Of a stretch of DNA of 64,000 nt, positions 1-64,000 are shown one piece after another. This stretch comes from an uncultured Thermoprotei archaeon (lineage in GTDB: Archaea; Thermoproteota; Thermoprotei; Thermofilales; B15-G2). The translations under genes and the position numbers were made by a program. The notes beneath the pieces were generated by a model, which did no database searches, had not been told where the DNA came from, and worked only from the letters and a program-made list of their open reading frames with translations. The first letter of the stretch is position 1, and every line of letters begins with the position of its first letter. Location of the stretch: NCBI GenBank assembly GCA_965367815.1, contig CBDUKN010000011.1, positions 2,361 to 66,360 on the forward strand. The letters are read 5' to 3'.

Positions 1-435
1 TACTGCTATTTCTTGGTTTCCTATGCTTATTAATGCTATTTTTATTTGTGTTTTTGTGAAATAGTTTATTAATTCTGTTTGGTATTTGTATACTTTGTTT
101 TTTACTATTTTTACTATATTTCCAGGTGCTAGTGTTATTGTGTGGTGTGTTCCTTGGGCTTCGAGGTAGTCTGGTGCCTGTACTACTATTCCGTGTACTC
201 TGAGTGCCTCTCTGAAGTCGTCGTACTCTATTTTTATGACTTTGAGTCCCATGTAGACTTTTACTCTTTCTCCTCTTTCCGTTTTGAGACCTCTGCTGTA
301 TTTTAGCTGTCTTGTTGTCCAGGCGTGTACTGTGTCTTCTGGCTCTATGAAGAGTGCTAAGAATAGGAGGTCTTCTGGTGTATCTATTTTTATTTCGAAG
401 GTGTTTTTGCGGAGGTCTTGTTGTAGAATTTCCAC
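1..435 (-). CDS. pelA: Pelota/Dom34 ribosome rescue factor, N-terminal part (runs off the window's left edge; not in ORF track)
   Basis: Manual translation from GTG at 435 gives MEILQQDLRKNTFEIKIDTPEDLLFLALFIEPEDTVHAWTTRQLK...GERVKVYMGLKVIKIEYDDFREALRVHGIVV...GTHHTITL, the pelota N-terminal Sm-like domain pattern; open to position 1. Confidence 0.88.
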   Translation of the reverse strand, partial: MEILQQDLRKNTFEIKIDTPEDLLFLALFIEPEDTVHAWTTRQLKYSRGLKTERGERVKVYMGLKVIKIEYDDFREALRVHGIVVQAPDYLEAQGTHHTITLAPGNIVKIVKNKVYKYQTELINYFTKTQIKIALISIGNQEIAV

Positions 436-442
436 GTTTTAG

Positions 443-1120
443 TTAGAGTAAGCCTAGCTTAATTTCTATTGCTGTGAGTACTCGTGAAGTAACTGTCCAG
501 GAGGCGAGTGCTTCGTCAAATATTTTTACTCTTTCGTCTGCGAGCATGTATATGTCTGGGGAGAATGTTCCTGACTGAAAGCACCCTATTATTATGCAGG
601 GGTTTCCGTGTTTCACTATTTCTTCTGCGAAAGAGAGAGCGCTCTTTTTTGCTCCCATTTCGTCCATTAGGTAAATGTGGCTGCACTTGCTTGTTATGGC
701 TTTTAGTGTTGTCTCTTCTATTTTTATTAAGGGGTCTTCGCTGTCGGGCGGGACTTTGCCTTCCGCGAGAAGCTGCTCCATGAGACCTATGAAACGGAAG
801 TAGTTTTTGGGTATTCTGACGTCTTGCCTGAATTTCATTATTTTTCCGGCGTAGGTGTGGGCGTATACTTGGAGCATTCCTTTTCTGTTGAGGGGCGAGT
901 CGAGGGCTTCTAGGAGACACAGGTGGAGTATGTCTGGGCGGCCTCTTTTCCACCAGTCTTTCAGCTCTTTCATTGCTGAGTAATGGAAGCTTATGTCTAG
1001 TAGACATTTTTTGGGGGATTTTCCTCTTTTAGAAGCCCACCTTTTTACGCTGGGGTGTTTCCAGAGCTCTGGTGGCACTAGTTCTACTCCTGCTTCGGCG
1101 AAAATTAGTGTCAGCTTCAC
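443..1120 (-). CDS. nep1: 16S rRNA pseudouridine N1-methyltransferase Nep1/EMG1 (SPOUT)
   Basis: LLDISFHYSAM, RGRPDILH, LDSPLN, RIPKNYFRFIGLMEQLL motifs. Confidence 0.95.
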   Translation of the reverse strand: MKLTLIFAEAGVELVPPELWKHPSVKRWASKRGKSPKKCLLDISFHYSAMKELKDWWKRGRPDILHLCLLEALDSPLNRKGMLQVYAHTYAGKIMKFRQDVRIPKNYFRFIGLMEQLLAEGKVPPDSEDPLIKIEETTLKAITSKCSHIYLMDEMGAKKSALSFAEEIVKHGNPCIIIGCFQSGTFSPDIYMLADERVKIFDEALASWTVTSRVLTAIEIKLGLL

Positions 1121-1534
1121 TGGTCTAAGTGTTTTTATCTAGCTAAAATATTTTTCACTTAACCGCTTTTATGGCTCAACTAATGGTATTATTGAAAAGC
1201 TCCATTGCCATTATCTGCAGTTATTTTTAATGTATTTTTAGAAAAAGAGATTTATTTTTCTTTATTTTCAGAAAAAGATAATATATAAATTCAATATATC
1301 TAGAAAAGATTTTTATTTTGATGTTATACTGTTTTTTCGGCTTTATATGTTTTCTTTATTAAGTTTTACACATTAAATGTCACGTATTTGTCATTAGAAA
1401 GAAAATTTTTTCTATATTGAGTTCGATCAAGTGATATTTTTCTCTTTTCCTTTATTATAGTGGGATTTTTTCTTAATCATCATCGAGTGAAAAGGAATAT
1501 ATATGCTGATGGTGTAAAGAGTTATGGTGATAGA

Positions 1535-1678
1535 ATGTACAAATGCCCTAAGTGTGGAGCAGATGTAGAAAAACCCCTAAAGACATGGCAGCTAGCACCA
1601 AAGGGCAGAAAACCTGTCACTGTAGGTCTCTTTAAGTGTCCCAAGTGCGGTGCTTACTTCAGAAAGGGTGTAAAGTAA
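1535..1678 (+). CDS. creN7: Chromatin protein Cren7, zinc-ribbon type
   Basis: From ATG 1535 (SD-like GGTGA upstream): [47 protein letters not shown]; the W-x-LAPKGRK and GLFK signatures are those of Cren7. Confidence 0.9.
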
Positions 1679-1814
1679 ACATTGGATAGCTTGCTGTGAA
1701 AAATAAATATTAATTGTATTTTTTGTTTTATTTTTGCCTAAGATTTGGGGATGAGTTTAAAATAGTTTTGTTTGAATAATGTTTTGTGTAAAAATTTTAG
1801 AGGGTGCTGTAGGA

Positions 1815-2342
1815 ATGATTAGAGTAATTGCTGTCGGAGACTTTCATGTTCCGTGGAGAGCACAGAGTGTTCCTGGCAGAGTTTTATCTTTTTTAGCCGA
1901 ATTTGCTCCTGACTTAATTTTGTGTACAGGTGACTTGGGGTGCAGAGAGGTTTTAGATCTGCTTTGGAAGCTTGCTCCTGTCGTCTGTGTGAGAGGAGAA
2001 GTAGACTGGCTTGATTTGCCTTCTCTAGAACGCGTAGAAGTTCTTGGAGTTAGGTTTCTATTAGTGCATAGCGTAAGGGATGCTTGTTTGCCGAGGAAAG
2101 ACGTAGATGTAATTTTGTTCGGACATACACACGTACCTTATGTTCGGACTACTGTTGTAGAGAATAAGCCCGTTCTTTTGCTAAATCCTGGTTCTGCTAC
2201 TGGAGCTGTTCCTGGATCTGCTCCTTCTCTTACAGTCCTGTCTGTGGAAAGAGAAGTCGTGGAAATTGAGCTATATGAGTTTTTGTTAGAGAGCTCTGCA
2301 AGAGTTTTAAGGCGCTGCTACTTGAAGGAGACTTCTTGGTAA
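1815..2342 (+). CDS. YfcE/Vps29-like metallophosphoesterase
   Basis: GDFH, TGDL, RGEVD, FGHTH, LNPGS calcineurin-like motifs; probable start ATG 1815 (track starts at 1779). Confidence 0.88.
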   Translation: MIRVIAVGDFHVPWRAQSVPGRVLSFLAEFAPDLILCTGDLGCREVLDLLWKLAPVVCVRGEVDWLDLPSLERVEVLGVRFLLVHSVRDACLPRKDVDVILFGHTHVPYVRTTVVENKPVLLLNPGSATGAVPGSAPSLTVLSVEREVVEIELYEFLLESSARVLRRCYLKETSW

Positions 2343-2695
2343 ATCGCATCTATTATTGTCTCTTTGCCGCAGACAGGACATTTTCCTTCTTTTTTGTGCA
2401 CGTAGTCTCCTTTCTTGAACTCTCTCCTCTTTTCGTATCCGCAGGCGTAGCACTTGACTACGGTATATATGTGGAATACAGGGACTTTGATTTTTAGAGA
2501 CCTGTAGAGGGAGTATATGGCGAAGAAGGCCATGGCTCCGGAAATTGCCAGAAACGTGAGCCCTATTTTCTGCCCTAGCTGTTTTTCGCTGAGAGTGCTG
2601 AAGGCGAGAGCTATCATTGCTATGGAGAAAAGGAGAAGTAGTGTTGAGATGAATATTCGCTGCTGTTTAAGCTTTTTAAGTTCCTCTGAAGACAC
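2318..2695 (-). CDS. Conserved membrane protein with two TM helices and a C-terminal zinc ribbon
   Basis: Two hydrophobic segments followed by CYAC...CPVC. Confidence 0.75.
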   Translation of the reverse strand: MSSEELKKLKQQRIFISTLLLLFSIAMIALAFSTLSEKQLGQKIGLTFLAISGAMAFFAIYSLYRSLKIKVPVFHIYTVVKCYACGYEKRREFKKGDYVHKKEGKCPVCGKETIIDAIYQEVSFK

Positions 2696-2738
2696 ATGTG
2701 AGATAAAAGGTATGTGTTTATTTATTTTCCCTCGCTAG

Positions 2739-3857
2739 CTAGGGAAGTACCCCCACGGTATTTCCGACTCCTATTAACAGTACTGTGCTTCCGGCGCTAC
2801 ATCTCTCTAGCACTATGTGCTTTACTCTGTCTACTGCCCGCTTTACTCCCTGGAGAATGTCCTTTGTCATTACCGAGAGGGCTTCCGCACTCGACATTTT
2901 TATGAGAATTGAATATATAGGAAGATTGGAGCGGGCCGCTATTTTCTCTATGTTAAACTTCTCGATTCCTAAGCCGCCGATAGCCACTCCTACTCCCTCG
3001 ACTACTGTTCCAGATTTTTCTCCCTCGAATTTTGCTGCAGCGTCAACGAATATCAGAAGAGATACTTTGCCGTATTTAGCGATGACGTTTTCGACAGCAT
3101 CGTCAAGCCTGCCTGTTGAGCTCATAGGCCCTTTGGCTTTAATCACTAAAACTTTTCTTCCATTAAGTGTTGTCTCTATAAGGAGTGTTTCTTTAGCTAT
3201 TTCTATAGGAGGACTCATTGTATCAGCTAGCATGGCGAACTTTGCTGCCACGAGCGGGCCTACGCTGTCTCCTATGGGTATGTTATTGTTTAAGGCTTTT
3301 AGTCCACTTTCTAGCGCCTTTATTTCTTCATGAATAAACGGAAGTTGTGACTGTAGCTGCAGGAGTAGCCAGAGGCTCTTGAACCTCTTTCCTAGCCTAT
3401 AGTAGTGGTCTATATACTTGTAGATGTATCTTAAAGTATGTGCTGCACTCACTAGACTTTTAAGTCTTTCTACATCTACCAAATCGGCCTTTGGGACTAA
3501 GCGGAGAACTTCGGATGTCATGTTTTCGTCTGCGACGAGAACTATGTGCTTAAGCTTATCTACTACACCGTAGGGGTCTCGGCTCTCAGGCTCAATTATA
3601 ACTGACTCTATAAGCTCCTTGACTCTGTCTTCGAGAGCCTTTATGTCGACTGTACTTCCGCTTTTGGCAGCTACTTCCTTGAATGCGTTTACTGCTGTAA
3701 GTATTGCTTTATCAGAAACTTTTTTCAAGATTCCTAGGTACATTTCTATTTCCTTTATTATCTTCCATATTTCCAGCTCTCTACTCAGGTAGGCGAAGAG
3801 CATCACTGCTATTATCCATGCAAACCACTCTTGAAACATGTCTGCGCCGCTTGACAT
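2739..3857 (-). CDS. DUF1512 family protein
   Basis: N-terminal TM; PIGDSVGPLVA, IFVDAAAKFEGEKSGTVVEGVGVAIGG, LIGVGNTVGV motifs. Confidence 0.8.
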   Translation of the reverse strand: MSSGADMFQEWFAWIIAVMLFAYLSRELEIWKIIKEIEMYLGILKKVSDKAILTAVNAFKEVAAKSGSTVDIKALEDRVKELIESVIIEPESRDPYGVVDKLKHIVLVADENMTSEVLRLVPKADLVDVERLKSLVSAAHTLRYIYKYIDHYYRLGKRFKSLWLLLQLQSQLPFIHEEIKALESGLKALNNNIPIGDSVGPLVAAKFAMLADTMSPPIEIAKETLLIETTLNGRKVLVIKAKGPMSSTGRLDDAVENVIAKYGKVSLLIFVDAAAKFEGEKSGTVVEGVGVAIGGLGIEKFNIEKIAARSNLPIYSILIKMSSAEALSVMTKDILQGVKRAVDRVKHIVLERCSAGSTVLLIGVGNTVGVLP

Positions 3858-3946
3858 AAATTTCTACGCAATATACTGAGGGCAATCTTTAAACTTAACG
3901 CTCTCTCTGAAACGCTTTTATAGGTGTTAGGTTTTTAGAAACTGTA

Positions 3947-4000
3947 GCTGTGATGAAATTTTCGCGCACCGATCGGTGATTGAAGGGTCTTTTCTGAGCT
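3947..4000 (+). ncRNA. C/D box guide sRNA
   Basis: C box GTGATGA 3950-3956, D' CCGA, C' GTGATTGA, D CTGA 3994-3997, AGC/GCT terminal stem. Confidence 0.8.
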
Positions 4001-4006
4001 CAAGTA

Positions 4007-4061
4007 AGGTCAGCGTCGAAGATTGTCATCATTTTTCAGGCCCGCAGGACTTCATCACTAG
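4007..4061 (-). ncRNA. C/D box guide sRNA
   Basis: Minus strand GTGATGA-AGTCCTGCGGGC-CTGA-AAA-ATGATGA-CAATCTTCGACG-CTGA: four consensus boxes and two 12-nt guides. Confidence 0.9.
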
Positions 4062-4119
4062 CAAGGGAATAGAATTAAAGTTATAAAAGTCTTCGCATAA
4101 GAGAAAGGTTGTTAGCTCT

Positions 4120-5079
4120 ATGTCTCTGAGAACTGTAGAGTACTTGGGTAGAGTCAAGCTTCTGGCGAGGGAAGGTTATTTCGACTCCCTTATTGCTGAG
4201 ATTCGTAGTCTAGACGATGCTGCTGTCGAGTATTTCTCTAAGCGGCTATCTAAGGTAGGTATCTCAGAGAAAAGAGGCTTCTTTAAGTCTATTTTACCTA
4301 CGTTCATTTTCTCTATAATAGACTCTCTTGCCCCTTACTTGAGGTTAACTACTTCACGTATAGTGAAAGAGTACTCATCACTAGTCGACGTTATGGGAGA
4401 TCCTGAAGAAGACTTCGTCAACTATACGTGTGCTGAGGAAATAGAGACTGCACTTGATACTCTCAGGTGGATGTCCCGGCTAAGTGACTTTAAGAAAATA
4501 GCCTTGTCAAAGGCTATTTCCGTTATCTCCGAGGTTCTTTATTCAAAGGGCTCCATGCTTTCTAATATTCAGTCATTAGCCGATGCTCTGAGTAAAAAGA
4601 TTCTAGACGATTTATCTACTATATACAATTACTTTGAAATAAAGAAAAAAACACTTATCATAGGACTTCTACTTAAAACTAAGTGCTCAGGAAACAGATC
4701 GCACATCGACGTACTGAGATTAAGTCTGCTGGCCCTGCCTGGAATAGATCAGCGTATAACAAACCTCTTCTTATATTACTTGACTAAAGTACTATTTAAA
4801 GACGAAGCTTCCCTAAGCTCGCTACACGTACCTATAGACCCACATGTAGCTAGACCTGCAATTAGGGTAGGTATAGTATCTAAGCTGCCGAGTAACCCTA
4901 GGTACGCTTCAAACAGATACAGGGAGTTTCAGACTATTGCAAAAGTTCTTTTCCCTGATGACCCCACAGCCCTTTATACACTGAAGCTTGTTGGACTAAA
5001 GTTCTGTAAACACAAGCCTGCTTGTGACCTATGCCCTCTATTTTTCAACTGTGATTACGCCTTAACATCACCCGAATAA
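4120..5079 (+). CDS. HhH-GPD (endonuclease III-like) superfamily protein with N-terminal extension and [4Fe-4S] motif
   Basis: HhH LLALPGIDQRITN, PIDPHVAR (conserved Asp), C-terminal CKHKPACDLCPLFFNC. Confidence 0.75.
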   Translation: MSLRTVEYLGRVKLLAREGYFDSLIAEIRSLDDAAVEYFSKRLSKVGISEKRGFFKSILPTFIFSIIDSLAPYLRLTTSRIVKEYSSLVDVMGDPEEDFVNYTCAEEIETALDTLRWMSRLSDFKKIALSKAISVISEVLYSKGSMLSNIQSLADALSKKILDDLSTIYNYFEIKKKTLIIGLLLKTKCSGNRSHIDVLRLSLLALPGIDQRITNLFLYYLTKVLFKDEASLSSLHVPIDPHVARPAIRVGIVSKLPSNPRYASNRYREFQTIAKVLFPDDPTALYTLKLVGLKFCKHKPACDLCPLFFNCDYALTSPE

Positions 5080-5154
5080 CACTCAGAAAATATTACAAAT
5101 AATAAACGCCTTTCTGCTTAATATCTTTAATAGATTTTACTCCATAAGCTCAGC

Positions 5155-5916
5155 GTGAAGAATAAGCCTCTTAACGAGGTAACTAAAGGAGAACTAAAGT
5201 CTCTTGTTAGAAAATTCTCCAAAAAGGGGCTAAAGCTCTATGATACCTCTGGGAAAGTACTTGGCTTTATTGTGAAAATATCTGTAGACAAACACACTAA
5301 AAGAGCAAAATCAATTGTAGTAGTACTCGAGAGTGGTGCTAGAAAAACTTACTCTGCAGAAAAAATAGAGGTTAACCCGAAGAAAGGCTTTATCTTAGTA
5401 CCCAAGAAAACTCGACGCGAAAATAAACCTAAGCCTTCTCTAACGCCTGCTCCTCAAGAAAATATTTCTCAAGACATATCGTACACAGAAGCAGAGTTAT
5501 CAAAAATTATCACTGAAATAAAATCTCTAGAAGAAGAAATGAAGAGAATAATAGACGCCAAAGCCAAAATCTGCGTTAAGTACGCGAGAAACGAAATAAG
5601 CGAAACTTTTGCTCAGAAAATGCTAGCAGATCTCGATAGGAAAATGGCTCAGCTCACCGAGCAAGCGCTAAAACTTCTGCCTTACACTAAGGAGCTCTAT
5701 CAAGTACTTAGAGGGTACAGATTAAAGCTTGTAAGGGAATACGAGGAAGAATACATAAAAGTCATGCTGTGCGGAACTCGTGCAGACACACAAGTAAAAC
5801 TCAGCTATCTTAAAGAAAAACTAGACAGAATAGACTCCTTAATGACTAACCTTCAGTCGCTAGAGCTGCTTCTTAAGCGCGTACGCTCACTGAGTACTTC
5901 TCCGGTAACAATATAA
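5155..5916 (+). CDS. PRC-barrel + coiled-coil protein, CdvA-like
   Basis: N-terminal KLYDTSGKVLGFIVKI...EKIEV...ILVP PRC pattern, Pro-rich linker, long heptad helices with KYARNEISE. Confidence 0.55.
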   Translation: MKNKPLNEVTKGELKSLVRKFSKKGLKLYDTSGKVLGFIVKISVDKHTKRAKSIVVVLESGARKTYSAEKIEVNPKKGFILVPKKTRRENKPKPSLTPAPQENISQDISYTEAELSKIITEIKSLEEEMKRIIDAKAKICVKYARNEISETFAQKMLADLDRKMAQLTEQALKLLPYTKELYQVLRGYRLKLVREYEEEYIKVMLCGTRADTQVKLSYLKEKLDRIDSLMTNLQSLELLLKRVRSLSTSPVTI

Positions 5917-5940
5917 GCCTCGGCGAGACCTCTCTACTAC

Positions 5941-5995
5941 AGAGTGATGAGGGTCTTAAGTGATGATAGGTGATTAGAAACCCACGCTCTGACTT
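5941..5995 (+). ncRNA. C/D box guide sRNA
   Basis: C GTGATGA 5944-5950, guide GGGTCTTAAGTG, D' ATGA, C' GGTGATT, guide AGAAACCCACGCT, D CTGA 5989-5992. Confidence 0.8.
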
Positions 5996-6153
5996 TATTC
6001 TTCGCGCACATACTCTAATATAATGTGGAATGTGTTCTTACCGCACTTCTTACAGTAAAGGTAGAGCTGTTTAAAATCCCTTATATCATAGCCTACTCTA
6101 AGCTCTTTCTCTTCACCGCACTCTTGACATTTAATCCTCCAGTATCCAGTCAT
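5995..6153 (-). CDS. Small zinc-ribbon protein (52 aa) ending in Glu-Glu; not in ORF track
   Basis: Manual translation MTGYWRIKCQECGEEKELRVGYDIRDFKQLYLYCKKCGKNTFHIILEYVREE; SD GAGGTGA overlaps the stop of the upstream RimK-family gene. Confidence 0.85.
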   Translation of the reverse strand: MTGYWRIKCQECGEEKELRVGYDIRDFKQLYLYCKKCGKNTFHIILEYVREE

Positions 6154-6158
6154 TTCTA

Positions 6159-7040
6159 TCACCTCTTTACTTCTTCTTCAACATACTTGACGATAGCTAA
6201 AGGTACGTCGACTCCTGTAACTTTACAGAGTTCCTCGAAATCTGGACTCCCGTTAACTTCTACTATTACCGGCCCCTCTTTCGTCTCTACTATGTCTACG
6301 CCGGCGTAGCCTAGTTTAAGGCACTCAGCTGCCTTAACGGCTATTTCTCTATACTCGGGTGGCAGCGTACACTTTTCACCTCGTCCCCCTTGAGCTATAT
6401 TCGTCTTCCAAGAGCCTGGTGCAGCATACCTATACATTGATGCAACAACCTCTCCTCCAACTACAAACGCCCTTATATCTCTTCCCGGCTTCTCGAGGTA
6501 CTCTTGAACATAGAGCGGCTTTCTAAACTCTAGGAGAGTCTTCATGACTTCAAAAGCCACATCAGGGTCGCTTACTTTCACAGATCCGTAGCCCCTGGAG
6601 CCCATTATGGGCTTAACTACTACCTCTCCTAGTCCTTTTACAGCAGTAAGCGCTGACCCTAAGTTTTCTGAAATAAAAGTCCTTGGAACAGGTAGTCCCT
6701 CTTTCTCTAGTATAGCTAAAGTGAGGTACTTATTTCGAGTAATGAATAGAGCCTGCGTAGAATTAACTACCTTTATTCCATACAGCTCCATATGCATAAA
6801 GAAGCCTATTCTAGCTAAAAACTGCTCAACGCTTATTGAGAGACCAAAAGACCGTAAAAGTACAGCATTAGGTAAAAAAGACCTATTTCCTACAATAAAC
6901 CTCGGGCCCCCGCCTATCCATGCGCCTATTCTTCTGAGAGAAACATAAATTCCCCTATGTCCTCTTCGCTTTATTGCATCTAAAAGCCTCCTGCAAGCAT
7001 GAGGCGGGAGCGGAGCGTCGTGTACTACAGCAATATCCAT
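6159..7040 (-). CDS. RimK/LysX family ATP-grasp alpha-L-glutamate ligase
   Basis: RNKYLT, VVKPIMGSRGYG, YVQEYL, DIRAFVVGG, WKTNIAQGG, EVNGSP; probable start MDIAVV at 7040 (track starts at 7103). Confidence 0.92.
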   Translation of the reverse strand: MDIAVVHDAPLPPHACRRLLDAIKRRGHRGIYVSLRRIGAWIGGGPRFIVGNRSFLPNAVLLRSFGLSISVEQFLARIGFFMHMELYGIKVVNSTQALFITRNKYLTLAILEKEGLPVPRTFISENLGSALTAVKGLGEVVVKPIMGSRGYGSVKVSDPDVAFEVMKTLLEFRKPLYVQEYLEKPGRDIRAFVVGGEVVASMYRYAAPGSWKTNIAQGGRGEKCTLPPEYREIAVKAAECLKLGYAGVDIVETKEGPVIVEVNGSPDFEELCKVTGVDVPLAIVKYVEEEVKR

Positions 7041-7111
7041 AGTTCTCACTACACATAGTCGCCGCACTAGATAAACTTTATATAAGGACTCCAGCAAATT
7101 CACGTTCTAGT

Positions 7112-8806
7112 GTGACTACGTTCACTAAAACCATACAATATATATTTTCACTAGACCCTTACTACAAGTTGTTTGCCTTAAGCCACACAAAGCTTGTCGC
7201 AGAATCCTCGCTTAAATCGCTCATAAAGGACCTCGCATCGCTGCAGTTAGCTAGTGGAGCATTTCCTGCCGGCTGGAATGTACTTTACTCTGAAAGCCCT
7301 TTAGCATCTGCGAAAGCCCTTTTAGTAATGAGGACGCTGCCTGAAGCATCTAACAGAATAATTAAGTATTTAAAGGAGAGTATTTCGTCGTACGGATTCT
7401 GGAAAGAAAACCCTACTCAGCTTTCAGCTGTGGAAGACTTTATTAATCCCCGCGACTACACGACGTCAAGTCTATACTCAAGCCTCTTGGCAGCATATGC
7501 TCTTAAATTAGCTGGATGCAAGACCTATGAGAACTTCATTGAAGCTCTTAAAGCGGCCCAAACCTCTAATGGTTTGTGGTATTCTCAAGACCGGCCCTCG
7601 GTGCTGATATCTTCATTGGCAATAATACTCTTTAAGGACTCTCTTGGCGAATCTGCACTTCTTGCAGCTAAAGGTCTTAAGTCCCTCCTGCCTACACTCG
7701 ACCCATCTCCTCTTACAGCACTTGCCTACTTAGGACTAGGACTTTTAAACCCAGATTATGCTAGAAAAGGACTAGAAATACTGCGCGACAAACAGCTACC
7801 AAATGGTGGCTGGGGAGTGAAACAGAAAATTTCTAGCCCTGCTTTAACGTCGCTTATACTCTTTATATTATCAAAATACAGTGTTCTAAATACTTATAAA
7901 CATCTTACATCAAGTTTAAATAGTTATTATTCTAAACTACTTGAACTAAAGAAAATAATAATTAACAACTATCCTATTATCGAAAGCAAACTAAAAAATT
8001 TACTCATACATAACTATATACTTTTTCCAAAGAGCAAAAAAGAGACTTTAATGCGAATATTCGTTCTCTCCACCTTTTCTAATTTTAGAGGAGATGTAGA
8101 TATTTTCAATGTTTTTTCAAACTTAATGAAAAGACTCGATTTTAAACCCCTTATAGAGCACACTGACTCAGTTCTCTCTGAAGCTATTTTCGATGTGCTT
8201 TTCAGTTATGATATCTATAGATCGCTTGTTCTCAAGAATACAAAATCAATTATTTTATTTAAGAATTTTATTAAGGAATTTAAAGAATTTGAATGCATTC
8301 CATTAACTTCCTTTACATATAAGCTTGCAGAGTATATTCTCTTCAAGTGTTCTTCCCAAATCCAGGAAAAACTGAGTAACCTGGGAAGACTACTTTATAT
8401 GTATAATCGCAAAATTTTTAATCAATCGACTCTTCTCCTTTGTTTGGAAACTTTACCTGGCTTAAGTAGGTATTCTGCAGATTTCTTCCTGTTTCTGTCC
8501 TGCAATATAACTGGCATAATTAGGTCTCATTACTCATTTTTACCTGTAGACTGGAGCATCGTCAAACCTCTTATTATGTGCGGTGTTTTTTCATCAAAAC
8601 TTATTTCGGCTTATAAGGTTAAAGGAAGAGTCTACGACAGTGTAATCAATTTACTTTCATCTATACTTTATAATAATATTCATAAAGCCTATTACCTTTC
8701 TTATGTTTCTGAACAGTGGTGCTTTAAGAGAACATGTGTGAGTATCAAAGGCCCCTGCCCTCTAGCCTCAATTTGTGTTCAAAAATATAGAAGCTACAGT
8801 CCGTAG
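7112..8806 (+). CDS. Fusion of prenyltransferase/squalene-cyclase-like alpha-alpha repeats and an HhH-GPD glycosylase-like domain
   Basis: Repeats LQLASGAF, YGFW, AQTSNGLW, KQLPNGGWG; C-terminal LETLPGLSRYSADFF, LPVDWSI and a four-Cys cluster CFKRTC...CPLASIC. Confidence 0.65.
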   Translation: MTTFTKTIQYIFSLDPYYKLFALSHTKLVAESSLKSLIKDLASLQLASGAFPAGWNVLYSESPLASAKALLVMRTLPEASNRIIKYLKESISSYGFWKENPTQLSAVEDFINPRDYTTSSLYSSLLAAYALKLAGCKTYENFIEALKAAQTSNGLWYSQDRPSVLISSLAIILFKDSLGESALLAAKGLKSLLPTLDPSPLTALAYLGLGLLNPDYARKGLEILRDKQLPNGGWGVKQKISSPALTSLILFILSKYSVLNTYKHLTSSLNSYYSKLLELKKIIINNYPIIESKLKNLLIHNYILFPKSKKETLMRIFVLSTFSNFRGDVDIFNVFSNLMKRLDFKPLIEHTDSVLSEAIFDVLFSYDIYRSLVLKNTKSIILFKNFIKEFKEFECIPLTSFTYKLAEYILFKCSSQIQEKLSNLGRLLYMYNRKIFNQSTLLLCLETLPGLSRYSADFFLFLSCNITGIIRSHYSFLPVDWSIVKPLIMCGVFSSKLISAYKVKGRVYDSVINLLSSILYNNIHKAYYLSYVSEQWCFKRTCVSIKGPCPLASICVQKYRSYSP

Positions 8807-9855
8807 AGAGTCGCGTACATATGTACAGCAGAGTGAACTGCTATTATATGTGTCTCGACTCTCTCCTTAAAGTCTCTCTTTCTTTCGCTCGAGAAGAAAA
8901 GAGATATACCGTGCCTGTTGGCGTAGCCTACTAGCCTCTCGTCGAGCCTCGCTATTCCCGTCCCCGGTCCAAGTACTCGTTCTATTTCTAGGTCGTAGTC
9001 TACCTCACAGTTCTTTAGACCTTCAGGCGGCGTACACCCCATACCGTGGGCCTCTACTTGCTTGCGTACTGCATCTATTATATCTTTACACTCTTCTAAT
9101 GCCCCCTCAGGCACTATAACACAGAACCCCTGATGTTCTCCCTCATGTAGGTCAATAATAAGGCTAGGCTTTATACTATCAATGAAATCTCTTAAAGCTA
9201 TGTTTTCAGGTAAATCTATTTCCTTGCTTAAACAGTCATAATCTATGACCTTGCCATCCATTACATAAAACGCTCGTGAAACTATTTCAAGTTTTTCTGA
9301 TTTACGGCTAAGGGAGGGAACTAAAACTCTCATTCTATCCAATTTTTCTCGAAGATCTTCACTGGTATTTAATATGTTACTAAGGCTTTTCGCTATCATT
9401 ATGCTGGTGGTCTTCTCAAAGCCCGGCTTGTAGACTAAGCATATATTTCTAAAAATTCCTATTGTCAGCTCTTCTAGCTCTATTATTTCTCCGTAATTTT
9501 TACAAAGTGTATTTAAGTCGTTGTAATCGGCTATCTGTATTTTCTCCTCAAACATTTCGGAAAAGACGTGCTCAAGCGGACTATAGCCTACAGGGTCTCT
9601 ACAGAAAAGTACGTAGAGATTTGCTGAAACAGGTAGGGCCTCAGCAGCCTTTATAGCAGCTAGTACTCCGGCAGGCTCGTCTCCATGGACTCCAGCAGTG
9701 ATTAATATATTTGGTCGATCTTCTCCTGCCTCGATTACTCCGGCCAAAATATCGTGTCCGAGCCAGTCTTTAGACACTAAGACCTGCTTGTCAAATATAC
9801 TTTCACAAGATATTTTTGCCACTAATTCTTCGTATGTCATAGTCACGCTAAGCAA
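8794..9855 (-). CDS. M14 family zinc peptidase, succinylglutamate desuccinylase/aspartoacylase-like
   Basis: ITAGVHGDEPAG (HxxE) and IIDLHEG zinc ligands; C-terminal SSE as likely catalytic Glu. Confidence 0.8.
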   Translation of the reverse strand: MLSVTMTYEELVAKISCESIFDKQVLVSKDWLGHDILAGVIEAGEDRPNILITAGVHGDEPAGVLAAIKAAEALPVSANLYVLFCRDPVGYSPLEHVFSEMFEEKIQIADYNDLNTLCKNYGEIIELEELTIGIFRNICLVYKPGFEKTTSIMIAKSLSNILNTSEDLREKLDRMRVLVPSLSRKSEKLEIVSRAFYVMDGKVIDYDCLSKEIDLPENIALRDFIDSIKPSLIIDLHEGEHQGFCVIVPEGALEECKDIIDAVRKQVEAHGMGCTPPEGLKNCEVDYDLEIERVLGPGTGIARLDERLVGYANRHGISLFFSSERKRDFKERVETHIIAVHSAVHMYATLYGL

Positions 9856-9928
9856 TAATTCCTCGGAAACTAATAAATTTGGTCTAACATTAAGATAAGC
9901 TTAAATAAACCTAGTAAATCTTACTACT

Positions 9929-10690
9929 GTGCCCGTTAGAAGAGTTAAATCGGGTATTCCAGGACTAGATGAAATACTGCACGGAGGATTTCCTGAAAGA
10001 AATGTAGTGCTGCTTTCAGGTGGACCTGGTACAGGTAAAAGTATCTTCGGCCAGCAGTTCTTGTATTATGGTTTAATGAGCGGCGAGCCCGGAATTTTAG
10101 TGGCGTTAGAGGAGCATCCTGTACAAATAAGAATTAACATGAGTCAATTTGGATGGGATGTTCGAAGATATGAAAACGAGGGCCTCTTCGCTATAGTTGA
10201 TGCTTTCACAGGAGGAATAGGTGAAGCAGCAAAAAGAGAACGCTATGTTGTGAGAGATCCTGACGATGTATCCCTTCTAACAGATGTTCTGAGACAGGCT
10301 GTAAAAGACTTAGGAGCAAAAAGAGTCGTAATAGACTCCGTTACAACACTCTACATTACTAAGCCCGCCGTAGCTAGAGGCGTTGTAATGCAATTAAAAC
10401 GTGTTCTCTCAGGCCTCGGATGTACATCAATACTAGTATCACAGGTCTCAGTTACTGAGAGAGGTTTCGGAGGCCCTGGAGTAGAGCACGCTGCAGACGG
10501 TATTATAAGACTAGATTTAGACGAGATAGAAGGAGAACTCAAGAGAAGCCTAATAGTGTGGAAAATGAGAGGCACAAGTCACAGTATGCGCCGCCACCCA
10601 TTCGAAATAACGGATAAAGGAATAATAGTTTACCCAGATAGAGTCCTTAAGTTCACTAGACGCGGTTTTCTAGAAGAAAAATTAACTTAA
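9929..10690 (+). CDS. KaiC-domain RecA-superfamily ATPase (PH0284-like)
   Basis: SGGPGTGKS Walker A, VALEEHP, RVVIDS Walker [20 protein letters not shown]. Confidence 0.92.
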
Positions 10691-10695
10691 AATAA

Positions 10696-11556
10696 ATGTT
10701 AACGTATATTTTTAGACCGCAAACCAATAACCTAATTTTAGATGGCGAAACGCTAATATCAATTATCTACAATAGACCTGAAAAGATTTCATGTAATTTA
10801 GGTCTCAATTCATGTAAAGTAGAATACTCAAACAGTACAGCAACTTTAGGCAAATATAAAATAGATTTAAATTATTTAAAATCCATTAGAATAGACAAAA
10901 GTTGTGTTTACGCAGTTTCCCCTTCAGGAGAGCTAATTAAGCTAGCGTTTTTTTCAGGGCAACATTTCTATAAGTTACGTGCTATTTCACCACAGACTGC
11001 TCCTACAGTAGAGATAGATGGCATACACATGCATCGAGTAAAGGATACTACTCCTTGGAAAGACTCGTACTTGAAAATAAAATTTCTCAAAATTAGGCCA
11101 GGAGCAGTAGTTCTAGACATATGTACAGGACTAGGCTATACCGCTATTCACTCACTAATGCGAGGCGCTAAAGAAGTAATTTCAATTGAAAAAGACGAGA
11201 ACATATTGAAGCTAGCTGAACTAAATCCGTGGTCCTGGAAACTATCAGACCATAGAATAACAATTCTCCTGGGAGACGCCTCTGAAGTAGTCGAATACTT
11301 AAGGCCCTTCTCCTTCAACTACATAGTACATGACCCTCCAAGAATCAGCCTCGCAGGAGAACTATATAGCCTTGAATTCTACAAAAAACTATACACGCTT
11401 CTAAAACCTAAAGGAAAACTATTCCACTACACTGGCCAGCCTTTTGAAAAAATAGGCTATAAAATAATCAAAGGTATTCTCAACAGGTTAAGAGCTGCAG
11501 GATTTAGAAGAGCAGCATACATTAGCGAAATTACTGGGATAATAGCCTCAAAATAG
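10696..11556 (+). CDS. Archaeal class I SAM-dependent methyltransferase (COG2521-like)
   Basis: PTVEIDGIHMHR, LDICTGLGYTA, HDPPRISLAGELYS. Confidence 0.85.
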   Translation: MLTYIFRPQTNNLILDGETLISIIYNRPEKISCNLGLNSCKVEYSNSTATLGKYKIDLNYLKSIRIDKSCVYAVSPSGELIKLAFFSGQHFYKLRAISPQTAPTVEIDGIHMHRVKDTTPWKDSYLKIKFLKIRPGAVVLDICTGLGYTAIHSLMRGAKEVISIEKDENILKLAELNPWSWKLSDHRITILLGDASEVVEYLRPFSFNYIVHDPPRISLAGELYSLEFYKKLYTLLKPKGKLFHYTGQPFEKIGYKIIKGILNRLRAAGFRRAAYISEITGIIASK

Positions 11557-11595
11557 CATAGCTATCCTTTTATCTGCTATCCGAGAAAACAAGAT

Positions 11596-11739
11596 ATGCT
11601 AGCACTATCACTCTTAGAATTCATAGGCCTAATTGTCCTGGTAATAGCCCTGGTAGTTCTAATATATATCATACTGTACGAATACAAGAAGTGGAGAGAA
11701 AGAATAATCGTAAAACTTTTAATCTCTTCTAATACTTAA
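11596..11739 (+). CDS. Small single-pass membrane protein (47 aa); not in ORF track
   Basis: MLALSLLEFIGLIVLVIALVVLIYIILYEYKKWRERIIVKLLISSNT: one hydrophobic helix then a basic patch. Confidence 0.6.
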   Translation: MLALSLLEFIGLIVLVIALVVLIYIILYEYKKWRERIIVKLLISSNT

Positions 11740-13185
11740 TAAAATATTCTTAAAATCATTTTTATTCATATCAAGAACTACAGATAAGTTCTTACCCTCT
11801 AAATCCATTTTTCTTCCTCTACTTTCGATACTAATATTTAAGGGAACCACACTTCTCAAGTAAAGTCTAGGGCTTCCTCTAGCAGCCCATATTTTAAATT
11901 GAATTTTACTTTCTCTCACTCCAGTAAAAATCGGCAAAGCTTCCTCAGAGAAAAGGAGCAGAGGATACCCGCAGAGCAAAGTAATTTCCTCAAGGCCCGC
12001 TGCCTCCGCCCTCACTACATCGCTACGTAGATATTCGTAAAATATTCTCGCCGCCTTATCAGAATCTATCTGACCCGTCATTTTAATTATCCTCAATAGC
12101 GAAAAAATATCAAAGCAAGATAAATACTCATCAATATTACCCAAGTCACATGCTGCTTCCTGCCCTTCTAGATAATCAGCAAGTATTTTTGCATACAGAG
12201 AATCTATTTTACGGCACTTTTTGTTCTCAGATAATTTAGTTAACAGCCTCCGATAAACCTCTCTTCCCTCATCACGAATAGTTTTTTTATTTAACAGATC
12301 TAATCCTATAAGTGCAAAAATTTCATCAATAGACTTTCCTTGTCTAAAATTAATTTTTCTACTTGAAGAAAAAATAACGTCTTTGATATAGTCGGGGAGA
12401 AACCCACTTCCACAAGAATACATGTAACTATATACAGCTTCACGGACAAAATTAACTAAATCATATTCATTTATTCTTTTCAAGAAATATTTCTCGCTAT
12501 TCTCAATAATTTTATATATTTTTCCATCATCAATTCTAATGTATCTCATTAATGGAGAAAAATCAAGTACATTCTCTCCTATAAAGATACTTACTGAAAA
12601 ATATGCATTGCTCAACTTATCTATACTATGTGTTGTAAACTCTATAATAGTTTTTTCAGATTTAAGTCCTCGAATAATGGTTTCTACAGGAAAAACCTTT
12701 ACTTTGTAAAAATCATAGTCTACTTCCTTTAAACCATTTACTAAATTACTTAAGTAGAAAGTTACTTCATTTTCCTTGTTTCTTAAGCTAAAGCTTCTAG
12801 TACAGTATTTATATTCATAAAGATTCTGAGGCTGCTTTTTACCCTGAATTATTATTTCTATATCTTCAAGTGGTATGTTTATAACGAAAAGCGGGAGAAA
12901 ATTCTCAACTACATATACTTCATCTACGGAATAGTAATAAAACTGTAAGTTTACACAATTATTAAATAACCTTAATACAATATGGGCTATTGTTTCATCC
13001 ATTTCTGCACGACACACAGCCTTTAGACAGTATGTTTTTCTAATAATATTTTCAATAAATATTCGTCCACTAAAAAAGTATATTGGATAAACTTTCAAAT
13101 CAATATTTTTTATAATAAATCCATCTTTTTCAATTTCCAGAACTAGCTTACCTTTAGTCAACACATTTTCGGAGCGACTAATCAT
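11719..13185 (-). CDS. Hypothetical protein (488 aa)
   Basis: Long AT-rich ORF with no recognised motif; beta-rich N-terminus, helical middle. Confidence 0.7.
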   Translation of the reverse strand: MISRSENVLTKGKLVLEIEKDGFIIKNIDLKVYPIYFFSGRIFIENIIRKTYCLKAVCRAEMDETIAHIVLRLFNNCVNLQFYYYSVDEVYVVENFLPLFVINIPLEDIEIIIQGKKQPQNLYEYKYCTRSFSLRNKENEVTFYLSNLVNGLKEVDYDFYKVKVFPVETIIRGLKSEKTIIEFTTHSIDKLSNAYFSVSIFIGENVLDFSPLMRYIRIDDGKIYKIIENSEKYFLKRINEYDLVNFVREAVYSYMYSCGSGFLPDYIKDVIFSSSRKINFRQGKSIDEIFALIGLDLLNKKTIRDEGREVYRRLLTKLSENKKCRKIDSLYAKILADYLEGQEAACDLGNIDEYLSCFDIFSLLRIIKMTGQIDSDKAARIFYEYLRSDVVRAEAAGLEEITLLCGYPLLLFSEEALPIFTGVRESKIQFKIWAARGSPRLYLRSVVPLNISIESRGRKMDLEGKNLSVVLDMNKNDFKNILLSIRRD

Positions 13186-13266
13186 AGTGCCGGTTTACTT
13201 GACTCTGCTTTGGAAAAAATATATTTCGTTATACTCAATTATCTTTACGTGATTATAGGGGTAGAC

Positions 13267-13920
13267 ATGAATTTAATTTTAAGAGCAATCGAAGAAAAAA
13301 TAGCTGAAAAAAAGGTCAAAGGAGGCCTTGCATACGTGAAACTCAAAGACTCACCCCTCGACGAGGTATTTATAAGATCACAGCCAATATCATTTTCATT
13401 CGACGTAAAGCAGTCCTTCTTAGGTGTAGTGCGCATAGTTCCCTCAGTAAAAAGCGAAGAAGATGCAAATCTGTATAGATCTCTCAAAGGTCTCGAATGC
13501 TACTTAAAGTATAGTGGACTCTTTAGGCGTAACGCGTTCTTCAATTCACGCGAAGAACTCAACACTCTAAAGGAAATGGTCCCCTCCATGGTTATAAGCG
13601 ATAACCTAATTACTAGACTGAACAATGACCCTGAACTCAAAAAACTTATAATGGATATCAAACCTTCAGAACTCACAATACTTCTTAAATCCGTTCACGA
13701 AGAACTACTCCCCTTTGTGACCTCAAAGGAGTATCTACTAAGAGCAGAAGCAAAATTCTATGAAAATCCGACAGAAGTAACTTGGTACATAACACTAACA
13801 CACATGCTAATAAGAGGACCTAAATTCACTAAAAATGTCAGAGGGATATTTGAAATAATGGAAATTATAGGAAAACATCTACGGGAGGTATCTAAGAAAA
13901 CTAATAGTATTTCCGCGTAA
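13267..13920 (+). CDS. Hypothetical protein
   Basis: Long ORF; probable start ATG 13267 (track starts at 13210). Confidence 0.7.
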   Translation: MNLILRAIEEKIAEKKVKGGLAYVKLKDSPLDEVFIRSQPISFSFDVKQSFLGVVRIVPSVKSEEDANLYRSLKGLECYLKYSGLFRRNAFFNSREELNTLKEMVPSMVISDNLITRLNNDPELKKLIMDIKPSELTILLKSVHEELLPFVTSKEYLLRAEAKFYENPTEVTWYITLTHMLIRGPKFTKNVRGIFEIMEIIGKHLREVSKKTNSISA

Positions 13921-14317
13921 GAAAACGCTTCGCATATTCGAAGAGAAGAATACGGCTCCATCCCATATTTTCTAGCCTAATAGACATTCTCTTAAGAATA
14001 CCTGGCACATACGACACAAGAGTCACATATTTTACTCTCCACGGAGCTTTAAGACTCATATACATTATACAAACCAAATACTGTCTCCTCTTACGCCCAA
14101 CAACCATAATATACTCTTTTCTCCTACCTATGTCATCCGACCTACTTTTAATATACCTCTCTATTTCAGCAACAGCGTTCAATGCAACTCTAATTAAATT
14201 GCTTTTTCTTCTAACAACAGTATTTAAACCAATTGACTGCAGTTCTAACAGTACTACACTGTGATCTTTATCTACCTCAAATACAGCAACGCCCTTGACT
14301 CTAATTCCTCGTCTCAC
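13901..14317 (-). CDS. Hypothetical protein (138 aa)
   Basis: ORF with SD-like GAGGTGA upstream of its GTG start. Confidence 0.7.
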   Translation of the reverse strand: MRRGIRVKGVAVFEVDKDHSVVLLELQSIGLNTVVRRKSNLIRVALNAVAEIERYIKSRSDDIGRRKEYIMVVGRKRRQYLVCIMYMSLKAPWRVKYVTLVSYVPGILKRMSIRLENMGWSRILLFEYAKRFLTRKYY

Positions 14318-14387
14318 ATAGTCACCTCATTTCAGCAGCTTAGCTGTATCCTAATTATTGTCATCGTATTTAAGATTATCACCCGAA

Positions 14388-14443
14388 TAGTCAGCGTGAG
14401 ATGGTTCAATCACAGCTCATCTCTTCCCCATCTTCATCACGAC
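14388..14443 (-). ncRNA. C/D box guide sRNA
   Basis: GTGATGA-AGATGGGGAAGAG-ATGA-GCT-GTGATTGA-ACCATCTCACG-CTGA; same C' variant as the 3947 sRNA. Confidence 0.75.
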
Positions 14444-14488
14444 AATACAATTCACTTTCCTATCCCCCATTAATATCTTTAGCCTCTG

Positions 14489-14544
14489 AGCTCAACATGG
14501 CCTCTTTCATCACGAATCAGAACCCGTGTTCCCTATCATCGCCT
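14489..14544 (-). ncRNA. Probable C/D box guide sRNA
   Basis: GCGATGA-TAGGGAACACGGGTT-CTGA-TTC-GTGATGA-AAGAGGCCATG-TTGA; C and D each deviate by one base. Confidence 0.55.
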
Positions 14545-14593
14545 ATTCATTTCTGGACTTCTATTAAAATAAATCTATTCCTCTGTCCCACAC

Positions 14594-14614
14594 ACCCCTT
14601 TATTTCCACTGGAA
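14594..14614 (-). promoter_or_regulatory. Origin recognition box ORB1
   Basis: Minus strand TTCCAGTGGAAATAAAGGGGT matches the archaeal ORB consensus including the G-string. Confidence 0.9.
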
Positions 14615-14760
14615 AAATATTTTTTTTAATTACATTTATTTATTATAAAATAATTATATTCTCCCATTTAAAAGAAAAAACAAAATATAAAAATTTTCAT
14701 ACAAAAGTTTTTGATATAGCGGTCTATTTTGTTTCTCCAAAATTTTTGAATTAGCTTTTT

Positions 14761-14781
14761 CTCCAGTAGAAGCGAAGGGGG
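14761..14781 (+). promoter_or_regulatory. Origin recognition box ORB2
   Basis: CTCCAGTAGAAGCGAAGGGGG, inverted relative to ORB1 and ORB3. Confidence 0.8.
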
Positions 14782-14835
14782 ACTAGGGTTCTTGTGGAGA
14801 AAAAAGCCTAGAGTCTAATATTTAAGTACAAGTTT

Positions 14836-15048
14836 TTGGTGAAAAAGAATATGAGCAGAGATATTCTCGAGCTGGAGAAAACGCTATTATACCAAGTAGA
14901 TCCGAGCGTAAAGCGTTTTCAAGTGATCTTTGCGCTAGCTTTTGTTGGATTTAGGAAGACGTTCGGTAAGGACAGGGATCTCTGTGAGCTATTTCTTAGA
15001 ATAATGGTTGAGGCCAACAAAGGTCGTAACGAGCTTCTTCTTCGCTAA
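14836..15048 (+). CDS. Small hypothetical protein inside the origin region
   Basis: 70-aa ORF with protein-like composition and higher GC than its flanks; TTTAAGTA TATA-like element just upstream. Confidence 0.55.
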   Translation: MVKKNMSRDILELEKTLLYQVDPSVKRFQVIFALAFVGFRKTFGKDRDLCELFLRIMVEANKGRNELLLR

Positions 15049-15050
15049 AT

Positions 15051-15138
15051 TCTACTTGTAGACACTGTATTTTCTACTGTTGATGTCTTTATCTACCGTA
15101 AAATGATGTAGATGTTACTACTGTAGAATTCTTGTAGA
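15051..15138. repeat. Array of short imperfect palindromes TCTAC-N1-2-GTAGA
   Basis: tctacttgtaga 15051, tctactgttga 15073, tctaccgtaaa 15092, actactgtaga 15117, plus tgtaga half-sites at 15107 and 15133. Confidence 0.6.
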
Positions 15139-15158
15139 CCCCTTTGTTTCCACTGGAG
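15138..15158 (-). promoter_or_regulatory. Origin recognition box ORB3
   Basis: Minus strand CTCCAGTGGAAACAAAGGGGT, essentially perfect ORB consensus. Confidence 0.93.
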
Positions 15159-15346
15159 AATTGTTTTAAGCAAAGATTTTATGAAAAGTGAATATATCGT
15201 TGTAGTTTTTTCTCTTTTTATAAATATCAAATGAATTTTTCTTGAATAAGCTGTTTCTACAATTTTAATCCATTTCTTCAAATTATGTTATTTCTCAACT
15301 CTAAGCGCTACCGTTATATATTTTGAAGAAGGGTGTAGAAGTGGAA

Positions 15347-15766
15347 ATGCCTAAGATAAAAATAGAAGATACGCTGCCTTCAGGGGAGAAGATCGTTATT
15401 ACGCTTGAGGGTAGAGAGATTTCTGAGAGGAGGGTACTTCAGGTTCTCGAGCTTCTTAAGATAATGTCTTCTGGAGGCCAGGAGTCTGAGAGCTGTATAA
15501 ATGAAGGATTTTTGAGGTGTAAAGGGGGAAGTAGGGGTCGGCTTAAGGAAGTTATATGGGATGCGATTTTAGAGAACTTTGGTAGCGGTATATGGTTTTC
15601 TTCACGTGATTTGCAGGAGGTTTTGCGTAAGGCTGGAGTGGATGTTTCGTTGAATACTATAGCTACTTATTTACTTCGATTTTATAAGGCGGGGCTTCTT
15701 GATAGAGCTGGAGGAAAATTTGATATGAGGTATAGAGTTAAGACTGTTGAGATTTCTGTTGACTGA
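15347..15766 (+). CDS. Origin-adjacent winged-helix DNA-binding protein
   Basis: N-terminal beta/alpha module, linker, then WFSSRDLQEVL...VSLNTIATYLLRFYKAGLLDRAG...RYRV wHTH; probable start ATG 15347. Confidence 0.75.
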   Translation: MPKIKIEDTLPSGEKIVITLEGREISERRVLQVLELLKIMSSGGQESESCINEGFLRCKGGSRGRLKEVIWDAILENFGSGIWFSSRDLQEVLRKAGVDVSLNTIATYLLRFYKAGLLDRAGGKFDMRYRVKTVEISVD

Positions 15767-16337
15767 TTTTCCGTTCTTCTATCTGGTATGCGATGATATC
15801 GCTTTTTGTTATTATTCCTAAAAGTTTGTCTCCGTCCATTACTAGGACTGCAGGGACTCCTTTTGCGAGTAATTGTGTAACATTATCTACTGTTTCACTG
15901 GGAGGCACAATAGGAAGAACAGGCCCCATTATCTCTTTAACTGGTTTAAATAGAGTGGATTCTTTGTTTGATAATAGCGAATTTATTATATTGTCTTCAA
16001 ATATTGTTCCGATAACTCGCCCGTGTTTGTCCAGTACTGGTATTTGAGAAATTCCATTATCCCACATGATTTTTGCAGCTTTTTTCACGGGATCGTCTTC
16101 GTTTACTGTTATTACGGGAGATTTCATTACATCTCTAGCTTTTGGCAGTTTTTCTAGTGCCTCTTCAAGAACAGCTAAAATTTTCCTTAGTGTCGAAAGA
16201 CGAGGGTCTACAGTTCCTGCCTCTATTCGCGCTATAAGAGATTGACTTACACCAGCACGTCTGGCTACTTCTTTTTGAGTTAGGCCGGCTTTTTTCCTCA
16301 AGGATCTAATATACTGAGGTGTTGGAAGAGAAGACAT
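15738..16337 (-). CDS. XRE HTH + CBS-pair transcriptional regulator (COG3620)
   Basis: LRKKAGLTQKEVARRAGVSQSLIARIEAG plus two CBS repeats. Confidence 0.92.
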   Translation of the reverse strand: MSSLPTPQYIRSLRKKAGLTQKEVARRAGVSQSLIARIEAGTVDPRLSTLRKILAVLEEALEKLPKARDVMKSPVITVNEDDPVKKAAKIMWDNGISQIPVLDKHGRVIGTIFEDNIINSLLSNKESTLFKPVKEIMGPVLPIVPPSETVDNVTQLLAKGVPAVLVMDGDKLLGIITKSDIIAYQIEERKISQQKSQQS

Positions 16338-16380
16338 CGAGAAAAATATCGTGGGAGAAATTTATAAAATTATAATCATG

Positions 16381-17715
16381 TTAACTGTATTTCTTTAATA
16401 TGTCGGCTATTATTTCTAAACCTTTTTCAAGAAGATCTTCAGGAATGCTTAGAGGGGGGGCTAGTCTTAATGTAGATACTCCAGCTCCTATTACTAAGAC
16501 TCCTTTCTTAAAGCACTCTGTTAGTATTTCTTGAAGTTCTTTTTTAGCTGGTTCTTTGGTTTCGCGGTTCTTTACGAGTTCTACGCCTATCATTAAGCCT
16601 TTTCCTCTGACATCGCCTATTATTTTACACTCTTCTTTTAGGTCGTTGAAGAATTTCAGTGTTTTTTCTCCTAACTTTTCTGCACGAGCCAAGAGGTTCT
16701 CTTCTTCTATAACCTCTATTACGGCGTTCGCTGTTGCACATGCTACAGGATTTCCTCCGAAAGTTGTCGCGTGAGAGCCTTTAGGAAGCGACATTACTTC
16801 TTTCTTTCCTATTATTGCTCCTAGAGGGAGGCCTGAGGCTATTGCTTTGGCTACACATATTATGTCAGGTACTATATTCCAGTGTTCTATGGCGAACCAT
16901 TTTCCTGTTCGGCACATGCCGGCCTGTACTTCGTCGTCTATCATTAAAATTCCGTATTTGTCACAGAGTTTTTTTATTCTCTTCCAGTACTCTGGTGGCG
17001 GGACTATGTATCCTCCTTCTCCTAAAATAGGTTCAAAGACTATTGCCGCTATTTCTTCAGGGGAAATGTACTTATTGAAATACCACTCTTCTATGAAGTC
17101 TACGCACCAGTAGTTGCAGTCGGGAAAAGTTTGCTTCCACGGGCATCTATAGCAGTAGGGGTATGGAATATGCTCAACGCACGGAATTAACGGAGAGAAG
17201 TATTTCCTTTGAACAGGTTTGCTTGAAGTAAGTGACAGCGCGCCTAAAGTTCTTCCGTGGAAAGAGCCTATGTAGGCTAGAATATAGGGGCGTGCGCCTT
17301 TAAAGTATCCTCTAGCTATTTTTAGGGCTCCTTCAATGCTTTCTGCTCCGCTGTTACAGAAAAATACCTTTTTATCGAAAGTGCCGGGTGTTATTTTGAC
17401 TAACTTTTTAGCTAGTTTTACTGGTTCTTCATAGTAGAAGTCTGTTAGGCTGTAATGGAGAAGCTTTTCGGCCTGTCTTTTTATTGCTTCGACTACTTTA
17501 GGGTGACAGTGACCTATGCTCATTACTGCGATTCCTGAGTTGAAGTCTATATACTCATTTCCATCGACGTCCTTTATGACAGCTCCCTTAGCTTCTGCTA
17601 CAACTAGGGGATAGTATCTAACGAATGACTGCATGAGATATTTTTCGTCTTCTTTAATGATCTCCAAGGCTTTTGGTCCAGGGGGCTCGACTTTAATTAG
17701 AGGAAGATTTTTCAC
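16381..17715 (-). CDS. Class III PLP aminotransferase (acetylornithine/4-aminobutyrate type)
   Basis: SFHGRT, FEPILGEGG, DEVQAG, AKAIASG, TTFGGNP. Confidence 0.93.
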   Translation of the reverse strand: MKNLPLIKVEPPGPKALEIIKEDEKYLMQSFVRYYPLVVAEAKGAVIKDVDGNEYIDFNSGIAVMSIGHCHPKVVEAIKRQAEKLLHYSLTDFYYEEPVKLAKKLVKITPGTFDKKVFFCNSGAESIEGALKIARGYFKGARPYILAYIGSFHGRTLGALSLTSSKPVQRKYFSPLIPCVEHIPYPYCYRCPWKQTFPDCNYWCVDFIEEWYFNKYISPEEIAAIVFEPILGEGGYIVPPPEYWKRIKKLCDKYGILMIDDEVQAGMCRTGKWFAIEHWNIVPDIICVAKAIASGLPLGAIIGKKEVMSLPKGSHATTFGGNPVACATANAVIEVIEEENLLARAEKLGEKTLKFFNDLKEECKIIGDVRGKGLMIGVELVKNRETKEPAKKELQEILTECFKKGVLVIGAGVSTLRLAPPLSIPEDLLEKGLEIIADILKKYS

Positions 17716-17943
17716 ATGTATTTTCCGTTTTGATAGTTTTTAATGCTTGTGTAAAGATTGTTAAGTAGAAATTTTACATACAGCAGTCGATATTTAAATA
17801 AATGAAAGAGAAGCGCCAGGTCAATAGTAATTGTCATGAAAAAATTCTAGTTTGTTGAGAGATTAGAATGATTTTTTCTCTTTTTGAATTGTATTTGCTA
17901 GGATTAAAAAGCTTAATTTACTTAAGTTGAGTAATATATCATT

Positions 17944-18516
17944 GTGGTGTTTTATAAAGAAGTTCGATGGCATGGAAGAGGAGGACAAGGTGCTGTTACT
18001 TCAGCAGAGCTCCTGGCTTCAGCTGCCGTAAAAAACGGACTTTACGCTGTGTCAATACCATTTTTTGGGGCTGAAAGGAGAGGAGCACACGTATTTGCCT
18101 TTAATAGGATATCAGATAAGCCTATACTGCTAAAGTCTATGATAAAAACTCCAGATTATGTAATTGTCTTAGACTCGAAACTGTTGAAGTTAAAGGAACA
18201 TAGAGAAAAAGTGTTTGGGGGCTTGAAGGAAAATAGTATTCTTGTGGTTAATGCTACTGAAGAAGAGCTCAAGGGCCTGGAATGGAGTAAAGTAGCTTTT
18301 GTTGATGCTACGGGAATTGTCTTGAAGCATGGGTTAGTTTTAGCTGGAATACCGCTTACGAATACTGCTATGCTAGGAGCTTTTGCTAAGATTTTTGAGA
18401 AAATACCTCCGGAGAAATATGAGGAAAGTATTGAAGACAAGTGGGGTGGAAAAAAAGCTGAAATAAATATTGAGGTGTTTAGAGAAGGATACCGTAATGT
18501 GAGGTGGATGAGATGA
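17944..18516 (+). CDS. porC: Pyruvate/2-oxoacid:ferredoxin oxidoreductase gamma subunit
   Basis: RWHGRGGQGAVT, FGAERRGA, NTAMLGA. Confidence 0.92.
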   Translation: MVFYKEVRWHGRGGQGAVTSAELLASAAVKNGLYAVSIPFFGAERRGAHVFAFNRISDKPILLKSMIKTPDYVIVLDSKLLKLKEHREKVFGGLKENSILVVNATEEELKGLEWSKVAFVDATGIVLKHGLVLAGIPLTNTAMLGAFAKIFEKIPPEKYEESIEDKWGGKKAEINIEVFREGYRNVRWMR

Positions 18517-18788
18517 CTTCTAGGAGAAAAATTGAGCATGAGTTGTTAACTCCTATATCTCGGCCTAATGAGGGATCAGCTGGATTAACAGGATTTTGGA
18601 GAGTTTTTAAGCCGATTATTGATAAAAACAGATGTAAGAAATGTCTCTTGTGTTGGCTTTACTGTCCCGAGGCAGCCATAACTGTTGACGAGAAGGGGTA
18701 CCCTACTATAAACTACGATTATTGTAAAGGATGCGGTATATGTGCTAATGAATGTCCTGTTAAGGCTATAAGGATGGTAGAGGAGTGA
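18504..18788 (+). CDS. porD: Pyruvate/2-oxoacid:ferredoxin oxidoreductase delta subunit (2x[4Fe-4S])
   Basis: TGFWRVFKP, CKKCLLCWLYCP, YCKGCGICANECP. Confidence 0.93.
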   Translation: MDEMTSRRKIEHELLTPISRPNEGSAGLTGFWRVFKPIIDKNRCKKCLLCWLYCPEAAITVDEKGYPTINYDYCKGCGICANECPVKAIRMVEE

Positions 18789-18792
18789 GAGT

Positions 18793-20001
18793 ATGAAAAT
18801 GGTTTTAACTGGAAATTATGCGGCAGCTTATGCTGCTAAAGCAGCTCGAGTAGAAGTAGTTTCAGCGTATCCGATAACACCGCAGACGCAAGTTGTAGAA
18901 AAACTTTCTGAGTTCATTGAAAAAGGAGAAATGAAAGCGAAGTTTATTAGAGTTGAATCAGAGCACAGCGCCATGGCCGCCTGTATTGGAGCAGCTATGG
19001 CCGGAGCTAGAGTATTTACAGCGACGTCAGCTCACGGCCTTATCTATATGAGCGAAATGCTCTGGTGGGCTGCAGGAGCGCGCTTACCTATAGTCATGGG
19101 AGTAGTTACGCGAGCAATGGCTCCGCCGTGGAGCATATGGTCCGATCACTGCGATATGCTTTCTTTGAGAGATATAGGATGGATAATTTTCTTCTGTGAA
19201 AATGCTCAAGAAGTCTTTGACTCTATAATTCAGGCCTATAGAGTTGCTGAAGACGAAAGAGTTCTCTTACCGGTAATGGTCAGCTGGGATGCTTTCCAGA
19301 CATCTCATACAGCAGAGCCTGTAAACGTGCTGACTGAAAAAGATATTGCAGAGTATCTTCCAGACAGAAGACCCATTCCCTATGTCATAAATTTCGATAA
19401 ACCGTTTACTCATGGAAGTCTATGTTATCCAGACAAGTATATGGAGTTCAGATATCTCATAGACTACTCTATGTCTAAGGCAAAAGAAGTTATTAAAGAA
19501 GCTGATGAAGAGTACGGTAAACTATTTGGAAGAAAGTACGGAGGACTCTTCGAGGAATATAGGTGTAGTGATGCCGAAGCAGTAATAGTGACTATGGGTG
19601 CGATCTCAGGCGATGCGAAGTACGCTGTAGACCTGCTTAGAGAAAAGGGATATCGAGTAGGCTTACTCCGCTTGAGAGTTATCAGACCGTTTCCAGCAAG
19701 CGAGCTCAAAGAGAAGTTAAGTTCAAGAAAAATTGTATGTGTTATTGACCGAAATATTTCGCTAGGCAGAGGAGGAGTTATGGGAGTTGAAATAAAAGCA
19801 CTTCTAAGAGATGTTCCTGTAGTTGATATTGTTGCTGGAATAGGGGGAAGAGATATAAGCTATGTAGATATTATTAAAATGTTTGAAAAAGCATTGAAAA
19901 TAGTTGAAAGCGGGGAGATCCCTGAGTATCTTTGGTATGGTGTAAATGTGGAGTATATTAAGAAAGCTGTAGGTGAGTACTATGAGTCACCCTCTATTTA
20001 A
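18793..20001 (+). CDS. porA: Pyruvate/2-oxoacid:ferredoxin oxidoreductase alpha subunit
   Basis: AYPITPQT, ESEHSA, FTATSAHG. Confidence 0.93.
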   Translation: MKMVLTGNYAAAYAAKAARVEVVSAYPITPQTQVVEKLSEFIEKGEMKAKFIRVESEHSAMAACIGAAMAGARVFTATSAHGLIYMSEMLWWAAGARLPIVMGVVTRAMAPPWSIWSDHCDMLSLRDIGWIIFFCENAQEVFDSIIQAYRVAEDERVLLPVMVSWDAFQTSHTAEPVNVLTEKDIAEYLPDRRPIPYVINFDKPFTHGSLCYPDKYMEFRYLIDYSMSKAKEVIKEADEEYGKLFGRKYGGLFEEYRCSDAEAVIVTMGAISGDAKYAVDLLREKGYRVGLLRLRVIRPFPASELKEKLSSRKIVCVIDRNISLGRGGVMGVEIKALLRDVPVVDIVAGIGGRDISYVDIIKMFEKALKIVESGEIPEYLWYGVNVEYIKKAVGEYYESPSI

Positions 20002-20884
20002 GACTGTTCCTAAGGAAGAGTACTTCTTGCCGGGAACTCCGGCCTGCCCCGGATGTCCGGCAGCTCTTGGACTAAGACTACTACTTAAGGCACTAGGGCC
20101 TAGAACAGTCTTGGTTATTCCGGCATCATGTTCAAGCATAATTCAAGGAGCTTACCCGAAGACTGCCATAAAGGTTCCTTTGATAAACATAGCCTTTGCC
20201 GCGTCAGCGGCCACTGCGTCGGGAATAGCTGAGGCTTTGGAGCTCAAGGGAGTAAAAGATGTAAATATTGTGGTCTGGGCCGGGGACGGAGGAACAGCAG
20301 ATATAGGTTTGCAAGGGTTATCAGGTGCAGCTGAGAGAGGACATAACATTATCTATGTATGTTACGATAATGAGGCCTACATGAATACAGGAATACAGAG
20401 GTCAGGAGCTACACCATACATGGCCTGGACAACAACTACACCTACAGGAAAACGTGAGAAGAAGAAAGATGTACCTCTTATAGTAGCTATGCATAAAATA
20501 CCTTATGTTGCTACGGCTTCTCTGGCGTATCCTCACGACTATATTATGAAGCTGAGAAAGGCGGCCAGAAAGAAAGGATTTAAGTATATTCATCTGCTAG
20601 CTCCCTGCCCTCCTGGATGGAGATTTGATTCCAGTAAAACAATAGAAATCAGTAGACTGGCAGTTGAGACAGGAATGTGGATTTTATATGAAATTGAAGA
20701 TGGGGAGTTCCGGCTAACCGGGCCAAGCAAAGCGCTCATCGATAAAAGCAAAAGAAAGCCAGTAGAACTTTACATCAGAGCGCAGGGAAGGTTCTCGCAT
20801 CTGACTCAAGAAGATATAGCTGAGCTCCAGAAGGTAGTTGATGAAGAGTGGGAGTGGTTAAAGCGCTGGTTTGAAGCTAAATGA
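19973..20884 (+). CDS. porB: Pyruvate/2-oxoacid:ferredoxin oxidoreductase beta subunit (TPP-binding)
   Basis: ACPGC, AGDGGTADIG, DNEAYMNTGIQRS, PCPPGW. Confidence 0.93.
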   Translation: MSTMSHPLFKTVPKEEYFLPGTPACPGCPAALGLRLLLKALGPRTVLVIPASCSSIIQGAYPKTAIKVPLINIAFAASAATASGIAEALELKGVKDVNIVVWAGDGGTADIGLQGLSGAAERGHNIIYVCYDNEAYMNTGIQRSGATPYMAWTTTTPTGKREKKKDVPLIVAMHKIPYVATASLAYPHDYIMKLRKAARKKGFKYIHLLAPCPPGWRFDSSKTIEISRLAVETGMWILYEIEDGEFRLTGPSKALIDKSKRKPVELYIRAQGRFSHLTQEDIAELQKVVDEEWEWLKRWFEAK

Positions 20885-22550
20885 GAGCTAGAACAAAGAG
20901 TGTAAACAGTAAAAGTATAGTTATTTTTACGGCCCGTGCTGTATAAGAAGAAACTTCATATACTTTCTCTCCGAGCACTCTACATTCTTTAGAAAAAACA
21001 CTTAGTTTCGCTTTGACACGAGTAATATTACCTAAAGCGTCTTCTACAGCTTTTTCTGTTAAACTAATTATAGTATTCAGATCTGTTTTTTCTCCAAGAG
21101 GACTGTAGCCTCTACCCTTTATGTGTCCAGTATATCTATGTGTGTCTGTTGAGCATATTATAACCTTACTAAAGCCGTATTTTTCCCGTAGATGCTCTTG
21201 CAGCTTTTTTCGAACTGAAAGTACAATATTGTTTGAATCGTAAACTACTATTAGTATTTTCTCGGTTCCATAGTCTAGTACTAATGCGCTAAGGCCTCCT
21301 TCGCATATCTCTCCTTTAGTTAAATAAAATATTTCAGGAGACCTTATTGAAGATGATCCGACAGAGAGAGTCTCGCTCGGTTTAAGTCTTTCTTCAAGTA
21401 CACGAGTCAATGCTTTGAGCAGAACAGAATTAATATCTTGGGAACTTGTCTTTTCACTAAATGAGCTGTGGCAGTCTATGAGCAGAGCTTTTTCAGAGAG
21501 ACTTGATTGCAGTGAATGAGGAATATCGTCAATTAATCCGCTGTTATCTTCTACAAAGACAATGTTTTTACTGAAATTCTTTTTCTGCGAAGAATCTATA
21601 ATAGATGTATAGTAAAGCACTATACCATTGTTTGATAGTGAAGCAAAGTGACTTAACAGTATCTCGGTACTTGATTCTGAAAGTAAATGCTCTGAAAGAT
21701 TTTTGGCCATTTCTTCGGCTTCTCTCCTAGAGACTAGATCCAATGTGTGGTCGCATGCTCCGTGTAAAACTATTACCGGACAGGAAAGCTTACTGGATAT
21801 ACTGTCGATCAGCAAGTATGGCAGTGAACTACTTCCAATGTTCCTAAAAGGCCCTGGATGTACATATGGGATTGTAATGACGCACTTTACCTTATTTTCA
21901 TTTGATGTAAAGATTATGTTATATATTATTATTTCTGATAATTTACTTAATTTTAATAATTCTTGTTCAAATACTTCTGAATTTCCTGTAAGCCAGTAAT
22001 TGAAAAATTTCTTTCCTAATTTAAAAAGCTGTGCATTTGACTTAAGCAAACAATATGCAGCAGACACAACTACGGCTAGAACAAAGCATCGAAAAGCTAT
22101 GGTATGAGCGTAGCTTGTGCCATAAGGTAAGCTAGAAAGAAATGCATTTAGCATAAAAGCTAATATAATGTATATAAATGAAAGAATGACATTGTATAAT
22201 CCTATACTTATGATTATAAATGGTATTACATATGATATTATCATTGAGTAAATGCTTATTTTTGAGAAAAATAAATATTCAATTAATGTAGCTAATAGAG
22301 AAAAGATAGAAGCAAATATGCCTAATCCCAGCAATCTACGTTTATTAAATATTTTCGTCTTTGATAGATTATCTATAATTTTATGTAGAATATCGTATAG
22401 GAGAAGAAATAGCGGTATAAATGAATTAAAAATGTAAATAAGTATTATTAAAGGAATAGGGCGTATGATTAAAAGGATTTTCCAGTTTGGAAGAGAAAAT
22501 AAGTATTTCTTATAGTATTGAACTAGTAGGTCGAGTTTTTCTCGCTGCAT
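20877..22550 (-). CDS. DUF2070 family membrane protein
   Basis: Multi-TM N-terminus; VHPGPFRNIGSS, LHGACDHTLD, DCHS, STDTH. Confidence 0.8.
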   Translation of the reverse strand: MQREKLDLLVQYYKKYLFSLPNWKILLIIRPIPLIILIYIFNSFIPLFLLLYDILHKIIDNLSKTKIFNKRRLLGLGIFASIFSLLATLIEYLFFSKISIYSMIISYVIPFIIISIGLYNVILSFIYIILAFMLNAFLSSLPYGTSYAHTIAFRCFVLAVVVSAAYCLLKSNAQLFKLGKKFFNYWLTGNSEVFEQELLKLSKLSEIIIYNIIFTSNENKVKCVITIPYVHPGPFRNIGSSSLPYLLIDSISSKLSCPVIVLHGACDHTLDLVSRREAEEMAKNLSEHLLSESSTEILLSHFASLSNNGIVLYYTSIIDSSQKKNFSKNIVFVEDNSGLIDDIPHSLQSSLSEKALLIDCHSSFSEKTSSQDINSVLLKALTRVLEERLKPSETLSVGSSSIRSPEIFYLTKGEICEGGLSALVLDYGTEKILIVVYDSNNIVLSVRKKLQEHLREKYGFSKVIICSTDTHRYTGHIKGRGYSPLGEKTDLNTIISLTEKAVEDALGNITRVKAKLSVFSKECRVLGEKVYEVSSYTARAVKITILLLFTLFVLALI

Positions 22551-22562
22551 ATTGCTGTGCTA

Positions 22563-23711
22563 TTATTTGCTTCGTTTCTTCGGCTTTTTAGGTTCTTCTG
22601 CTTCGAGGGCTCTAACCCCTATTTTCATTAGTTTTTTCATAACGCTGTCTACGAATCTTATATTAGAGCCTCTTAGACCTATGAATGCTCCAAATGCTCT
22701 CTGGCGAACAAGTACTTGTAGCTCTGAGCCAGCAAAATCTGCGTCTACTATGTGTTTACCTATCCATGGTACTGGGTGAATTGCCGTTATAAGATTTCTT
22801 AGATCTAAAGTTAGCTCGATACACCTTATTTTGAGTCCTACGTCTTCTTCTACTGCTTGAATTCTTTCGCCTCCTTTTCCAACAACTCTTCCGAGGTATT
22901 CCTCTTTTACTACAACAAGTGCTTCTGGAACGTTTTCTGCCTTTATTTCGAATTTTTCTTTTTCTTCCTTAAATTCTACTACTGTTATTACATCTGCGTC
23001 GGGTGCGTGAACTTTAATAGAGTCTAAGATTTTTCTTTCTGAGTCGCTTAGTGGTCTTTTTCTCATTCTCATCTCCAATGCTAGGCGTACACCTTTTCTG
23101 GCGCCGGGCCTTACGATGTCCTTGAGACCTAAGTCTATGACTATGGCTTTTTCTTCACCTAGAAGCAGTTCTCTTGAGAGTGTTGCTGAGTCTTTTTCTA
23201 TTGAGGGGTCTTTTTGAAGAATAGGATCTCCGGCAATGATTAGTTTAGAATTTCTGCCAATACGCATTATTATTTCACAGACTACTTCCGGTACTACAGA
23301 TTGTACGTCGTCGAGCAGTATTATGGTATTATCAAACGTTCTTCCTCTCAGGAAGTGGGGGTCTACTATTACGATTTTTCCGTTTTCTTTAAGTTTGTTT
23401 AATTCCTCGTCAGAGATCCATCCTGTTAGTATGTCTCTTAAGTACTCTCCTGCCATAGAGTAGAAGAGGTCTCCCAGTTCTACTGAAGTGTATTCTTTTC
23501 CTGTAGTTATATCTACTACTGGTCTAGCTATGACGAATCGCTCGTACTCGTTGTTCATTATTGCTGAAATTCCGTAAGCACAGCTTAGTAAGCTTTTTCC
23601 TGTTCCTGTGGGACCAAATACTCCGACAATATCACAGTCTTTACTCTTCAGTGCATTGAGTAGTTTTTCTTGACCTGGAGTGAGAGGTTTAATTTTATCT
23701 AATATGGACAT
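22563..23711 (-). CDS. PhoH family ATPase with C-terminal KH domain
   Basis: GPTGTGKS, LRGRTF, IIAGDP, VVGKGGERI GxxG KH loop. Confidence 0.9.
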   Translation of the reverse strand: MSILDKIKPLTPGQEKLLNALKSKDCDIVGVFGPTGTGKSLLSCAYGISAIMNNEYERFVIARPVVDITTGKEYTSVELGDLFYSMAGEYLRDILTGWISDEELNKLKENGKIVIVDPHFLRGRTFDNTIILLDDVQSVVPEVVCEIIMRIGRNSKLIIAGDPILQKDPSIEKDSATLSRELLLGEEKAIVIDLGLKDIVRPGARKGVRLALEMRMRKRPLSDSERKILDSIKVHAPDADVITVVEFKEEKEKFEIKAENVPEALVVVKEEYLGRVVGKGGERIQAVEEDVGLKIRCIELTLDLRNLITAIHPVPWIGKHIVDADFAGSELQVLVRQRAFGAFIGLRGSNIRFVDSVMKKLMKIGVRALEAEEPKKPKKRSK

Positions 23712-23857
23712 AAGTCCCCTACATTTGCTTTAGTAAGATGTACAAAAAGTTTTCTTCGAAAAAATACGCTGGAAGACATGGTATTCTATTTACGCGGAAA
23801 AGTCTGAGGTTTCGTAGTAAATTTTAATAATCTAAGGAAGGTCGAATAGAGTGGTCG

Positions 23858-24982
23858 ATGAAAAGGAGCCACTCAATTGCAATTATTGTATCTTTATTGT
23901 TCGTGGCTTTACTTAACGTAGATACTATTTTAAGCCTAATTACAGTGAGAAAGTATTGTTTAATAACTGAATGTGTTATAGAAAATATATCTAATAGAGA
24001 TTTATTCATAACACCTTCAAATATCTTGAATTTCTATTTAATTCCTACAATCGAAGGATGGCAGAAGGTAGAGAAAATTAAGGTAGTAGTTAATGGTAAA
24101 GCTTTACAAAAATATAGTATAAAAGAGGTCGATGGAAACAAGATAATAGAGGTTCCGCTTTTTCGACTTAAGCCTGGAGAAAAACTTAATGTGACTGTTT
24201 TTCAGGAAGTTACTGCATATAGGTTTGTTTTTCCCGGATTTAAGAGAGAAGTCCGCGGACTAAGCAATGGCTTTCAGTATCCTCTTCCTTCGAGTAAATT
24301 TACTAAACTAAATAATTTCTACAAAAAAGGTAACTTTAGTAAAGTAGTTCAGTTAATAGAGAAAGTATATGGTGATGATAAAGAGATTTTATTACATTGC
24401 ATTGAATTAATTTTAAATAAAATCAAGTATTCTAATTCCTCATACGGTATTACTCCTCCAGCAGCAACCCTAGAAAGAGGTTATGGAAGCTGCGGAGATA
24501 TCTCAGCTCTACTTGTAGCTATGCTTAGAGCAAAACATATCCCTGCATATATTTGTTTTAGCTATGTTTATGAAGAAGGTCTAAAGGTGTCGGAGAGAAC
24601 TCCTGTTCTGTCTGTCGAATATAGAAACTTAGGACCACACGCATTCGTTATGGTCTATTTAGACTCTGTTGGATGGGTTCCTGTAGACATAGTGATCCAT
24701 GCAGGTAATAGGCCTCAGGATTGTGTAGAAAGTGCTGGAATAAATATTAATGAGCGGCTAATAGTCTATGGGAGAGCCATAGAAATGGATCCAAATATAT
24801 TCCTAATTATTGCACCCGAAGACGGTACAAAGGTAAGTGTCACGTATGAAGGAGTACCTATGCCTATTGAAATAGACTACACAAAGATATTTTACTCTCT
24901 AATGATGGGAGTTTTAATCGGTTATATAGTGTACTTAGTCTTAGAGTCAGAAAGTAGTTATAAGAGCTTTTTAGAAAAATAA
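23858..24982 (+). CDS. Membrane-anchored transglutaminase-like domain protein
   Basis: N-terminal signal/TM, GSCGDIS, HAFV, GWVPVD (Cys-His-Asp triad), C-terminal TM. Confidence 0.85.
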   Translation: MKRSHSIAIIVSLLFVALLNVDTILSLITVRKYCLITECVIENISNRDLFITPSNILNFYLIPTIEGWQKVEKIKVVVNGKALQKYSIKEVDGNKIIEVPLFRLKPGEKLNVTVFQEVTAYRFVFPGFKREVRGLSNGFQYPLPSSKFTKLNNFYKKGNFSKVVQLIEKVYGDDKEILLHCIELILNKIKYSNSSYGITPPAATLERGYGSCGDISALLVAMLRAKHIPAYICFSYVYEEGLKVSERTPVLSVEYRNLGPHAFVMVYLDSVGWVPVDIVIHAGNRPQDCVESAGININERLIVYGRAIEMDPNIFLIIAPEDGTKVSVTYEGVPMPIEIDYTKIFYSLMMGVLIGYIVYLVLESESSYKSFLEK

Positions 24983-25020
24983 GGAAGCTATTTATCAGTG
25001 AAAAGAGGAAAAGAACCACT

Positions 25021-25233
25021 ATGAAATTTGAAGTGCATGTAATAGCGGATAGATGTAAGGAATGTGGAATATGTATAGAGGTTTGTCCGCGTCAAGTGCT
25101 AAAGATGGGCAATGAAATAAATAGGTATGGCTACAGATATCCTATAGTTGTTGCTGAGGATAGATGTATAGGTTGTAGGAACTGTGAATATCACTGTCCA
25201 GATTTCGCTATTTTTGTAAAGAAGGTAGAGTGA
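25021..25233 (+). CDS. korD: 2x[4Fe-4S] ferredoxin, 2-oxoacid oxidoreductase delta subunit
   Basis: CKECGICIEVCP, CIGCRNCEYHCPDFAI. Confidence 0.9.
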   Translation: MKFEVHVIADRCKECGICIEVCPRQVLKMGNEINRYGYRYPIVVAEDRCIGCRNCEYHCPDFAIFVKKVE

Positions 25234-25342
25234 AAACATAGTATTGGTAAAAGAAACCTTAATGTAAGTAAAAATAAAGCAAAGAAGTAGTCAAGGCTAG
25301 ATTTAAAACCTTTGAATAAGGTATAAAGACAGTCTTAGGCGA

Positions 25343-26506
25343 ATGGAGGATATTATGTCAGGGCGCGTTGAGTTTGTACATGGAGACTATGCCTGCGCAA
25401 TGGCAGCAATTGATGCAGGGTGCCGTTTTTTCGCTAGCTACCCAATAACACCTAGTACAGAAATAGCTGAATATATGGCTAGAGAGCTCCCTAAAGTAGG
25501 TGGAGTTTTCATACAGTTTGAAGACGAACTAGGATCTATTATGGCTATAATAGGAGCGTCCTGGGCGGGCCTTAAAGCTATGACAGCTACATCGGGGCCC
25601 GGCATATGTCTTATGGCTGAAGCTATAGGCTTTGCAGCTATGACTGAAACTCCTTGTGTAATAGTTGATGTGCAGAGAGCTGGGCCCGCGACAGGTGCAG
25701 CTACAAGGCCATGGCAAGGGGATCTTCAGCAAGTAAAGTGGCTTAGTAGCGGAGACTATGAAATAATAGCGCTTTACCCCTGGAGTGTTCAGGAAACATA
25801 CTTCTTGACCATAGATGCTTTCAACTTGGCTGAAATGTATCGAGTGCCTGTTTTTTTTCTCTTAGATGCAGTTGTAGGTCATATGAGAGAAAAACTAGTT
25901 ATTCCTCCAAAAGATCAGATAAAAATAGTTAATAGAAAAAAGCCTAGCGGAGTTCCTGACGAAGAATCAAGGAAAAGGTTTAAGCCTTATGAGCCTGATC
26001 CAGAAACTCTTGTTCCGCCTATGGCCTGCTTTGGCGAAGGATGGAGAACTCGGTGCGAAACTAGTGCTCATGATGAGTGGGGACTGCCGGCAGACAACAA
26101 GTCTGATGTTCACGGCGCGCTTGTAAAGAGACTTTGCGATAAAATAAGGAAGAATAGAGATAAGATTGTAAAATGGGATATAGCGTTTTGTGAAGGAAGC
26201 TTAGACTATTTAATTGTTTCTGAAGGATTTATGGCAAGAATATGCAAGGCGGCAGTTCTAGAACTCAGAGAGAAGGGCCTCAAAATAGGTCTTTTTAGAC
26301 CAATAACAATATGGCCGTTTCCAGATAAAGAACTGAGAGAAGTAGCTAGCAAGGTTTCGAAGAAAATATTCGTGATTGAAATGAATTATGGACAAGTTTA
26401 CAAAGAGGTCACTAGATTTTCTGAAAATGTCGAATTAATACCGTGGTTATCTTATGAACCCCCTACCCCTCGAGATATTATCAATCTTATAAGGGAGAGA
26501 ATATGA
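25343..26506 (+). CDS. korA: 2-oxoacid:ferredoxin oxidoreductase alpha subunit (KorA/VorA type)
   Basis: YPITPSTEIAE, EDELGS, ATSGPG, QRAGPATG. Confidence 0.9.
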   Translation: MEDIMSGRVEFVHGDYACAMAAIDAGCRFFASYPITPSTEIAEYMARELPKVGGVFIQFEDELGSIMAIIGASWAGLKAMTATSGPGICLMAEAIGFAAMTETPCVIVDVQRAGPATGAATRPWQGDLQQVKWLSSGDYEIIALYPWSVQETYFLTIDAFNLAEMYRVPVFFLLDAVVGHMREKLVIPPKDQIKIVNRKKPSGVPDEESRKRFKPYEPDPETLVPPMACFGEGWRTRCETSAHDEWGLPADNKSDVHGALVKRLCDKIRKNRDKIVKWDIAFCEGSLDYLIVSEGFMARICKAAVLELREKGLKIGLFRPITIWPFPDKELREVASKVSKKIFVIEMNYGQVYKEVTRFSENVELIPWLSYEPPTPRDIINLIRERI

Positions 26507-27318
26507 AACATCCTCTTGACGAGTATTTAAGAATAGAGGCATTTCCTACGATATGGTGTCCGGGCTGTGGAAATGGCATAGTGCTAGGGGCTATAGCTAG
26601 GGCTTTAAAGCGAGCTAAAGTAGACCCGGATAAAGTTGTGTTAGTTACAGGAATAGGGTGCGCTGGACGCATGGCTACGTATCTCTATACAGATAATGCA
26701 CATGTTCTGCATGGAAGAGCTATACCTTTTGCTACAGGTGTCAAATTAGCCAAGCCTGATCTTGAAGTAATTGTTGTAGGAGGAGACGGCGATATACTAG
26801 CGATAGGAGGGAATCACTTAATACATGCAGCGCGGAGAAACATGGATCTGTTAGTGATAATGGTTAATAACCAGATTTATGGAATGACTGGAGGACAAGT
26901 GGCCCCGACGTCGCCATTGGGTGCCTATACTACAACAACGCCCTATGGGAATATTATTGAGAGACCATTTAATGCGGTTAAACTTGTTGCCGCAGCCGGA
27001 GCAAATTATGTTGCTCGATGGACTGTAGCTCATCCCATACAGTTAACTCTTTCAATAAAGGAGTGTCTTAAGAAAAGAGGGTTCAGATTTATTGAAGTAG
27101 TATCTATCTGTCCAACGATCTATGGCAGACTAAATAAGCTTGGAGGTGCACCAAATATGATAAAGCTATTGAGAAAAATTTCTGTCGTTAAAAAAGTTCC
27201 TCCAGAAGAAGCTGAAATATCTGCTGATAAAATAGTGTGTGGAGTTTTTGTTAATAAAGATGAAGAGGGGTATATGGATAGATTAATAAAGTATAGAGAG
27301 AGGGCTCTGAGAACATGA
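26503..27318 (+). CDS. korB: 2-oxoacid:ferredoxin oxidoreductase beta subunit
   Basis: WCPGCG, GIGC, LHGRA, GGDGD, YGMTGGQ. Confidence 0.92.
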   Translation: MKHPLDEYLRIEAFPTIWCPGCGNGIVLGAIARALKRAKVDPDKVVLVTGIGCAGRMATYLYTDNAHVLHGRAIPFATGVKLAKPDLEVIVVGGDGDILAIGGNHLIHAARRNMDLLVIMVNNQIYGMTGGQVAPTSPLGAYTTTTPYGNIIERPFNAVKLVAAAGANYVARWTVAHPIQLTLSIKECLKKRGFRFIEVVSICPTIYGRLNKLGGAPNMIKLLRKISVVKKVPPEEAEISADKIVCGVFVNKDEEGYMDRLIKYRERALRT

Positions 27319-27860
27319 TTCAAATAATTATAGGTGGTAGGGGAGGACAGGGAATACAGTTTGCAGGACACTTGTTAGCAAGAGCTGCCTGCATATATAT
27401 GGATAAGTATGTTGTCCAGGTAGAGTCTTACGGTGCTGAGGCGAGAGGAGGAGAGTCTAGGTCCGAGATAATCATAAGTGATACTGAGATATCACTGGTA
27501 GGTGTAGTGGAAGCCGACTACGCTATAATGCTTTTTCAAAAAGCATACGATAGATACATTAAGAAAGTCAAAAAGAATGGTATAGTATTTATAGATAAAA
27601 CATATGTAAGAAAATACTATAAAAATATAAAAACAATAGCAATACCAGCGTATGAAGTAGCACTGAGCATAGGAAGCCCGATAGTAATGAACGTGGTTTC
27701 TCTGGGAGTTTTTGCAGGGTATACAGGGGTTGTTTCAGAGGAGGCATTACGAAGGGCTCTCGAAGACTTAGTTAAAAAGGAGTATGTAGACCTAAACATT
27801 GCAGCTTTGCGTAAAGGTGTGAAGATAGGAAGGGAGCTCAAAGAAAGTGAAAATCATTAA
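27315..27860 (+). CDS. korC: 2-oxoacid:ferredoxin oxidoreductase gamma subunit
   Basis: GGRGGQGI, YGAEARGG. Confidence 0.9.
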   Translation: MIQIIIGGRGGQGIQFAGHLLARAACIYMDKYVVQVESYGAEARGGESRSEIIISDTEISLVGVVEADYAIMLFQKAYDRYIKKVKKNGIVFIDKTYVRKYYKNIKTIAIPAYEVALSIGSPIVMNVVSLGVFAGYTGVVSEEALRRALEDLVKKEYVDLNIAALRKGVKIGRELKESENH

Positions 27861-28387
27861 TCTCTAAGTTTTCTTCCACAGTGAGGACAGAATATGTGAA
27901 TATCTCCTAGAGGGAGATCTCCTCCACAATAGGGGCATGTTTTCTTAGAAGCTAGGGGGACCTCTTCTCTTTCTTCTCTACTAATTGAAGGAGTTATAGT
28001 TACTGGAGCTTCTGACTTGGTTGCAGCTACAGTCGTCGTAGGCCTTGCTGTAGGAGTTTCTACAACTTGTTCAGCAACAGCAGTAACTGCTGGAGCTTTA
28101 CTTAAGAGAAGCTTTGACTCTATAAGTTTTCTGTAATGTTTACTGATCTCTACTTTGAGCGCCATGTATATTGATATAAATAAGGCCAATGAGGCTAAAG
28201 TCTCTAACATTTTTCTCAGAAATACTTCTTCTGAAAAGTTCTGATTAAGTAGGCTAGCTATTAAGGGTACTATGTATAAAATCGCGCCTATAATGATTAT
28301 GTGTTTTGATGAGAAGCCCGAAGACTTCTTTTTCTTCTTTACTTTCCTTTTAGGAGGTCTTCTCTTAGATCTTCTCGCTTTAGGCAT
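27857..28387 (-). CDS. Membrane protein with basic N-terminus, two TM helices, T/A/P-rich linker and C-terminal zinc ribbon
   Basis: CPYC...CPHC at the C-terminus. Confidence 0.75.
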   Translation of the reverse strand: MPKARRSKRRPPKRKVKKKKKSSGFSSKHIIIIGAILYIVPLIASLLNQNFSEEVFLRKMLETLASLALFISIYMALKVEISKHYRKLIESKLLLSKAPAVTAVAEQVVETPTARPTTTVAATKSEAPVTITPSISREEREEVPLASKKTCPYCGGDLPLGDIHIFCPHCGRKLRD

Positions 28388-28396
28388 GTTTTCACC

Positions 28397-28468
28397 GTGA
28401 TTCGCCGCTCATTACAAACACTATTCATTAGATCATAGCTTGGGCCCTAAATCATCGCGGCGAGTCAC
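28397..28468 (-). ncRNA. Candidate structured RNA: 12-bp terminal stem enclosing C/D-like boxes
   Basis: Inverted repeat 28397-28408/28457-28468 (one mismatch); inside GCGATGA...ATGA...ATGA. Confidence 0.4.
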
Positions 28469-28512
28469 TATCTACTTTTAAATACTATAATATTAATGTT
28501 TCGTTGAGGAAG

Positions 28513-29973
28513 CTATACTGTTAGTGATTTGATAAAATCTTTTAGGCAGTATTTTATTGAGAAAATCCACGGATTCTTTACTTGAAGCTGATTAATTTTT
28601 TCGAGTAGCGTTATTCTGAAAGCTATAGGTGGATGTGGGTCCCATAGTAGCCAGCTTCTAGTTCTTCCATATACTTTGATTTCTCTTAAAAGTCTACGCA
28701 AGCCTATTTTCTTAAGAGCTGCAGCGAGGGCAGAGCCTTTTCCGAGAACAACAGCTGACTCTATGTCGGCTCTTGTTTCTAAGAATTTTGCTACAAAGAA
28801 TAAGGCTGTTAAAGATATGTATAGGTAAACTAGCTCAAAGAATACACCTAGTTTAAGTAGTAGTGGGAAGAGAATATATGTCAAAATATACACTCTAGTC
28901 AAGTACTCTACTGAGCTTAACAAGTAGAATATGAGCGGGTCTTTATTTTTCATGTGGCTAGCTTCATGACCTATTACGGCCATTATCTCCTCATCGTTGA
29001 GTTTTACTAGTAAACCTGATGTAATTAAAAGAACTGAATTAGAGCTTAGTACTCCACTAGCAGCGGCGTTCGGAATTATTATATTCGACAGTATTATTTT
29101 CGGCACCTTGAGATTGTATTTTTCAAATACAGTGGTAACTAGTGAATATAAGTCAGTTATCCTGATCTTAATATGAAGTGGGTCTACTGATGCTCCATAC
29201 TTTTCTAGTATACTAGCTATTTTCTGGCTATTTTCTTCTGATGTGAAGTTTTTTGATATTACGTTATAGATTTCTCTTTTTATTTCATATTTGTATTTAT
29301 TAAATATATTTTTTACAAAGTTATCATATTCATTGAATGGTAAAGAAATATCTACAATTACTACCAAGGGGAAATCTCTGGTTATTACCCAGTCGGTAAG
29401 TGCTTCTATTATTTGTGGCGCAAAAATAATGAGGGGAGTTTGAGATAATATTATTGCAATAGGTAAATATTCTAATGGTATGAATGCTGATAATAGTAAA
29501 TAAATTCCTACTGATATTAACATAGAGAATACAAATAAGTAAATCATATTTTCAAAGAACAGTCTCTCTACTATCTTATGTTTTCTTGTTAATTGTCTTA
29601 AGGGAATTATCGGCTGACCTGGTACGTATATAAAATACACATGACCGAAACCTTCTGTCTCTATGAAAAAGTAGGTGTATAGCTCGATTATTTGCGATAT
29701 TTCATTTAATATCTCATGACGTGCATGTAGACCGCTGATGCTGTATTTAGGATTTTTTGCTGCAAGTATTAGTACTTCAGTAGAAGCGCCAGGTGGTTGT
29801 GAAATTTTTACTAAAAGGCAGGGAGACATATTGTATGTTGATTTAATTGTGTATTCAAGGTAGTTTTTAAATCTAGTTTCGAAAACTTCTTTCATGAAAT
29901 CTAAGTATTTATCGAATAGAGTATCCTTGAGCTCTACTTCTTTAAGTTCTCTCTGTAAAATAGTTATAGACAT
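28513..29973 (-). CDS. htpX: M48 (HtpX-like) membrane zinc metalloprotease with long N-terminal extension
   Basis: PNAAASG, GHEASH (HExxH), ETRAD, HPP motifs; TM segments. Confidence 0.85.
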   Translation of the reverse strand: MSITILQRELKEVELKDTLFDKYLDFMKEVFETRFKNYLEYTIKSTYNMSPCLLVKISQPPGASTEVLILAAKNPKYSISGLHARHEILNEISQIIELYTYFFIETEGFGHVYFIYVPGQPIIPLRQLTRKHKIVERLFFENMIYLFVFSMLISVGIYLLLSAFIPLEYLPIAIILSQTPLIIFAPQIIEALTDWVITRDFPLVVIVDISLPFNEYDNFVKNIFNKYKYEIKREIYNVISKNFTSEENSQKIASILEKYGASVDPLHIKIRITDLYSLVTTVFEKYNLKVPKIILSNIIIPNAAASGVLSSNSVLLITSGLLVKLNDEEIMAVIGHEASHMKNKDPLIFYLLSSVEYLTRVYILTYILFPLLLKLGVFFELVYLYISLTALFFVAKFLETRADIESAVVLGKGSALAAALKKIGLRRLLREIKVYGRTRSWLLWDPHPPIAFRITLLEKINQLQVKNPWIFSIKYCLKDFIKSLTV

Positions 29974-30072
29974 CTCAAGAAAGGGTCTCCTAGCTAGTAT
30001 AAAAGCTTAATTATTCTTTAAGGATAAAGAAAACGTTTATTAATAAATTTTCTACAAAATTTATTTAAATAT

Positions 30073-32076
30073 TTATTGTTCTTTTTCCTCTTCTATCGAC
30101 TCCTCTATTTCGTTATCTTTACTCTTTTTCTTGACTAGGCGGGAGCTTGCGATTTTAATTAGTCCTGCCAGAGTAATCAGTGCTAATGCTACGCCTATTG
30201 TTTCTTTAGTTGTTAGTGTTAGATTTAGTAGTGGAGTATCTATGAATACATCTAGCTGAATTTTCTTTTCGAGAGGTTTGTCTACAGTTATTTTTATCGA
30301 TGAAGATACACGTTTATATCTAGCTATTAGTGTATATTCTCCTGCTGGTATTTGTTTGAACACACAAGTGCCTGTGTCATCTGTCACTAGGCTGTAGAGT
30401 TCTGTGTTAGTTGAGCTATCGACTAGCAGTACTATAGCTCCACTTAGGCTTTGGCCTCTGGCACCTACTACTGTTACTTTTAAGTCGTATACTGAGCACT
30501 TTACTGTGAATGTTTTTTCGTAAAATGCTGGAATTATTGTTTTGTTTACTAGCTTTCCTTTGAAGTATACTGTTAATTCGTAAGTTCCAGGGACATAGGG
30601 GGTTAATTTCACTTGCCCTGATTCTGAAGTTTCACCTTTGAGTATCATTGCGCCGCTTTTTATTGTTACTTTGGCTCCTGGAATAGGATTGCCCTTATAG
30701 TCGACGACTTTCAAGTTTATTGGGAGCCAGTCTACGTAAATTCTGTAGGAGCCTACTTCCATAATGTTCTTAGACTTTACTTGAATGTACAGTTCTCTTG
30801 AAGAGACGCTTACACTTCTGTTAGTAGAACCCCAGGCGATCTGGCTGCTGACGTACTTTGAGAATGTTATACCGGAGGGCGAGACTGCATCTCTTATTCT
30901 AGCGTTGGGTGGGAGCTGTACTACTAGGTAGGCATACTCGGCGCCTTCAATGGCTTCGCTGCTGACTTCTGCGATTACTTCTTTAGGAGTCCACTTGCCT
31001 GTAGGCTTTATTGTTATAGGCATGTACAGGACATTTAGTGGTTCTTTGAGTCCATTTACTACTGTGAATTTTTCTCCGAATACTACGAACGCTTTAACCC
31101 AGAACTTGAATCTGAGAGGTGGAACAAGGTATGATGCTCCGTAAGTAACTATTTCTTGTGCCCGGTTAAATACTAGGTCCACTAAGTCTGATATCACTTT
31201 TACTTCAGCTTTAGTATAGCTTGGTTTCGGGATTACAGAGTAGAGAACTATTACATAACCTAAATGTCTCGCTGTTGTCTGCTGTCTCTCAGTAAAGCTC
31301 TTCTGAGACTGTGGCGGTACAGAATCTTTAATGAACTTCTCATTTCTAACAATGAATGCTGAAGGGAGCTCTGCGTTTTCAAAGTACAGCAGCTTTATAG
31401 TGTATGTTCCTTCTCTAAGGTCTCTTGAGCTAAAGTCGAGCACAACGTGTTTTAGATCTACGCTAAATGCCGATGCAGAGATCTTGTTTGCAGATTCCAG
31501 CGCTATGAGAGAAGTTCCTTCAGGACCTATGACGTCGGATACTCTGTAGGGGGCGTAGTTGTCTATAGTTACTCTTATGGTTAAGTTTTTCAGCGTAAAG
31601 AGAGGATCCTCTGGTTTAGTTACATTAAATGATATTTCTTTAGTCTCAGGAGTTATCGGTATCCATGTTCTCTTTGCGTATATTGCTTCAACTACTATTG
31701 TTGTAGTGAAGTTCTTGGAAGCCGAGTTCACTATTTTAATTTTTCCGCTGAGTGAAATTACTGCCGAAAGTTTGTCTCCTTCTAGTATCTCCTTATCGTA
31801 GTTCATTATAGCGAGGTATTTGGGTATATATTTCTGCGAAGTGGTTACTATCATGTACTCTAGCTTATAGCCCTCGGGTTCAGGAGGAGCTATTATTTCT
31901 CTTACTTCATTCGGTGCAAGTATAATGCTTACTTGTGTACGGCTCTTGAGGATATACTCTATCTCAATGTAGAAAGTCGTAGTGCTAGGACTGGCATAGA
32001 CTTGAGCTAAACTAGCTATTACAGGAGCTACTAAGATTAATGCAGCTATTATAGAAATAAGTGATTTGCATCTCAT
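30073..32076 (-). CDS. Large surface protein with carboxypeptidase-regulatory/Cna-B-like beta domains
   Basis: Signal peptide; VVDYKGNPIPGAKV...TSESG and LSGAIV...TDDTG...PAGEY repeats; C-terminal TM with a charged tail. Confidence 0.8.
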   Translation of the reverse strand: MRCKSLISIIAALILVAPVIASLAQVYASPSTTTFYIEIEYILKSRTQVSIILAPNEVREIIAPPEPEGYKLEYMIVTTSQKYIPKYLAIMNYDKEILEGDKLSAVISLSGKIKIVNSASKNFTTTIVVEAIYAKRTWIPITPETKEISFNVTKPEDPLFTLKNLTIRVTIDNYAPYRVSDVIGPEGTSLIALESANKISASAFSVDLKHVVLDFSSRDLREGTYTIKLLYFENAELPSAFIVRNEKFIKDSVPPQSQKSFTERQQTTARHLGYVIVLYSVIPKPSYTKAEVKVISDLVDLVFNRAQEIVTYGASYLVPPLRFKFWVKAFVVFGEKFTVVNGLKEPLNVLYMPITIKPTGKWTPKEVIAEVSSEAIEGAEYAYLVVQLPPNARIRDAVSPSGITFSKYVSSQIAWGSTNRSVSVSSRELYIQVKSKNIMEVGSYRIYVDWLPINLKVVDYKGNPIPGAKVTIKSGAMILKGETSESGQVKLTPYVPGTYELTVYFKGKLVNKTIIPAFYEKTFTVKCSVYDLKVTVVGARGQSLSGAIVLLVDSSTNTELYSLVTDDTGTCVFKQIPAGEYTLIARYKRVSSSIKITVDKPLEKKIQLDVFIDTPLLNLTLTTKETIGVALALITLAGLIKIASSRLVKKKSKDNEIEESIEEEKEQ

Positions 32077-32258
32077 TGTCTACCACCCTCTTCTTGAACC
32101 TTAAGCCATAACATAATGGCTTCTGTTAAAGCCTTTTCAAGAGCGCCTCTTCTTACGCCGTATTTTTCTGCTATTTTTAGGCGAAATCTTCTATCTAGGT
32201 CTACCGGAATCCTACATTGGATTGGTATTTTCTTTACACCAAGATTTCTTCTACTCAC
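32073..32258 (-). CDS. Ribbon-helix-helix (CopG-like) DNA-binding protein
   Basis: IQCRIPVDL beta strand followed by two helices; 4-nt ATGA overlap with the downstream gene. Confidence 0.7.
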   Translation of the reverse strand: MSRRNLGVKKIPIQCRIPVDLDRRFRLKIAEKYGVRRGALEKALTEAIMLWLKVQEEGGRQ

Positions 32259-32471
32259 GGGGACTTATTCGGCTTATAAATAGTTAAAATATGCTAAGCT
32301 ATTTTATCTGATATACTGAAATATTATCTAGCTAATATTCTGTAGTATATTTTTCATGTAATAATTGTTTCATAAAGAAATACCTTAGTAAACACATAAT
32401 CTAAAGGACTCAAAATATTGTGTTTTTAGTAAAAAATGATTTGATAAATGTACTCTAGAGAATAGTAGTAG

Positions 32472-32577
32472 TGGACCGGCCGGGATTTGAACCCGGGTCC
32501 TCCGCCTCTCTTGGCCCGCGCAGTTCTGGGGAAGAGGCTCGCGAGGGCGGCATGCCTCCAGGCTACACCACCGGCCC
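32472..32577 (-). tRNA. tRNA-Ala(CGC) with 32-nt intron at 37/38 (32508-32539)
   Basis: Acceptor GGGCCGG/CCGGUCC-A, anticodon stem CCGCC/GGCGG, T-arm CCGGG-UUCAAAU-CCCGG; CCA not encoded. Confidence 0.95.
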
Positions 32578-32682
32578 ACTATCTCCCTTACTTTTGTGTG
32601 AAATAAGTTTTTCTGCCCCAATATTGAAATTTAGTTTATCATAGTCAATAATAAATACCTCTTTTTGATGATAAAAGAATAG

Positions 32683-33042
32683 TTGCTTATGCCGAGAAAA
32701 AGAAGAAAAAGAGAGGAAGAAGTACCTTCTGTGACACTTTTTCAGTTTGTAGAAAGTAAAAAGGAAGAAGAAAGTAAGCGGGTAACTGCAGTAAAAGAGG
32801 TCAAAAAAGATACTGAATTAAAGGAGGTAAAAGTGGATGAACAGGGCTATGAGAGTTTAATATATAACTATATTCGGCAAAGAGGAAAAGTCAGTAAAGA
32901 TGAAATTTATGTCTGGTCGAAGAGAAGAAAAATTTCTCCAGCAGAGCTATATAGGGCCATTATTTCCTTAGAGAAAAAGGGACTTGTTAGAAAGCGCTTT
33001 GATGGTGAAATGGGTCAACTAGTATATGAGATAATCACTTAA
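32683..33042 (+). CDS. Winged-helix protein with N-terminal TLxxF motif
   Basis: C-terminal LIYNYIRQRGKVS...AELYRAIISLEKKGLVRK wHTH pattern. Confidence 0.7.
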   Translation: MLMPRKRRKREEEVPSVTLFQFVESKKEEESKRVTAVKEVKKDTELKEVKVDEQGYESLIYNYIRQRGKVSKDEIYVWSKRRKISPAELYRAIISLEKKGLVRKRFDGEMGQLVYEIIT

Positions 33043-33580
33043 ATGAGTACACTATTCTATTGTTTACTTTTTTCTTCTCTATAATGTTAATTAAACACAT
33101 TATCTTTAATGCAAGTGAAGCTAAAGGCTTTGGCATATTTAGTTTAGTATAGAGATCTTTTAAAGAAAATTCACGGGGTAGTGTCTGCGAGTTTCTTTGA
33201 ATTGCTTCTATTACTTTTTTATCAAGCCTTTTAACATAGATTCCTTTTCTTTTATTAATTAAGAGAATATAATATCTTTTATCTTCCATTAGTAAGAATT
33301 TTTCAGTATGTAAAATAATATTTAATTGGTTTAATATATTGGATATTACTGAGTCAAAAAGATCATTAAAGCAATACACTCCTTCTTCCTTCCTGTAAAT
33401 TATATTCATTTTCATGAAAGGTCTAATATAACGTCTGATTATGGGAGTTTTTACTCCACCGCATGATTTGGCTAAATCAGGAAGTCTAAATTCTCTTAAT
33501 TTTTGTGCATGTACAAGTACTTCGACTAAGGCAGGATGTTTTCGAAGAAGATTTTTTAGTTCTTTTTCTAAAAGTTTCAT
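33035..33580 (-). CDS. Hypothetical protein, probable tandem winged-helix domains
   Basis: FRLPDLA...MNIIYRKEEG and FSLKDLY...INIIEKKK patterns. Confidence 0.65.
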   Translation of the reverse strand: MKLLEKELKNLLRKHPALVEVLVHAQKLREFRLPDLAKSCGGVKTPIIRRYIRPFMKMNIIYRKEEGVYCFNDLFDSVISNILNQLNIILHTEKFLLMEDKRYYILLINKRKGIYVKRLDKKVIEAIQRNSQTLPREFSLKDLYTKLNMPKPLASLALKIMCLINIIEKKKVNNRIVYSFK

Positions 33581-33711
33581 AAGGTCACCCAGCAGTGTAT
33601 GTATTTAGTGTTCTTTAGGCAGAATACATTCTACGCTATAAAGGTTATCTCAGCTGAAGGACGTGGTTTATCTGTGGAAAACCTTATGTTATAGGAGCAA
33701 GTAAAATACTC

Positions 33712-34104
33712 GTGAAATACAGATTAGTGGACAAGTTAGCGTGTCCTATGTGTAAACATTTTCCGTTGCAGCTAATAGTAATAGAGAGGACTGAATATCC
33801 TGAAAGAACTTTGGAGGAAGAAAAGCCTCTCTGCGAGCTTTACTGCGGTTACTTAGGGAGAGATATAGGTGAAGATAAAAATATGCCGTGTGAAAAGTGT
33901 GTAAAGTATGAAGTTAAGGAAGGAGTTCTCTTCTGTAAAAACTGTGGAAGATGGTATCCTATAATCGACGAGATAGCAATTTTACTGCCGGACGACTTGA
34001 GAAAAGAGAAAGAGGACTTAGCGTTCCTCAATAAGTATAAGGATAAACTGCCCGAAGAAATAGTTTTTGAAGGAAAACCTTTTTCGCTTAGGAAGCAGAG
34101 CTAG
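33712..34104 (+). CDS. trm112: Trm112 family methyltransferase activator
   Basis: LACPMCK...LFCKNCGRWYPIIDEIAILLPD. Confidence 0.92.
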   Translation: MKYRLVDKLACPMCKHFPLQLIVIERTEYPERTLEEEKPLCELYCGYLGRDIGEDKNMPCEKCVKYEVKEGVLFCKNCGRWYPIIDEIAILLPDDLRKEKEDLAFLNKYKDKLPEEIVFEGKPFSLRKQS

Positions 34105-35837
34105 TCGTGAATGTATATAAATTTATATTTATTTTCGCTAGCACTATCTAGTTTTACAAACCCGTACCTGATAAACTGTATTCTGTCGTTAACTGAAAGC
34201 AATTTTACACCAGGATCAGCAAGTCCTTCTTCTACTACAATACTATTTCCTTGAACTCTCATTACTTCGGCTTTAATATAATTATCTGCTGGCACCCACT
34301 GAATAATTTCACCGCCAAGGTCCTTTACTTCTTTAACATCTTCTCCGATTATATTTCCTTCAGCTACATTTTCCTCCACGCGAGATAAGCTAATGTTGAT
34401 TAGCCCTATTAGTCTTAAAGGCTTACCCAAGTTCTTAATTGCATCGTTTCTACAAATATATACTCTTACTTTGCCTTCCACTGATTTTAAAACTATTTCT
34501 CTGGTACCTCTTTCTGGAAATGATGGATGATAGTTTAGCTTAGCCACTAAGTCTTTATCAGAGGGTATCTCGAGAAGTATCGGATCATATACAAACATGT
34601 ACCTGTTAGCTATAGGCTCGAGATATTTTCTATTTAAAGCACAGAGATTTATGAAGCTTATAGTTGCTTCGGAAGATTTTACACCCACTTCAAGTATTAA
34701 GTCCCATATACTTTCTGGAAGGAATCCTCTTTTACGTAGAGCCATTAATGTTCCTAACCTAATGTCATCAGGACCTATGTACAATCCCTTTTCTATTCCA
34801 GCACGTATTTTCGACTTGCTTAAGATAAATCCTTCAAGTTTCAATCTACCAAAATGTATTGCTTCCGGGTATTTCCATTTAAGATGCTCGTATAAAAACT
34901 TCTGCTTTATTGTGTTAGATATATGCTCTTTTGCTCTTAATATATGCGTTATTTTCATTTCGTGATCATCTATGGCGCAAGCAAAATTGTATGTAGGCCA
35001 TACAATATACTTGTCTCCCACTATTGGGTGGGGATATTTACTTGTATCAATTACCCTAAATGCAATCCAGTCTCTTACTGAAGGATCAGGATATTTGGGG
35101 TCAGTCTTTATTCTTAGAACAGCTTGTCCTTCCTCGAAAGATCCGTCAAGCATTTTATCCCATAACTCTAGTTGGTCTTCAGGAGCTTTTTCGGCACATG
35201 TGCAGCGGATTCCTTTAGTTCTGTATTCTCTTATTTTTTCAGGAGAACATGTACATATGTATGCATAACCTTTTTCGAGAAGCTTCTTAGCGTAATAGTA
35301 GTATATTTTCATTCTAAGCGATTGAATATATTCTTCATCCCATTTAATTTTAAGCCATTTTAAGTCCTCCTTTATCAAATCGTATGCTTCTGGTAAAGGT
35401 CTTTTTGTTCGAGGGTCGGTGTCCTCAAACCTTAATATGAATTTACCTTTATATAATCGAGCATACTCATAGCTTAATATTGCTGGCCTTGCATTACCTA
35501 GCGTCAACACAAAGTCTGGATTTGGTGCGAACCTTGTTCTAATCTCTCTATACTTGTCAGCATTAGGTAGAGGCGGCAGACCTTTTTTGACTTCTTTCTT
35601 TTCTTCAACTATTGCTTCAGGAAACATTTTCTTAAGAAGTTCTTGCTGTTTCTCTAGACTCATCTTGTTGACTTCATTTACTATTTTTTCGGCTTCTTTT
35701 ATTACCTCTTTAATATTTTTTCTTAGTGATGGATTTTCAGCGAGTACTTTGCCTATAACTGCTTTCAGTGAGGCGGTGCCTCCATACTTTATGGCATTAA
35801 TAAGTGCGTACTTAAGTATGGTTTTCTCTAAGGTCAT
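34101..35837 (-). CDS. gltX: Glutamate--tRNA ligase (archaeal)
   Basis: TRFAPNPDF, LRFEDTDP, WPTYNF, LSKS, QFIRYGF. Confidence 0.97.
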   Translation of the reverse strand: MTLEKTILKYALINAIKYGGTASLKAVIGKVLAENPSLRKNIKEVIKEAEKIVNEVNKMSLEKQQELLKKMFPEAIVEEKKEVKKGLPPLPNADKYREIRTRFAPNPDFVLTLGNARPAILSYEYARLYKGKFILRFEDTDPRTKRPLPEAYDLIKEDLKWLKIKWDEEYIQSLRMKIYYYYAKKLLEKGYAYICTCSPEKIREYRTKGIRCTCAEKAPEDQLELWDKMLDGSFEEGQAVLRIKTDPKYPDPSVRDWIAFRVIDTSKYPHPIVGDKYIVWPTYNFACAIDDHEMKITHILRAKEHISNTIKQKFLYEHLKWKYPEAIHFGRLKLEGFILSKSKIRAGIEKGLYIGPDDIRLGTLMALRKRGFLPESIWDLILEVGVKSSEATISFINLCALNRKYLEPIANRYMFVYDPILLEIPSDKDLVAKLNYHPSFPERGTREIVLKSVEGKVRVYICRNDAIKNLGKPLRLIGLINISLSRVEENVAEGNIIGEDVKEVKDLGGEIIQWVPADNYIKAEVMRVQGNSIVVEEGLADPGVKLLSVNDRIQFIRYGFVKLDSASENKYKFIYIHD

Positions 35838-35946
35838 GAAGTATCTACTACTAGGAGAAATTCAGCTGACTAAAATGTTTTCTGTTCGGATGGTCTCGAG
35901 TTTCAACGAAAAAGATAAAAAGGCTCTATCCATTAAAAACTAAGAT

Positions 35947-36276
35947 ATGAAAATACTATCGCAAAGAATGATTGCCTTACCTCAAGCTGCTAAAATAGTA
36001 GAGGAAGTTAAGGAAAAATATGGTTTATCTCAGTTACAAGAAAAAGTTTTAGACTATTTAAAGAAGTTTAGTAAAATAGATGAAGAAAAAGCAGTAGAGC
36101 TTCTAGAAAAACTAACTAAGAAGTATGGAGTATCCGAATTTTCGGCAGTACAAATAGTAAACATTATGCCTAGAACAGTAGATGAACTTAGAGCCATTCT
36201 AGCTAAGGAGACAACCAAAGTATTCTTACCCGAAGATTTGGAGAAAATGCTGTCTACTATAAATGAGTATCGGTGA
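35947..36276 (+). CDS. rpoF: RNA polymerase subunit Rpo4 (F)
   Basis: YLKKFSK, AVQIVNIMPRTVDELRAIL. Confidence 0.93.
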   Translation: MKILSQRMIALPQAAKIVEEVKEKYGLSQLQEKVLDYLKKFSKIDEEKAVELLEKLTKKYGVSEFSAVQIVNIMPRTVDELRAILAKETTKVFLPEDLEKMLSTINEYR

Positions 36277-36863
36277 ATAGAATGTTTTTCACAAGAAAAT
36301 GTTATGAAGAATATGCATATGTGTTAGACTATATTCCGACTCCTCTAAAGAGATACAAGGGGTATAGGGGCCCTGTAGCTCAAGTGATTGGAGAAAACTG
36401 CTTTACTTTACTTGAAGTTGCCCCATATCCAGGAGTAATATTGTCTGCGGGCGAAAGAATTTTCATAGGTAAAGGGATAAGAGATAAAGTTGAAAGAGTA
36501 TTAAGAAGAATTTCTTACGAGGATCTCTCACCCCTAGCGCGTGATGAGTTACCTCGAATAGTGGAAGAAATAGTAACTAAACAGGAAGCAAGATTTGTCG
36601 AGTTTTTCAATAAGGCTCAGCCTTTAACAACAAAAATGCACAGTTTAGAGCTCTTAAGAGGAATAGGCAAGAAGACATTATGGAAAATCTTAGAAGAACG
36701 TAAAAAATCTCCCTTTACAAGCTTTGAGGACATAAAGAAGAGAATTAAATTGCCTGATCCCAAAAAGCTTATCATAGAAAGGATACTTGAAGAAATAAGA
36801 GGAGAAGAAAAATACTACATATTTGTTGCTCCTCCTCCCAAGCCTTCGTTCTCGCGTATTTAG
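36273..36863 (+). CDS. DUF655 family putative nucleic-acid-binding protein
   Basis: YAYVLDY, FTLLE, HSLELLRGIGKK, PFTSFEDI. Confidence 0.92.
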   Translation: MNRMFFTRKCYEEYAYVLDYIPTPLKRYKGYRGPVAQVIGENCFTLLEVAPYPGVILSAGERIFIGKGIRDKVERVLRRISYEDLSPLARDELPRIVEEIVTKQEARFVEFFNKAQPLTTKMHSLELLRGIGKKTLWKILEERKKSPFTSFEDIKKRIKLPDPKKLIIERILEEIRGEEKYYIFVAPPPKPSFSRI

Positions 36864-36887
36864 TCTTGATGAATATTTCTGTATTCA

Positions 36888-36941
36888 GTATCAGTACTCA
36901 TAATCTTCTTCATCTATCAGATTCGAGGGGATCATCACTTT
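36888..36941 (-). ncRNA. C/D box guide sRNA just downstream of aIF5A
   Basis: GTGATGA-TCCCCTCGAAT-CTGA-T-AGATGAA-GAAGATTATGAGTA-CTGA. Confidence 0.75.
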
Positions 36942-36949
36942 AAGAGAAG

Positions 36950-37342
36950 TTACTTTGTTCTCATTATCTTTCTTCTACCTAATACTTCCCATACTTCTAC
37001 TTCGATTCCAGGGGCTAGTCTTTTTCTTAAATCTTCGTCTTCTGGTAATGGGACTTCGTATACTTCATATGTGGATAGATCCATTAACTGGACAGAGTCT
37101 TGTAGTAGTGCTAATACTTGTGCAGTTTTTTTAGTAACAATAGGTACTTCTACTTTAGAGTCTGCTGGAACGACTATGCTTCGCTTATTTCTGTCAAAGA
37201 GACCTATTGCTACTATTCTGCATTTTGCTGAGCCGTGTTTTCCTGGTTTAGATTTCTCTATTTCCATTATTTTGCATGGTTCGTTGTCTATTACGATAAA
37301 CGATCCTACTTTTAAGCTTCCTGCATCAACGGGCTTAGACAT
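36950..37342 (-). CDS. eif5a: Translation factor aIF5A
   Basis: KSKPGKHGSAK hypusine loop. Confidence 0.97.
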   Translation of the reverse strand: MSKPVDAGSLKVGSFIVIDNEPCKIMEIEKSKPGKHGSAKCRIVAIGLFDRNKRSIVVPADSKVEVPIVTKKTAQVLALLQDSVQLMDLSTYEVYEVPLPEDEDLRKRLAPGIEVEVWEVLGRRKIMRTK

Positions 37343-37550
37343 AATGCCACCTCTATAACTACTTAACTATGTACATAAAAGAGTCTTAAATATTTGTTAC
37401 GGTAAGTTCTTAAAAGACCTTATACGGCGGAAATGATGAAAACATTTTAGTGAAAACTAAATAAACTATGTTGCTAAAACTGTAGTTAAAGTGCTGCTCA
37501 AATATCCGAAGACCTTAAATAAACTCACTAAGTAAGGCTTTTCGGGAATA

Positions 37551-38378
37551 ATGAAAGCTGGTATTGTAGTGTCTGACGATGAGAAAGCTGTACATGTTGC
37601 TTTAAATGCTATTAAAATATTGGAGCAGCTGAGTATTGAGTATGTTGTATATAGAAGAGCATGCGAGCACTTACGGGTGTGTGCTAAATATTGTGATGAA
37701 GAAGAATTAAGTAGCGTTGATTTTATTATGTGTATAGGAGGAGACGGTACAATATTAGAGACAGTAAGTGTTCTTAAGAAAGTGCCGCCAGTACTGGGAA
37801 TTAATGCAGGCACCGTAGGTTTCTTGACAGAAATTGATGAAAGACTTATCGAGTGGGCACTCGAGAAAATTATTGAAAAGGACTATTTCATAGATAAAAG
37901 AGCACGTGCTAAAGTTACAGTAGGCAATAAAGCGTCATTTCTTGTTCTCAATGAAATAGTATTTACAGGAGAGCGTCCATTTAAGGTATTTAAGTACCGC
38001 GTGCTTGTTGACGGACATTTGGTTTATGAAGATAGGGGAGACGGAATCATAGTAGCTACTCCAACAGGGTCTACTGCATACTCTCTGTCTGCAGGTGGAC
38101 CTGTACTGGATCCCGAGATAAAGGCTCTTGTTTTGTGTCCCTTATGTTCCTACAATAGTTGGACAAGACCTCTTGTTGTTAGTGCTAGTAGAAAAATCAC
38201 TCTTTATTCAGTTAAGCAACCTGGGTTAGTAGTTTACGATGGCATCGGGTCTTATAGTGTTCGGCCTCGAGAAAAAATATCAGTAGAGCTCTCCGATAGT
38301 TACTCTGTAGAATTTATTCGGTTTACAAATAATCCTTTCAAAAAGCTAGAATACAGACTTAAAGGGGGAGCGTTATAG
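37551..38378 (+). CDS. nadK: NAD(+) kinase
   Basis: GGDGT, LNE, DGIIVATPTGSTAYSLSAGGP. Confidence 0.95.
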   Translation: MKAGIVVSDDEKAVHVALNAIKILEQLSIEYVVYRRACEHLRVCAKYCDEEELSSVDFIMCIGGDGTILETVSVLKKVPPVLGINAGTVGFLTEIDERLIEWALEKIIEKDYFIDKRARAKVTVGNKASFLVLNEIVFTGERPFKVFKYRVLVDGHLVYEDRGDGIIVATPTGSTAYSLSAGGPVLDPEIKALVLCPLCSYNSWTRPLVVSASRKITLYSVKQPGLVVYDGIGSYSVRPREKISVELSDSYSVEFIRFTNNPFKKLEYRLKGGAL

Positions 38379-38872
38379 TGAAGAAGATAATAGTAGCTGA
38401 TACTTCAGCTATAATTCATGGTACTGCACTTCTTTGTAAAGACACAGTAGTTACTACTCCTAAAGTATTAGAGGAAGTTAAATCTAGTGTAGCTAGATAT
38501 ATTTTACTTACTTTGCTCGAAGGAAAAAAGATTAGCGTAGTCGAGCCTGAAAGAAAATACTTAACTAAAGCTATAAAAATAGCTAAAAAAATGGGATATT
38601 TACGCGATTTATCAGAAACAGACATAAGTTTAATAGCTCTAGCAATTAAATATATATCTGAAGGAATAAGTGTTATAGTATATACGGATGATTATAAAAT
38701 TCAAAGTATTTTAAGTAAATTAAATATATCTTACAGTAGTGTTGTCCATAAGCCAATAGATAAATGCCGTAAAAAGATATACTATTGCAGTATTTGTGGA
38801 AAAACGTATACTAATGGAGATTTTTGCCCTATATGTGGAAGTAAGCTTAGAAGTAAATATGTTAAGGCTTAA
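38378..38872 (+). CDS. nob1: Nob1 PIN-domain rRNA endonuclease
   Basis: ADTSAII, LSETDISL, TDDYKIQ, C-terminal CSIC...CPICG. Confidence 0.9.
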   Translation: MKKIIVADTSAIIHGTALLCKDTVVTTPKVLEEVKSSVARYILLTLLEGKKISVVEPERKYLTKAIKIAKKMGYLRDLSETDISLIALAIKYISEGISVIVYTDDYKIQSILSKLNISYSSVVHKPIDKCRKKIYYCSICGKTYTNGDFCPICGSKLRSKYVKA

Positions 38873-40031
38873 GAAGCTTTGCTATAAAATAGCCTGGTGT
38901 TTCATGAATATGAGGTAGAAATCTCTGAACATATGTTAAGTGCAACTCAGGTAGAATTAATGATGAAGGCATACCTACTGTGATACTTTGTTTAAGTAGT
39001 TTTAGTCCAAGTTTATTTATCGCGTAAAGAATATTCATTTCATTCTCCTCTACTGAAAGAGTGCACGTAGAGTATACTATTACTCCTCCTTTTCTAGTTA
39101 TCTTGGTAGCTTCTTTTAGTAACTGTCTTTGGTAAGCAGCAGTCGCTAATATATCCTTGCACTTTTTATTTTCGTATATTTTAGGTCTAACACCTAATGC
39201 TGTGCAGGGAGGATCTAATAGGACTTTATCAGCTACATTTTTCCCTAGTTCTTTGGAAAGATATCGAGAGTCGTAGACGAGAGTCTTGACGCATGTTACT
39301 CCTAGTCTTTCACAGTTTTCAATTAAGCGTTTAATTTTGTTTTCCGATCTGTCTACAGCTATGATATTAGATTTGTTTTCTGTGAGTTGTGCGATATGAG
39401 TAGTTTTTCCTCCTGGAGCTGCACACATATCAACTATTAATTCTCCCGGCTTTGGTTCGAGAACTCTAGAAGTGATCATTGCAGGAAGGCTTTGATCGTA
39501 TATGAGTCCTTTCTTAAATGTATATAGTTCTCTAACTTTGGGAGCTCTATATTTTGAATTTGTTACCTTTACAGCTATGCCATGTGATTTTCCGCGCATT
39601 TCTTTTGAAGACATCAGAGCTATTCCTTCAGCCACGAGATAGCCTTCCGGAGAGACTATGGAAACTATATCTCCTTCTTTAACGTTGTGCGCTTTAAGAA
39701 CGCCCGGTATGTACACGTCAGCTCCTAAAAGCACACTTTCTGCAGTAAATTTATCCACTACAACTATCTTTTTATGTAGTCTTATTTTGAATGGTCCTCT
39801 TATAGGTACGCATATAGCCTCTGGTAGTATTTTGCTTTTAAAGGCTTTTATTCCCTCTTTAAGCAGACTCTCTAAGACTTCATCTCTAGTCGACTTGAGT
39901 GTATTTACTCTGATATAGTAGCGAGACGATGGAGATAAGAGAGCTTTAAGCATGCATAAGGTCTGACCTAAGCCAAACCATTTCGAAAGACAGGCCACGA
40001 GGTCTTTGTTTAAGTAAGGGAGATGTCTCAT
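38862..40031 (-). CDS. RsmB/NOP family RNA m5C methyltransferase with PUA domain (NSUN6-like)
   Basis: GADVYIPGV PUA, DMCAAPGGKT, LDPPC, YSTC. Confidence 0.93.
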   Translation of the reverse strand: MRHLPYLNKDLVACLSKWFGLGQTLCMLKALLSPSSRYYIRVNTLKSTRDEVLESLLKEGIKAFKSKILPEAICVPIRGPFKIRLHKKIVVVDKFTAESVLLGADVYIPGVLKAHNVKEGDIVSIVSPEGYLVAEGIALMSSKEMRGKSHGIAVKVTNSKYRAPKVRELYTFKKGLIYDQSLPAMITSRVLEPKPGELIVDMCAAPGGKTTHIAQLTENKSNIIAVDRSENKIKRLIENCERLGVTCVKTLVYDSRYLSKELGKNVADKVLLDPPCTALGVRPKIYENKKCKDILATAAYQRQLLKEATKITRKGGVIVYSTCTLSVEENEMNILYAINKLGLKLLKQSITVGMPSSLILPELHLTYVQRFLPHIHETPGYFIAKLLKP

Positions 40032-40046
40032 GGTCTATTGAAATAG

Positions 40047-40150
40047 TGCGGGGGGTGGGATTTGAACCCACGCAGGCCTGCGCCACGGGAGGTCTCGCCC
40101 TTTTTAGGGTCCTGAGTCCCGCCCCTTTGACCTAGCTCGGGCACCCCCGC
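40047..40150 (-). tRNA. tRNA-Leu(CAG) with 19-nt intron at 37/38 (40092-40110)
   Basis: Acceptor GCGGGGG/CCCCCGC-A, anticodon stem CGGGA/UCCCG, long variable arm, GUGGG-UUCAAAU-CCCAC. Confidence 0.95.
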
Positions 40151-40224
40151 ATGTGAGAATTTTCTGAGGAAGTATATAAAGTTAAGTTCTTATTCGCTAG
40201 ATTTACGAAAGCTTTATCTGCATA

Positions 40225-40797
40225 TTGTTATTTCACAAACTAGTGACTGAAAAAGAGCTAGTTACTCCAGGAGATAAAGTGGCTGTAATTGAGGAGTATA
40301 CAGCGGGAGAATATGTGTACGAGGAAAACGGATTCCTGAGAGCAGCAGCACTTGGTGTGCTCAATGCTGATAGAGTGAACCATGTACTGTCAGTAATTCC
40401 GTCACGAAGACCATTAATACCTAAAGCTAAGGACGCTGTATATGCTCAAGTATCATATGTGAGAAGTCTCTACGCTCTTGCACGAATATATGAAGTAGAG
40501 GGCAGAGGGCTACTACCGATACCTTTTACAGGTATAATTCACGTAAGCTACGCTTTAAGCGAACCCGTAAGAGACATGCATGATCTTCTGAGAATAGGTG
40601 ATATAATAAGAGCCAGAGTTCTTTCGGACGAAGGGCCGCCCTTCCACTTAACATTAAGAGGAAGAGAATTCGGAGTAGTATTATCTTGGTGTCCTAATTG
40701 TGTAAAACCGCTTTGTAAGCGTGGGAATTATCTCTTCTGTAGCATATGTAGGACAAGCTACCGCAAGAAAATTTCTTCACTTTATCTATCAATATAG
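40225..40797 (+). CDS. csl4: Exosome subunit Csl4
   Basis: VTPGD...EEY..G, S1 domain, C-terminal CPNC...CSIC...RKIS. Confidence 0.92.
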   Translation: MLFHKLVTEKELVTPGDKVAVIEEYTAGEYVYEENGFLRAAALGVLNADRVNHVLSVIPSRRPLIPKAKDAVYAQVSYVRSLYALARIYEVEGRGLLPIPFTGIIHVSYALSEPVRDMHDLLRIGDIIRARVLSDEGPPFHLTLRGREFGVVLSWCPNCVKPLCKRGNYLFCSICRTSYRKKISSLYLSI

Positions 40798-40809
40798 CGT
40801 GTCGAGACT

Positions 40810-41442
40810 ATGTATGAAAAAAGAGTAGCAATAAAGGTTGAAGACAGAGACGAATTAGAGGAGATTTTAAACGAAGTAAATAGAAGAATACGGAATGTAG
40901 TAGTCATAGTGAGAACTAGACTAAATACTATAGACTTTGCGCTGCAAGGCGATAAGGAAGCAGTAAAGACAGCTGCAATTGAACTAAGAAGAATTGCTAC
41001 CGAAATAAAGTATAAAAGGCGAAAAAACTACAGCGGATACTTTGCATATAGTCTGCGAAATATATTAAAGTCAATAAACCTATCAGTAGGCATTCCGATA
41101 AATGTGGCATTAGAAGTACTTAAACTGAAAGGATATAAAGTAAATGTATCCAAAGGTTTTCTCCAAACAAATGCTGATCTAAGCACAACTATTGAAATTT
41201 TTAATAAACTAGGAAAAATATATGAAAAATTAACAAAAATGAATACTACTGCATCTGCTAGAAAGGCAATAACATATGTAGCTTTACTAATGAATAAAAA
41301 TGTCGATGAAGCAATTAAATTTTTAGAGGAAAATAAATGTATAGACTATCAAGACGAAAAAATTGTACTAACTAGAAATATTGAAGAAATTAAAACACTT
41401 ATAAAATCTAGCTGTGAGAAAAACTCAAATAATACTTCTTAA
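40810..41442 (+). CDS. Conserved crenarchaeal protein (DUF2067-like)
   Basis: Lies between csl4 and rpoL; LKLKGYK pattern. Confidence 0.65.
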   Translation: MYEKRVAIKVEDRDELEEILNEVNRRIRNVVVIVRTRLNTIDFALQGDKEAVKTAAIELRRIATEIKYKRRKNYSGYFAYSLRNILKSINLSVGIPINVALEVLKLKGYKVNVSKGFLQTNADLSTTIEIFNKLGKIYEKLTKMNTTASARKAITYVALLMNKNVDEAIKFLEENKCIDYQDEKIVLTRNIEEIKTLIKSSCEKNSNNTS

Positions 41443-41453
41443 TTAATGGTTGC

Positions 41454-41762
41454 GTGAAACTTAAAATAGTAAGAGAGACAGAACATGAACTAGAGTTCAT
41501 TTTAGAGGGTGAGGATCATACATTCTGCAACTTACTGGTAAACATTCTTCTTGAAGACCCAGCGGTAGAATTTAGCGCATATAAAATACCACATCCTCTC
41601 ATTAGAAAGCCTATAGTCTATGTGAAGACTAAAGAGGGGAGCCCTAGAGAAGCAGTTATTAGAGCATGTGATAAAATAGAAGAATTAATGAGAGTATTAA
41701 GAGACAGATTTAAGGAAGCTGTATCGAAGTATGAAAGTAGTAGTGTCCAAAGGACTAGCTAA
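41454..41762 (+). CDS. rpoL: RNA polymerase subunit Rpo11 (L)
   Basis: EGEDHTFCNLL, AYKIPHPL. Confidence 0.96.
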   Translation: MKLKIVRETEHELEFILEGEDHTFCNLLVNILLEDPAVEFSAYKIPHPLIRKPIVYVKTKEGSPREAVIRACDKIEELMRVLRDRFKEAVSKYESSSVQRTS

Positions 41763-42081
41763 GCTTGGTGACGCTGTACTAAACTTTGTTGTATCTGCTG
41801 GTATAAGTATATCTTTGGGAAAACCTGAAGGAGTAAAAGTAGCCGATAAGATATTAAGGAAGAGCATATCCAAGGATCAAATAGAGAAAATTGTAAATAA
41901 AAGTAGTTTTAAAAATATGAAAATAGAGGATATAATTGAAGCATTAATAGCTTATGTATGGGTAAACGGTTGGATAACAATAGATGAATTAATAAGTGCT
42001 GCGGCTCAGGGCCGTACAGTGGAAGAGTCTACAAGAAAAGTTATTGAGAAAACCATTAATGTTATAAAAACTAAAATATAA
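41731..42081 (+). CDS. Archaeal ribonuclease III-family single-domain protein
   Basis: KGLAKLGDAVLNF and DIIEALIAYVW. Confidence 0.8.
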   Translation: MKVVVSKGLAKLGDAVLNFVVSAGISISLGKPEGVKVADKILRKSISKDQIEKIVNKSSFKNMKIEDIIEALIAYVWVNGWITIDELISAAAQGRTVEESTRKVIEKTINVIKTKI

Positions 42082-42841
42082 TTTCGAAAACATATATAAT
42101 AATATTGCCTATAAATAAGTATAACATATAGCCTATAAGTATGAATAAAATAAAAGGCAGTGTAGGGGATACCCATACTTTTTCTACACCTTTCTTTTCG
42201 AGAATGTCTATTATTTCAGTGCACTTATCTATATTATGAATATTTGTTTTTATTTTAATAGTATTTTGTGTCGACGATAAAATGAAATATTTGTGAGGAT
42301 GCTTTTTCGCTTCTTTTAAATCAACTATTGTTGCACTTAAAAATAAAATAATTTTCTTTAATATACTAATATTTTTGGGAAAGAATAATTTTGATTTAAA
42401 TAATAGTATTGTATTGTTTATAGCTATAATTATCATAGCGAAAATTGATAAAATAATGGAGTTCATAAATATACTTATGCCGGGGAACATTTTGCCTATA
42501 TTAGCAGGTGCAGAAGGTGTTTCGAGAATACTTAGACATATATAGGCTTTTGCGTCGGCGCCTCCCATTAGCCCAAAATATGCTAAAGTTAAAGCTATAA
42601 GAAATGTTATAGCTATGGAGAGCAAGTATAGACTAAGAATACTTGCATTAGTCCAAATTTTTTCTACAGCATTTACTGCAATACCTACAAGTATTATAGG
42701 CAACCATATTTTGTCACTTACCTCTCTTGTCTTAATATCTTGGAAAGAAGCTACAGATAGACAAATTATGGCAGTAAGTCTCTTTATGTTTTCAAGAAGA
42801 CATAGAGTGTCGAGATTCATTCTGTGAAATAAAGGATGCAC
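42071..42841 (-). CDS. A24 prepilin/prearchaellin peptidase (PibD/FlaK type)
   Basis: ASFQDIKTREV, MGGADAK, VWVSPTLPFI. Confidence 0.9.
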   Translation of the reverse strand: MHPLFHRMNLDTLCLLENIKRLTAIICLSVASFQDIKTREVSDKIWLPIILVGIAVNAVEKIWTNASILSLYLLSIAITFLIALTLAYFGLMGGADAKAYICLSILETPSAPANIGKMFPGISIFMNSIILSIFAMIIIAINNTILLFKSKLFFPKNISILKKIILFLSATIVDLKEAKKHPHKYFILSSTQNTIKIKTNIHNIDKCTEIIDILEKKGVEKVWVSPTLPFILFILIGYMLYLFIGNIIIYVFEIIF

Positions 42842-42954
42842 AAAAATATAAGCATAAAGTTCGCTGTCATCAAATTTTTGTCAAGGACGTATTTAGTCGA
42901 AATTAGGAATGTGCACAAACCTTATATTTACGCGTATATGTTTTTTGTCTCGCT

Positions 42955-43293
42955 ATGCCTCGGCATTCAAAAGGCTATAGAACTAGAGGACGTAAACTTC
43001 TTCGAAAACACCCTAGAGCTCGAGGTAGACCTGGTCTAAGTAGACTCATGATTGAATACAAAGTAGGGGATAAGGTCTGTATAGATATAGACCCTACTTA
43101 CATAAGAACTGCACCTCACAGGCGCTATCAGGGATTAACTGGAACTATTGTCGGAAAGCGTGGAAGAGCGTATATCATTGAGATCTATTTGGGAGGCAAG
43201 AAGAAGACTATAATTACTACGGCAGATCACATAAAGCCCTTTATGGGCGGCTCTGCTATGTCTACTACGTCTAGTTCTTCGCAGACAGCTTGA
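42955..43293 (+). CDS. rpl21e: 50S ribosomal protein L21e (eL21)
   Basis: SKGYRTRGRKLL, PHRRYQGLTG, HIKP. Confidence 0.97.
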   Translation: MPRHSKGYRTRGRKLLRKHPRARGRPGLSRLMIEYKVGDKVCIDIDPTYIRTAPHRRYQGLTGTIVGKRGRAYIIEIYLGGKKKTIITTADHIKPFMGGSAMSTTSSSSQTA

Positions 43294-44594
43294 GCTCCGA
43301 GGATATTAGAGATATTGGGTCTAGTTCTCCCCTTATCTCCACTTATTAGCTCTTTGATATAGAGGCCTCCTTGACAGATTATAGTCAGTTCTAGTTTCCT
43401 CTTACCCAGTATTCTGCTGGTAATCTTGTATACTTTCTTCCGGCGTAATTTATCCGCTCTTCTGTGAAGGACTCTTAGGGGGGTTCTCTGCTCAATTATT
43501 ATGTTATTGAAAACCTCCTCAATTTTCTTGAGGTCGTCTTCAGTAATGTCGCGGTTTACTGAAACTATAGCTCTATACGTTTTAATGGTGTACTCGGAAT
43601 ATACTTTGATCTTCTTGATAGTATCACGTGTAGTATACTTCAAGTCAGAGACGTCTACTAATCCTTTTCCATGTTTATTTATTTCTTCTTGAACTTTTTT
43701 AAGATCAATTGTTCTTATTTTTGGATTTAAAATTTCTACAACAAAGGGGCGTCCTGAGCCAAGCATTCGTACATCAATATCTTCTCTTCCTGCTCCATGA
43801 AACTTTGTTTTTTCAGCCTTAAAGAGCTTAATTATTGGCTCTGATATTATTTCCTCTACAGAAGTCGGATATTTTTTACCTGTCCACGAGCACTCTTCAC
43901 ATCCCTTACCCCGGCAACGTGGACAAAGCCACTTATTTTGAGGAAGATTTCTGACATATTTTCGGTATCTTCCATAAATGAAGATAGGTGCAGAGTGCAC
44001 ACTTATTTTATTGTTAGGTATATCGACCATGATAATAAGGTCTGGTTTCTTATAATCGACTACTTTGCCTGTTACTTTTTGAAATCGTTTTCCAAGGACT
44101 CTGGTCAAATCTGATTTGAAGCTTTCACTTATATTTTCGAGCCCATAAGTAATTTTAATTTCATCTTCTCGTTTAGCTATATCTCTTGGTATTCTCGCTC
44201 CTATTAGAAATGTATTAAATTCGTAGTCACTGACCAAAGATAGTATTTCTTTTAAAATGGGGTCTATGTTTCTGATAAAAAAGTCTTCGCAGACATAGCA
44301 TGGCACTGGATCTGGAACACTATAGCCGTATTTCTGTAGTACTTCTTTTGCCGGATTAAAGTTTGTTTTAGCTAAATTTTCGAGAACTTTTATGCTTTTT
44401 TTCTTACTCTCATCGCTTTCTGTAGTCAATAACTCTAAGTGATGTTGCAGAGTTAAACACAATTTAATAGCATATCCGCGTTCATTATTGTCTAAGCCTC
44501 TACCAAGCTGAGCGAACAGCCTTCCTAAGCAATAGTCGCAGAGACAGTATTTGCTTACTATATTTTCAGCTTTTTCTAGAATGTCGAACATCAC
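43227..44594 (-). CDS. pus10: tRNA pseudouridine(54/55) synthase Pus10
   Basis: LCDYCLGRLF, YGRYRK, FHGAGREDIDVRMLGSGRPF, QGGLYIKELISGD. Confidence 0.96.
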   Translation of the reverse strand: MMFDILEKAENIVSKYCLCDYCLGRLFAQLGRGLDNNERGYAIKLCLTLQHHLELLTTESDESKKKSIKVLENLAKTNFNPAKEVLQKYGYSVPDPVPCYVCEDFFIRNIDPILKEILSLVSDYEFNTFLIGARIPRDIAKREDEIKITYGLENISESFKSDLTRVLGKRFQKVTGKVVDYKKPDLIIMVDIPNNKISVHSAPIFIYGRYRKYVRNLPQNKWLCPRCRGKGCEECSWTGKKYPTSVEEIISEPIIKLFKAEKTKFHGAGREDIDVRMLGSGRPFVVEILNPKIRTIDLKKVQEEINKHGKGLVDVSDLKYTTRDTIKKIKVYSEYTIKTYRAIVSVNRDITEDDLKKIEEVFNNIIIEQRTPLRVLHRRADKLRRKKVYKITSRILGKRKLELTIICQGGLYIKELISGDKGRTRPNISNILGAQAVCEELDVVDIAEPPIKGFM

Positions 44595-44711
44595 CGTCCC
44601 ATAACTTCTACTCCTAAAATATATAGTTTTATCGAAAAGAGGTATAGAACTTTATATAGATTTAATGAAATAATGTGAACATTGCTGTTAGAGTAAGTTA
44701 TTGTAGGAAAT

Positions 44712-45278
44712 CTAATAGGGAGATAGTCTGCCAGTTATTCTATCAAGACATATATTAACTATGGCTATAATCTTGTCAGGAGATAAGTTGTATATTGACT
44801 TAGGAAAAACTAAAGGTATCTTCTCGATATCTATATCTGCTAGAAAATCTGTAAGAGTTTTTCTATCAAGTGATAGCACATATAGTGCATTTTCTACTGA
44901 AGATAATTCGGGAATATCTTTGCCTTTAGTGTCTGGAAAGATAATTGAAGTAAAGGTTTTTGAAAGGAAACTCGCTATGTTAGTGTAGTAGACTTTTATT
45001 CCTGGGTGAATTACTTTTTTCCGAATCTTCTTCTCTAATGCTAGTCTTATTTTTCTGTAAACTCCTAAAAGCGATGCTTCGTCAGTAAATATTCTCTTGA
45101 CTCTGCTGCCTTCTATTCTCACTATTACATTGTTTTCTTTGCATATAAAAAGGAGACATCTATCACGTCGGATATCGTGTGAGAGCATAAGTGTGGCGGG
45201 AATACACCTCATTAATATCGGTGAATATTTTTCGGATAGATGAGTTATCGAAGTAGCTATTGCAAAAGATACTACCAT
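44712..45278 (-). CDS. TrmY-like SPOUT protein (divergent)
   Basis: RCI...LSHDIRRD, DEASL, HPGI and C-terminal IAIVNICLD resemble TrmY; lies upstream of pus10. Confidence 0.65.
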   Translation of the reverse strand: MVVSFAIATSITHLSEKYSPILMRCIPATLMLSHDIRRDRCLLFICKENNVIVRIEGSRVKRIFTDEASLLGVYRKIRLALEKKIRKKVIHPGIKVYYTNIASFLSKTFTSIIFPDTKGKDIPELSSVENALYVLSLDRKTLTDFLADIDIEKIPLVFPKSIYNLSPDKIIAIVNICLDRITGRLSPY

Positions 45279-46591
45279 AGTCTGCCGAGCCTAGACAAGC
45301 GAGTCCTTTTTCTACTTAACTGCTTTATGTATCTTCTTGCGAGTTCATAGCTTTTTAAAAGTTCTTTTACATCGCGTGGAGTTACACCAGCTCCCTTAGA
45401 TATTCTCCTTATTCTAGAGCTATTTAGAATACTGGGATTTAGTAGCTCTTCTTTAGTCATTGAGTCTAAGATAGCTACCCATTTCTTTATTTTATTTTTG
45501 TCAAGGCCTTCAGTGTCTATAGTTAGCTGCATTTCTCCTGGAATAAACGATAGAAGTTTGCTTAAAGACCCCATTTTTTGCAGGTTTTTGAGTTGAATTT
45601 TCATATCATATAGTGTAAGTTTGCCTGTTCTCATGATTTTTTCTTGAAGCTTTATAAGTTCTTCATGGCGTTTGAATCGCTCTATGAGTGCTTCTAGATC
45701 ACCTAACCCTAGTAGACGGCTTACAAATCTAGGTGGATTGAAGACTTCTATTTCATCTATTTTTTCTCCCACTCCAATGAACTTTATTATAGCTCCCGTA
45801 GAAGCTACAGCTGCTAGTGCTCCGCCACCTTTGGCGCTGCCGTCTAGTTTTGTTATAAAAATCGATGAGATAGGAACTTTTTTCTTAAAAGCTTTAGCCT
45901 GCTTTTTAGCTTGTTTGCCTATTGTGGCGTCGATTACGAACATTACTTCGTCAGGCTTTATTTTTTCAAACATAGCTTCCATTTCATTAAGTAGAGCTTC
46001 TTCTTGTTTATGTCTGCCTGCAGTATCTATTATTATTAAATTGTATTTCTTGGATTTAAAATACTCTACTCCGTTGACAGCTATTTCTACAGGGTCTTTG
46101 TTTTCTTGAAACCATACAGGTATATTTATTTTTTCTGCCAATTGCTTTAACTGAGTAAATGCCGCGGGTCTGTAAGTGTCAGCACATATTAGTCCGACTT
46201 TATATCCCTTATTTGAATAAAACCAAGCAAGTTTAGCTGCGCTCGTTGTTTTACCGGAGCCTTGTAGACCAACTAGCATTATAGTATAAGCTTTGTCTTT
46301 TGGCGGTAAAACTTCAGGAATAGATTCTCCTCCTAAAAGCGAGATTAGTTCTTCGTAAACAGCTTTTAGAAGCACATCTCTTTTAGAGAATCCTGGAGGT
46401 ATTTCGGCGTTTAAAACTCTATTCTTAATGTTTTCAGAGATTTTGAAAACTAAATCTACACTTACGTCTGCTTTAAGAAGAGCTCTTTGGATATCTCTTA
46501 TTACTTCCTTAAGTGTCTTTTCGTCTATTAGTGGAGCTCCTTTTATTTTCTTGACTACTTTAATAAGTTCTTCAGAGAGAGTTCGTAGCAT
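45272..46591 (-). CDS. srp54: Signal recognition particle protein SRP54
   Basis: GLQGSGKTT, DTYRPAA, DTAGRH, TKLDGSAKGGG, M domain. Confidence 0.97.
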   Translation of the reverse strand: MLRTLSEELIKVVKKIKGAPLIDEKTLKEVIRDIQRALLKADVSVDLVFKISENIKNRVLNAEIPPGFSKRDVLLKAVYEELISLLGGESIPEVLPPKDKAYTIMLVGLQGSGKTTSAAKLAWFYSNKGYKVGLICADTYRPAAFTQLKQLAEKINIPVWFQENKDPVEIAVNGVEYFKSKKYNLIIIDTAGRHKQEEALLNEMEAMFEKIKPDEVMFVIDATIGKQAKKQAKAFKKKVPISSIFITKLDGSAKGGGALAAVASTGAIIKFIGVGEKIDEIEVFNPPRFVSRLLGLGDLEALIERFKRHEELIKLQEKIMRTGKLTLYDMKIQLKNLQKMGSLSKLLSFIPGEMQLTIDTEGLDKNKIKKWVAILDSMTKEELLNPSILNSSRIRRISKGAGVTPRDVKELLKSYELARRYIKQLSRKRTRLSRLGRLW

Positions 46592-46596
46592 CTATG

Positions 46597-47649
46597 TCAA
46601 TATATGCTTGCTGCTGCTCTCTTAAACTTTTCTAGCGGACCAAGTATTACTATTCCTACACCGCTTCTTATTTCAAAGACATATTTGCACGGCTGAACAG
46701 GAGCCCAGCGGGCCTTTCTTATGTACATGACTCTATATATTTTTCCTGCTATTTCTTCTAGAGAAAGAACTATTATTCCTGAGGCTAAAAATTCTTCGAC
46801 ACCAAATCTGCTCAATTGCGTAGACCCTGTGGGTATTTCGCTTGTCATTATTGTGGTTACTGTGCCTAGTCTTTCTAGGGAAAATACTATTTCTCTAACG
46901 AATTCTCTAACGTATACTACGTCTGAAGGAGATCCTCCATAGATAAGAGGTGCTATGGGGTCTATAACTAGACGCTTAGCTCTAATTTTCTTGATATTAC
47001 TTATTATAGACTCTATAATGTATTTTGGCTCTATTTTTCTTCTCTCTTCTCTTAAGTATATCTTACTGAAGTGAGTTCTCATATCGAGAAAGAGAAGTAA
47101 TCCTTCTTCCTCGAGTTCACTAACATCCCATCCGAATAGCCTTAAACCTCTTTTAACGTGCTCAGAAGGTTCATCTATAGCGAGATATATACCTGGTTCT
47201 CCTAAAGCAGCTCCTTTTAACAAAAATTGCATAGAAAAAATTGTCTTTCCACAACCAGTTTCGCCTGCAATAAGATAAGTCTTTCCTCTAAGGAATCCTC
47301 CTCCAAGTACTCTATCCAATTCAGGTATACCAGTCGGGGCATACATCAAAAGGGTCTTTTTTAAGGGGAAAGTGGGTTTAGGAGGAGGTGCTATCGATGA
47401 AGTTTCGAGAGTAGTTGTAGAGTCTGTATACTTAGTAGCTGTAGTTGGTGAAGGAGAGGTTTTAGAGAGAATTCTCGACAAGGAAGTTTCGACGGAAGTG
47501 GGTTTCAACGAACTATTGTCTCGTGAAAGTGAGCCTAGTGAACATGGAGGATTATCTGGGTCGACGACTTCTTTCCCTAGAATTCTACATATTCTGCGTG
47601 AAGCGTCATACCACGTGCAATTTATACACTTCTTTGCCATAGTAACCAC
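46597..47649 (-). CDS. KaiC/RadA-like ATPase with N-terminal four-Cys domain and S/T/P linker
   Basis: GETGCGKT, AIDE, RLVIDP, RKARW; N-terminal CINC...C...C. Confidence 0.85.
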   Translation of the reverse strand: MVTMAKKCINCTWYDASRRICRILGKEVVDPDNPPCSLGSLSRDNSSLKPTSVETSLSRILSKTSPSPTTATKYTDSTTTLETSSIAPPPKPTFPLKKTLLMYAPTGIPELDRVLGGGFLRGKTYLIAGETGCGKTIFSMQFLLKGAALGEPGIYLAIDEPSEHVKRGLRLFGWDVSELEEEGLLLFLDMRTHFSKIYLREERRKIEPKYIIESIISNIKKIRAKRLVIDPIAPLIYGGSPSDVVYVREFVREIVFSLERLGTVTTIMTSEIPTGSTQLSRFGVEEFLASGIIVLSLEEIAGKIYRVMYIRKARWAPVQPCKYVFEIRSGVGIVILGPLEKFKRAAASIY

Positions 47650-47720
47650 TTTACACTACTAGGTCTCAATCGTGATTAAAATCTAGCAATCCAGTATATA
47701 TTTATATGGCTTGAGTATTA

Positions 47721-49310
47721 TTAGAGCACCTTAGGTCTCAGCCCAATTCTTATTCCGAGTTTTCTACTCAGTCTCTCTAGTCTTTTACGGCATTTTTTAC
47801 GTACATAGTTGTATATCTCTGTAGGAACTAGAACTTCAGCGTGAGTATCATGAATTATTATATCGAATTCAGCATCAGGCACGTATTTTCTTATAGTTTT
47901 TTCAATAAGAATTCTAGTCATTTCTTTCCTTTCTGATTCTTTCTTCTTTAGTGGGACAACAAATGTTCTTTCGCCGAAGACATATAATTCGTATTCCGGC
48001 TCACCTGTAAAGAAGTCTTTTACTACTACTACAGGTCTGGCTAGGTCTTCTTCTTTCAAACCATAGGGTACCTTAACAACAGTCTCTAATTCGTAGACCT
48101 TTGCGACTTCACCGTCTTTAATGAATATTACAGTGTCTACTATAGAGGGAATCATCCCTAATTCTACTCTTCCTATAAAGCGTTGTATGGCGTCTATAGG
48201 AGTTGTTGCGTGAACTACACCTATCATGCCTACGCCTGCTAGTCTAAGGTCAGCAAATAATTCGAAATCTCTAGTATCTCTCATTTCATCAAATACGGTG
48301 TAGTCTGGTCTAGATAAGAGTAAGACATCATGTATTTCCTCCGAGCTCGCGTAAGCCTTAGAATATTGGGTTATTTGCGGAGGCAAATGCATATCTCTGG
48401 GAGACTCTATTGTTTTAACGACCTTGTTCTTTCTCATGTAGAACTCTGCTAGAGCTTGAGCGAATGTAGTCTTACCCATTCCAGGGGCTCCAGCTATTAA
48501 AATACCTTCAGCTCTTTTCTCAAGACGTTCTAGAAGTTTTTTAGGTAAGTTATAATCTTCAATACTTAACTTGACAAGTGGTCTAACTATAGTTAGCTCG
48601 TATCCATCAGAGAAAGGCGGTTTAGTTATTATGATACGATACTTCTTAAGCTGTACTATTGTTGATCCAGGCCTATCTATTTCTATGAATGCATCAGGCG
48701 AGCTACGAGCAGCCTCAATTATTTCTCTTATCATACTTTCTAGCTCTTCTCTAGTTAAAGGCTCATCTCTTATCTTCACGAAGATCCATTTTCCAGGTTT
48801 TCCCACTTTTGCGTAAGGAACAACGTTTTCCTTCAAGTGTAAAGACATAGCGTTCTCGGGAAACATTTTTTCAAAAATTAGTGCTTTTCCAGTTTCCGTT
48901 TTTAAGTAAATTACTTTAACGTCTTCAGCTAAACATGTTTCGTACTGTGTTCTATCAGATGTTATGAGTGTGGCGTTCCAGTCCTTAGCTAATTCTCTCA
49001 GGATAGCGTCTATGCCTTCATCTCTTAGCATTTGGTATCCTTGTGGGAGTTCTCGGCTTTCCTCTATAATTAGTTCTTCTTCGCTATACTTTTCTTTAAT
49101 AATACTTCTTATTTTTCTTAATTCCTGTAAACCTAATAGACCTTGACTTTTCCCTTCTCTTAAAAGTTTTTCGAAGTGTAACACGAGCAGATTATGGATA
49201 ATTATTTTACCTAAAATTTTTGGAGACCGTCTCTCAAGTGCAGTACTCAGAGTGCCTTTAATTATTACCGTTGTGTCTGGTATGTATATTTCTCTAAGCA
49301 TTTTCACCAA
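47721..49310 (-). CDS. PINA-type ATPase (PIN + P-loop ATPase + KH)
   Basis: IPDT PIN start, [37 protein letters not shown]. Confidence 0.93.
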
Positions 49311-49489
49311 CCTGATCCTTAGGGACTAGTGTGAAAACCAGCTTAAATATATATTTTTCTTACTAAGATTCTGCTTCATTGAATATATTGTGGGGTCAAA
49401 TATATTTTGATACTAGCTCCGTATTACTCTGTTTAATATGTTCTTTTTCTCAAAGTCTTATACTTATTAGTATTTTTGAAGAGAAAAGC

Positions 49490-49831
49490 GTGAAAGTAAA
49501 GAGTGTTGGTTTAGGGGAGATACCTTATCGGGACTATAGAAAAGTAAGGCTTGCTGTAATAGAAGCGATGGGTGACCTAATTAAAAAGTCTAGAGGAAGC
49601 TGTGTTACGTTCACTTGCAAGAAACTTGCTACAATAGCTGGTTTACCGTCGCAGCCAGTTCTTTTAACAGTTATAAGAAGTATACTAGATGAGCTATGCG
49701 ATAAAGGACTTATCACAAGATACAGCAGATCTAGTCACGGAATAAAATATATGGCGACTAAGGAAAGTCCTATATGGGTTGCTTTTAAACACGGAGATCT
49801 AGAAACTCTTAGCAAAATAGTAGAGCTCTAG
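49490..49831 (+). CDS. Small crenarchaeal winged-helix DNA-binding protein (paralog 1)
   Basis: RGSCVTFTCKKLA...LDELCDKGLI...KY...SPIW; probable GTG start at 49490 (track starts at 49379). Confidence 0.7.
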   Translation: MKVKSVGLGEIPYRDYRKVRLAVIEAMGDLIKKSRGSCVTFTCKKLATIAGLPSQPVLLTVIRSILDELCDKGLITRYSRSSHGIKYMATKESPIWVAFKHGDLETLSKIVEL

Positions 49832-49840
49832 GGGCGGAGA

Positions 49841-50173
49841 ATGTCTGAGAAAAATAAAAGAAGTGAAGTATATGAGAAGGCGGTATGTGATGCACTTGTA
49901 GAGCTAATTAGTAAGGCTAAAGGCACATGTGTCTCCTTTGAGAGCATAGATATAGCTAAACTAGCGGGACTACCCATTAATGCTTATACTCTTTACTCTA
50001 TTAAAAAGGTTCTATATAAACTCATGAGAGCAGGAATGGTGAGAAGACTTAGAAGAAAAAAGGGACGTATATTTGTTGTTAATTGTGATTCACCACTATG
50101 GTCCGCTTGTAAAATAAAAGATAGAGAGATTGTTTTCGAGATTATATCTGAGTGTATAAAAAATAAAGATTAA
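49841..50173 (+). CDS. Small crenarchaeal winged-helix DNA-binding protein (paralog 2)
   Basis: KGTCVSF...IAKLAGLP...LYKLMRAGMV...SPLW aligns with the upstream gene. Confidence 0.7.
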   Translation: MSEKNKRSEVYEKAVCDALVELISKAKGTCVSFESIDIAKLAGLPINAYTLYSIKKVLYKLMRAGMVRRLRRKKGRIFVVNCDSPLWSACKIKDREIVFEIISECIKNKD

Positions 50174-50886
50174 ATTTCAGCTAGTATTGAATCCTTGACA
50201 TTGAGCACTTGGAATGCCCGATCTTCTGGAACACCGAAATAGTACTTTGCAAACTTGTAGATCATCTTGTCGGATGGCGCTGCTTTCGGCGAATTTATTT
50301 TCATACAAAGTGCTTGCTTAAGAGCTTCTTTTTCTAAACGGTTTTTTACAGTACCTTCTGCAATCTTTTTAGCTATTTCTATAGCTATATATATTTTGGC
50401 AAGTTTATGTAATTTTGGTGCATAGTCTGGGTAATTAGTTGCTAAAAGTGATATAACTTCTAAAAACTTATTATTTAATCCAAATCCAAGTAAAGACATT
50501 ATTAGTCCGAATCTGGCAGTCTTCAATATAACTTCAGCAGACAGCTTTTTTTCTAAAGTGTTACTGCTGGATGAATTTTCAATAAGTTCATGATATAGTG
50601 AGTCGTATTCTTTTTCCTTGTAGAATACTTTTGATAATGAATTTATTTCATCTACGAGGTTTAGTCCATATTTTCCAACAATGTATAGCGTTATTATTTC
50701 TCTCTCGTAAAGTCCTGTTCTACTGTAGTCTTTTATAGGTTTTACTTTAAACTTATGATAGGCATCTTTAAGCATTTTTACAATTTTCTCTCTAGAGACT
50801 TTGTCGTTTTCGTTATTTATAATATGGCTCCATACGTATATGCATGCCTCTATCATTCTCTTTATTCCTTGATTCACAGAAAACAC
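50170..50886 (-). CDS. DUF2192-like protein
   Basis: YEREIITLYIVGKYGL; KEALKQAL...PSD motifs. Confidence 0.65.
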   Translation of the reverse strand: MFSVNQGIKRMIEACIYVWSHIINNENDKVSREKIVKMLKDAYHKFKVKPIKDYSRTGLYEREIITLYIVGKYGLNLVDEINSLSKVFYKEKEYDSLYHELIENSSSSNTLEKKLSAEVILKTARFGLIMSLLGFGLNNKFLEVISLLATNYPDYAPKLHKLAKIYIAIEIAKKIAEGTVKNRLEKEALKQALCMKINSPKAAPSDKMIYKFAKYYFGVPEDRAFQVLNVKDSILAEI

Positions 50887-50921
50887 CCTATTTTACTTAA
50901 TTAATTTACTTGAATAGATTG

Positions 50922-51443
50922 TTATTGAGCAGCTAGAAGCTCTACAACTATTCTACATGGTAAAGGTAGCTTTGATGCAGCACGTCTAAGGGCTTCTTTT
51001 GCTTTATCTATGTGCTCACCGTTTATTCTCACATATATTACTGTTTGGTTCTCATATACTCTGGCGGCTCTTCCAATAGGCGTACCAAACGCTAGTCTCA
51101 TTCCATCCTGGAGACGATCGGCGCCAGCCATGGCCATCATTTTATTTTCTCTTAAAACGTGATGTGGGTATACACATAATTTCATATGATAGTTTGCTTC
51201 GCCAACATTTTTGCTTAAATATTTGTGTGCTATGACTCTTGCTGCTTCTAATGCATTTGCTCTGATTTGACCTCTTTCCTTGGTAATTAGCTTAACTATG
51301 TGTGTGAAGTTTCCTTTAACATTCCCGAGGTCAAATTTTGGTATTTGTACATGTGGAGCTCCTTTAATATACTCTAGTCTAGTGTAAGGTGGTGTGTCGA
51401 ACCGCCTATAGCATCTGCCTGGCCGCAGAGGCATAATTATCAC
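50922..51443 (-). CDS. rpl10e: 50S ribosomal protein L10e (uL16)
   Basis: RPGRCYR, ALEAAR, RENKMMAMAGADRLQDGMRLAFG. Confidence 0.97.
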   Translation of the reverse strand: MIIMPLRPGRCYRRFDTPPYTRLEYIKGAPHVQIPKFDLGNVKGNFTHIVKLITKERGQIRANALEAARVIAHKYLSKNVGEANYHMKLCVYPHHVLRENKMMAMAGADRLQDGMRLAFGTPIGRAARVYENQTVIYVRINGEHIDKAKEALRRAASKLPLPCRIVVELLAAQ

Positions 51444-51501
51444 TATATGTCTTCACGCTGATTTATAAAGATTGCTTAGTTAACTAAGTAGGAATTTAGA
51501 A

Positions 51502-52203
51502 TCAATTTTTACATAATAAAACATATATTTTTCTAATAAATAATAATATTGTTCTTAGTTCTTTTTCTGTAGAATTTGATTTATATATTATTTTCTTAAA
51601 AGCTAATATAATATTATCTTTTTTCATATCATGAAACTCTATATTATCGCATATTTTGGAAACATAATCAAGAAATAATGTAGCGTAATTTCTTGGAATT
51701 TTGTGTTCTTTTACAGCTCTTTTTCTCGTGGCCATGTATATCTCGTATAGAACTATGGCTACTGCATGAGAGAGGTTTAGAATAGGGTATTCGGGGTTCG
51801 CAGGAATAGTTACCATGTAGTCGCATAGTTTTATTTCTTCGTTTGTTAAGCCCGAAGGCTCTCTACCAAATAAAATCGCTACTCTTCCCTGAATAGAGCT
51901 AACTTTTTCGGCAAAAGTTCTCACAGAGAGGGTCTGTCTTAAAAGTGATGTATCTGATGTTTTTCCAGTTGTTCCGACAACTAACTCAGCGTCTTTAATA
52001 GCAGGATTTATAGAATCTAGTATTACTGCTCTTTCTAATACATCTCTTCCTTTCATAGCATAGCGTCTAGCAATACCACTTATTTGTGCTCTAGGTTTCA
52101 CCAAGTAGAGTTCTTTGAAACCAAAGTTTTTCATTACTCTAGCCACGTATCCTATATTAATTTCGTAGTACGGTTCGACTAATACTACTCTTATTGAAGG
52201 CAT
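51502..52203 (-). CDS. trmJ: TrmJ family tRNA 2'-O-methyltransferase (SPOUT)
   Basis: NIGYVARVMKNFG, FGREPSGLTNEE, YPILNLSHAV. Confidence 0.93.
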   Translation of the reverse strand: MPSIRVVLVEPYYEINIGYVARVMKNFGFKELYLVKPRAQISGIARRYAMKGRDVLERAVILDSINPAIKDAELVVGTTGKTSDTSLLRQTLSVRTFAEKVSSIQGRVAILFGREPSGLTNEEIKLCDYMVTIPANPEYPILNLSHAVAIVLYEIYMATRKRAVKEHKIPRNYATLFLDYVSKICDNIEFHDMKKDNIILAFKKIIYKSNSTEKELRTILLFIRKIYVLLCKN

Positions 52204-52340
52204 TCATTCAGTATTCTATAGAGGTGTAATAAATATATACGGTCTTAGCAATGATCGATTGATTCTTGGAAAAATATAAGTAGACAAGACGAATTAAAGA
52301 TTATATTTTTAGACATGAAATGATATGAGGGGGGCTGGGG

Positions 52341-54581
52341 GTGCAGGATATAGTAAAAATATTGAGAATTATAGGTAATGAAGTTAGAATGCAAATAATT
52401 AAACTATTATATAATGAAGGAGAGTTATCTTATGGCGAATTAATGCAGAAGATCGGTATCGCAAGAGATAAAAGTGGAAAATTTGGTTATCATTTAAGAC
52501 AATTAGTAGACAATAGAATAATAGAAATAGATAGAAACACAGGAAAATATAGATTAACTGATCTAGGATTTAAGATATTTGATTTATTTAAAGAATTTAG
52601 GGAGTCTTATCTTGCTCTACAAAGTAGAGACATGCTTGTTTCGACATCAAAATATGTAATGGAGTACTTTGATAAAAATAAAATAATAGATAGTCTAGTC
52701 AGAGAGACTGGTATCAAAAGGTCGCTGGCTAAGGAAGTAGCAGTTGATGTAGAGGAGAAACTTAAGAATGCAAATCTACGCTATGTTTCAACAAACTTAA
52801 TAAGAGAACTAGTAATTGCTACGCTACTTGAGAAAGGATGTGAAGAATATATAAAGAAATATAGTAGATACGGTTTACCTGTCTACGATGTAAAAAATAT
52901 ATTTGAATCTTATGATTTAGTAAGACCTTACACTCCCAATGTTTTGCTAAGAATACTTGGGAGGTCGATAATCGAGGCTTATACAATGTCTCAGCTAATA
53001 CCTCCTAGTGTTCTTGTTGCGCATTTAAACGGATATATACACATAGCGAACAGCAGTGATTGGTTTATTGGGGTTGAAGACATTAGACATGATTTATGTC
53101 TATGTTTGTCGAAAGAAAATTTTATGGGAAATAAATTTTTTCCCGAGATAATCATACCTGCTCCGAAAAACTTTAGAGAGGCTCTTTTCTCAATGTATAT
53201 TACATTAAATTATTTTAAAGATTATTATTATATTTCTCAAATCATAGACAACTTTAATTTTATTTTGTCACCTTTTATAAGTAAAGGTGATCAAGACAAA
53301 GTATCATTGGAATTACTCTATTTTACTAAAATACTCAACATAAATAACTTAAGTTATAGAAACTATAGACCCGTAGCACTAGCTTGTGCGTTTTCTTTAC
53401 CTAAAGAATACGAAGATATTAAGATTAAATACAAAAATACAGGTTTATTCTCCTTTGTAGACTACATGGATGAAGCGCTACTATTAGCAAAAACATTGTT
53501 GAATGTTTTAGCAAATGTTAATAGCAAGTATCCTTCAAAAACTCCCATAGTAGTGCTCAAAGTAAATGACAGAGTCCTAAGGGATGATGATCTTCTAAGT
53601 ACTATATATAAGGCGCTTGCATCAAGAGTTCCAATAACACTTGTTAAGGAAGAAAACTATGTTTCTACTTCTAGTGAAGGTATACAGCTCGAAAAACCTA
53701 AGGAAGTACCGATTCTGCCAGCTTACGGGATAATTTCCTCTATTGCTGTTAATTTGCCTTTAATAATGCTTGAAAGTCATACGGAAGAAAAGTTTTTTGA
53801 CAAAATATATAACGTAGCAGATTCTGTGGCGCTGGCATTTAACAGCAAACATAGCTTTATTAAAGATATTGTAGCTAAAAGAAGGCTAAAACCGTTAACA
53901 GAGTATATACTTAAAGGAGACTATTACTATAGGTGGGAATATTCGCGTTATTTAATTTCCTTTATAGGAGTATACTTTACAGCCTTTTTGCTAGCGGGTA
54001 ACGATAACAAAGATCACATCATATCAACTGCTAGAAAACTAGTAAAAGAACTGATCAAGGTATTTAGAGATGCTGTTAAAAACGAAGAGTATACAGTAGA
54101 GTTTTCTTTTATGTGTAACGATAGAAACTTTGTAAGAGTAGTCAGTATTATTAGAAACGTACTAAGAAAAAAGAACATTCCAATAAAAAATCTAGAGCAA
54201 TATTTCTCTCCACTAACATTGATGCCCTACAATATAGCGGGGTCACTCGAAGAATACTTAAAGATTTATCATAGCGAACCATTTAGAGAACTTAAAGGAG
54301 GAGTTTTTCTACGGGTAGATCCTATATACTTCACTAAAGACGACTTAGTTACTCTGCTAGACTACTTGCTTAAATACGAGAGGCCCTTAATGTTATCTCT
54401 GGACTATACTTATTGTCCACGATGCCGAATAATCCTAGATGGTTTTCATCAATTTTGTCCAAAATGTTTAGCAATGATACCAATGGGAGCTCACTTTTCT
54501 AGAGTTTTTTCGGTGTATGAGCCAATAACCTATGTTCACAGCTTCTATCGAGATGAATACTTGAGCCGAAAAAATATATAG
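52341..54581 (+). CDS. ArsR-type wHTH + ATP-cone + degenerate class III ribonucleotide reductase (NrdD) domain; probable pseudo-enzyme
   Basis: N-terminal wHTH (KFGYHLRQL...YRLTDLG), ATP-cone (FDKNKIIDSLVRETG...LIRELV), RYGLPVYDV, AVNLPLI, Zn site CPRC...CPKC; glycyl loop reads SRVFSVY. Confidence 0.8.
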   Translation: MQDIVKILRIIGNEVRMQIIKLLYNEGELSYGELMQKIGIARDKSGKFGYHLRQLVDNRIIEIDRNTGKYRLTDLGFKIFDLFKEFRESYLALQSRDMLVSTSKYVMEYFDKNKIIDSLVRETGIKRSLAKEVAVDVEEKLKNANLRYVSTNLIRELVIATLLEKGCEEYIKKYSRYGLPVYDVKNIFESYDLVRPYTPNVLLRILGRSIIEAYTMSQLIPPSVLVAHLNGYIHIANSSDWFIGVEDIRHDLCLCLSKENFMGNKFFPEIIIPAPKNFREALFSMYITLNYFKDYYYISQIIDNFNFILSPFISKGDQDKVSLELLYFTKILNINNLSYRNYRPVALACAFSLPKEYEDIKIKYKNTGLFSFVDYMDEALLLAKTLLNVLANVNSKYPSKTPIVVLKVNDRVLRDDDLLSTIYKALASRVPITLVKEENYVSTSSEGIQLEKPKEVPILPAYGIISSIAVNLPLIMLESHTEEKFFDKIYNVADSVALAFNSKHSFIKDIVAKRRLKPLTEYILKGDYYYRWEYSRYLISFIGVYFTAFLLAGNDNKDHIISTARKLVKELIKVFRDAVKNEEYTVEFSFMCNDRNFVRVVSIIRNVLRKKNIPIKNLEQYFSPLTLMPYNIAGSLEEYLKIYHSEPFRELKGGVFLRVDPIYFTKDDLVTLLDYLLKYERPLMLSLDYTYCPRCRIILDGFHQFCPKCLAMIPMGAHFSRVFSVYEPITYVHSFYRDEYLSRKNI

Positions 54582-54606
54582 TATCGGAATTAAAATAGAC
54601 GAGGGA

Positions 54607-54969
54607 ATGCAGATGATCGGTACTGCTAAAAGATATCTTGAAGCTCTGCTTGAACCGAAATTTTTGTCCTATGTAATAATTTTCGTTGCAGCACTACTTT
54701 TAGGAGGAATCTTATACGCTCTTGTTGTAGCATCGCCGAGAGAGCTTCAGGCATTTATCATACAACACAATTTGTATCAGTCTTTAACAGAAGTCATAGT
54801 TACTGCAATTTCTTATATATTTGGGGCATTCAGCATAGTTTACATGTATTCAGCGTTAAAAAAGAAAACTGAAGAGTCTTTAAAAATGGCTGGATTATCG
54901 GTGCTGCTTCTACTAATAACATTTCTAATGTTAAGCTATCTATATTATCTAAAAATATATGCAAGATAA
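54607..54969 (+). CDS. OSTC/OST3-OST6-like three-TM membrane protein
   Basis: LLLGGILYALVVASP...AF...Q..TE...G...LKI resembles the eukaryotic OSTC/DC2 pattern as I recall it. Confidence 0.6.
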   Translation: MQMIGTAKRYLEALLEPKFLSYVIIFVAALLLGGILYALVVASPRELQAFIIQHNLYQSLTEVIVTAISYIFGAFSIVYMYSALKKKTEESLKMAGLSVLLLLITFLMLSYLYYLKIYAR

Positions 54970-55498
54970 AGAAAGTGCTTTGAGAAAAATACTGGTGGAA
55001 AAAGGTCCTAGCCTACTACTATATGATGTGAATTTACGAAAGTCTGTAGTAAACTCCTTTCTAAAATACATAAACAATACTGCAGAAAATTTCTTAATTA
55101 TTTCACCTCTATTTGATGTTTTTGAAAATATTTTAAGTAAGAATAAGAATAAAGGATCTATTATAGTTGTAGATGATTTACTCAAATTACTGGTACTAGT
55201 TCACACATTAACCTCGCTAAAACATATGTTAAAAAAATATTTAATAATAGTTTCTGATATTGATATAGTATATAAATCAAGTATAATTAACTATAATTTA
55301 AATAAATGTATTTCGTGGCTAAATGAATTATTATCATTATTTAAAATTCATTTTAATAGAAGTATTGTATTTCAGCCTATCAGTAATAAAGAGTACTCAT
55401 ATAAAAGCCTTTATATGAAAATACTTTTTAGAAACGTAAAAAATATAGTTGAAATCGGTGAAGAAGGAGCTAATATATTAAGAAGTATTTACTCATAA
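54959..55498 (+). CDS. Hypothetical protein, possibly a degenerate RecA-like fold
   Basis: AT-rich ORF; IIVVDD and LIIVSD strands, no Walker A. Confidence 0.55.
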   Translation: MQDKESALRKILVEKGPSLLLYDVNLRKSVVNSFLKYINNTAENFLIISPLFDVFENILSKNKNKGSIIVVDDLLKLLVLVHTLTSLKHMLKKYLIIVSDIDIVYKSSIINYNLNKCISWLNELLSLFKIHFNRSIVFQPISNKEYSYKSLYMKILFRNVKNIVEIGEEGANILRSIYS

Positions 55499-55508
55499 TA
55501 AAGCAAGG

Positions 55509-56138
55509 ATGGCTGAAAAGAATATACATGAAAATACCAGTAAATTTAGGAAAATAAACGTATATAAAAAAGCTATACGGTGTCTTGGAATAGCTGAAAG
55601 CTTTAGAAAAGAGAACAAATATGCAGTATTAGTTGGAGTAGTTATGAGAAGTGACTTTCTAATAGATGGAGTCTACATAGAGAGAGTAACTGTAGGAGGA
55701 ATGGATTCTACGAAAGCTGTTATAAGAATGTATTACAATACTGGGAGAAATGACATTAACTTTATTTTAATAAATGGTGTAATTATAAGCTACTACAACA
55801 TAATAGATTTGAGCGAAGTATTTAACTCAGTAAAAATTCCTGTAATATCAGTAACCTACAGAGAATCAAAAGGATTAGAGGAAATAATTAGAAAGAATTT
55901 TCCGGACTGGAAAGAAAGAGTAGAAGTTTACAGGAAAAATGGAAAACGAGTACCATTACCTCTTAGAACAGGACATATAGTCTATGTGAGATATTTTGGT
56001 GTTGACTTTAGAGAATGCATGCATTTAGTTAATAAATTTACTGTAGAGGGAAAGCATCCAGAGCCAATTAAGGTGGCAAAAATGATTGCTAGAAGCATTA
56101 ATAAGTATGTGTGTTGTAGTAGGGGGAGACTGCTGTGA
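55509..56138 (+). CDS. DUF99 family protein (endonuclease V-like)
   Basis: LGIAESF, VTVGGMDST, YNIID, PEPIKVA. Confidence 0.88.
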   Translation: MAEKNIHENTSKFRKINVYKKAIRCLGIAESFRKENKYAVLVGVVMRSDFLIDGVYIERVTVGGMDSTKAVIRMYYNTGRNDINFILINGVIISYYNIIDLSEVFNSVKIPVISVTYRESKGLEEIIRKNFPDWKERVEVYRKNGKRVPLPLRTGHIVYVRYFGVDFRECMHLVNKFTVEGKHPEPIKVAKMIARSINKYVCCSRGRLL

Positions 56139-56812
56139 AGGAGCACGAGAAAGTGTACATATTGATGAAAATATCGCTAAAGGGAGGAATTTTTTCTCCG
56201 GTAAAAATAAGCACTAGTGAGCTAGCTAAGTATATCAAATGTTCTCAGCAGTCTGCGTCTCGTAAGTTAATAGAGTTAGAGCAAGAAAACTTAATTATTA
56301 GAAGAAAATCCATTGAGGGAACATATATTATGATAAGTGAAAAAGGTTTAAGTTTACTTTATAGCTACTATTTAAAGTTTAAGAAAATTTTCGAGAAAAT
56401 TAATGAAGTAGTAATACTGAGAGGCACTGCTGTATCAGGATTAGGTGAAGGAGCCTACTACGTCTCATTACCCTTCTACTATAAGCAGTTTAAAGAAAAA
56501 TTAGGATTTGAGCCTTATCCGGGGACCTTTAATGTTAAACTAGATAGTGATAGTATAAAAAGAAAAAATATTTTGAATTATATTAGCGGAATAAAGATAA
56601 GTGAACACTATAATGGTAAGAGAAAATACGGAGGAGCCAAGTGCTTTTATGCTATAGTAAATGATAAAGTTAAAGGAGCATTAATTCTTATAGAGAGAAC
56701 ACATCATGGGCCTGAGATAATCGAGATAATAGCCCCCCTGTGTATTAGGAAAGTCCTCAATATTAAAGACGGAGATCCGGTAGTAGTAAAGGTTTACTTA
56801 GGACTATACTAA
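56135..56812 (+). CDS. ribK: CTP-dependent riboflavin kinase with N-terminal wHTH (RbkR type)
   Basis: [16 protein letters not shown]; [22 protein letters not shown]. Confidence 0.94.
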
Positions 56813-56992
56813 CCTAACTCTGTTGTATTTCTTGTTTTGCCACGAATATCTGCGCATTCTTTTAGATCGACCAAAGCCGCAAGCTGCACAGTATTTCTTT
56901 CTCACGTGGTATGCGTGTCTTCCGCATCTTCTACATCTTATATGGGTTTTTCCTTTGCTCTTTTTACCAAATGAGGTTGTTCCTTTGACCAT
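56804..56992 (-). CDS. rpl37e: 50S ribosomal protein L37e
   Basis: KGTTSFGK...HIRCRRCG...CAACGFG. Confidence 0.97.
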
Positions 56993-56993
56993 A

Positions 56994-57227
56994 CTACTTC
57001 ACCGTTACCGATACAGGACTTACAAGAACTACATTATCTCCTCTCACAATTATAGTTCCTAATTTTCTAGATTTTTTATCCTTAATTTCTTCTGCTTCAT
57101 CTAATACTAGGTTTAAATGCTGATCGAAGCTTCGTAAAATTCCCCTAACTTCTCTTCCGCCTTTGAGTTTCACTAACACCATGTTACCTAGAGCTTCATT
57201 AAGCATTTCGCTAGACATGTAAAGCAC
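56994..57227 (-). CDS. Sm-like (LSm) protein
   Basis: [21 protein letters not shown]; conserved linkage to rpl37e. Confidence 0.95.
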
Positions 57228-57326
57228 CTTTGCAAAAGGTGTATTCTGTTCACTATTATAAAACTTGCGTTTTTATCAATTTAGTAAATAGATGTTTTCT
57301 AAGAATTTTTATGACTAAAAACAAAA

Positions 57327-59231
57327 TTATCTTACTCTTATAGCTTCAAGATTGCTCGGCGCTATTGCATGTATTTTTAATCTACTGTTGATGAATGAGG
57401 CTAAGCTCTGGGCTTTTGTTTTCTCTCCGTGACAGAGCACTATTTTCTCTGGTTTAGGAGTGACTCTATTCACATATCTAATTAGCTGTCTTCTATCGCT
57501 ATGTCCTGAAAATCCTTCAACTCTGTATACTTCTAATTGTAGCTTTACTAAAGATATTTTTCCGGTAGGGTCTACAGACTCTATTTCGCGCTGACCATCT
57601 AGTATTCTTCTACCGAGAGTGCCTTCTATCTGGTAGCTTACAAATACTAAGGAGTTCTTGGGATCACTGGCTAAAAGCCTTAGGTAGTCTAGGACAGGGC
57701 CCCCCATGAGCATGCCGGATGTTGCGAGAATTATACAGGGCTCTCCTTCGGCTACTTCTATGCGTTTTTGAGGGTCGTCTACTGTAGTGAAGTATTCTGA
57801 TAAGAATGGGTTTTCGTCATGATATATTTTTTCTCTCATTTCTCTTGAGAGAAATTCTGGATATGCTAGGTGAATTGCTGTTACTTCTTTCATCATTCCC
57901 TCTATGTATACAGGTACTTCGGGTATGAGTTTATTTTTCATAGCATTACTTATGACAAGCATTATTTCTTGAGCTCTTCCAACAGCTAAAACTGGAATCA
58001 GAACTTTTCCTCCTCTTGAAAGCGTTCTATTTAATATTTCTATGAATTCTCTTTCTGTTTCTTCTCTTGAGCGTACTCGGTCTTCTCTACCGCCGTAAGT
58101 CGACTCCATTATAAGAACTTCAAGTCTAGGGAACTTGTAGTTTGCAGCTTCGAGAAGCGCTGTTCGTTCGAATTTGAAGTCACCTGTGTACACAATATTG
58201 CAAAGACCGTTACCTATGTGCAGGTGTACAATCGCAGACCCTAAGATGTGGCCAGCGTCGTGTAATGTTAGCTTAACATCAGGAGCTATGTCAGTTACTT
58301 CGCTGTACTCTAGAGTTATTGTGTGTGATATTACATCGTAGATATCTTTTTTCGAGTATAATGGAGTTTTTCCTTCTTTAATAGAGACTTGAATGTAGTC
58401 TTCTTGTAGTAACTTCATAAGATCTCTTGTAGGTGCCGTACAGTAGACTGGGCCTCTATAACCGTACTTGAATAGATACGGTACTAGACCGCAGTGATCC
58501 AAATGCGCATGAGTTACAATAACGGCGTCGAGTTGATCTATATCAAACTCCGGCATATATATGAACGGATATTCGTCTCCTGATAACGAGGGTTTAATTC
58601 CACAGTCCAATAGTATATTGCTTTCATCTGTTTGAACTAAAATGGCGCTCCTACCAACTTCCTGGAATCCTCCTAATGCTATTATTCTCACACGGCTTGT
58701 CTTGAAGAATGGCGATCTATGTATTTTGGTGCCTAAGTCTCTGAGAAATCTCTGTCTTTCAGGAGATGTAGCTCTTAAAATATTTCTTACTTCTCTTATA
58801 GTTTTAGATTCGAGCGGAGGAGTTCTAACTACTCTAGGGCGCCAGCCTGTGAGCAGTATTATTTGCCTTAAGTTTTTTCCCTCCTTACCTATAACATATC
58901 CAGGTTTCAGAGCCTCTATTTCAACTTCGCCTGTATTTTCGTCAAAGTACAGATGTTTAACCTCAGCTTCAGGAGGAATTATGTTTAATATTACTTCCTT
59001 TGCTTTTTCTTCAGGTAACCGCGATTCAGGGTCTACTTTGATAATTATTCTTTTCTTGATGGTTTTTGCTACTCTTTTAATAATATCTTCGTTTTCTATG
59101 AGAGACTGTGGATTATCTAGTATTATTGCTATTTTAGGTCCTTCAAAATCTATTTTTACTTTTCCTACGTTTGGGGGAATATTTTTTAATATAGTTTCTC
59201 TTATATTTGCTAAAACAAAATCTGTCGTCAT
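57327..59231 (-). CDS. fttA: aCPSF1/FttA beta-CASP ribonuclease (KH-KH-MBL), transcription termination factor
   Basis: GxxIGKxG KH loop, GGFQEVGRS, HAHLDH, AGHILGS, FSGHSD. Confidence 0.96.
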   Translation of the reverse strand: MTTDFVLANIRETILKNIPPNVGKVKIDFEGPKIAIILDNPQSLIENEDIIKRVAKTIKKRIIIKVDPESRLPEEKAKEVILNIIPPEAEVKHLYFDENTGEVEIEALKPGYVIGKEGKNLRQIILLTGWRPRVVRTPPLESKTIREVRNILRATSPERQRFLRDLGTKIHRSPFFKTSRVRIIALGGFQEVGRSAILVQTDESNILLDCGIKPSLSGDEYPFIYMPEFDIDQLDAVIVTHAHLDHCGLVPYLFKYGYRGPVYCTAPTRDLMKLLQEDYIQVSIKEGKTPLYSKKDIYDVISHTITLEYSEVTDIAPDVKLTLHDAGHILGSAIVHLHIGNGLCNIVYTGDFKFERTALLEAANYKFPRLEVLIMESTYGGREDRVRSREETEREFIEILNRTLSRGGKVLIPVLAVGRAQEIMLVISNAMKNKLIPEVPVYIEGMMKEVTAIHLAYPEFLSREMREKIYHDENPFLSEYFTTVDDPQKRIEVAEGEPCIILATSGMLMGGPVLDYLRLLASDPKNSLVFVSYQIEGTLGRRILDGQREIESVDPTGKISLVKLQLEVYRVEGFSGHSDRRQLIRYVNRVTPKPEKIVLCHGEKTKAQSLASFINSRLKIHAIAPSNLEAIRVR

Positions 59232-59243
59232 TATCAGATACCT

Positions 59244-59894
59244 CTACTTTGCGGTAGACAGTATTTTCTTAATTTCTTCTTCAGATAGCTCCCTATAACC
59301 TTTATCCTTAGATACATATGCGACATCTATGCCTTCGCCGCTGCCGGGGTCTCTTTGCATTGCTGAAAAGACTGCTTTTACTGCCAGCTTAATGGCGTCT
59401 GATAGCGGTATATCTTTTGAATATTCTGATTCAAGAACTCCTAAAGCATAGGGAGAACCTGATCCTGTTGCAATGAATTTATCTTCTTTTGTTGTTGAGC
59501 CGAACCAGTCTACCTCATATATGGCTGGGCCTTCGTTATCTACTCCTCCTATTATAAGCTGAACTACCATGACGAAAGGCCTTGCACTGAAAAGTAGAGA
59601 TGATGCTATCGATGCTACTGACTTCAGTGGAATAGGCTTATTGTTTTCGAGCCGATATAGAGTAGCTTCGCTAGCGAGCCTATCTACGAGGAACTGTGCT
59701 TCTGCCACAACTCCTGCTATTGTTACTCCTACATGGTCGTCTATTTTATGGATCTTCTTTCCTCTTTTATGCGAAATGTAGAAGCCGCTGGTTACTCTAC
59801 GGTCGGTTGCCATTATCACTCCGTCTTTGCAAACGATGCCTACAGTTGTTGTGCCTTTAAACAACTTATGTCTTATAAATTCAACCCCCAGCAT
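59244..59894 (-). CDS. psmB: Proteasome beta subunit
   Basis: Short propeptide then GTTTVG; ATGSGS; RDPGSG. Confidence 0.96.
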   Translation of the reverse strand: MLGVEFIRHKLFKGTTTVGIVCKDGVIMATDRRVTSGFYISHKRGKKIHKIDDHVGVTIAGVVAEAQFLVDRLASEATLYRLENNKPIPLKSVASIASSLLFSARPFVMVVQLIIGGVDNEGPAIYEVDWFGSTTKEDKFIATGSGSPYALGVLESEYSKDIPLSDAIKLAVKAVFSAMQRDPGSGEGIDVAYVSKDKGYRELSEEEIKKILSTAK

Positions 59895-59962
59895 ATTATT
59901 AGCCTTACAATATTTCTCTTAAAAGTTAATTAATTTTTTCTACATTAAAAAACTAATAAAAT

Positions 59963-60751
59963 TCACTCAGTGGTGGCTGCTTTTTCTGACGCTGATTTTG
60001 ATTCAGGTTTTTCTGGTTTCTCTTCTTCTTTTTTAGGTTTTTCTGCAGTTTCCCGTTCGAATGTAGCCTCAAATATTATTTTAACAGCAGAAATTTCTTT
60101 TATGTATCTATCTATATCTCTGATTATTCCTCTTAACGCTAAATTGATGTTAGAGTAAGATAGTAGATCTAGCGGTAATAATACCGTAGCTGTGTGGTCT
60201 TCTATTGTTACGTTTACCTTGTTTAAATCAATTAAATGTATTCTTCTTCTAATTAACTCTTTTATTTTATCTTCTGTTTTTTCTATTTTCTTTACTACTT
60301 TTACAGTATATACTAATGTTTTTCCAGCTAGAGGGTGATTAAAATCTAGGATTACTCTTCCACTACCTATTCTCTTGACTATAGCTGGCTTTCCGTCGAA
60401 ATTTATTATTTCATTTATCTTTGGTCTAATGTTTCTCCGCTGTAGATCTCTTATTGAGACGACTCTTATTTTTGAAGGATCTCTTTGACCAAACGCTTTT
60501 TCAGGAGGTATTTCGAATGTTTTTTCTTCGCCAACGTTCATTTTCTTAATTTCTTCTTCTGCGCTCTTTAGTATCCAGCCTTCGCCTATTATGACTAGCT
60601 CTGGGCCATAGACTTTTCCTTCCTCGTATACTCCTGCCTTTTTAGCTTCTTCTTCTATTGTCGTATCTATAACGCGGTCGTCTTCCTTGACTTTTACTAT
60701 GTAGTCGATTAAGATATAGTCTCCCTCGTTAAATGGCATAGTACCCATCAC
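59963..60751 (-). CDS. FKBP-type peptidyl-prolyl isomerase (long archaeal type)
   Basis: IPPEKAFG, DFNHPLAGKTL. Confidence 0.94.
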   Translation of the reverse strand: MMGTMPFNEGDYILIDYIVKVKEDDRVIDTTIEEEAKKAGVYEEGKVYGPELVIIGEGWILKSAEEEIKKMNVGEEKTFEIPPEKAFGQRDPSKIRVVSIRDLQRRNIRPKINEIINFDGKPAIVKRIGSGRVILDFNHPLAGKTLVYTVKVVKKIEKTEDKIKELIRRRIHLIDLNKVNVTIEDHTATVLLPLDLLSYSNINLALRGIIRDIDRYIKEISAVKIIFEATFERETAEKPKKEEEKPEKPESKSASEKAATTE

Positions 60752-60804
60752 ATACTTTAGAAACTGCTTATAACTATTACTCTAGTTTCAGAAGGAGAAT
60801 TAAA

Positions 60805-60859
60805 AGATCAGAGGATTTTTAGGTCATCATTTGTCAGCGCAGGTCAGTGACATCATCTC
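60805..60859 (-). ncRNA. C/D box guide sRNA just downstream of rps17e
   Basis: ATGATGT-CACTGACCTGCG-CTGA-CAA-ATGATGA-CCTAAAAATCCT-CTGA with AGA/TCT terminal stem. Confidence 0.8.
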
Positions 60860-60873
60860 GGGGCAAGATTACT

Positions 60874-61074
60874 TTAAACTTGTTCTCGCTCGGATAATTT
60901 AACCAAACGTGTTATGTATCCGGCGACCCTATTGCGTACTCTTTTAGACTGAATATTTGTTAATTTAGCTACTAGCCTTTTATTTGCCTCAAAGTCTGTA
61001 GTGAATTTATCGGGATATGTTTCTAGTAGTTTTCGCGCTAGTCTTTTAATGAACCCCGGTCTAACTTTACCCAT
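60874..61074 (-). CDS. rps17e: 30S ribosomal protein S17e
   Basis: MGKVRP...FTTDFEANK...[13 protein letters not shown]. Confidence 0.97.
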
Positions 61075-61202
61075 ACACCAATCTTTGGTTTAAGGTATTA
61101 ATATATTTGTTCCCGGCGTTTTATGTCTTTAAATGAGCAGTTTAACATGTATTATTTTAGATAAAGAGATAGTTTTATTGCTTAGGAAAGTGGAATAAAA
61201 AT

Positions 61203-61433
61203 GTGCCAGAGATACCTTTAGCTCCTGTAGATAGAATAATTCATAAGGCGGGAGCAGAGAGAGTAAGTAACGGGGCAGCTATAGTTCTTCGAGATGTACT
61301 TGAAGCGATAGCATATGAAATAGCTAAAGAAGCAATAGAGCTTGCTAAACATGCAGGACGAAGAACTGTTACTGAAGAGGACGTTAAGCTAGCTGCGCGA
61401 AGATTAACTAAATGGATTTTACCTACTCTTTAA
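61203..61433 (+). CDS. Archaeal histone (HMf family)
   Basis: [18 protein letters not shown]...[14 protein letters not shown]. Confidence 0.96.
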
Positions 61434-61509
61434 CAATTTGTGCAGAAGTTTTTTATAGAAAAATTTAAATAGAAGTGCTAGTCGTAAATTCTGCTGAAGA
61501 GGTGATAGT

Positions 61510-63159
61510 ATGTCTCAGGCGCAGCCAGCTGTATTAACACAAATTGGTGGGGTGCCCGTACTGATACTCAAAGAAGGTACTACTAGAACTGTAGGCAAAG
61601 AGGCTATTAGACTCAACATAATGGTCGCTCGCGCAATTAGCGAGACTATTAAAACTACACTAGGTCCTAAAGGCATGGACAAGATGCTTATTGATAGTCT
61701 AGGAGATATCACTGTAAGTAACGACGGAGCAACGATTCTCGACGAAATTGACGTACAGCACCCAATAGCTAAACTTCTTGTTGAAATATCAAAAGCACAG
61801 GACGATGAAGTTGGAGACGGAACAACGACAGCAGTAGTGCTTGCCGGAGCATTACTAAAGGAGGCTGAACACCTACTAAATAAGGACATTCATCCAACAA
61901 TTATTATAAGCGGATATAAGAAGGCTCTTGAAAAGGCTATTGAGGTTTTAAAGAAGAGAGCAATAAAGGTAGACATAAATGACTATGACACTTTAAAGAA
62001 AGTTGCGCTAACAGCAATGCATGGTAAGGCTGTTGCCGGGGTCAAAGACTATTTCGCTGATATAGCAGTAAAAGCTGTTAAGCAGATAGCTGAAGAAAGA
62101 GACGGTAAATATGTGGCAGACATCGACTACATTCAGATAATAAAGAAGCAGGGAGGCAGTTTATTCGATACTAAGCTCATTTACGGTGTTGTAATAGACA
62201 AAGAAGTAGTTCATCCAGGAATGCCGAAGCGTATAGAAAAAGCTAAAATAGCTTTACTTGACTGTCCACTTGAAATCGAGAAAACAGAAATAGACGCTGA
62301 GATTAGAATAAATGATCCATCACAGATGAAGGCGTTCATAGAAGAAGAGGAAAGACTTCTAAAGGAAATGGTGAAAAAGATAAAAGAAACGGGAGCTAAC
62401 GTGGTCTTTGTCCAAAAAGGAATAGATGATATTGCTCAACACTACTTAGCTAAGGAAGGAATTCTAGCAGTAAGGAGAGTAAAGAAATCTGATATGGAGA
62501 AGCTTGCTAGAGCAACTGGAGCAAGAATAGTGACAAGAGTTGATGATCTAAGCCCCAAGGACCTAGGTGAAGCAGAGCTAGTTGAAGAAAGAAAGGTCGC
62601 CGAAGAGAAAATGGTTTTTGTAGAGGGCTGCAAGAACCCCAAGGCAGTGAGCATACTCATCAGAGGAGGTTTAGAAAAAGTAGTAGATGAGGCAGAGAGG
62701 TCGCTAATTGATGCTCTGAGTGTAGTAGCTGACGTAATTGAAGAGCCATACATACTTCCAGGAGGCGGTGCACCAGAAGTAGAAATAGCTAAAGTGTTAA
62801 GAGAATATGCTGCTGAAATAGGTGGAAAGGAGCAGCTCGCAATAGAGGCCTTTGCTAATGCAGTAGAAGTTATTCCAAGAGCTCTAGCAGAAAACTCTGG
62901 ACTAGATCCAATAGACATATTAGCTGAGCTAAGAGCTGCTCACGAGCAGCCTGAGGGATGGAAAATGGGTATTAATGTATATACAGGAAAAGTCTGCGAT
63001 ATGCTTTCAGAGGGAATAATCGAGCCACTAATTGTCAAGACTCATGCAGTGAGATCAGCAGTGGAAGCAGCTAGCATGATACTAAGAATAGACGATATAA
63101 TCGCAGCTAGCAGGCTTGAAGAAAAGGAGAAGGAGAAAGGAGAAAAGAAGTTTTACTAG
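61510..63159 (+). CDS. ths: Thermosome (group II chaperonin) subunit
   Basis: [22 protein letters not shown]. Confidence 0.97.
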
Positions 63160-63161
63160 CT

Positions 63162-64000
63162 TCAAAGAGGAAAACCGTAGATTTTAGTTTTTTCTGATAG
63201 ATCTCCTCCAAGCTTTAAATTACCAACATATATAAGTGCTATTTTTTCTGCCTCTACGTTTGTGAGAACTCTTACTATTTCTTTTTTGTAGTCTATTTCT
63301 GTCATTACTCCTATATCGAGGAATAATCCTTGGTCATCGTACAGTCCCACTATAAGTCCTTTTTCATATCCTTTATGCACTACTAACACATCGTTTTTGG
63401 AAAATTCTGTTTTTATCGTGTTCAATACTTCCTCGGGGACTCTTACTTTCTCATTTGTAACTATAAGCAAAGCATCGTAAGCGTCTTCAGCGTAGACTAT
63501 TGATGCTTTTAGTAGGGCCTCTAGTCTGCTTATCTTGTCTTTGTCTAGCTTAAACCCCGATCCAAAAATAGTTCCCTTAAATCTGACTCTACTCCAACTA
63601 AGTGTCCGTATTTTTGATTTAGCTAATTTCCTTTTATATGCAGATTCCCTGTAAATTTTTCTGCTAGTGGGGTCTCTTGAAACAGCTTCTTTAATACTCG
63701 GTAATCTAATTATTTCTACCCACTTTTGGGTTTCGTAAGCTCTCAAAATATGTTCTAATTCTCTAGTTGATTGAAGTGCTATAATATAGTCAGGACGAAC
63801 TATGTCGATAAGGCTCCATTTGTACTCCCTAGCTTCTTTTCCGTGAATCCAGCCGTCGGTATTAACTACTATTAAGTCTACATTTTGAGACATTGCTTTT
63901 TCTAAAAGAAAGGCTGAGGCTACCAGTATTCTGTGAATAAATCCTCCCGGAGATATCGATCCCACAAAGTAGGCGTAATGAGTTTTTACTTTGTGAAGTG
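63162..64000 (-). CDS. Clp1/Grc3 family polynucleotide 5'-kinase, C-terminal part (start lies beyond the window)
   Basis: FVGSISP, VNTDGWI, R...R..Y lid, GLIVGL; frame open to the window end. Confidence 0.85.
   Translation of the reverse strand, partial: LHKVKTHYAYFVGSISPGGFIHRILVASAFLLEKAMSQNVDLIVVNTDGWIHGKEAREYKWSLIDIVRPDYIIALQSTRELEHILRAYETQKWVEIIRLPSIKEAVSRDPTSRKIYRESAYKRKLAKSKIRTLSWSRVRFKGTIFGSGFKLDKDKISRLEALLKASIVYAEDAYDALLIVTNEKVRVPEEVLNTIKTEFSKNDVLVVHKGYEKGLIVGLYDDQGLFLDIGVMTEIDYKKEIVRVLTNVEAEKIALIYVGNLKLGGDLSEKTKIYGFPL

What the first reader, a model, noticed from the sequence alone, without database searches (positions are those of the whole stretch)
5995..9855. Candidate writer-carrier-eraser peptide-ligation system: RimK/LysX ligase + Glu-Glu-tailed Zn-ribbon protein + M14 peptidase
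Seen: the ATP-grasp ligase (6159-7040) is translationally coupled to an unannotated 52-aa CxxC/CxxC protein ending ...YVREE, and an M14/AstE-like zinc peptidase lies on the same strand 1.7 kb upstream. Known: E. coli RimK extends the C-terminal Glu-Glu of protein S6; LysX/ArgX load substrate on the C-terminal Glu of the Zn-ribbon carrier LysW and a peptidase (LysK) releases the product; M14 carboxypeptidases remove polyglutamate. Inference: either a reversible protein glutamylation system or a new amino-group-carrier pathway. The small protein is not LysW (no EDWGE) and no lysY/lysZ genes are in the window, so this is not the known Lys/Arg route.
Basis: partly seen in the sequence, partly recalled or inferred. 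Interest (0 to 1): 0.78.

Follow-up and report, generated by a model that had tools for sequence, protein, structure and literature searches.

The report
RimK-type ligase with small zinc-ribbon gene
The three genes are real, but only the ligase and the small zinc-ribbon gene form a conserved pair, the small protein's Glu-Glu end is not conserved, and the peptidase is a separate neighbour, so a three-part tagging system is not supported.

Summary
All three genes exist as described. The ligase (6159-7040, minus strand) is a RimK-family ATP-grasp enzyme. The 52-aa CxxC/CxxC protein (5995-6153) follows it after 5 nt, behind a GGTGA ribosome-binding site. The 8794-9855 product folds as an M14-type metallopeptidase with an intact HxxE...H zinc site.

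The writer-carrier-eraser reading fails most of its own refutation tests:
- **Small protein.** It is a single-copy core crenarchaeal protein, found in 86 of 301 sampled genomes, including Sulfolobales and Pyrodictium. It persists in Thermofilum, which lacks the ligase.
- **C-terminus.** It is variable. A 94%-identical relative reads through the stop codon.
- **LysW.** The small protein is basic and unrelated to LysW.
- **Ligase.** It belongs to a Thermoproteota-wide orthologous clade. It sits next to the small gene only in the Thermoproteales/Thermofilales class (31 of 34 genomes, versus 0 of about 35 elsewhere).
- **Peptidase.** It co-occurs with the ligase only in this genus, and an opposite-strand gene separates the two. 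Its Thermofilaceae homologues have lost the zinc histidine.

Most likely this is an inherited ligase/small-protein transcription unit whose ligase substrate is unknown. RimK/S6-like glutamylation of the small protein remains possible (about 0.25).

The parts
5995..6153 (-). SMALL: a 52-aa zinc-ribbon protein (MTGYW...YVREE). It belongs to a single-copy core crenarchaeal family of 44-81 aa with invariant W, two CxxC knuckles and one G.
   Evidence: alignment A1; AlphaFold pLDDT 92
6154..6166 (-). Junction between ligase and SMALL. The ligase stop TGA is followed by 5 nt and then the ATG. A GGTGA Shine-Dalgarno motif overlaps the stop.
   Evidence: similar motifs lie upstream of many homologues
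6159..7040 (-). LIG: RimK-family ATP-grasp ligase, 293 aa. It is the only RimK paralogue in the genome.
7112..8806 (+). Opposite-strand 564-aa gene lying between the ligase and the peptidase. Its C-terminal part is paralogous to the 4120-5079 product (HhH-GPD/DUF2400-like, with a C-x6-C-x2-C-x5-C motif). It is divergent from the ligase.
8794..9855 (-). M14-fold metallopeptidase-like protein (probable start at the ATG at 9840), with H52xxE55, R81DP, D230LHE and S317SE. It is transcribed on its own.
5155..5916 (+). P253: a conserved neighbour convergent with SMALL. It has no Pfam hit and was read by eye as a PRC-barrel-like N-terminus plus coiled coil. Homologues lie next to SMALL in 21 of 41 loci here and in Thermoproteaceae.
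9929..11556 (+). KaiC-like ATPase (9929-10690) and a methyltransferase (10696-11556). They form the other edge of the syntenic block and are divergent from the peptidase/ligase slot.

Best explanation
This is not a three-part writer-carrier-eraser system. It is a two-gene transcription unit plus an independently transcribed peptidase.

**Shown**
- The ligase is a RimK-family ATP-grasp enzyme with its ATP/Mg residues conserved. It belongs to one orthologous clade that runs through the Thermoproteota.
- SMALL is a core crenarchaeal zinc-ribbon protein with weak eL42/L44e-like similarity. It occurs, always as a single copy, in many lineages where the ligase is elsewhere in the genome or absent.
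- The ligase-SMALL adjacency arose once, in the Thermoproteales/Thermofilales ancestor, and has mostly been kept.
- The M14-like protein has an intact zinc site here, but an opposite-strand gene separates it from the ligase. It co-occurs with the ligase only in this genus.

**Inferred**
- Like its relatives, the ligase activates a carboxylate with ATP and joins an alpha-amino acid (probably Glu) to it.
- Its conserved substrate is something other than SMALL and remains unidentified: another protein's tail, free Glu, or a small molecule.
- SMALL is co-transcribed because of inherited gene order and has its own housekeeping role, possibly related to translation or the ribosome.
- The M14-like protein is an ordinary carboxypeptidase or amidohydrolase.
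For: **SMALL is independent of the ligase**
- It is present in 57 of 61 relatives and in 86 of 301 genomes across the phylum, always as one copy.
- Named homologues come from Metallosphaera, Sulfuracidifex, Pyrodictium and Thermofilum.
- Thermofilum-type genomes keep SMALL without any ligase.

**Neighbours of SMALL change with lineage**
- They include the ligase, the M14-like gene, a Rad50-like gene, an ASCH-domain gene, Topo VI and ThrRS.
- In several ligase-linked and most M14-linked loci a C/D-box sRNA gene sits between the enzyme gene and SMALL.

**The tail of SMALL is unconstrained**
- The C-terminus is not conserved. A 94%-identical relative reads through the stop codon.

**The ligase is more widespread than the pair**
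- The ligase tree has a clade of 53 sequences (support 98) that follows taxonomy. Orthologues in Desulfurococcales, Sulfolobales, Methanomethylicia and other lineages are not linked to SMALL.
- No adjacency was seen in about 35 non-class genomes that have both genes.

**The peptidase is loosely connected**
- It is not in the ligase's operon.
- Ligase and peptidase occur together in only 2 of 61 genomes.
- Thermofilaceae homologues lack the zinc-binding His.
- A distant homologue lies in an Opp-transporter/amidase/M24 peptide-catabolism operon.
Against: - The ligase-SMALL order is kept in 31 of 34 class genomes across two orders, while most other flanking genes differ. In many of these the gap is only 5-40 nt. 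That degree of retention is unusual for unrelated genes.
- All 13 M14-like homologues found among 61 genomes lie next to SMALL.
- Two enzymes of peptide-bond chemistry occupy the same slot upstream of SMALL.
- No alternative substrate for the ligase was identified. The genome has no LysW, no second RimK paralogue and no beta-RFAP synthase.
Confidence: 0.5

Rival explanations
1. RimK/S6-like tail modification. In Thermoproteales/Thermofilales the ligase adds one or more alpha-linked Glu residues to the flexible C-terminus of SMALL, much as E. coli RimK extends ribosomal protein S6. SMALL is a housekeeping protein that is modified only in lineages that have the adjacent ligase.
For: - The gene pair is conserved, on the same strand and tightly spaced, across two orders.
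- The ligase matches RimK over its full length, including the N-terminal domain (7qyr 6e-50, 4iwx). It matches LysX/ArgX only over the C-terminal two thirds.
- SMALL has an unstructured tail with acidic residues in most species.
- SMALL shows weak similarity to r-protein eL42, and some pipelines label it L44E. A universal substrate with a patchy modifier is the pattern seen for S6 and RimK.
Against: - The terminal residue and the tail length (5-30 residues) vary freely. They do not differ between ligase-linked and ligase-free species.
- Even the closest relatives end in RS or in a read-through tail.
- Ligase orthologues in other classes are never next to SMALL, although SMALL is present there.
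- SMALL is not a chain in the solved Sulfolobus or Pyrobaculum ribosome structures.
Confidence: 0.25
2. This is a reversible writer-carrier-eraser system in which the ligase loads Glu (or another amino acid) on SMALL and the M14-like peptidase removes it.
For: - All three genes lie within 4 kb in this genus.
- The zinc site of the M14-like protein is intact here.
- Every M14-like homologue found is next to SMALL.
- Where the ligase was lost (Thermofilaceae), the M14-like protein has lost its zinc His. That would fit an eraser made redundant.
Against: - The three families co-occur in only 2 of 61 genomes, both in one genus.
- An opposite-strand gene separates the peptidase from the ligase.
- Most ligase-bearing lineages have no M14-like gene at all.
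- A distant homologue lies in a peptide-uptake operon.
- The terminal Glu is not conserved.
Confidence: 0.07
3. A new amino-group-carrier (LysW-like) pathway. SMALL carries a biosynthetic intermediate on a C-terminal Glu side chain, loaded by the ligase and released by the peptidase.
For: The only support is the formal resemblance: a zinc ribbon next to an ATP-grasp ligase.
Against: - SMALL does not match the LysW model.
- hhalign against a real LysW found next to a LysX in this dataset gives 5% probability.
- The family is basic, with median pI about 8.
- There is no conserved terminal Glu.
- No kinase, reductase or aminotransferase genes accompany the pair in any of about 60 loci.
- The ligase N-domain is RimK-like, not LysX-like.
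Confidence: 0.03
4. SMALL is a non-substrate partner of the ligase, and in Thermofilaceae of the catalytically dead M14-like protein. It would act as a zinc-ribbon adaptor or regulator that brings these enzymes to a shared target such as the ribosome or a nucleic acid.
For: - Different enzymes are tightly linked upstream of SMALL in different lineages: ligase, M14-like, ASCH.
- M14-like homologues that lack the zinc His still keep the RDPxG and DLHE motifs, which suggests binding without catalysis.
Against: - No fusions of SMALL to any enzyme were found among 1.84 billion representative proteins.
- Partners that change with lineage are equally well explained by chance placement of a small housekeeping gene at the ends of operons.
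Confidence: 0.1

Closest known systems
E. coli / Pseudomonas RimK (ribosomal protein S6--L-glutamate ligase; PDB 4iwx, 5zct, 7qyr)
   Same: Both are RimK-family ATP-grasp enzymes. The match covers the full length including the N-terminal domain, and TIGR00768 is above its cut-off. ATP/Mg-binding residues are invariant in the clade.
   Different: - Archaea have no bS6.
- The RimK equivalog model scores 126 bits against a cut-off of 331.
- The candidate protein substrate (SMALL) has no conserved Glu-Glu end.
- Bacterial rimK is not normally next to its substrate gene (own knowledge).
LysX/ArgX with the carrier LysW (amino-group carrier pathway of Thermus, Sulfolobus, Thermococcus)
   Same: A RimK-family ligase is encoded next to a roughly 55-aa zinc-ribbon protein.
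   Different: - The LysX model is below its cut-off (186 versus 276 bits), and only the C-terminal two thirds align to LysX/ArgX structures.
- SMALL is unrelated to LysW. It is basic and has no EDWGE and no conserved terminal Glu.
- No downstream pathway genes accompany the pair.
MptN (tetrahydromethanopterin:alpha-L-glutamate ligase) and CofF
   Same: MptN is the best-scoring NCBIfam model (233 bits). Three Desulfurococcales/Sulfolobales-type orthologues lie beside a beta-RFAP synthase homologue.
   Different: - The MptN score is below its cut-off of 350, and CofF scores only 62 bits.
- The window's genome and nearly all SMALL-linked genomes lack beta-RFAP synthase.
- The Methanosarcina sequences fall in a different branch of the tree.
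M14-like metallopeptidases of the 2qvp / REP34 (4oko) / AstE-AspA type
   Same: The fold matches (Foldseek probability 1.0, TM 0.5-0.65). The HxxE, P-x-G and DLHE motifs align to REP34 and 2qvp.
   Different: - The sequence is very divergent: Pfam M14 scores 16 bits against a cut-off of 21.6.
- The protein has roughly 80 more residues than its closest structural matches (348 aa against about 265-290).
- The family is tiny, with three hits in the word-indexed search of the 5.8-billion-protein collection and 13 homologues among the 61 related genomes.
- Many members have lost the zinc His.
Ribosomal protein eL42 (L44e)
   Same: The SMALL profile hits archaeal eL42 first among PDB sequences (E 1.6e-4). 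Both zinc knuckles align. IMG labels several members 'ribosomal protein L44E'.
   Different: - The two halves align in swapped order, and the long eL42 loop is missing.
- The scores are marginal.
- SMALL is not a modelled chain of the Sulfolobus or Pyrobaculum ribosome structures.

Membership tests
RimK family alpha-L-glutamate ligases (TIGR00768 / PF08443) | Sequence match to the family model above its curated cut-off | tested here: met
   TIGR00768 scores 212.6 bits (cut-off 143.4). PF08443 gives 2.2e-35.
RimK family alpha-L-glutamate ligases (TIGR00768 / PF08443) | Conserved ATP-grasp nucleotide/Mg-binding residues | tested here: met
   K143, R187-D188, D249, E261 and N263 are invariant in the 15-sequence clade alignment A2. 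Assigning them to ATP/Mg binding rests on knowledge of the family.
RimK family alpha-L-glutamate ligases (TIGR00768 / PF08443) | ATP-dependent ligation of L-Glu to a carboxylate | not testable with these tools
   This needs an enzyme assay.
RimK proper (S6--Glu ligase, NF007764) | Equivalog score above cut-off, and a protein substrate ending in Glu-Glu | tested here: not met
   The score is 126.5 bits against a cut-off of 331. The terminus of the candidate substrate is variable.
LysX/ArgX-LysW amino-group carrier system | Carrier matches the LysW model and ends in the conserved EDWGE with a terminal Glu | tested here: not met
   TIGR01206 does not hit SMALL in the genome. hhalign against a LysW from L156 gives 5% probability. 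Only 13 of 41 homologues end in E.
LysX/ArgX-LysW amino-group carrier system | Ligase matches the LysX equivalog | tested here: not met
   TIGR02144 scores 185.9 bits against a cut-off of 275.6. LysX/ArgX structures align only from residue 79 onward.
LysX/ArgX-LysW amino-group carrier system | Accompanying LysZ/LysY/LysJ/LysK-type genes | tested here: inconclusive
   None lies beside the pair in about 60 loci, judged by gene clustering and the annotation of selected clusters. The whole genome was not searched for these families.
MptN / CofF cofactor glutamate ligases | Equivalog score above cut-off | tested here: not met
   MptN scores 233.1 bits (cut-off 350). CofF scores 61.6 bits (cut-off 300).
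MptN / CofF cofactor glutamate ligases | The genome makes the cofactor (beta-RFAP synthase present) | tested here: not met
   TIGR00144 has no hit in a 99.4%-complete genome. It is absent from nearly all SMALL-linked genomes. F420 biosynthesis genes were not searched.
M14 metallocarboxypeptidase fold | M14 alpha/beta fold | tested here: met
   AlphaFold pLDDT is 92.3. Foldseek top hits are 2qvp, CPA1 and REP34, with probability 1.0.
M14 metallocarboxypeptidase fold | HxxE...H zinc ligands | tested here: met
   H52, E55 and H232 are present in the window protein. The first His is lost in the Thermofilaceae homologues.
M14 metallocarboxypeptidase fold | Catalytic Glu on the late beta-strand | tested here: inconclusive
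   The window's S317-S-E aligns near the S-E-T of 2qvp. No residue-level structural superposition was available. The same-genus homologue has G at this column.
M14 metallocarboxypeptidase fold | Pfam PF00246 above its gathering score | tested here: not met
   The score is 16.3 bits against 21.6.
Ribosomal protein eL42 (L44e) | Significant, collinear match to eL42 and presence in ribosome structures | tested here: not met
   The match is only marginal and in swapped order (E 1.6e-4). No strong hit to any chain of the Sulfolobus (8hku) or Pyrobaculum (9e6q) ribosomes.

The most novel reading that the evidence does not exclude
In Thermoproteales/Thermofilales a RimK-type ligase glutamylates the C-terminal tail of a core crenarchaeal, eL42-like zinc-ribbon mini-protein. 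In this genus an M14-fold peptidase trims the tail again. That would be the first archaeal protein-tail glutamylation cycle, and it would give a function to an uncharacterised universal crenarchaeal protein.
Probability: 0.1. Interest if true: 0.75.

Novelty: new member of a known kind. Interest (0 to 1): 0.38.

Why it matters
If the ligase really modifies SMALL, this would be an archaeal counterpart of RimK/S6 tail glutamylation acting on a protein conserved across Crenarchaeota. As the evidence stands, the value is more modest:
- It defines an uncharacterised, single-copy, core crenarchaeal zinc-ribbon protein family that is often mislabelled L44E or left as hypothetical.
- It shows that a Thermoproteota-wide RimK clade has no assigned substrate.
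- It shows that the apparent three-gene module is specific to one genus.

Tried and rejected
The ligase alignment was used instead.
- **Word-based homologue searches** found only 3 hits each for SMALL and for the M14-like protein. Profile and six-frame searches were needed.
- **Foldseek on the SMALL model** gave only non-significant hits like the zinc-ribbon ribosomal protein bL33 and no LysW.
- **Rfam at gathering threshold** did not recognise the C/D-box sRNA upstream of SMALL. It was identified from its C, C' and D boxes by eye.
- **Literature searches** on RimK in Thermoproteales, on small zinc ribbons near Topo VI, and on MptN gave nothing specific.
- **MptN-type cofactor role in this genome** was rejected as a firm assignment, because beta-RFAP synthase is absent.
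- **A LysW-like carrier** was rejected.
- **A regex search for LysW next to the LysX-type loci** found only one example, in L156. That positive control is therefore thin.

Full report
**1. What is in the sequence**

On the minus strand, an ORF from the ATG at 7040 to 6159 encodes a 293-aa ATP-grasp protein.
- Pfam RimK gives 2.2e-35, and TIGR00768 (RimK family) scores 212.6 bits against a cut-off of 143.4.
- The specific equivalog models all fall below their cut-offs: MptN 233 of 350, LysX 186 of 276, RimK/S6 126 of 331, CofF 62 of 300.

The ligase stop codon TGA (6161-6159) is followed after 5 nt by an ATG at 6153.
- This opens a 52-aa ORF, MTGYWRIKCQECGEEKELRVGYDIRDFKQLYLYCKKCGKNTFHIILEYVREE.
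- A GGTGA Shine-Dalgarno motif overlaps the ligase stop.

The ORF at 9855/9840-8794 gives only sub-threshold Pfam hits to AstE/AspA and M14.
- Its AlphaFold model (pLDDT 92.3, pTM 0.91) matches M14 carboxypeptidases and the 2qvp/REP34 group (Foldseek probability 1.0, E 1e-10).
- It carries H52-G-D-E55, R81-D-P, D230-L-H-E and S317-S-E.

Between the ligase and this peptidase lies a 564-aa gene on the plus strand (7112-8806). The three genes are therefore not one operon.

**2. The small protein is a core crenarchaeal gene, not a dedicated carrier**

- A six-frame search finds it in 57 of 61 related genomes.
- A profile of 41 members (alignment A1) finds it in 86 of 301 genomes sampled across the phylum and in 38 of 129 genera, always as one copy.
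- Named members come from Thermofilum adornatum, Thermoproteus, Metallosphaera, Sulfuracidifex and Pyrodictium abyssi. They are annotated 'hypothetical' or, by IMG, 'ribosomal protein L44E'.
- In 1.84 billion representative proteins the family has only 41 clusters. Apart from two long repetitive proteins that match only weakly in many short stretches, all are 44-81 aa, and no fusion to another domain was seen.
- Invariant positions are W, the two CxxC knuckles and one Gly. The N-terminus is usually M-T-x-W.
- The AlphaFold model is a plain zinc ribbon with a free tail. Foldseek gives only non-significant hits like the zinc-ribbon ribosomal protein bL33.
- Against PDB sequences, the profile's best hits are archaeal eL42/L44e (E 1.6e-4), with the two halves aligned in swapped order. 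No chain of the Sulfolobus or Pyrobaculum ribosome structures matches strongly.

**3. The C-terminus is not conserved**

- Among 41 homologues the last residue is E in 13 and D or E in 21.
- Ligase-linked copies end in D/E in 9 of 15 cases. Unlinked copies do so in 12 of 26.
- Tails after the last zinc knuckle run from 5 to 30 residues. The median pI is about 8.
- In the window's own genus the second species ends in ...EYVRS.
- A 94%-identical relative ends in ...EYVHEEKSQSVGF. This is exactly the read-through of the window's TAA stop (gaa gaa TAA agt cag agc gtg ggt ttc TAA).
- The LysW model does not hit SMALL. hhalign against a genuine LysW (ending EDWGE) found next to a LysX-type ligase in locus L156 gives 5% probability.

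**4. Linkage**

In 41 neighbourhoods of ±8 kb, the order shares this block: methyltransferase< KaiC< [ligase or M14-like]> SMALL> P253< ... DUF1512> p125>.

| Arrangement | Loci |
|---|---|
| Ligase>SMALL | 15 |
| M14-like>SMALL | 12 |
| Both (own genus only, counted in both rows above) | 2 |
| Neither | 16 |

Across whole genomes:
- All 13 M14-like homologues found among 61 genomes are next to SMALL.
- Except in the window's genus, those genomes have no ligase orthologue. One (G033) has only a weak partial RimK-family match, probably a LysX/ArgX-type paralogue.
- Thermofilum (genus g5) has SMALL with neither enzyme.
- Combining, ligase and SMALL are adjacent in 3 of 3 genomes of the window's own order that have a ligase. 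They are also adjacent in 20 of 20 genomes of family f10 (the Pyrobaculum/Thermoproteus group) and in 8 of 11 genomes of family f14.
- They are adjacent in none of about 35 genomes of other classes (Sulfolobales-, Desulfurococcales- and Pyrodictium-type) that have both genes.
- In those other classes SMALL lies beside Topo VI A/B, ThrRS, SRP54 or, tightly, an ASCH-domain gene.
- In 26 of 40 loci of the order, a C/D-box sRNA gene with the conserved guide GCGAGCAGCCA lies directly upstream of SMALL. In several of them it lies between the ligase or the M14-like gene and SMALL.

**5. The ligase**

- A profile of the SMALL-linked ligases matches bacterial RimK structures over the full length (7qyr 6e-50, 4iwx 4e-43). 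It matches LysX/ArgX only from residue 79 onward.
- A GTDB-wide scan plus a tree of 108 sequences places the window's ligase in a supported clade (SH-aLRT 98) of 53 Thermoproteota sequences that tracks taxonomy.
- The SMALL-linked members are the Thermofilales-like order and the Thermoproteaceae.
- The Methanomethylicia orthologue (50% identical) and those of Desulfurococcales, Sulfolobales and other Thermoproteota families in this clade have no zinc-ribbon gene beside them. Neither do the more distant Bathyarchaeia and Thorarchaeota relatives outside it.
- Three Desulfurococcales/Sulfolobales-type loci carry a beta-RFAP synthase homologue next to the ligase, which hints at an MptN-like role there.
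- The window's genome (99.4% complete) and nearly all SMALL-linked genomes lack beta-RFAP synthase.
- The window's genome also has no LysW and no second RimK paralogue.

**6. The M14-like protein**

- The family is tiny, with three hits in the word-indexed search of the 5.8-billion-protein collection and 13 homologues among the 61 related genomes.
- In the alignment (A3) the window, its 68%-identical relative and its same-genus homologue keep HG[D]E.
- The Thermofilaceae homologues have S, A, Y, F or L in place of the His, and no Glu at the probable catalytic position. They keep the RDPxG and DLHE motifs. They are probably not active peptidases.
- A distant homologue with an intact HxxE lies in an operon with an Opp-type peptide transporter, an amidase, an M24 peptidase and a GntR regulator. 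That is ordinary peptide catabolism.

**7. Interpretation**

- 'No linkage in other genomes' is not met for the ligase-SMALL pair, which is a real, old and mostly retained pair within one class. It is met for the three-family module, which is specific to one genus.
- SMALL is far more widespread than the pair, survives loss of the ligase, and changes neighbours with lineage.
- The ligase clade is likewise more widespread than the pair.
- The best-supported reading (about 0.5) is an inherited two-gene unit whose ligase has a conserved, still unknown substrate, with an unrelated M14-like neighbour.
- The main rival (about 0.25) is lineage-specific RimK/S6-like glutamylation of the tail of SMALL. 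The parallel of a universal substrate with a patchy modifier fits it, as do the RimK-like N-domain and the retention of the pair.
- The full writer-carrier-eraser model gets about 0.07, an adaptor role about 0.1, and a LysW-like carrier pathway about 0.03.
- All functional steps are inferred from sequence and gene order. Nothing here shows activity.

**8. Novelty**

The ligase is a new, unassigned member of the RimK family. SMALL is an uncharacterised conserved family. The M14-like protein is a divergent member of a known fold. The finding is of moderate interest. It would rise sharply only if glutamylation of SMALL were demonstrated.

Noticed in passing
L034-L067, 15-35 nt upstream of SMALL (e.g. 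L055, L040, L050); own genome G000:C9:71257-71269 (locus L198): A conserved C/D-box sRNA lies immediately upstream of SMALL in 26 of 40 loci of the order. It has a C box GATGATGA, a C' box TGATGA, the guide GCGAGCAGCCA and a D box CTGA. In the window's genome it is not next to SMALL, and a likely copy sits on another contig behind a TATA-like box. Rfam did not recognise it at gathering threshold.
   Followed up: partly
window 5995-6153 and alignment A1: The SMALL profile hits ribosomal protein eL42/L44e first among PDB sequences (E 1.6e-4). The N- and C-terminal zinc knuckles align in swapped order, as if SMALL were a permuted mini-eL42 without the long loop. IMG labels several members 'ribosomal protein L44E'.
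   Followed up: partly
window 5155-5916 (+): This 253-aa protein has no Pfam hit and was read by eye as a PRC-barrel-like N-terminus plus coiled coil. It is convergent with SMALL in 21 of 41 loci of the order, and homologues hold the same position in Thermoproteaceae (clusters c22, c93). It is the most widely kept neighbour of SMALL within the class.
   Followed up: partly
window 7112-8806 (+) and 4120-5079 (+): These two paralogous proteins share an HhH-GPD/DUF2400-like C-terminal domain. The 4120-5079 product ends in a C-x6-C-x2-C-x5-C motif of the Fe-S cluster loop type. The larger one has weak squalene-cyclase-like repeats at its N-terminus. Relatives lie divergently next to the ligase in this genus, in another family of the order, and in other Thermoprotei lineages that lack the SMALL linkage (L033, L035, L045, L097, L118).
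   Followed up: partly
L036, L047, L054, L056, L057, L060, L062, L063, L065, L067 (M14-like genes): The Thermofilaceae homologues of the M14-like protein have lost the first zinc-binding His and the probable catalytic Glu, but keep the RDPxG and DLHE motifs. They look like pseudo-enzymes.
   Followed up: partly
L093, L096, L122: Ligase orthologues in Desulfurococcales/Sulfolobales-type metagenome-assembled genomes lie next to a beta-RFAP synthase homologue (methanopterin pathway; E 3e-26, below cut-off). This suggests an MptN-like role in those lineages.
   Followed up: partly
L171 (Pyrodictium abyssi AP028907.1), L174, L194, L195: In this lineage SMALL follows an ASCH-domain gene after 10-17 nt. 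In Sulfolobales-type genomes it lies against Topo VI A/B, SRP54 and deoxyhypusine synthase.
   Followed up: partly
window 5995-5997 and downstream; protein P0002: A 94%-identical relative has a sense codon where the window has the TAA stop of SMALL. This extends its tail by KSQSVGF, which is the window's own downstream reading frame.
   Followed up: yes
L039, L041, L050 (Thermofilum-type genomes): An approximately 800-aa protein lies directly upstream of SMALL on the same strand in these loci. By eye its C-terminus looks like an SMC/Rad50-type ATPase. A 364-370-aa KaiC-like gene, a Brix/Imp4-like gene and a Pcc1-like gene lie downstream. These labels are by inspection, not from a family search.
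   Followed up: no

Follow-up and report, generated by a model that had tools for sequence, protein, structure and literature searches.

A toroid and endonuclease III-like fusion protein with a paralogous partner in an uncultured Thermoprotei archaeon

Few repair enzymes have been studied as closely as the HhH-GPD glycosylases, which normally consist of a single subunit and carry few accessory domains. An open reading frame in the genome of an uncultured, thermophilic Thermoprotei archaeon raises the question of whether such a domain can be joined in one polypeptide to a barrel resembling that of terpene cyclases, and what a protein of this kind might do. The reading frame lies in the window, by which we mean the whole 64,000-nucleotide stretch of DNA that was analysed. 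The original prediction, made from the sequence alone, described a domain combination that it did not recognise. Literature searches for a toroid plus endonuclease III (EndoIII)-like architecture, for DUF2400 and for RimK/LysW/Zn-ribbon returned nothing relevant, and the fusion appears to be undescribed.

The long gene is genuine and under selection

The reading frame, here called long, and its main parts are the following:

7112..8806, + strand: long gene, encoding a 564-aa protein with a toroid and an EndoIII-like domain with a putative Fe-S cluster (open reading frame, orthologues, dN/dS, AF2 model)
7112..7879, + strand: N-terminal (alpha/alpha)6 toroid, approximately residues 1-256 (motifs, PDB profile match, Foldseek)
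7889..8011, + strand: long connecting helix between the domains, residues 260-300 (DSSP on the AF2 model)
8036..8791, + strand: EndoIII-like HhH-GPD domain, approximately residues 309-560 (hhalign, PDB profile, Foldseek against BFVD, family HMM)

The start codon is GTG. The fusion was found uninterrupted in at least 14 species-level sequences belonging to five families, in independent ENA, JGI, Logan and GTDB assemblies. Purifying selection acts on both halves, with dN/dS values of 0.28 for a pair at 97% identity and about 0.10 for a pair at 70%. The AF2 model had a pLDDT of 91.5 and a pTM of 0.87 when the input was an alignment of 26 long and short sequences (the short family is described below), whereas three close sequences alone gave a pLDDT of 38; in the model the two domains are joined by a continuous, confidently predicted helix. 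A misassembled junction, or profile searches supporting neither domain, had been named beforehand as what would speak against the fusion. Both domains are supported (see below), and an origin of long from two genes joined by misassembly or a sequencing frameshift is hardly conceivable in view of its recurrence across assemblies, the selection on both halves and the intact helix. The segment 7112-8806 is thus a genuine, selected gene encoding a two-domain protein.

Among the 14 long orthologues G95, W97, G232, P449, C549 and C555 are invariant, and K19, G154 and P478 are kept in 13. As identity between orthologues of different families is only 17-22%, this invariance shows that the motifs are conserved features and did not arise by chance. 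The family is tiny (five clusters among 1.84 billion representative proteins). Word-based protein searches found two relatives of long and three of short, and a search for related loci anchored on a KaiC neighbour added one divergent member (L056). All members are annotated as hypothetical proteins lacking a Pfam domain, and the curated models miss the family entirely.

The N-terminal toroid

The repeats from which the toroid was recognised are located as follows:

7244-7264, 7394-7402 (degenerate), 7559-7579 and 7793-7813, + strand: QW-type repeats of the toroid (motif scan)

The N-terminal half had been predicted to adopt a toroid fold on account of several Q-x-x-x-G-x-W/F repeats, with no DxDD motif. 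The sequence contains three exact Q-x3-G-x-[WF] repeats, QLASGAF from residue 45, QTSNGLW from residue 150 and QLPNGGW from residue 228, and an additional, degenerate one is centred on G95-F-W97. Shuffled N-halves contained 0.014 such motifs on average, and none of 20,000 shuffles reached three. The fold itself was borne out in two ways: the long family profile matched squalene-hopene cyclase chains in the PDB over its N-half (E=2e-4), and Foldseek searches with the AF2 model recovered class II terpene cyclases, AprG and the complement thioester-containing domain (TED; C3d) with E values from 2e-4 to 1e-2. The PDB matches of the whole model were filled with toroids and were uninformative on the C-terminal domain. 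Curated models gave weaker signals: weak SQHop_cyclase Pfam matches were obtained in three of seven members, and the N-half scored 12.4 bits with PF13243 (cut-off 26.1) and 15.5 with TIGR01787 (cut-off 322.7).

The Q-x3-G-x-W repeats and the (alpha/alpha)6 barrel are common to long and to the class II terpene cyclase barrels (squalene-hopene cyclase, MstE, drimenyl diphosphate synthase), the prenyltransferase beta subunits and TED. These two features are what would suggest class II cyclase or prenyltransferase activity of the toroid. Unlike the barrels of these proteins, however, it has neither DxDD nor a thioester motif and lacks a conserved metal or acid site, and its target-normalised TM score against them is only about 0.5. 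Searches of long for DxDD and DDxxD found neither motif. In the AF2 model the toroid forms one barrel of about 256 residues instead of a beta-gamma pair. No catalytic residue in the N-half is conserved across the 14 orthologues, the only conserved polar residue being K19; a D-x-E-x-T motif occurs in ten of them and is absent from long of this genome. The first QW-type repeat is missing in three members. Taken together with the sub-threshold Pfam score, these observations make a terpenoid enzyme very improbable. The toroid would most likely be a non-catalytic pocket or platform that serves to recognise a bulky group or to dock a partner.

The EndoIII-like domain and its short paralogue

The motifs of the C-terminal domain, and the paralogue encoded upstream, are:

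8453..8482, + strand: HhH LPGLSRYSAD, residues 448-457, with Tyr454 at the position of the Nth Lys (aligns to the EndoIII HhH)
8543..8551, + strand: P478-V-D480, aligned to the EndoIII catalytic Asp (PVDTH) in hhalign and PDB profile alignments
8720..8776, + strand: C537-x4-C542-x6-C549-x5-C555, putative [4Fe-4S] loop of non-canonical spacing (aligns to the EndoIII cluster loop)
4120..5079, + strand: short paralogue, 319 aa (family about 310 aa), EndoIII-like HhH-GPD protein (hhalign, co-occurrence, operons)
4735-4764, 4831-4839 and 5005-5052, + strand: HhH, PID and C-x5-C-x2-C-x5-C of short (motif positions)

The HhH, the PVD aspartate, the cysteine cluster with its spacing and the tyrosine in the HhH had all been pointed out in the original prediction, and each was found again at the positions given above. 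Its assignment of the C-half to the HhH-GPD fold also held in profile and structure comparisons. Alignment of the C-half with the genome's own EndoIII-like proteins by hhalign gave a probability of 91.5% (E=8e-7), a profile of the C-half matched D. radiodurans EndoIII-3 (E=1e-6), ROS1, Nth and MutY in the PDB, and the family HMM matched the genome's own EndoIII reading frame in two segments. In the BFVD the AF2 model was aligned by Foldseek with the EndoIII of Halogranum tailed virus 1 (probability 0.91, TM score 0.52 over the target). The curated HhH-GPD models (PF00730, PF10576 and NCBIfam Nth) did not match long at E<=1. Single-sequence scans with Pfam, NCBIfam, PADLOC and PHROGs detected nothing in the C-half and, in the N-half, only the sub-threshold SQHop_cyclase match. 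The C-half is a strongly diverged EndoIII-like domain, and the evidence for its link to the superfamily is of the profile-profile, profile-PDB and fold type only.

Compared with Nth, and with its best sequence match D. radiodurans EndoIII-3 (PDB 8a5g/4uob), long shares the HhH, the all-helical two-lobe fold, the Pro-x-Asp of the GPD loop about 22 residues past the HhH and a C-terminal four-Cys loop with basic residues. In EndoIII the loop between the cluster cysteines contacts DNA, and the basic residues FKRT and RGSSR located between the first and second Cys in the alignment resemble that loop. There are also differences from Nth. The cluster loop is C-x6-C-x2-C-x5-C in Nth and C-x4-C-x6-C-x5-C in long, the domain of long is larger by about 60-80 residues and falls below every curated threshold, it shares its polypeptide with a toroid and has at its side a paralogue that looks obligate, and its Asp is not universal in the family. 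The HhH Lys is replaced by Tyr454. At this position the long orthologues carry F, G, T or other residues and the nucleophilic Lys of Nth is not there, which indicates that long is not an Nth-type bifunctional enzyme. P449 is invariant in all 26 sequences of long and short. Of the 14 long orthologues, 12 have C537 and C542, and other members have Cys nearby; the spacing is x4, x6, x5 in long of this genome and x5, x10, x5 in f11, and one genus shifts or lacks the second Cys. In short the spacing, x5, x2, x5, is close to the canonical one.

Absence of the nucleophilic Lys and an Fe-S loop (putative in long) are shared with the monofunctional enzymes MutY and Mig, which were matched in the PDB with E=8e-3. 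No specific sequence affinity of long to MutY was found. In MutY the opposite base is read by an additional domain, which can serve as a working analogy for the toroid, although this domain of MutY is C-terminal and NUDIX-like, whereas that of long is N-terminal and an alpha/alpha toroid.

The closest relative of the C-half is the short family (hhalign probability 98.8%, E=1e-16, 262 columns), which is itself related to EndoIII (97%, E=1e-10). Long and short occur together in G000, G001, G014, G018 and G053-G058. In three other lineages (f11, f12 and the P0004 contig) they form an overlapping operon, long followed by short, the overlap being 4 nt in L101 and 8 nt in L133. In this genome the pair is split, short being located 2 kb upstream of long with the RimK gene, the Zn-ribbon gene (see below) and a CdvA-like gene in between; the two are non-adjacent in f8 as well. 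In a tree the long C-domains formed one clade (85/87 support), which points to a single origin of the fusion following an ancient duplication. This genome already encodes two canonical Nth-type proteins, to which long and short are thus additional.

The pairing with short, the linkage to RimK described below and the non-universal putative catalytic Asp are new in this analysis. The Asp of long is present in 11 of the 14 orthologues; it is replaced by Ser in the sister species G001 and missing from this position in both f13 species. Short has lost it in 2 of 12 sequences. Both losses coincide in G001, whose short copy has Glu in this place. As the Asp is not universal in the long family, catalysis may not be the conserved function. 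Long and short could then be a catalytically inert Fe-S DNA-binding protein or scaffold, in which the HhH and the cluster loop bind or scan DNA and the toroid tethers a protein or ligand. A coupling of DNA to a scaffold was one of the functions suggested in the original prediction, besides the excision or installation of a bulky modified base. The inert-scaffold reading would agree with the structural nature of the residues conserved across both families (the HhH Pro, the GPD Pro, Cys and some Leu) as well as with the best PDB match, D. radiodurans EndoIII-3, which is reportedly inactive on standard substrates. Retention of the Asp in most long and short sequences despite about 20% identity argues against it and for a selected role, and this genome has kept both Asps. 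We regard an inert scaffold as unlikely, though it deserves serious attention.

An even chance is what we would give to the preferred reading, in which long supplies the long subunit of an Fe-S DNA module that has two subunits and is of the monofunctional glycosylase type. Long and short would act jointly, probably paired in a heterodimer of two [4Fe-4S] HhH modules, with DNA bound via the HhH and the basic cluster loop. The chemistry, if there is any, would be monofunctional hydrolysis of the N-glycosidic bond with no AP-lyase activity, as suggested by the retention of both Asps (D480 in long, D240 in short) and by the absence of the Nth Lys from both subunits (Tyr454 in long, Ile in short). 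With the long family the HhH-GPD superfamily would gain a new architecture and possibly a wider range of substrates; the family is set apart by the union of an EndoIII-type domain with a terpene-cyclase-like toroid, by the paralogous partner and by the persistent linkage to RimK. It is also a specific candidate for a kind of high-temperature DNA-damage or DNA-modification biology that is still unexplored.

The RimK neighbour and the genomic context

The genes and signals adjoining long are:

6159..7040, - strand: RimK-type ATP-grasp ligase, divergent neighbour of long (Pfam RimK 2e-35; TIGR00768 above cut-off)
5995..6162, - strand: 55-aa Zn-ribbon protein downstream of RimK, probably a RimK partner (conserved beside RimK, 11 loci)
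8794..9855, - strand: M14/AstE-like peptidase candidate, convergent with long, 13-bp overlap (weak Pfam match, E about 5e-3)
7068..7084, no strand assigned: back-to-back TATA-like boxes TAGATAAAC/TTTATATA in the 71-bp divergent region (promoter role inferred)

The divergent adjacency of RimK and long was found in 10 of 13 lineages (f1, f8, f11 and f12), all other neighbours being variable, and the region between the two genes is compact (72-134 bp). Each TATA-like box is approximately 27 bp from a start codon, the GTG of long at 7112 and the ATG of RimK at 7040. The 17-mer containing the boxes does not vary among four species of the genus, whereas its flanks diverge. Such a compact bidirectional promoter would be common to both genes, so that long and RimK may be co-regulated.

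The adjacency to RimK hints at a role that we cannot connect to DNA. Long and short might belong to a RimK-centred ligation system and bind or process a substrate or product of the ATP-grasp glutamate ligase, for example a glutamylated protein tail or a cofactor, with the toroid as the pocket. The survival of the divergent arrangement while other neighbours change fits this proposal, as do the compact intergenic region with its conserved boxes, the Zn-ribbon and M14-like genes flanking the locus in this genus and a CN_hydrolase (amidase superfamily) gene that precedes long-short in another lineage. Against it, RimK orthologues, with or without the Zn-ribbon protein, are widespread in genomes devoid of long and short (across the class, RimK-type matches in 97 of 120 genomes, long in 12), and in f13 and on the P0004 contig long has no linkage to RimK. 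Relaxed HMM searches for a hidden divergent long beside RimK in the long-less genomes were empty, RimK abutting KaiC directly. No case of an HhH-GPD/Fe-S fold that acts on peptides is known to us, and a function confined to the ligation system seems to us rather improbable.

The glycosylase-type module and RimK could also be parts of one system. In its strongest form, which we consider doubtful, this reading has long and short as an obligate heterodimer of two EndoIII-derived Fe-S subunits, with the toroid cavity reading a bulky or non-canonical group on DNA and the whole module coupled, transcriptionally and functionally, to the RimK-type glutamate ligase. To our knowledge, an enzyme of two EndoIII-derived Fe-S subunits is an arrangement without parallel in the HhH-GPD superfamily. 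If true, the coupled heterodimer would represent a new DNA-processing pathway of hyperthermophilic Thermoprotei, combining amino-acid ligation with a base-excision-type reaction.

A role of long in a defence system was also considered and rejected. The M14/AstE-like candidate occurs in the loci of this genus (g1) only. The RimK reading frame can be extended to 7103; its orthologues begin at the Met encoded at 7040.

Architecture of the long protein

The long gene (window positions 7112-8806, plus strand) is an uninterrupted ORF with a GTG start, coding for 564 amino acids; no member of its family is annotated. A word-based protein search found two near relatives (97% and 70% identity), and HMMER, run exhaustively against 1.84 billion representative proteins, yielded only five clusters, each 559-604 aa, with end-to-end matches. 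In six-frame searches the full-length architecture was present in five of 41 species genomes from the same order as the window and in 12 of 120 from the same class. The latter belong to five families (f1, f8, f11, f12 and f13), and more copies were found on ENA, JGI and Logan contigs. The family is very narrowly distributed, and identity between families of orthologues is 17-22% (n = 14).

The original prediction described a fusion of cyclase-like repeats with an HhH-GPD glycosylase fold and considered a mis-assembled junction. Mis-assembly can be ruled out for practical purposes: the intact fusion occurs on independent contigs and in genomes of all five families, dN/dS is in the purifying range in both halves (0.28 and about 0.10 in comparisons with the 97% and 70% relatives, respectively; N- and C-halves alike), and in the AF2 model a continuous helix (residues 260-300) connects the halves. 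An artefact is therefore effectively rejected, its probability being negligible; long is a genuine gene and a genuine fusion. That it is a two-domain protein, a toroid followed by an endonuclease III (EndoIII)-like domain, can be stated with high confidence.

The predicted Q-x-x-x-G-x-W/F repeats were recovered in the N-terminal half. Exact copies start at residues 45, 150 and 228, with a degenerate one at G95-F-W97; three exact repeats occurred in none of 20,000 shuffles of this half (mean 0.014). The repeat Gly and Trp are invariant across 14 orthologues; three members are missing the first repeat. Toroid models matched below threshold (PF13243, E = 0.083, 12.4 bits against a cut-off of 26.1 bits; TIGR01787, E = 0.005), as they did in three of seven members, and the family profile matched PDB chains of squalene-hopene cyclase (SHC) over the QW repeats (E = 2e-4). 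The AF2 model, built from a 26-sequence alignment, had pLDDT 91.5 and pTM 0.87 (a three-sequence input gave only pLDDT 38). With this model Foldseek retrieved from the PDB class II terpene cyclases (SHC, MstE, drimenyl diphosphate synthase), AprG and complement TED/C3d (E from 2e-4 to 4e-2, target-normalised TM about 0.5). The profile and model matches therefore identify the N-terminal half as a single predicted (alpha/alpha)6 toroid, about 256 residues long. It shares the alpha/alpha barrel and QW repeats with the class II terpene cyclases but, as originally noted, lacks DxDD; a motif scan of long found neither DxDD nor DDxxD, and a terpenoid enzyme is highly improbable and effectively rejected. 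Family-wide conservation in this half is limited to K19 and structural Gly and Trp residues, and the window genus lacks a D-x-E-x-T motif that 10 of 14 members have. The toroid is probably a non-catalytic pocket or platform.

A motif scan located three elements in the C-terminal half (plus strand), all of them anticipated:

Residues 448-457: helix-hairpin-helix (HhH), LPGLSRYSAD
Residues 478-480: P-V-D
Cys537, 542, 549 and 555: four-Cys loop, C-x4-C-x6-C-x5-C

All 14 orthologues retain the Pro of the HhH and the third and fourth Cys. Curated models did not match this half, whereas four other lines identify it as an EndoIII-like HhH-GPD domain. The host genome has two canonical HhH-GPD ORFs above the PF00730 cut-off; hhalign aligned the family's C-half with the genome's own HhH-GPD proteins from the HhH through the Cys loop (91.5% probability, E = 8.4e-7), and the long-family HMM matched one of them in two segments jointly covering most of EndoIII. 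A profile of long C-halves and short paralogues matched Deinococcus radiodurans EndoIII-3 in the PDB (E = 1e-6 and 3e-6) as well as ROS1, Nth and MutY, and the AF2 model matched a viral EndoIII (probability 0.91, TM 0.52 over the target). The alignments place LPGLS on the HhH of EndoIII, P478-V-D480 on PVDTH, which includes the catalytic Asp, and the four Cys on the cluster loop. At the position of the Nth Lys, long has Tyr454, as the prediction had it. The HhH Lys marks bifunctional enzymes such as Nth, its absence monofunctional ones such as MutY and Mig; thus long, if an enzyme, would be monofunctional.

The combination was not recognised in the original prediction, and our literature search likewise found no description of a toroid + EndoIII-like Fe-S architecture. 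Both folds are known; new are their combination, the pairing with a paralogue and the link to RimK. The family is notable for DNA-repair and archaeal biology.

The short paralogue and the putative catalytic Asp

The genomes that carry long also carry a shorter paralogue, which in the window is:

4120-5079, plus strand: short gene, 319 aa, with LPGIDQ, PID and C-x5-C-x2-C-x5-C

By hhalign, short matches the whole C-half of long (98.8%, E = 1.1e-16, 262 columns) and is nearer to EndoIII than long is (97%, E = 1.2e-10). The C-domains of long group in one clade of the tree (85/87 support), which indicates one fusion, after an old duplication. In f11, in f12 and on contig P0004 short comes right after long, and at least two loci have overlapping ORFs (4 nt in L101, 8 nt in L133), an arrangement typical of co-translated subunits.

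We place about even confidence in the reading that long and short are a DNA-engaging, glycosylase-type two-subunit module. The two proteins would form a [4Fe-4S] HhH module, in which Asp480 of long and/or Asp240 of short might supply the general base for monofunctional glycosylase activity. The toroid might contribute recognition or docking as an accessory domain, following the same logic as the domain that MutY adds. The chief reservation about the glycosylase reading is that some copies lack the Asp. At the aligned position it is missing from long in both f13 species and is replaced by Thr in one short copy; in the sister species G001, long has Ser and short has Glu (L006/L089 3175-4854 and P0009), a joint loss that may be a correlated change in partners. 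Because of these losses an inert DNA-binding or scaffold pair stays in contention, although we regard it as unlikely.

Other genes accompany the pair in some families. In f11 and f12 it is followed by a 196-aa Ribosomal_L6-domain protein (E = 2e-18; L117 10917-11507) and a CxxCxxCC-domain protein. In f12 and f13 a conserved protein of 127-135 aa, without a Pfam match, lies directly upstream of long on the same strand (L119 7483-7866; L120 8423-8830, identical with L056 117-524).

Linkage to RimK and other neighbours

The gene order in the window genus is short, CdvA-like, Zn-ribbon (reverse), RimK (reverse), long, M14-like (reverse), KaiC-like, methyltransferase. RimK, an ATP-grasp ligase gene (6159-7040, minus strand), divergently adjoins long in 10 of 13 lineages (f1, f8, f11 and f12, in f12 with one small gene between), at intergenic distances of 72-134 bp, whereas all other neighbours vary among these families. 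RimK-type matches occur in 97 of 120 genomes, and in relatives without long RimK and Zn-ribbon directly abut KaiC; long and short are therefore an accessory placed by preference beside RimK, not the reverse. A function connected with RimK-type ligation instead of DNA would account for this unusually persistent adjacency, and we consider it improbable. The link is absent in f13 and on P0004; on P0004 a CN_hydrolase gene precedes long-short. An ENA metagenome contig (L133 3365-6842) has CN_hydrolase (275 aa), long (604 aa) and short (279 aa) tightly packed or overlapping, with no RimK nearby.

The start codons of RimK (ATG, 7040) and long (GTG, 7112) are separated by 71 bp, and the intervening sequence contains TAGATAAAC/TTTATATA at 7068-7084: two TATA-like boxes placed back to back, each about 27 bp away from its own start codon. 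This 17-mer is invariant in four species, its flanks having diverged, and would fit leaderless divergent transcription of RimK and long from a shared promoter region.

The Zn-ribbon gene (5995-6162, minus strand) encodes a CxxC...CxxC protein, 51-70 aa in the 11 loci where it follows the RimK orthologue (window, L003, L006, L123, L124, L126, L128-L132). Its tails are acidic and not uniformly Glu-Glu-ended (...EYVREE, ...EYVRS, ...LRELKA, ...QFPQSSS), so a strict 'Glu-Glu-tailed carrier' reading needs care; PADLOC gave a weak match (PDC-M14A, E = 8e-5). Between short and Zn-ribbon, 5155-5916 (plus strand) encodes a coiled-coil protein with a weak CdvA match (E = 0.039), conserved within the genus only. 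Also confined to the genus is a 353-aa protein (8794-9855, minus strand) with weak M14/AstE-AspA matches (E about 5e-3), convergent with long and overlapping its 3' end by 13 bp. The KaiC/RadA-type ATPase downstream of long (9929-10690, plus strand) is exceptionally well conserved, with 77-94% identity across its best 80 records, labelled Thermoprotei, Bathyarchaeia, Nitrososphaerota and Methanomethylicota; the same methyltransferase usually comes after it.

Follow-up and report, generated by a model that had tools for sequence, protein, structure and literature searches.

The stretch analysed here, a window of 64,000 nucleotides (C11:2361-66360, on the 78-kb contig C11 of a 2.45-Mb assembly in 37 contigs), carries three ORBs beside which no orc1/cdc6 gene is found, raising the question of whether this cluster is a chromosomal replication origin and, if so, where its initiator would come from. 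A sequence-only reading of the same DNA had proposed an origin served in trans.

Anatomy of the ORB cluster

All three ORBs that the sequence-only reading had placed at 14594-14614 (-), 14761-14781 (+) and 15138-15158 (-) were recovered by a scan with the strict pattern TCCASTRGARN{4,8}GGGG, which matches at 14595-14613 (-), 14762-14781 (+) and 15139-15157 (-) and has no further match in the window, where zero chance matches are expected according to dinucleotide-preserving shuffles. Genome-wide, the strict pattern has four matches, three of them at these ORBs. A looser pattern (the 11-mer with at most two mismatches, then 3-5 nt, then GGGG) likewise has four matches, three of them at these ORBs, compared with two in the reversed genome; ORB-like 21-mers, whose frequency across the genome had been left as a point to check, are therefore rare even with the looser pattern. 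The locus is composed as follows.

14594..14614, minus strand: ORB1, TTCCAGTGGAAATAAAGGGGT on the minus strand, with dyad core and G-string; left edge of the putative unwinding element
14615..14760: putative duplex unwinding element, 146 bp, 15.8% GC, between ORB1 and ORB2
14733-14739 (+), 14795-14801 (-) and 14873-14879 (-): extra TTCTCCA half-sites, forming short inverted repeats with the ORB2 core (I8, I9, I16)
14761..14781, plus strand: ORB2, TCTCCAGTAGAAGCGAAGGGG, with a degenerate dyad, inverted relative to ORB1; right edge of the putative unwinding element
14851..15048, plus strand: gene for a 65-aa protein with no family assigned, between ORB2 and ORB3; genus-specific among the loci examined
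15050..15137: cluster of TCTAC / GTAGA repeats, including ATCTAC-N11-GTAGAT, at the same position as the palindrome of relatives
15138..15158, minus strand: ORB3, TCTCCAGTGGAAACAAAGGGGT on the minus strand, ~190 bp upstream of the winged-helix gene
15159..15346, plus strand: AT-rich spacer, 25.5% GC, probably containing the promoter of the winged-helix gene, with conserved blocks such as TCTCTTTT
15347..15766, plus strand: winged-helix gene, 139 aa, no family assigned, right of ORB3
15738..16337, minus strand: gene for a 199-aa HTH_3 + CBS-pair protein (Pfam), convergent with the winged-helix gene and its conserved partner in the order

As is characteristic of oriC1-type origins, each of the three matches combines the ORB dyad core (TCCAGTGGAAA) with a G-string, the dyad of ORB2 being degenerate (TCCAGTAGAA). 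The window has 18 TTCTCCA copies, five of them within the 428 bp from 14733 to 15160; two of these are inside ORB2 and ORB3, and the three outside the ORBs, at 14733 (+), 14795 (-) and 14873 (-), agree with the extra half-sites previously noticed near ORB2.

The segment between the first two ORBs, which had been described as an AT-rich stretch of 146 bp, has a measured GC content of 15.8%, a value as low as which is reached by 30 of the ~16,740 non-overlapping 146-bp windows of the genome. Across 18 related origins examined, the highest AT content among the three spacers is that of the ORB1-ORB2 interval, and the unwinding element is therefore placed between ORB1 and ORB2, in line with the sequence-only reading. 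The arrangement of ORB1(-) and ORB2(+) around these 146 bp is the inverted pair about an AT-rich element that typifies oriC1-type origins, and ORB(-)/DUE/ORB(+) has been described as the prevailing origin pattern (bioRxiv 10.64898/2026.08.15.744077). Polarity is also of the Sulfolobus type: the G-string of ORB1 faces away from the AT-rich spacer, as does that of the orc1-adjacent ORB(-) in a Sulfolobaceae-like genome (L109), where the inverted pair around the AT-rich element has the same orientation.

With the oriC1 of Sulfolobus/Saccharolobus, which is Orc1-1-dependent and consists of ORB1-3, a DUE and ucm, the window shares the ORB consensus (dyad plus G-string) and the number of three ORBs. 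A clear ucm, the UBP-bound motif of the unwinding element in Sulfolobales/Desulfurococcales, was not found in that of the window; the best candidate, TCATACAAAA at 14696-14705, agrees weakly (8/10) with the Sulfolobus ucm core TTATACAAAC, as given by the oligonucleotides of PMC12141716, and relatives do not conserve it. Instead of the Sulfolobus ucm, the window has TCTAC/GTAGA repeats between ORB2 and ORB3, where relatives have TTATAC/GTATAA.

Left of ORB1, at 14483-14546 on the minus strand, three Rfam C/D-box sRNA families overlap with scores below their gathering thresholds (21-26 bits, E 0.012-0.018), and a 10-nt repeat, TTCATCACGA, occurs at 14433 and 14506, its reverse complement containing the C-box-like GTGATGA. 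A known RNA family was not accepted for this region, the Rfam matches being sub-threshold.

Initiator genes and strand composition

The genome encodes two Orc1/Cdc6 proteins by Pfam Cdc6_C, at ~69.8 kb of C9 and ~69.7 kb of C8, and a phmmer search of all genome ORFs with both proteins found no third copy. Neither the 64-kb window nor the whole 78-kb C11 contains an Orc1/Cdc6 gene according to Pfam Cdc6_C and phmmer, which bears out the absence reported for the window by the sequence-only reading; the orc1 genes that it had left to be located are these two, both on other contigs. The gene on C9 (68882-70099) encodes 405 aa scoring 408 bits against Cdc6-1 of S. solfataricus (2QBY_A) and 373 bits against ORC1 of A. 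pernix (2V1U_A), both being structures crystallised on ORB DNA. These scores clearly mark the protein as a full-length Orc1-1 orthologue, close to that of Sulfolobus, and with it the genome encodes an initiator of the Orc1-1 class expected for an oriC1-type origin. The protein on C8, by its best matches (1FNN and 1W5S), is of the Orc1-2 type.

Whichever way the contigs join, at least ~32 kb separates the ORBs, whose distance to the closer end of C11 is 16.9 kb, from orc1-1, which is 15.0 kb away from the closer end of C9. An adjacent initiator gene, typical of oriC1-type origins without being obligatory, is accordingly missing here. A divergent third Orc1 or hidden initiator in the window was considered and set aside, none being found by Pfam Cdc6_C or phmmer; the flanking ORFs of 488, 236 and 138 aa have no match in Pfam or NCBIfam. 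At its position on C9, the relocated orc1-1 has no ORB within 700 bp upstream; three GC-rich stretches in its upstream region (C9:68330-68760) resemble tRNA genes by eye. On C8, the Orc1-2-type gene is convergent, with a 4-bp overlap, with a gene for a 412-aa AAA+ protein that resembles an RFC large subunit by sequence (595-1833 on the plus and 1830-3068 on the minus strand of locus L002).

In Sulfolobus, orc1-1 is found immediately beside the origin (PMC12141716), whereas the genome studied here has it on another contig. An origin served in trans is nevertheless not new and has already been published for three organisms. In Aeropyrum pernix, according to a review (PMC5333045), neither cdc6 gene adjoins the origins. 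At its oriC1 (Grainge 2006 and Robinson & Bell 2007, as cited there), ORC1/Cdc6-1 binds ORBs that do not adjoin its gene, a separation shared with the window; this oriC1 differs in having four ORBs in another arrangement and in lacking a winged-helix gene of the window's family at the locus (L100). The sole ORB motif of Thermoproteus tenax is far from cdc6 (PMC3189178), and oriC of Hyperthermus butylicus, an ORB(-)/DUE/ORB(+) origin, has no adjoining initiator gene (bioRxiv 10.64898/2026.08.15.744077); both loci share the missing adjacent initiator with the window and belong to different lineages. Combined with the lineage-wide non-adjacency described below, these reports indicate that a trans-served origin is a known situation and the norm for this order.

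Strand composition was cited by the sequence-only reading as flipping across the site, and its G/C counts, 25/46 (11281-11460), 23/45 (13561-13740) and 60/19 (15421-15600), are exact. Raw cumulative GC skew on C11 has its minimum in the bin holding the ORBs. Coding strands in this genome have a mean skew of +0.119, and after correction for coding strand the residual skew is negative in nine of ten genes between 6.5 and 16.7 kb of C11 and positive in almost every gene over more than 20 kb right of the ORBs, giving a V with a depth of 543 at 16.5 kb that ranks second among 27 contigs. The left arm on C11 is only ~11 kb long, the residual being positive again left of ~5.7 kb (~3.3 kb of the window), and contigs C8, C2 and C5 have V-shapes of similar depth; raw skew alone was therefore rejected as proof of an origin.

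For an independent skew test, a 400-kb segment with the ORBs at its centre was taken from each of two complete relatives, G022 (ORB locus at ~866.6 kb) and G020. The 5-kb bin ending at the ORBs contains the raw cumulative minimum of both segments; after coding-strand correction, the curve reaches its global minimum at the ORBs in one relative (198.7 versus 200.8 kb) and a local one in the other. A cumulative skew minimum at the site, another mark of oriC1-type origins, is thus found on C11, with the short left arm and the comparable contigs noted above, and in two complete relatives; the claimed flip stands on these three genomes, but the evidence from C11 by itself is weaker than had been implied. 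Contig C8 has both the deepest V (655, at ~10 kb) and the deepest inverted V (773, at ~28 kb) of the assembly. The skew reversals on C8 and at ~5.7 kb of C11 may mark breakpoints of rearrangements, a terminus or another origin.

Such features leave room for a locus that is a genuine origin by descent and is now weak or dormant, with most replication of the chromosome starting at one or several non-ORB origins elsewhere. Crenarchaea commonly have two to four origins, other contigs have skew V-shapes as deep or deeper (e.g., at ~10 kb of C8), and the short left arm on C11 would fit as well. This reading is nonetheless unlikely: the residual skew of the right arm is coherently positive for more than 20 kb, within the 400 kb of each complete relative no raw minimum is deeper than the one at the ORBs, and the strong conservation of the three ORBs and their spacing argues for continued use.

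Conservation of the locus and loss of orc1-1 linkage

Within the order, the strict ORB pattern occurs in 25 of 41 genomes (the present one included), always at one locus, and a looser scan found ORBs at the orthologous locus in most of the remaining genomes. The order ORB1(-), ORB2(+), ORB3(-), at one ORB locus per genome, is kept in ~40 relatives. Where ORBs and the best Orc1 match are on one contig, as in seven relatives, orc1-1 is 29-102 kb from the ORBs. A phylum sample of 161 genomes contains 44 from outside this order with strict ORB matches; orc1 is within ~2 kb of the ORBs in ~28 of the 44 and not in the rest, which include G229 (1,669,696 bp), where the distance to the best Orc1 match is 112.6 kb. 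The premise of the sequence-only reading, that ORB origins usually adjoin orc1/cdc6, therefore holds for those ~28 of 44 genomes of the phylum but fails in this order, in which non-adjacency is the rule.

Six genomes from five other families (G161, G190, G196, G168, G228 and G218) have orc1-1 directly left of ORB1, followed by ORB(-,+,-) and a winged-helix gene 155-198 bp right of ORB3. Their modules have the same ORB order and polarity, the same distance from ORB3 to the gene and the same winged-helix family as the window, and that of G161 additionally has the HTH+CBS partner, as the window does. The difference is on the left: these genomes keep orc1-1 ~90 bp left of ORB1, where the window has a genus-specific ORF of 138 aa (13901-14317, minus strand). 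On the simplest reading of these gene orders, orc1-1 / ORB(-,+,-) / winged-helix gene would be the ancestral module of the phylum, and only the linkage to orc1-1 would have been lost in the Thermofilum-like order, as also in a small number of further families (G187, G240, G245); the same simplest reading would explain the orphan origin by relocation of orc1-1 out of the ancestral module. The module shared with orc1-linked genomes ties the window's ORB cluster by descent to the classical orc1-linked origins.

The interval between ORB2 and ORB3 is a feature in which the genus of the window departs from its relatives. ORB spacers measure ~70-110 bp in most relatives and the ORB2-ORB3 gap ~80 bp, whereas in this genus the gap is 356 bp and holds the 65-aa gene. 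Between this gene and its same-genus orthologue, 31 codon differences are synonymous and 8 non-synonymous (74.7% nucleotide and 88% amino-acid identity), which shows the gene to be under purifying selection; the protein has no match in Pfam or NCBIfam. Gaps of 600-750 bp were seen in two other families of the class (L045 of G057, L047 of G056 and L044 of G053), where a conserved gap ORF of ~100 aa (MGRR...VVYDF...FYRN...QKSV.EC...) resembles Cas2-like small proteins by eye. Homology of the 65-aa gene to these ~100-aa gap ORFs of families f11 and f12 was not accepted, the alignment being unconvincing.

Right of the 65-aa gene, the stretch from 15045 to 15345 contains nine TCTAC/GTAGA pentamers, the highest count of all 300-bp windows in the genome (mean 1.2). 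Relatives have a palindrome of the TTATAC-N9-GTATAA type between ORB2 and ORB3, with half-sites that vary (TTATAC/GTATAA, TTCTGC/GCAGAA).

A cluster of motifs assembled by chance, or borne by a mobile element, with no role for the chromosome can be given next to no probability. The 356-bp insert with its small gene, which might be raised in its favour, shows only that insertions are tolerated at this place, while the expected number of chance matches is zero and the locus keeps its synteny and single-copy state throughout two orders and in several further families of the phylum, a conservation that effectively refutes such a reading.

The locus is instead quite probably a working oriC1-type chromosomal origin of a heat-loving archaeon of the Thermofilum/Infirmifilum order, at which trans-supplied Orc1-1 would occupy ORB1-3, with MCM loading at the unwinding element between ORB1 and ORB2. 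The unique ORBs, the inverted pair around the AT-rich stretch, the Orc1-1 orthologue on another contig and the skew minima all support the proposal of a trans-served origin with which the analysis began. Binding of Orc1-1, unwinding and firing we infer by analogy with Sulfolobus and Aeropyrum. On this analogy, Orc1-1 encoded on C9 would bind each ORB as a monomer, contacting the dyad core through its winged helix and the G-string through its AAA+/ISM region. ORB1(-) and ORB2(+) would bracket the unwinding element, ATP-bound Orc1-1 would recruit MCM there, and replication would run both ways from it. The trans supply would result from the relocation of orc1-1 in this lineage.

The winged-helix gene beside ORB3

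ORB3 belongs to a second conserved unit, consisting of an ORB(-) ~190 bp before a small winged-helix gene. In ~40 genomes, an ORB(-) of the ORB3 type is found 150-250 bp (mostly 166-197 bp) upstream of a winged-helix orthologue of 125-140 aa. Searched with a profile of the gene (alignment A1), 37 of the order's 41 genomes have one copy each, as have 106 of the 161 Thermoproteota genomes sampled. No match to it was found in the Sulfolobaceae-like family f31, unlike the window, where the gene flanks the origin. The HTH+CBS gene is present at 23 related ORB loci and also at distant loci. A TATA-like TTATATAT at 15314-15321, 33 nt before the ATG, is by its position the probable promoter of the winged-helix gene.

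Named homologues of the winged-helix protein come from Thermofilum, Infirmifilum and Thermoprotei MAGs and are all annotated as hypothetical. The protein itself has no significant match in Pfam or NCBIfam and no sequence match in the PDB; weak matches to WHD_MCM8 (Pfam) occur in 9 of 23 family members, with a best E of 2.8e-5. Its AF2 model has a pLDDT of 81.5, and Foldseek returned only generic winged helices of the Fur/ArsR/MecI type, all with E > 0.001. A remnant of an Orc1 or MCM winged-helix domain was rejected as an identity for the protein, hhalign against the genome's MCM and Orc1-1 giving ~1% probability and a PDB profile search returning nothing. The architecture of the locus is ORB-based and not that of a WhiP/Cdt1-type origin such as Sulfolobus oriC3, with its adjacent whiP and IR/ucm/IR without ORBs; the 139-aa protein has, by predicted fold, a single generic winged helix.

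Two metagenome contigs from a low-GC archaeon (L117/L118, 30% GC) have the order orc1, ORB(-)/ORB(+), top6A, a small ORF, ORB(-), 178 bp and the winged-helix gene, a layout that, read as gene order, shows the third ORB travelling with the winged-helix gene and not with the origin core. In a complete relative of 1,750,259 bp (L057, G012:C1:694500-700500, with the locus at ~695.9 kb), an insert of ~3.1 kb separates ORB3 from the winged-helix gene; the Orc1 gene positions of this genome agree with those for T. adornatum 1910b in bioRxiv 10.1101/2021.04.30.439615.

The fixed distance between ORB3 and the gene means that some ORBs could serve gene regulation instead of initiation. Extended to the whole cluster, the ORBs would mainly be a control region through which Orc1-1 regulates the winged-helix gene and perhaps the 65-aa gene, with Orc1-1 acting as a transcription factor and replication starting elsewhere. 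Across orders, ORB3 stays ~170-200 bp from the winged-helix start codon even where the ORB1/ORB2 pair is 0.4-2.3 kb away, and in L117/L118 the ORB(-) 178 bp before the gene stands alone, with the inverted pair beside orc1 2.3 kb away. This regulation would explain ORB3 at most, and as an account of the whole cluster it is decidedly unlikely, given that ORB1 and ORB2 are inverted in the canonical way about a stretch that is among the most AT-rich of the genome, that the genome has no other ORB cluster and that the skew minima lie at the site in three genomes.

Within the reading of the locus as an Orc1-1-served origin, the conserved unit of ORB3 and the winged-helix gene allows a more tentative and rather unlikely proposal: Orc1-1 bound ~180 bp upstream may control the winged-helix protein, which itself may act at the origin, e.g., on the TCTAC/GTAGA (TTATAC/GTATAA) palindromes, in the manner of UBP at the Sulfolobus ucm. 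Binding of the protein to the TCTAC/GTAGA or palindrome repeats is speculation. According to the UBP paper (PMC12141716), an analogous protein in other lineages is a search target of considerable interest.

These results allow oriC to be annotated with confidence in an uncultured Thermofilum-like lineage and indicate that predictors requiring an adjacent initiator gene would miss or misplace the origin throughout the order. The winged-helix gene is a candidate for a new origin-associated factor or for an Orc1-1-regulated cell-cycle gene and is a lead worth following; if its product does act at the origin, it would be a previously unrecognised origin factor of the Thermoproteota.

Follow-up and report, generated by a model that had tools for sequence, protein, structure and literature searches.

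Can an open reading frame that is built like the catalytic subunit of a class III ribonucleotide reductase (RNR), but is headed by a winged helix and lacks catalytic residues, still encode an enzyme, or has a reductase been turned into something else? The question is raised by a gene of an uncultured Thermoprotei archaeon, of which one stretch of 64,000 nucleotides was analyzed (hereafter, the window). A first-pass annotation had described an intact frame of 746 amino acids in which a winged helix, an ATP-cone, an NrdD-like body, and a zinc site are combined, had held that catalysis was lost while the allosteric domain was kept, and had suggested a (d)NTP-sensing transcription factor built on an RNR scaffold. 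The features of the locus are as follows.

52296-52337, + strand: promoter and translation signals, with a BRE/TATA-like element AAAGATTATATTTTT at 52296-52310 and a Shine-Dalgarno-like element AGGGGGGCTG at 52328-52337
52341-54581, + strand: intact open reading frame of 746 aa, GTG start, stop included, no internal stops
52362-52580, + strand: N-terminal ArsR-like winged helix-turn-helix (wHTH), presumed DNA-binding head (aa 8-80, Pfam DUF7347)
52638-52871, + strand: ATP-cone (aa 100-177, Pfam PF03477)
52641-52643, 52815-52817, and 52851-52853, + strand: replaced cone residues S101, I159, and I171, respectively
52926-54572, + strand: NrdD-like ten-stranded barrel body, predicted to be catalytically dead (aa 196-744, Pfam NRDD)
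53040-53051, + strand: degenerate substrate-triphosphate motif, H-I-A-N in place of HxHD (aa 234-237)
53079-53081, + strand: D247, aligned with the bottom-face Cys (that of RPFC in the canonical NrdD of this genome)
53667-53681, + strand: finger-loop tip T443-S-S-E-G447, replacing the thiyl-radical Cys (QCC in the canonical NrdD)
53751-53759, + strand: N471-L-P, the sole retained motif of the active-site region (Asn in 113/117 family members)
54414-54467, + strand: C-terminal Cys4 zinc ribbon CPRC...CPKC (C692, C695, C706, and C709)
54501-54518, + strand: remnant of the glycyl-radical loop, R-V-F-S-V-Y, in which Ser724 (TCG, 54510-54512) replaces the radical Gly

A full-length NrdD body behind a winged helix

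The frame is indeed uninterrupted, and Pfam matches bear out the described order of domains, that is, an ArsR-like wHTH, an ATP-cone, a diverged but full-length NrdD body, and a zinc ribbon with all four cysteines. The only above-threshold Pfam match of the wHTH is DUF7347, a domain of unknown function (44.2 bits, cutoff of 27.6, E value of 2.2e-11). Like ArsR/SmtB repressors, the N-terminal 80 residues match ArsR-type models, weakly but consistently (HTH_20, 20.2 with a cutoff of 27; HTH_5, 15.3 with a cutoff of 22; NF033788, 27.4 with a cutoff of 55), and the best matches among PDB sequences are ArsR/SmtB-type repressors (BigR and HlyU), with weak E values. Unlike in these repressors, only DUF7347 passes a curated threshold, and the effector domain is an RNR and not a metal site. 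The ATP-cone matches PF03477 over residues 100 to 177 (38.0 bits; gathering score of 25.8), and residues 196 to 744 cover positions 6 to 560 of the 562 positions of PF13597 (NRDD; 67.8 bits versus 26.2). The score with the NrdD equivalog model TIGR02487 is 62.2 bits, well under the cutoff of 326.

An AF2 model of the protein (pLDDT of 70, pTM of 0.67, with low confidence in the wHTH and the C-terminal tail) was compared with the PDB by Foldseek, and the top matches were all class III RNRs, with a probability of 1.0 and a target-normalized TM score of at most 0.67.

Loss of the residues required for radical chemistry

The catalytic positions were read from a profile-profile alignment (hhalign; 117 family members, 662 columns, probability of 100) to canonical NrdDs. 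In this alignment, S724 falls on the radical Gly, S445 and E446 fall on the Cys-Cys pair of the finger loop, and D247 falls on the bottom-face Cys. The exchange of Gly for Ser that had been read from the RVFSVY segment is therefore confirmed by column; the TCG codon is two changes away from any GGN codon, and the orthologue P0002 has Thr at the same position. The finger loop lacks its Cys, as had been claimed: residues 350 to 591 contain no Cys at all, the nearest one lies about 100 residues or more from the loop, and in the AF2 model, a β-hairpin (440-442/449-451) flanks the tip. HxHD, which binds the substrate triphosphate, and the NxN flap are the substrate-binding motifs of class III RNRs (PMC11226230). 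The former is degenerate, and the latter, sought in residues 183 to 212, is absent; with both gone, the old active site may be unable to bind a nucleotide.

These losses are not a peculiarity of this copy. Among the 117 aligned family members, the bottom Cys is kept in 1, a Cys in the thiyl column in 5, the NxN motif in 6, and the Gly in 13; one member, L019, keeps both the Gly and the finger-loop Cys. The glycyl tail is absent from 53 of the 117, and all four Cys of the zinc ribbon are found in about 90. With the Gly, both Cys positions, HxHD, and NxN missing here and family-wide, the conclusion that the 746-aa protein has no class III RNR catalysis is strongly supported by the sequence comparison.

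A remodeled ATP-cone

The claim that the allosteric domain was kept holds for the fold of the cone and less so for its residues. In place of the classical Lys-Arg phosphate dyad, the cones of the whole family have Thr-Ser. Three other cone residues are conserved at 85 to 90% (column counts: R101, 106/117; N159, 101/117; R171, 100/117), and all three are replaced in this copy (R101S, N159I, and R171I). Searches of PDB sequences with the cone, as a single sequence and as a family profile, retrieved no solved ATP-cone, and the ligand residues were mapped only indirectly, through the NrdD of this genome and that of S. thermophilus. As R101, N159, and R171 are replaced, sensing of ATP/dATP through the cone appears doubtful for this copy.

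A phylum-wide family under purifying selection

An exhaustive profile search returned 1,143 representatives at an E value of <1e-3, and about 330 of the 401 Thermoproteota genomes sampled contain a strong match, in most cases over the full length. A word-index homologue search with only two wHTH relatives had made the protein look rare, which the exhaustive profile and genome searches expose as a sensitivity artifact. The orthologues across the phylum are full length and free of stops, with 600 to 780 aa. The wHTH is present in 138 of 169 collected sequences, and a motif resembling a recognition helix, G-K-F-x-Y-H-L, is kept family-wide. In a tree of the bodies alone, the rows without a wHTH, bar two that are probably truncated, all fall to the same side of one branch (support of 98%), and the 746-aa protein and P0002 share a long branch (stem of 1.25). 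A 285-aa frame on another contig of the genome (C20), which matches residues 2 to 170, was set aside as another wHTH protein of the DUF7347 type without a cone. The first-pass annotation had known of no description of such a protein, and we found none of the family in the searchable literature either (as DUF7347, NrdD-like, or RNR pseudoenzyme), with subscription-only papers outside the scope of the search.

Purifying selection on the gene is strong, with a dN/dS ratio of 0.092 against its 98% relative (33 synonymous and 12 nonsynonymous changes), similar to that of the neighboring L10e gene (0.07). All domains are constrained, the wHTH (0.03) most of all and the body (0.13) as well. Relaxed selection was not seen, and the gene is not decaying.

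Many family genes precede the RNR gene of their hosts

In all of 12 named Nitrososphaeria genomes, the sole PF02867 RNR gene lies immediately downstream of the family gene on the same strand. When Nitrososphaeria loci were gathered with an alignment of the Nitrososphaeria subset, a frame of at least 700 aa followed the family gene by 37 to 354 nt in 53 of 80 loci, and all 53 frames encode RNR homologues (E value of ≤1e-79). The loci checked from other lineages (8/8) have a canonical nrdD (with RPFC, QCC, and RITGYY) 170 to 570 nt downstream. In these loci, the family gene hence precedes the RNR gene of its host whether that is of class III or of the class I/II type. Adjacency as the trace of a recent tandem duplication of nrdD was rejected: the genes also adjoin class I/II-type RNR genes, and in the body-only tree, they do not pair with the adjacent nrdD. 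The 12 Nitrososphaeria genomes contain no canonical NrdD, the only NRDD match being the family gene itself (58 to 106 bits), and no NrdG above the cutoff, which argues against a dependence of the family on NrdG.

A candidate operator was also found in Nitrososphaeria. A TATA box followed by TTGAC is present upstream of 18/38 orthologues, compared to 0/461 control frames, and TTGAC/GTCAA is enriched 7-fold between the family gene and the RNR gene that follows.

A proposed role in the control of dNTP supply

From these data, we think it probable that the protein is an RNR-derived transcription factor for RNR and dNTP genes and a functional analog of bacterial NrdR. In our model, an ancient, Thermoproteota-wide family would have arisen from the catalytic subunit of a class III RNR by loss of radical chemistry and of substrate-binding motifs and by gain of an N-terminal ArsR-like winged helix. 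The winged helix would contact DNA, and the NrdD barrel, still present, would probably serve to hold a dimer together. The regulated genes would be those of dNTP supply, mainly the RNR genes and probably the gene for the protein itself, and the response would be to nucleotide levels, with a nucleotide as the presumed ligand of the ATP-cone, of the old allosteric sites in the barrel, or of both. The suggestion of a (d)NTP-sensing transcription factor is thus given strong indirect support by relatives that lie directly upstream of RNR genes and weakened by the doubtful sensing through the cone and by the unlinked position of this copy, described below.

NrdR is the RNR-specific transcriptional repressor of bacteria, a protein of about 150 to 170 aa with a zinc ribbon and an ATP-cone. 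The family resembles it in the combination of a (predicted) DNA-binding module with an ATP-cone, in the genomic tie to RNR genes, and, in Nitrososphaeria, in a repeated gene-specific motif that overlaps the promoter as NrdR boxes do. However, its head is an ArsR-like wHTH and not an N-terminal zinc ribbon; its only zinc ribbon is C-terminal and inherited from NrdD; it has 600 to 780 aa, with a complete dead catalytic subunit; and its cone, to which the sequence kinship is limited, is devoid of the classical dyad. NrdR has been reported as rare among archaea (PMC9110341), and the family would therefore fill the same role there.

With NrdD itself, the family shares homology over the whole barrel and the same fold, the N-terminal ATP-cone of archaeal NrdDs, the linker TR-x-G-x-P-V-Y-D-V, NLP(R), and the C-terminal Cys4 zinc ribbon. 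It differs from NrdD in the missing radical Gly, thiyl Cys, bottom-face Cys, HxHD, and NxN flap, in the additional wHTH, in a score far under the equivalog cutoff, and in its occurrence in genomes without NrdG.

A wider reading, which we put forward only tentatively, is that dNTP supply in Thermoproteota, including the ammonia oxidizers, has its missing master regulator in this family and that the allosteric apparatus of the dead RNR (the ATP-cone and the pockets of the dimer interface or the old active site) serves as the ligand sensor of a wHTH protein. In the lineage of this copy, the regulator would have moved off the RNR genes and had its cone remodeled, and would hence act in trans, perhaps in response to another nucleotide signal.

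Genome context of this copy and alternative explanations

The genome has a separate, canonical nrdD on contig C4 (506 bits with PF13597; RPFC, QCC, and RITGYY present) and an nrdG on contig C5 (151 bits, above the cutoff); no class I/II RNR was found in it. NrdG is absent from the window, as had been noted. The 746-aa frame is adjacent to neither gene. Its upstream neighbors encode a SpoU methylase, L10e, and a DUF2192 protein and its downstream neighbors a small membrane protein, endonuclease dU, and an HTH-riboflavin kinase, and this housekeeping neighborhood is kept in the 53% and 98% relatives. The SpoU gene is divergent and shares a spacer of 137 nt with the frame. The BRE/TATA and Shine-Dalgarno-like elements are kept at the locus of the 53% orthologue (L023). 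Two TAGACA boxes (at 52281 and 52310) flank the TATA box and are not kept at L023; they and a similar AGTCTGGACA at the nrdD promoter were rejected as an operator, since neither is kept in the 53% orthologue. No motif common to the promoter of the frame and those of nrdD or nrdG was found in this genome, and in genome-wide scans, neither of the two genes showed an enrichment.

The unlinked position in a conserved neighborhood, together with the long branch shared with P0002 and the loss of three conserved cone residues, would fit a DNA-binding regulator that was retargeted in this lineage away from RNR, for example, to neighboring RNA- or DNA-maintenance genes, or to another ligand. We regard this as rather unlikely, because the flanking housekeeping genes have no evident common regulation, no operator was identified in the spacer shared with the SpoU gene, and the sole functional clue is membership in a family whose other members are linked to RNR.

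In class III RNRs, the NrdD barrel and the zinc ribbon are the surfaces for dimerization and for contact with the activase. Their retention, the purifying selection on the body (0.13), and the tight pairing with RNR genes, which suits a physical partner as well as it does a regulator, could also speak for a partner of RNR at the protein level that hetero-oligomerizes with or sequesters NrdD, a class I/II-type RNR, or NrdG, as an allosteric brake or scaffold, with the wHTH used for protein contacts or as a tether to DNA or the replisome. However, the RNRs that the family pairs with belong to two classes of different structure, and some of its host genomes have neither NrdD nor NrdG, which makes a conserved heterodimer interface unlikely. 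Furthermore, the wHTH is ArsR-like and the most constrained part of the protein, and in Nitrososphaeria, a conserved and gene-specific DNA motif lies across the promoter. A role as a protein partner in place of a transcription factor is, therefore, quite improbable.

Harder still to sustain is a retained enzymatic function, in which the protein would be a highly diverged reductase, of the glycyl-radical or another type, with other residues in the catalytic role. The full-length NrdD fold, the zinc ribbon, the nearly invariant Asn471, the NrdG of this genome, and the few members that retain the Gly (L019 also the finger-loop Cys) would be in line with it. Nevertheless, the radical Gly, both cysteines, HxHD, and NxN are all missing, nearly half of the family has no glycyl-radical tail, the family thrives in genomes without the activase, and the equivalog score is a fraction of its cutoff, and we consider residual enzymatic activity very improbable. 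A decaying nrdD duplicate, to which lost catalytic residues and weak NrdD profile matches might point, is refuted by the intact frame, the dN/dS ratio of 0.09, the full-length orthologues throughout the phylum, and the conserved promoter and Shine-Dalgarno-like elements.

Control of RNR expression and of dNTP pools is largely obscure in archaea, and a near-universal thermoproteotal protein whose gene stands before whichever RNR is used is a testable candidate for the missing regulator of RNR. The candidate extends to the ammonia oxidizers, which are abundant worldwide and relevant to the global nitrogen cycle. If our model is correct, a complete radical enzyme would have been recycled as a sensor domain, a striking case. 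Databases label many members of the family "anaerobic ribonucleoside-triphosphate reductase," which wrongly suggests that, for example, the aerobic Nitrososphaerales make dNTPs anaerobically.

A winged helix on an NrdD-like scaffold

The window gene and its downstream neighbours show the following features.

52341-54581, + strand: window gene, a 746-aa ORF that starts with GTG and has no interruption
Ahead of the GTG start: BRE/TATA-like element AAAGATTATAT and Shine-Dalgarno-like element AGGGGGGCTG, both kept at the locus of the 53%-identical orthologue
aa 8-80: winged helix of the DUF7347 type (Pfam, E 2e-11)
aa 100-177: ATP-cone (Pfam, 38 bits, cutoff 25.8)
aa 196-744: NRDD family (Pfam, near-complete profile coverage, just 67.8 bits)
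54607-54969, + strand: 120-aa protein directly downstream, ~3 predicted membrane helices, no Pfam match
55509-56138, + strand: endonuclease dU (PF01949, 195 bits)
56135-56812, + strand: HTH-fused CTP-dependent riboflavin kinase, its order after endonuclease dU kept in relatives

Pfam thus recovers the winged helix, ATP-cone, and NrdD-like body that the first-pass annotation had read from the sequence; against ArsR-type models, aa 8-80 stay under the thresholds. The predicted structure agrees: a PDB search with the AlphaFold2 model (pLDDT 70, pTM 0.67) had only class III ribonucleotide reductases (RNRs) at its top (Streptococcus thermophilus, Prevotella copri, Thermotoga maritima, and T4; probability 1.0, TM normalised to the target ≤0.67). 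Composition and surrounding genes are archaeal, and the sources of the closest relatives are named 'Thermoprotei archaeon'.

A word-based homologue search gave just two winged-helix relatives; an exhaustive profile search gave 1143 representatives at E<1e-3. The winged helix is present in 138 of 169 collected sequences. The family profile matched 350 of 401 Thermoproteota genomes, strongly in ~330 (mostly full length, E 1e-100 to 1e-284), and some families with complete genomes of ~2-3 Mb gave weak domain-level matches or none. At least 567 loci were confirmed among named genomes of Nitrososphaeria, with Nitrososphaerales, Nitrosopumilales, Nitrosotalea, and Ca. Methylarchaceae among the groups represented. 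Members are labelled 'hypothetical protein', 'ATP-cone domain-containing protein', or 'anaerobic ribonucleoside-triphosphate reductase', and the last label is wrong.

Linkage to ribonucleotide reductase genes

For 12 of 12 named Nitrososphaeria genomes, a single PF02867 (class I/II-type) RNR gene is present, and it immediately follows the family gene in the same orientation. The family gene is followed after 37 to 354 nt by an ORF of 700 aa or more in 53 of 80 loci, contig ends cutting many of the rest, and all 53 ORFs are RNR homologues (E≤1e-79). At loci L027, L028, L054, L072, and L097, the downstream RNR ORF has 1110 to 1215 aa instead of ~770 aa and may therefore carry inteins or insertions of another kind. 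In the 12 named genomes, the family gene is the sole match to the NRDD profile (58 to 106 bits); neither a canonical NrdD nor an NrdG over the cutoff was found there, and glycyl-radical chemistry is therefore impossible in them. In other lineages of the phylum, it is a canonical nrdD (with RPFC, QCC, and GYY) that follows the family gene in the same orientation, 170 to 570 nt away, in 8 of 8 fetched loci; the family genes of these loci encode the winged helix and lack all three motifs. Tandem duplication was rejected as the cause of the adjacency, since the family also pairs with a different RNR class and its genes do not group with the adjacent nrdD in a tree of the barrel body. A protein dedicated to ribonucleotide reduction, as regulator or as partner, would be expected to show such linkage to whichever RNR class is present.

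The TATA box upstream of the Nitrososphaeria orthologues runs directly into TTGAC in 18 of 38 loci, compared with 0 of 461 control ORFs from the same loci. A second TTTGAC is often found ~30 nt further upstream. The spacer before the RNR gene is enriched 7-fold in TTGAC/GTCAA (1.21 versus 0.17 per 100 nt) and has palindromes, e.g., GTCAAC-TCTA-GTTGAC. As a candidate operator, this signal, part of which is shared ancestry because the loci are orthologous, would fit autoregulation together with control of the RNR gene. Besides TTGAC half-sites, the spacers of L038, L043, L052, L060, and L063 have a conserved GAGCGTCTCAT(T)GAC (around locus positions 6090-6250), which might serve as an operator or an RNA element or be what is left of a terminator.

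We consider it fairly probable that the family comprises winged-helix transcription factors on a dead RNR, which exert nucleotide-responsive control of the genes for RNR and dNTP supply and are functional analogues of NrdR. The dead scaffold joined to a winged helix would act as a transcription factor, and its response to nucleotides would govern RNR and dNTP-supply genes. The family would resemble NrdR, which also regulates RNR and bears an ATP-cone, as well as other regulators derived from enzymes; it does not itself belong to NrdR. NrdR is rare in archaea (PMC9110341). No description of the architecture was found in full-text searches of literature outside subscription journals, and two major papers on RNR and NrdR are silent about a winged helix with a dead NrdD.

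Peculiarities of the window gene

A DNA-binding regulator whose targets in this lineage have shifted to other genes is possible, if rather unlikely. The window gene is unlinked to nrdD and nrdG, and no motif common to its promoter and theirs was found in its genome. Its neighbours, SpoU methylase, L10e, and DUF2192 upstream and the small membrane protein, a 179-aa ORF, endonuclease dU, and the HTH-riboflavin kinase downstream, form a neighbourhood that is conserved in the 98% and 53% relatives; both have a similar-sized gene in the place of 54607-54969. Two genes downstream, this putative dNTP regulator has endonuclease dU, an enzyme with dU in DNA as its target; the proximity may be coincidental. 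In the body tree, the window gene and its 53% relative form a long branch within the family.

The cone is peculiar as well. The claim that the allosteric domain was kept stands for its fold, which is retained and constrained (38 bits, dN/dS 0.07), and falters for its ligand: ATP or dATP binding by this copy is doubtful from the residues present. The cone is the best-conserved segment of the family (LVRTS..IExFDRxKI.. and further residues), but this copy has R101 replaced by Ser (R in 106 of 117 members), N159 by Ile (N in 101), and R171 by Ile (R in 100). Chained alignments from S. thermophilus NrdD over the genome's own NrdD to the window protein place Thr-Ser at the classical VxKRDG Lys-Arg dyad throughout the family.

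Somewhat less probable again is a protein-level partner of RNR, which shares the gene linkage with the favoured transcription factor.

Loss of catalytic residues

The genome is 99% complete. On contig C4 it has a canonical NrdD (506 bits) whose motifs are RPFC, QCC in the finger loop, and SRITGYY at the C-terminus; it also has a bona fide NrdG (151 bits, over the cutoff), so that the separate intact pair sought since the first-pass annotation is present; no class I/II RNR was found in it. Hence, an ordinary class III system supplies the dNTPs, with the window gene as an additional, non-catalytic paralogue. It scores 62 bits with the NrdD equivalog model (cutoff 326) and fails most defining features of NrdD. 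In a profile-profile alignment (hhalign) of 117 family members with canonical NrdDs (probability 100, 662 columns), the bottom-face Cys column holds D247, the finger-loop Cys-Cys columns S445/E446, and the radical Gly column S724. Both losses proposed earlier, of the radical Gly and of the thiyl Cys, are borne out: the Ser724 codon TCG (54510-54512) is two substitutions away from every Gly codon, and no alignment shift can rescue the thiyl Cys because residues 350-591 contain no Cys. Measured against P. copri NrdD structures (PMC11226230), the protein has HIAN at the substrate-triphosphate motif HxHD and lacks the NxN flap, which is otherwise highly conserved. Still in place are the Cys4 zinc ribbon and, within the NLP(R) motif, Asn471. 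Judged by these residues, the protein is a catalytically dead enzyme; a divergent enzyme, for which the retained residues might speak, is very improbable.

Table. Residues kept among 117 full-length family members
Bottom-face Cys: 1
Cys in the thiyl column: 5
Radical Gly: 13 (entire glycyl tail lost in 53)
NxN flap: 6
Zinc ribbon: ~90
Asn471: 113

A decaying pseudogene can be dismissed as next to impossible, as comparison with the 98%-identical relative from metagenome assemblies (33 synonymous and 12 non-synonymous differences) gives a whole-gene dN/dS of 0.092, a sign of strong purifying selection.

Table. dN/dS against the 98% relative
Whole gene: 0.092
Winged helix: 0.03
ATP-cone: 0.07
Barrel body: 0.13
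Zn ribbon and tail: 0
Neighbouring gene for ribosomal L10e: 0.07
Neighbouring gene for SpoU methylase: 0.16

Origin and related proteins

In the FastTree tree of the barrel body alone, whose long branches make details unsafe, a branch with 98% local support has every sequence without the winged helix on the same side, bar two probably truncated ORFs, a result that fits a single ancient origin. The high-GC member at L019 (G013:C47, minus-strand ORF 178-2181, same order as the window gene) retains a Gly, its loop (GRVLGYYE) looking canonical, as well as a finger-loop-region Cys (VAHCGV), without the bottom-face Cys; it may represent an intermediate or a convergent state. The NrdD-like proteins P0006 and P0007 (both from high-GC organisms), P0150, P0084, P0102, P0104, P0115, P0116, and P0147 have no winged helix, group with canonical NrdDs, and lack the Gly loop and/or Cys-Cys in simple motif tests; they may be further, independent dead-NrdD lineages. 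Another contig of the genome (C20, 30438-31292, − strand) encodes a 285-aa protein whose N-terminal DUF7347-like winged helix resembles that of the window gene, with no recognisable ATP-cone, and similar-sized ORFs with this winged helix recur in relatives.
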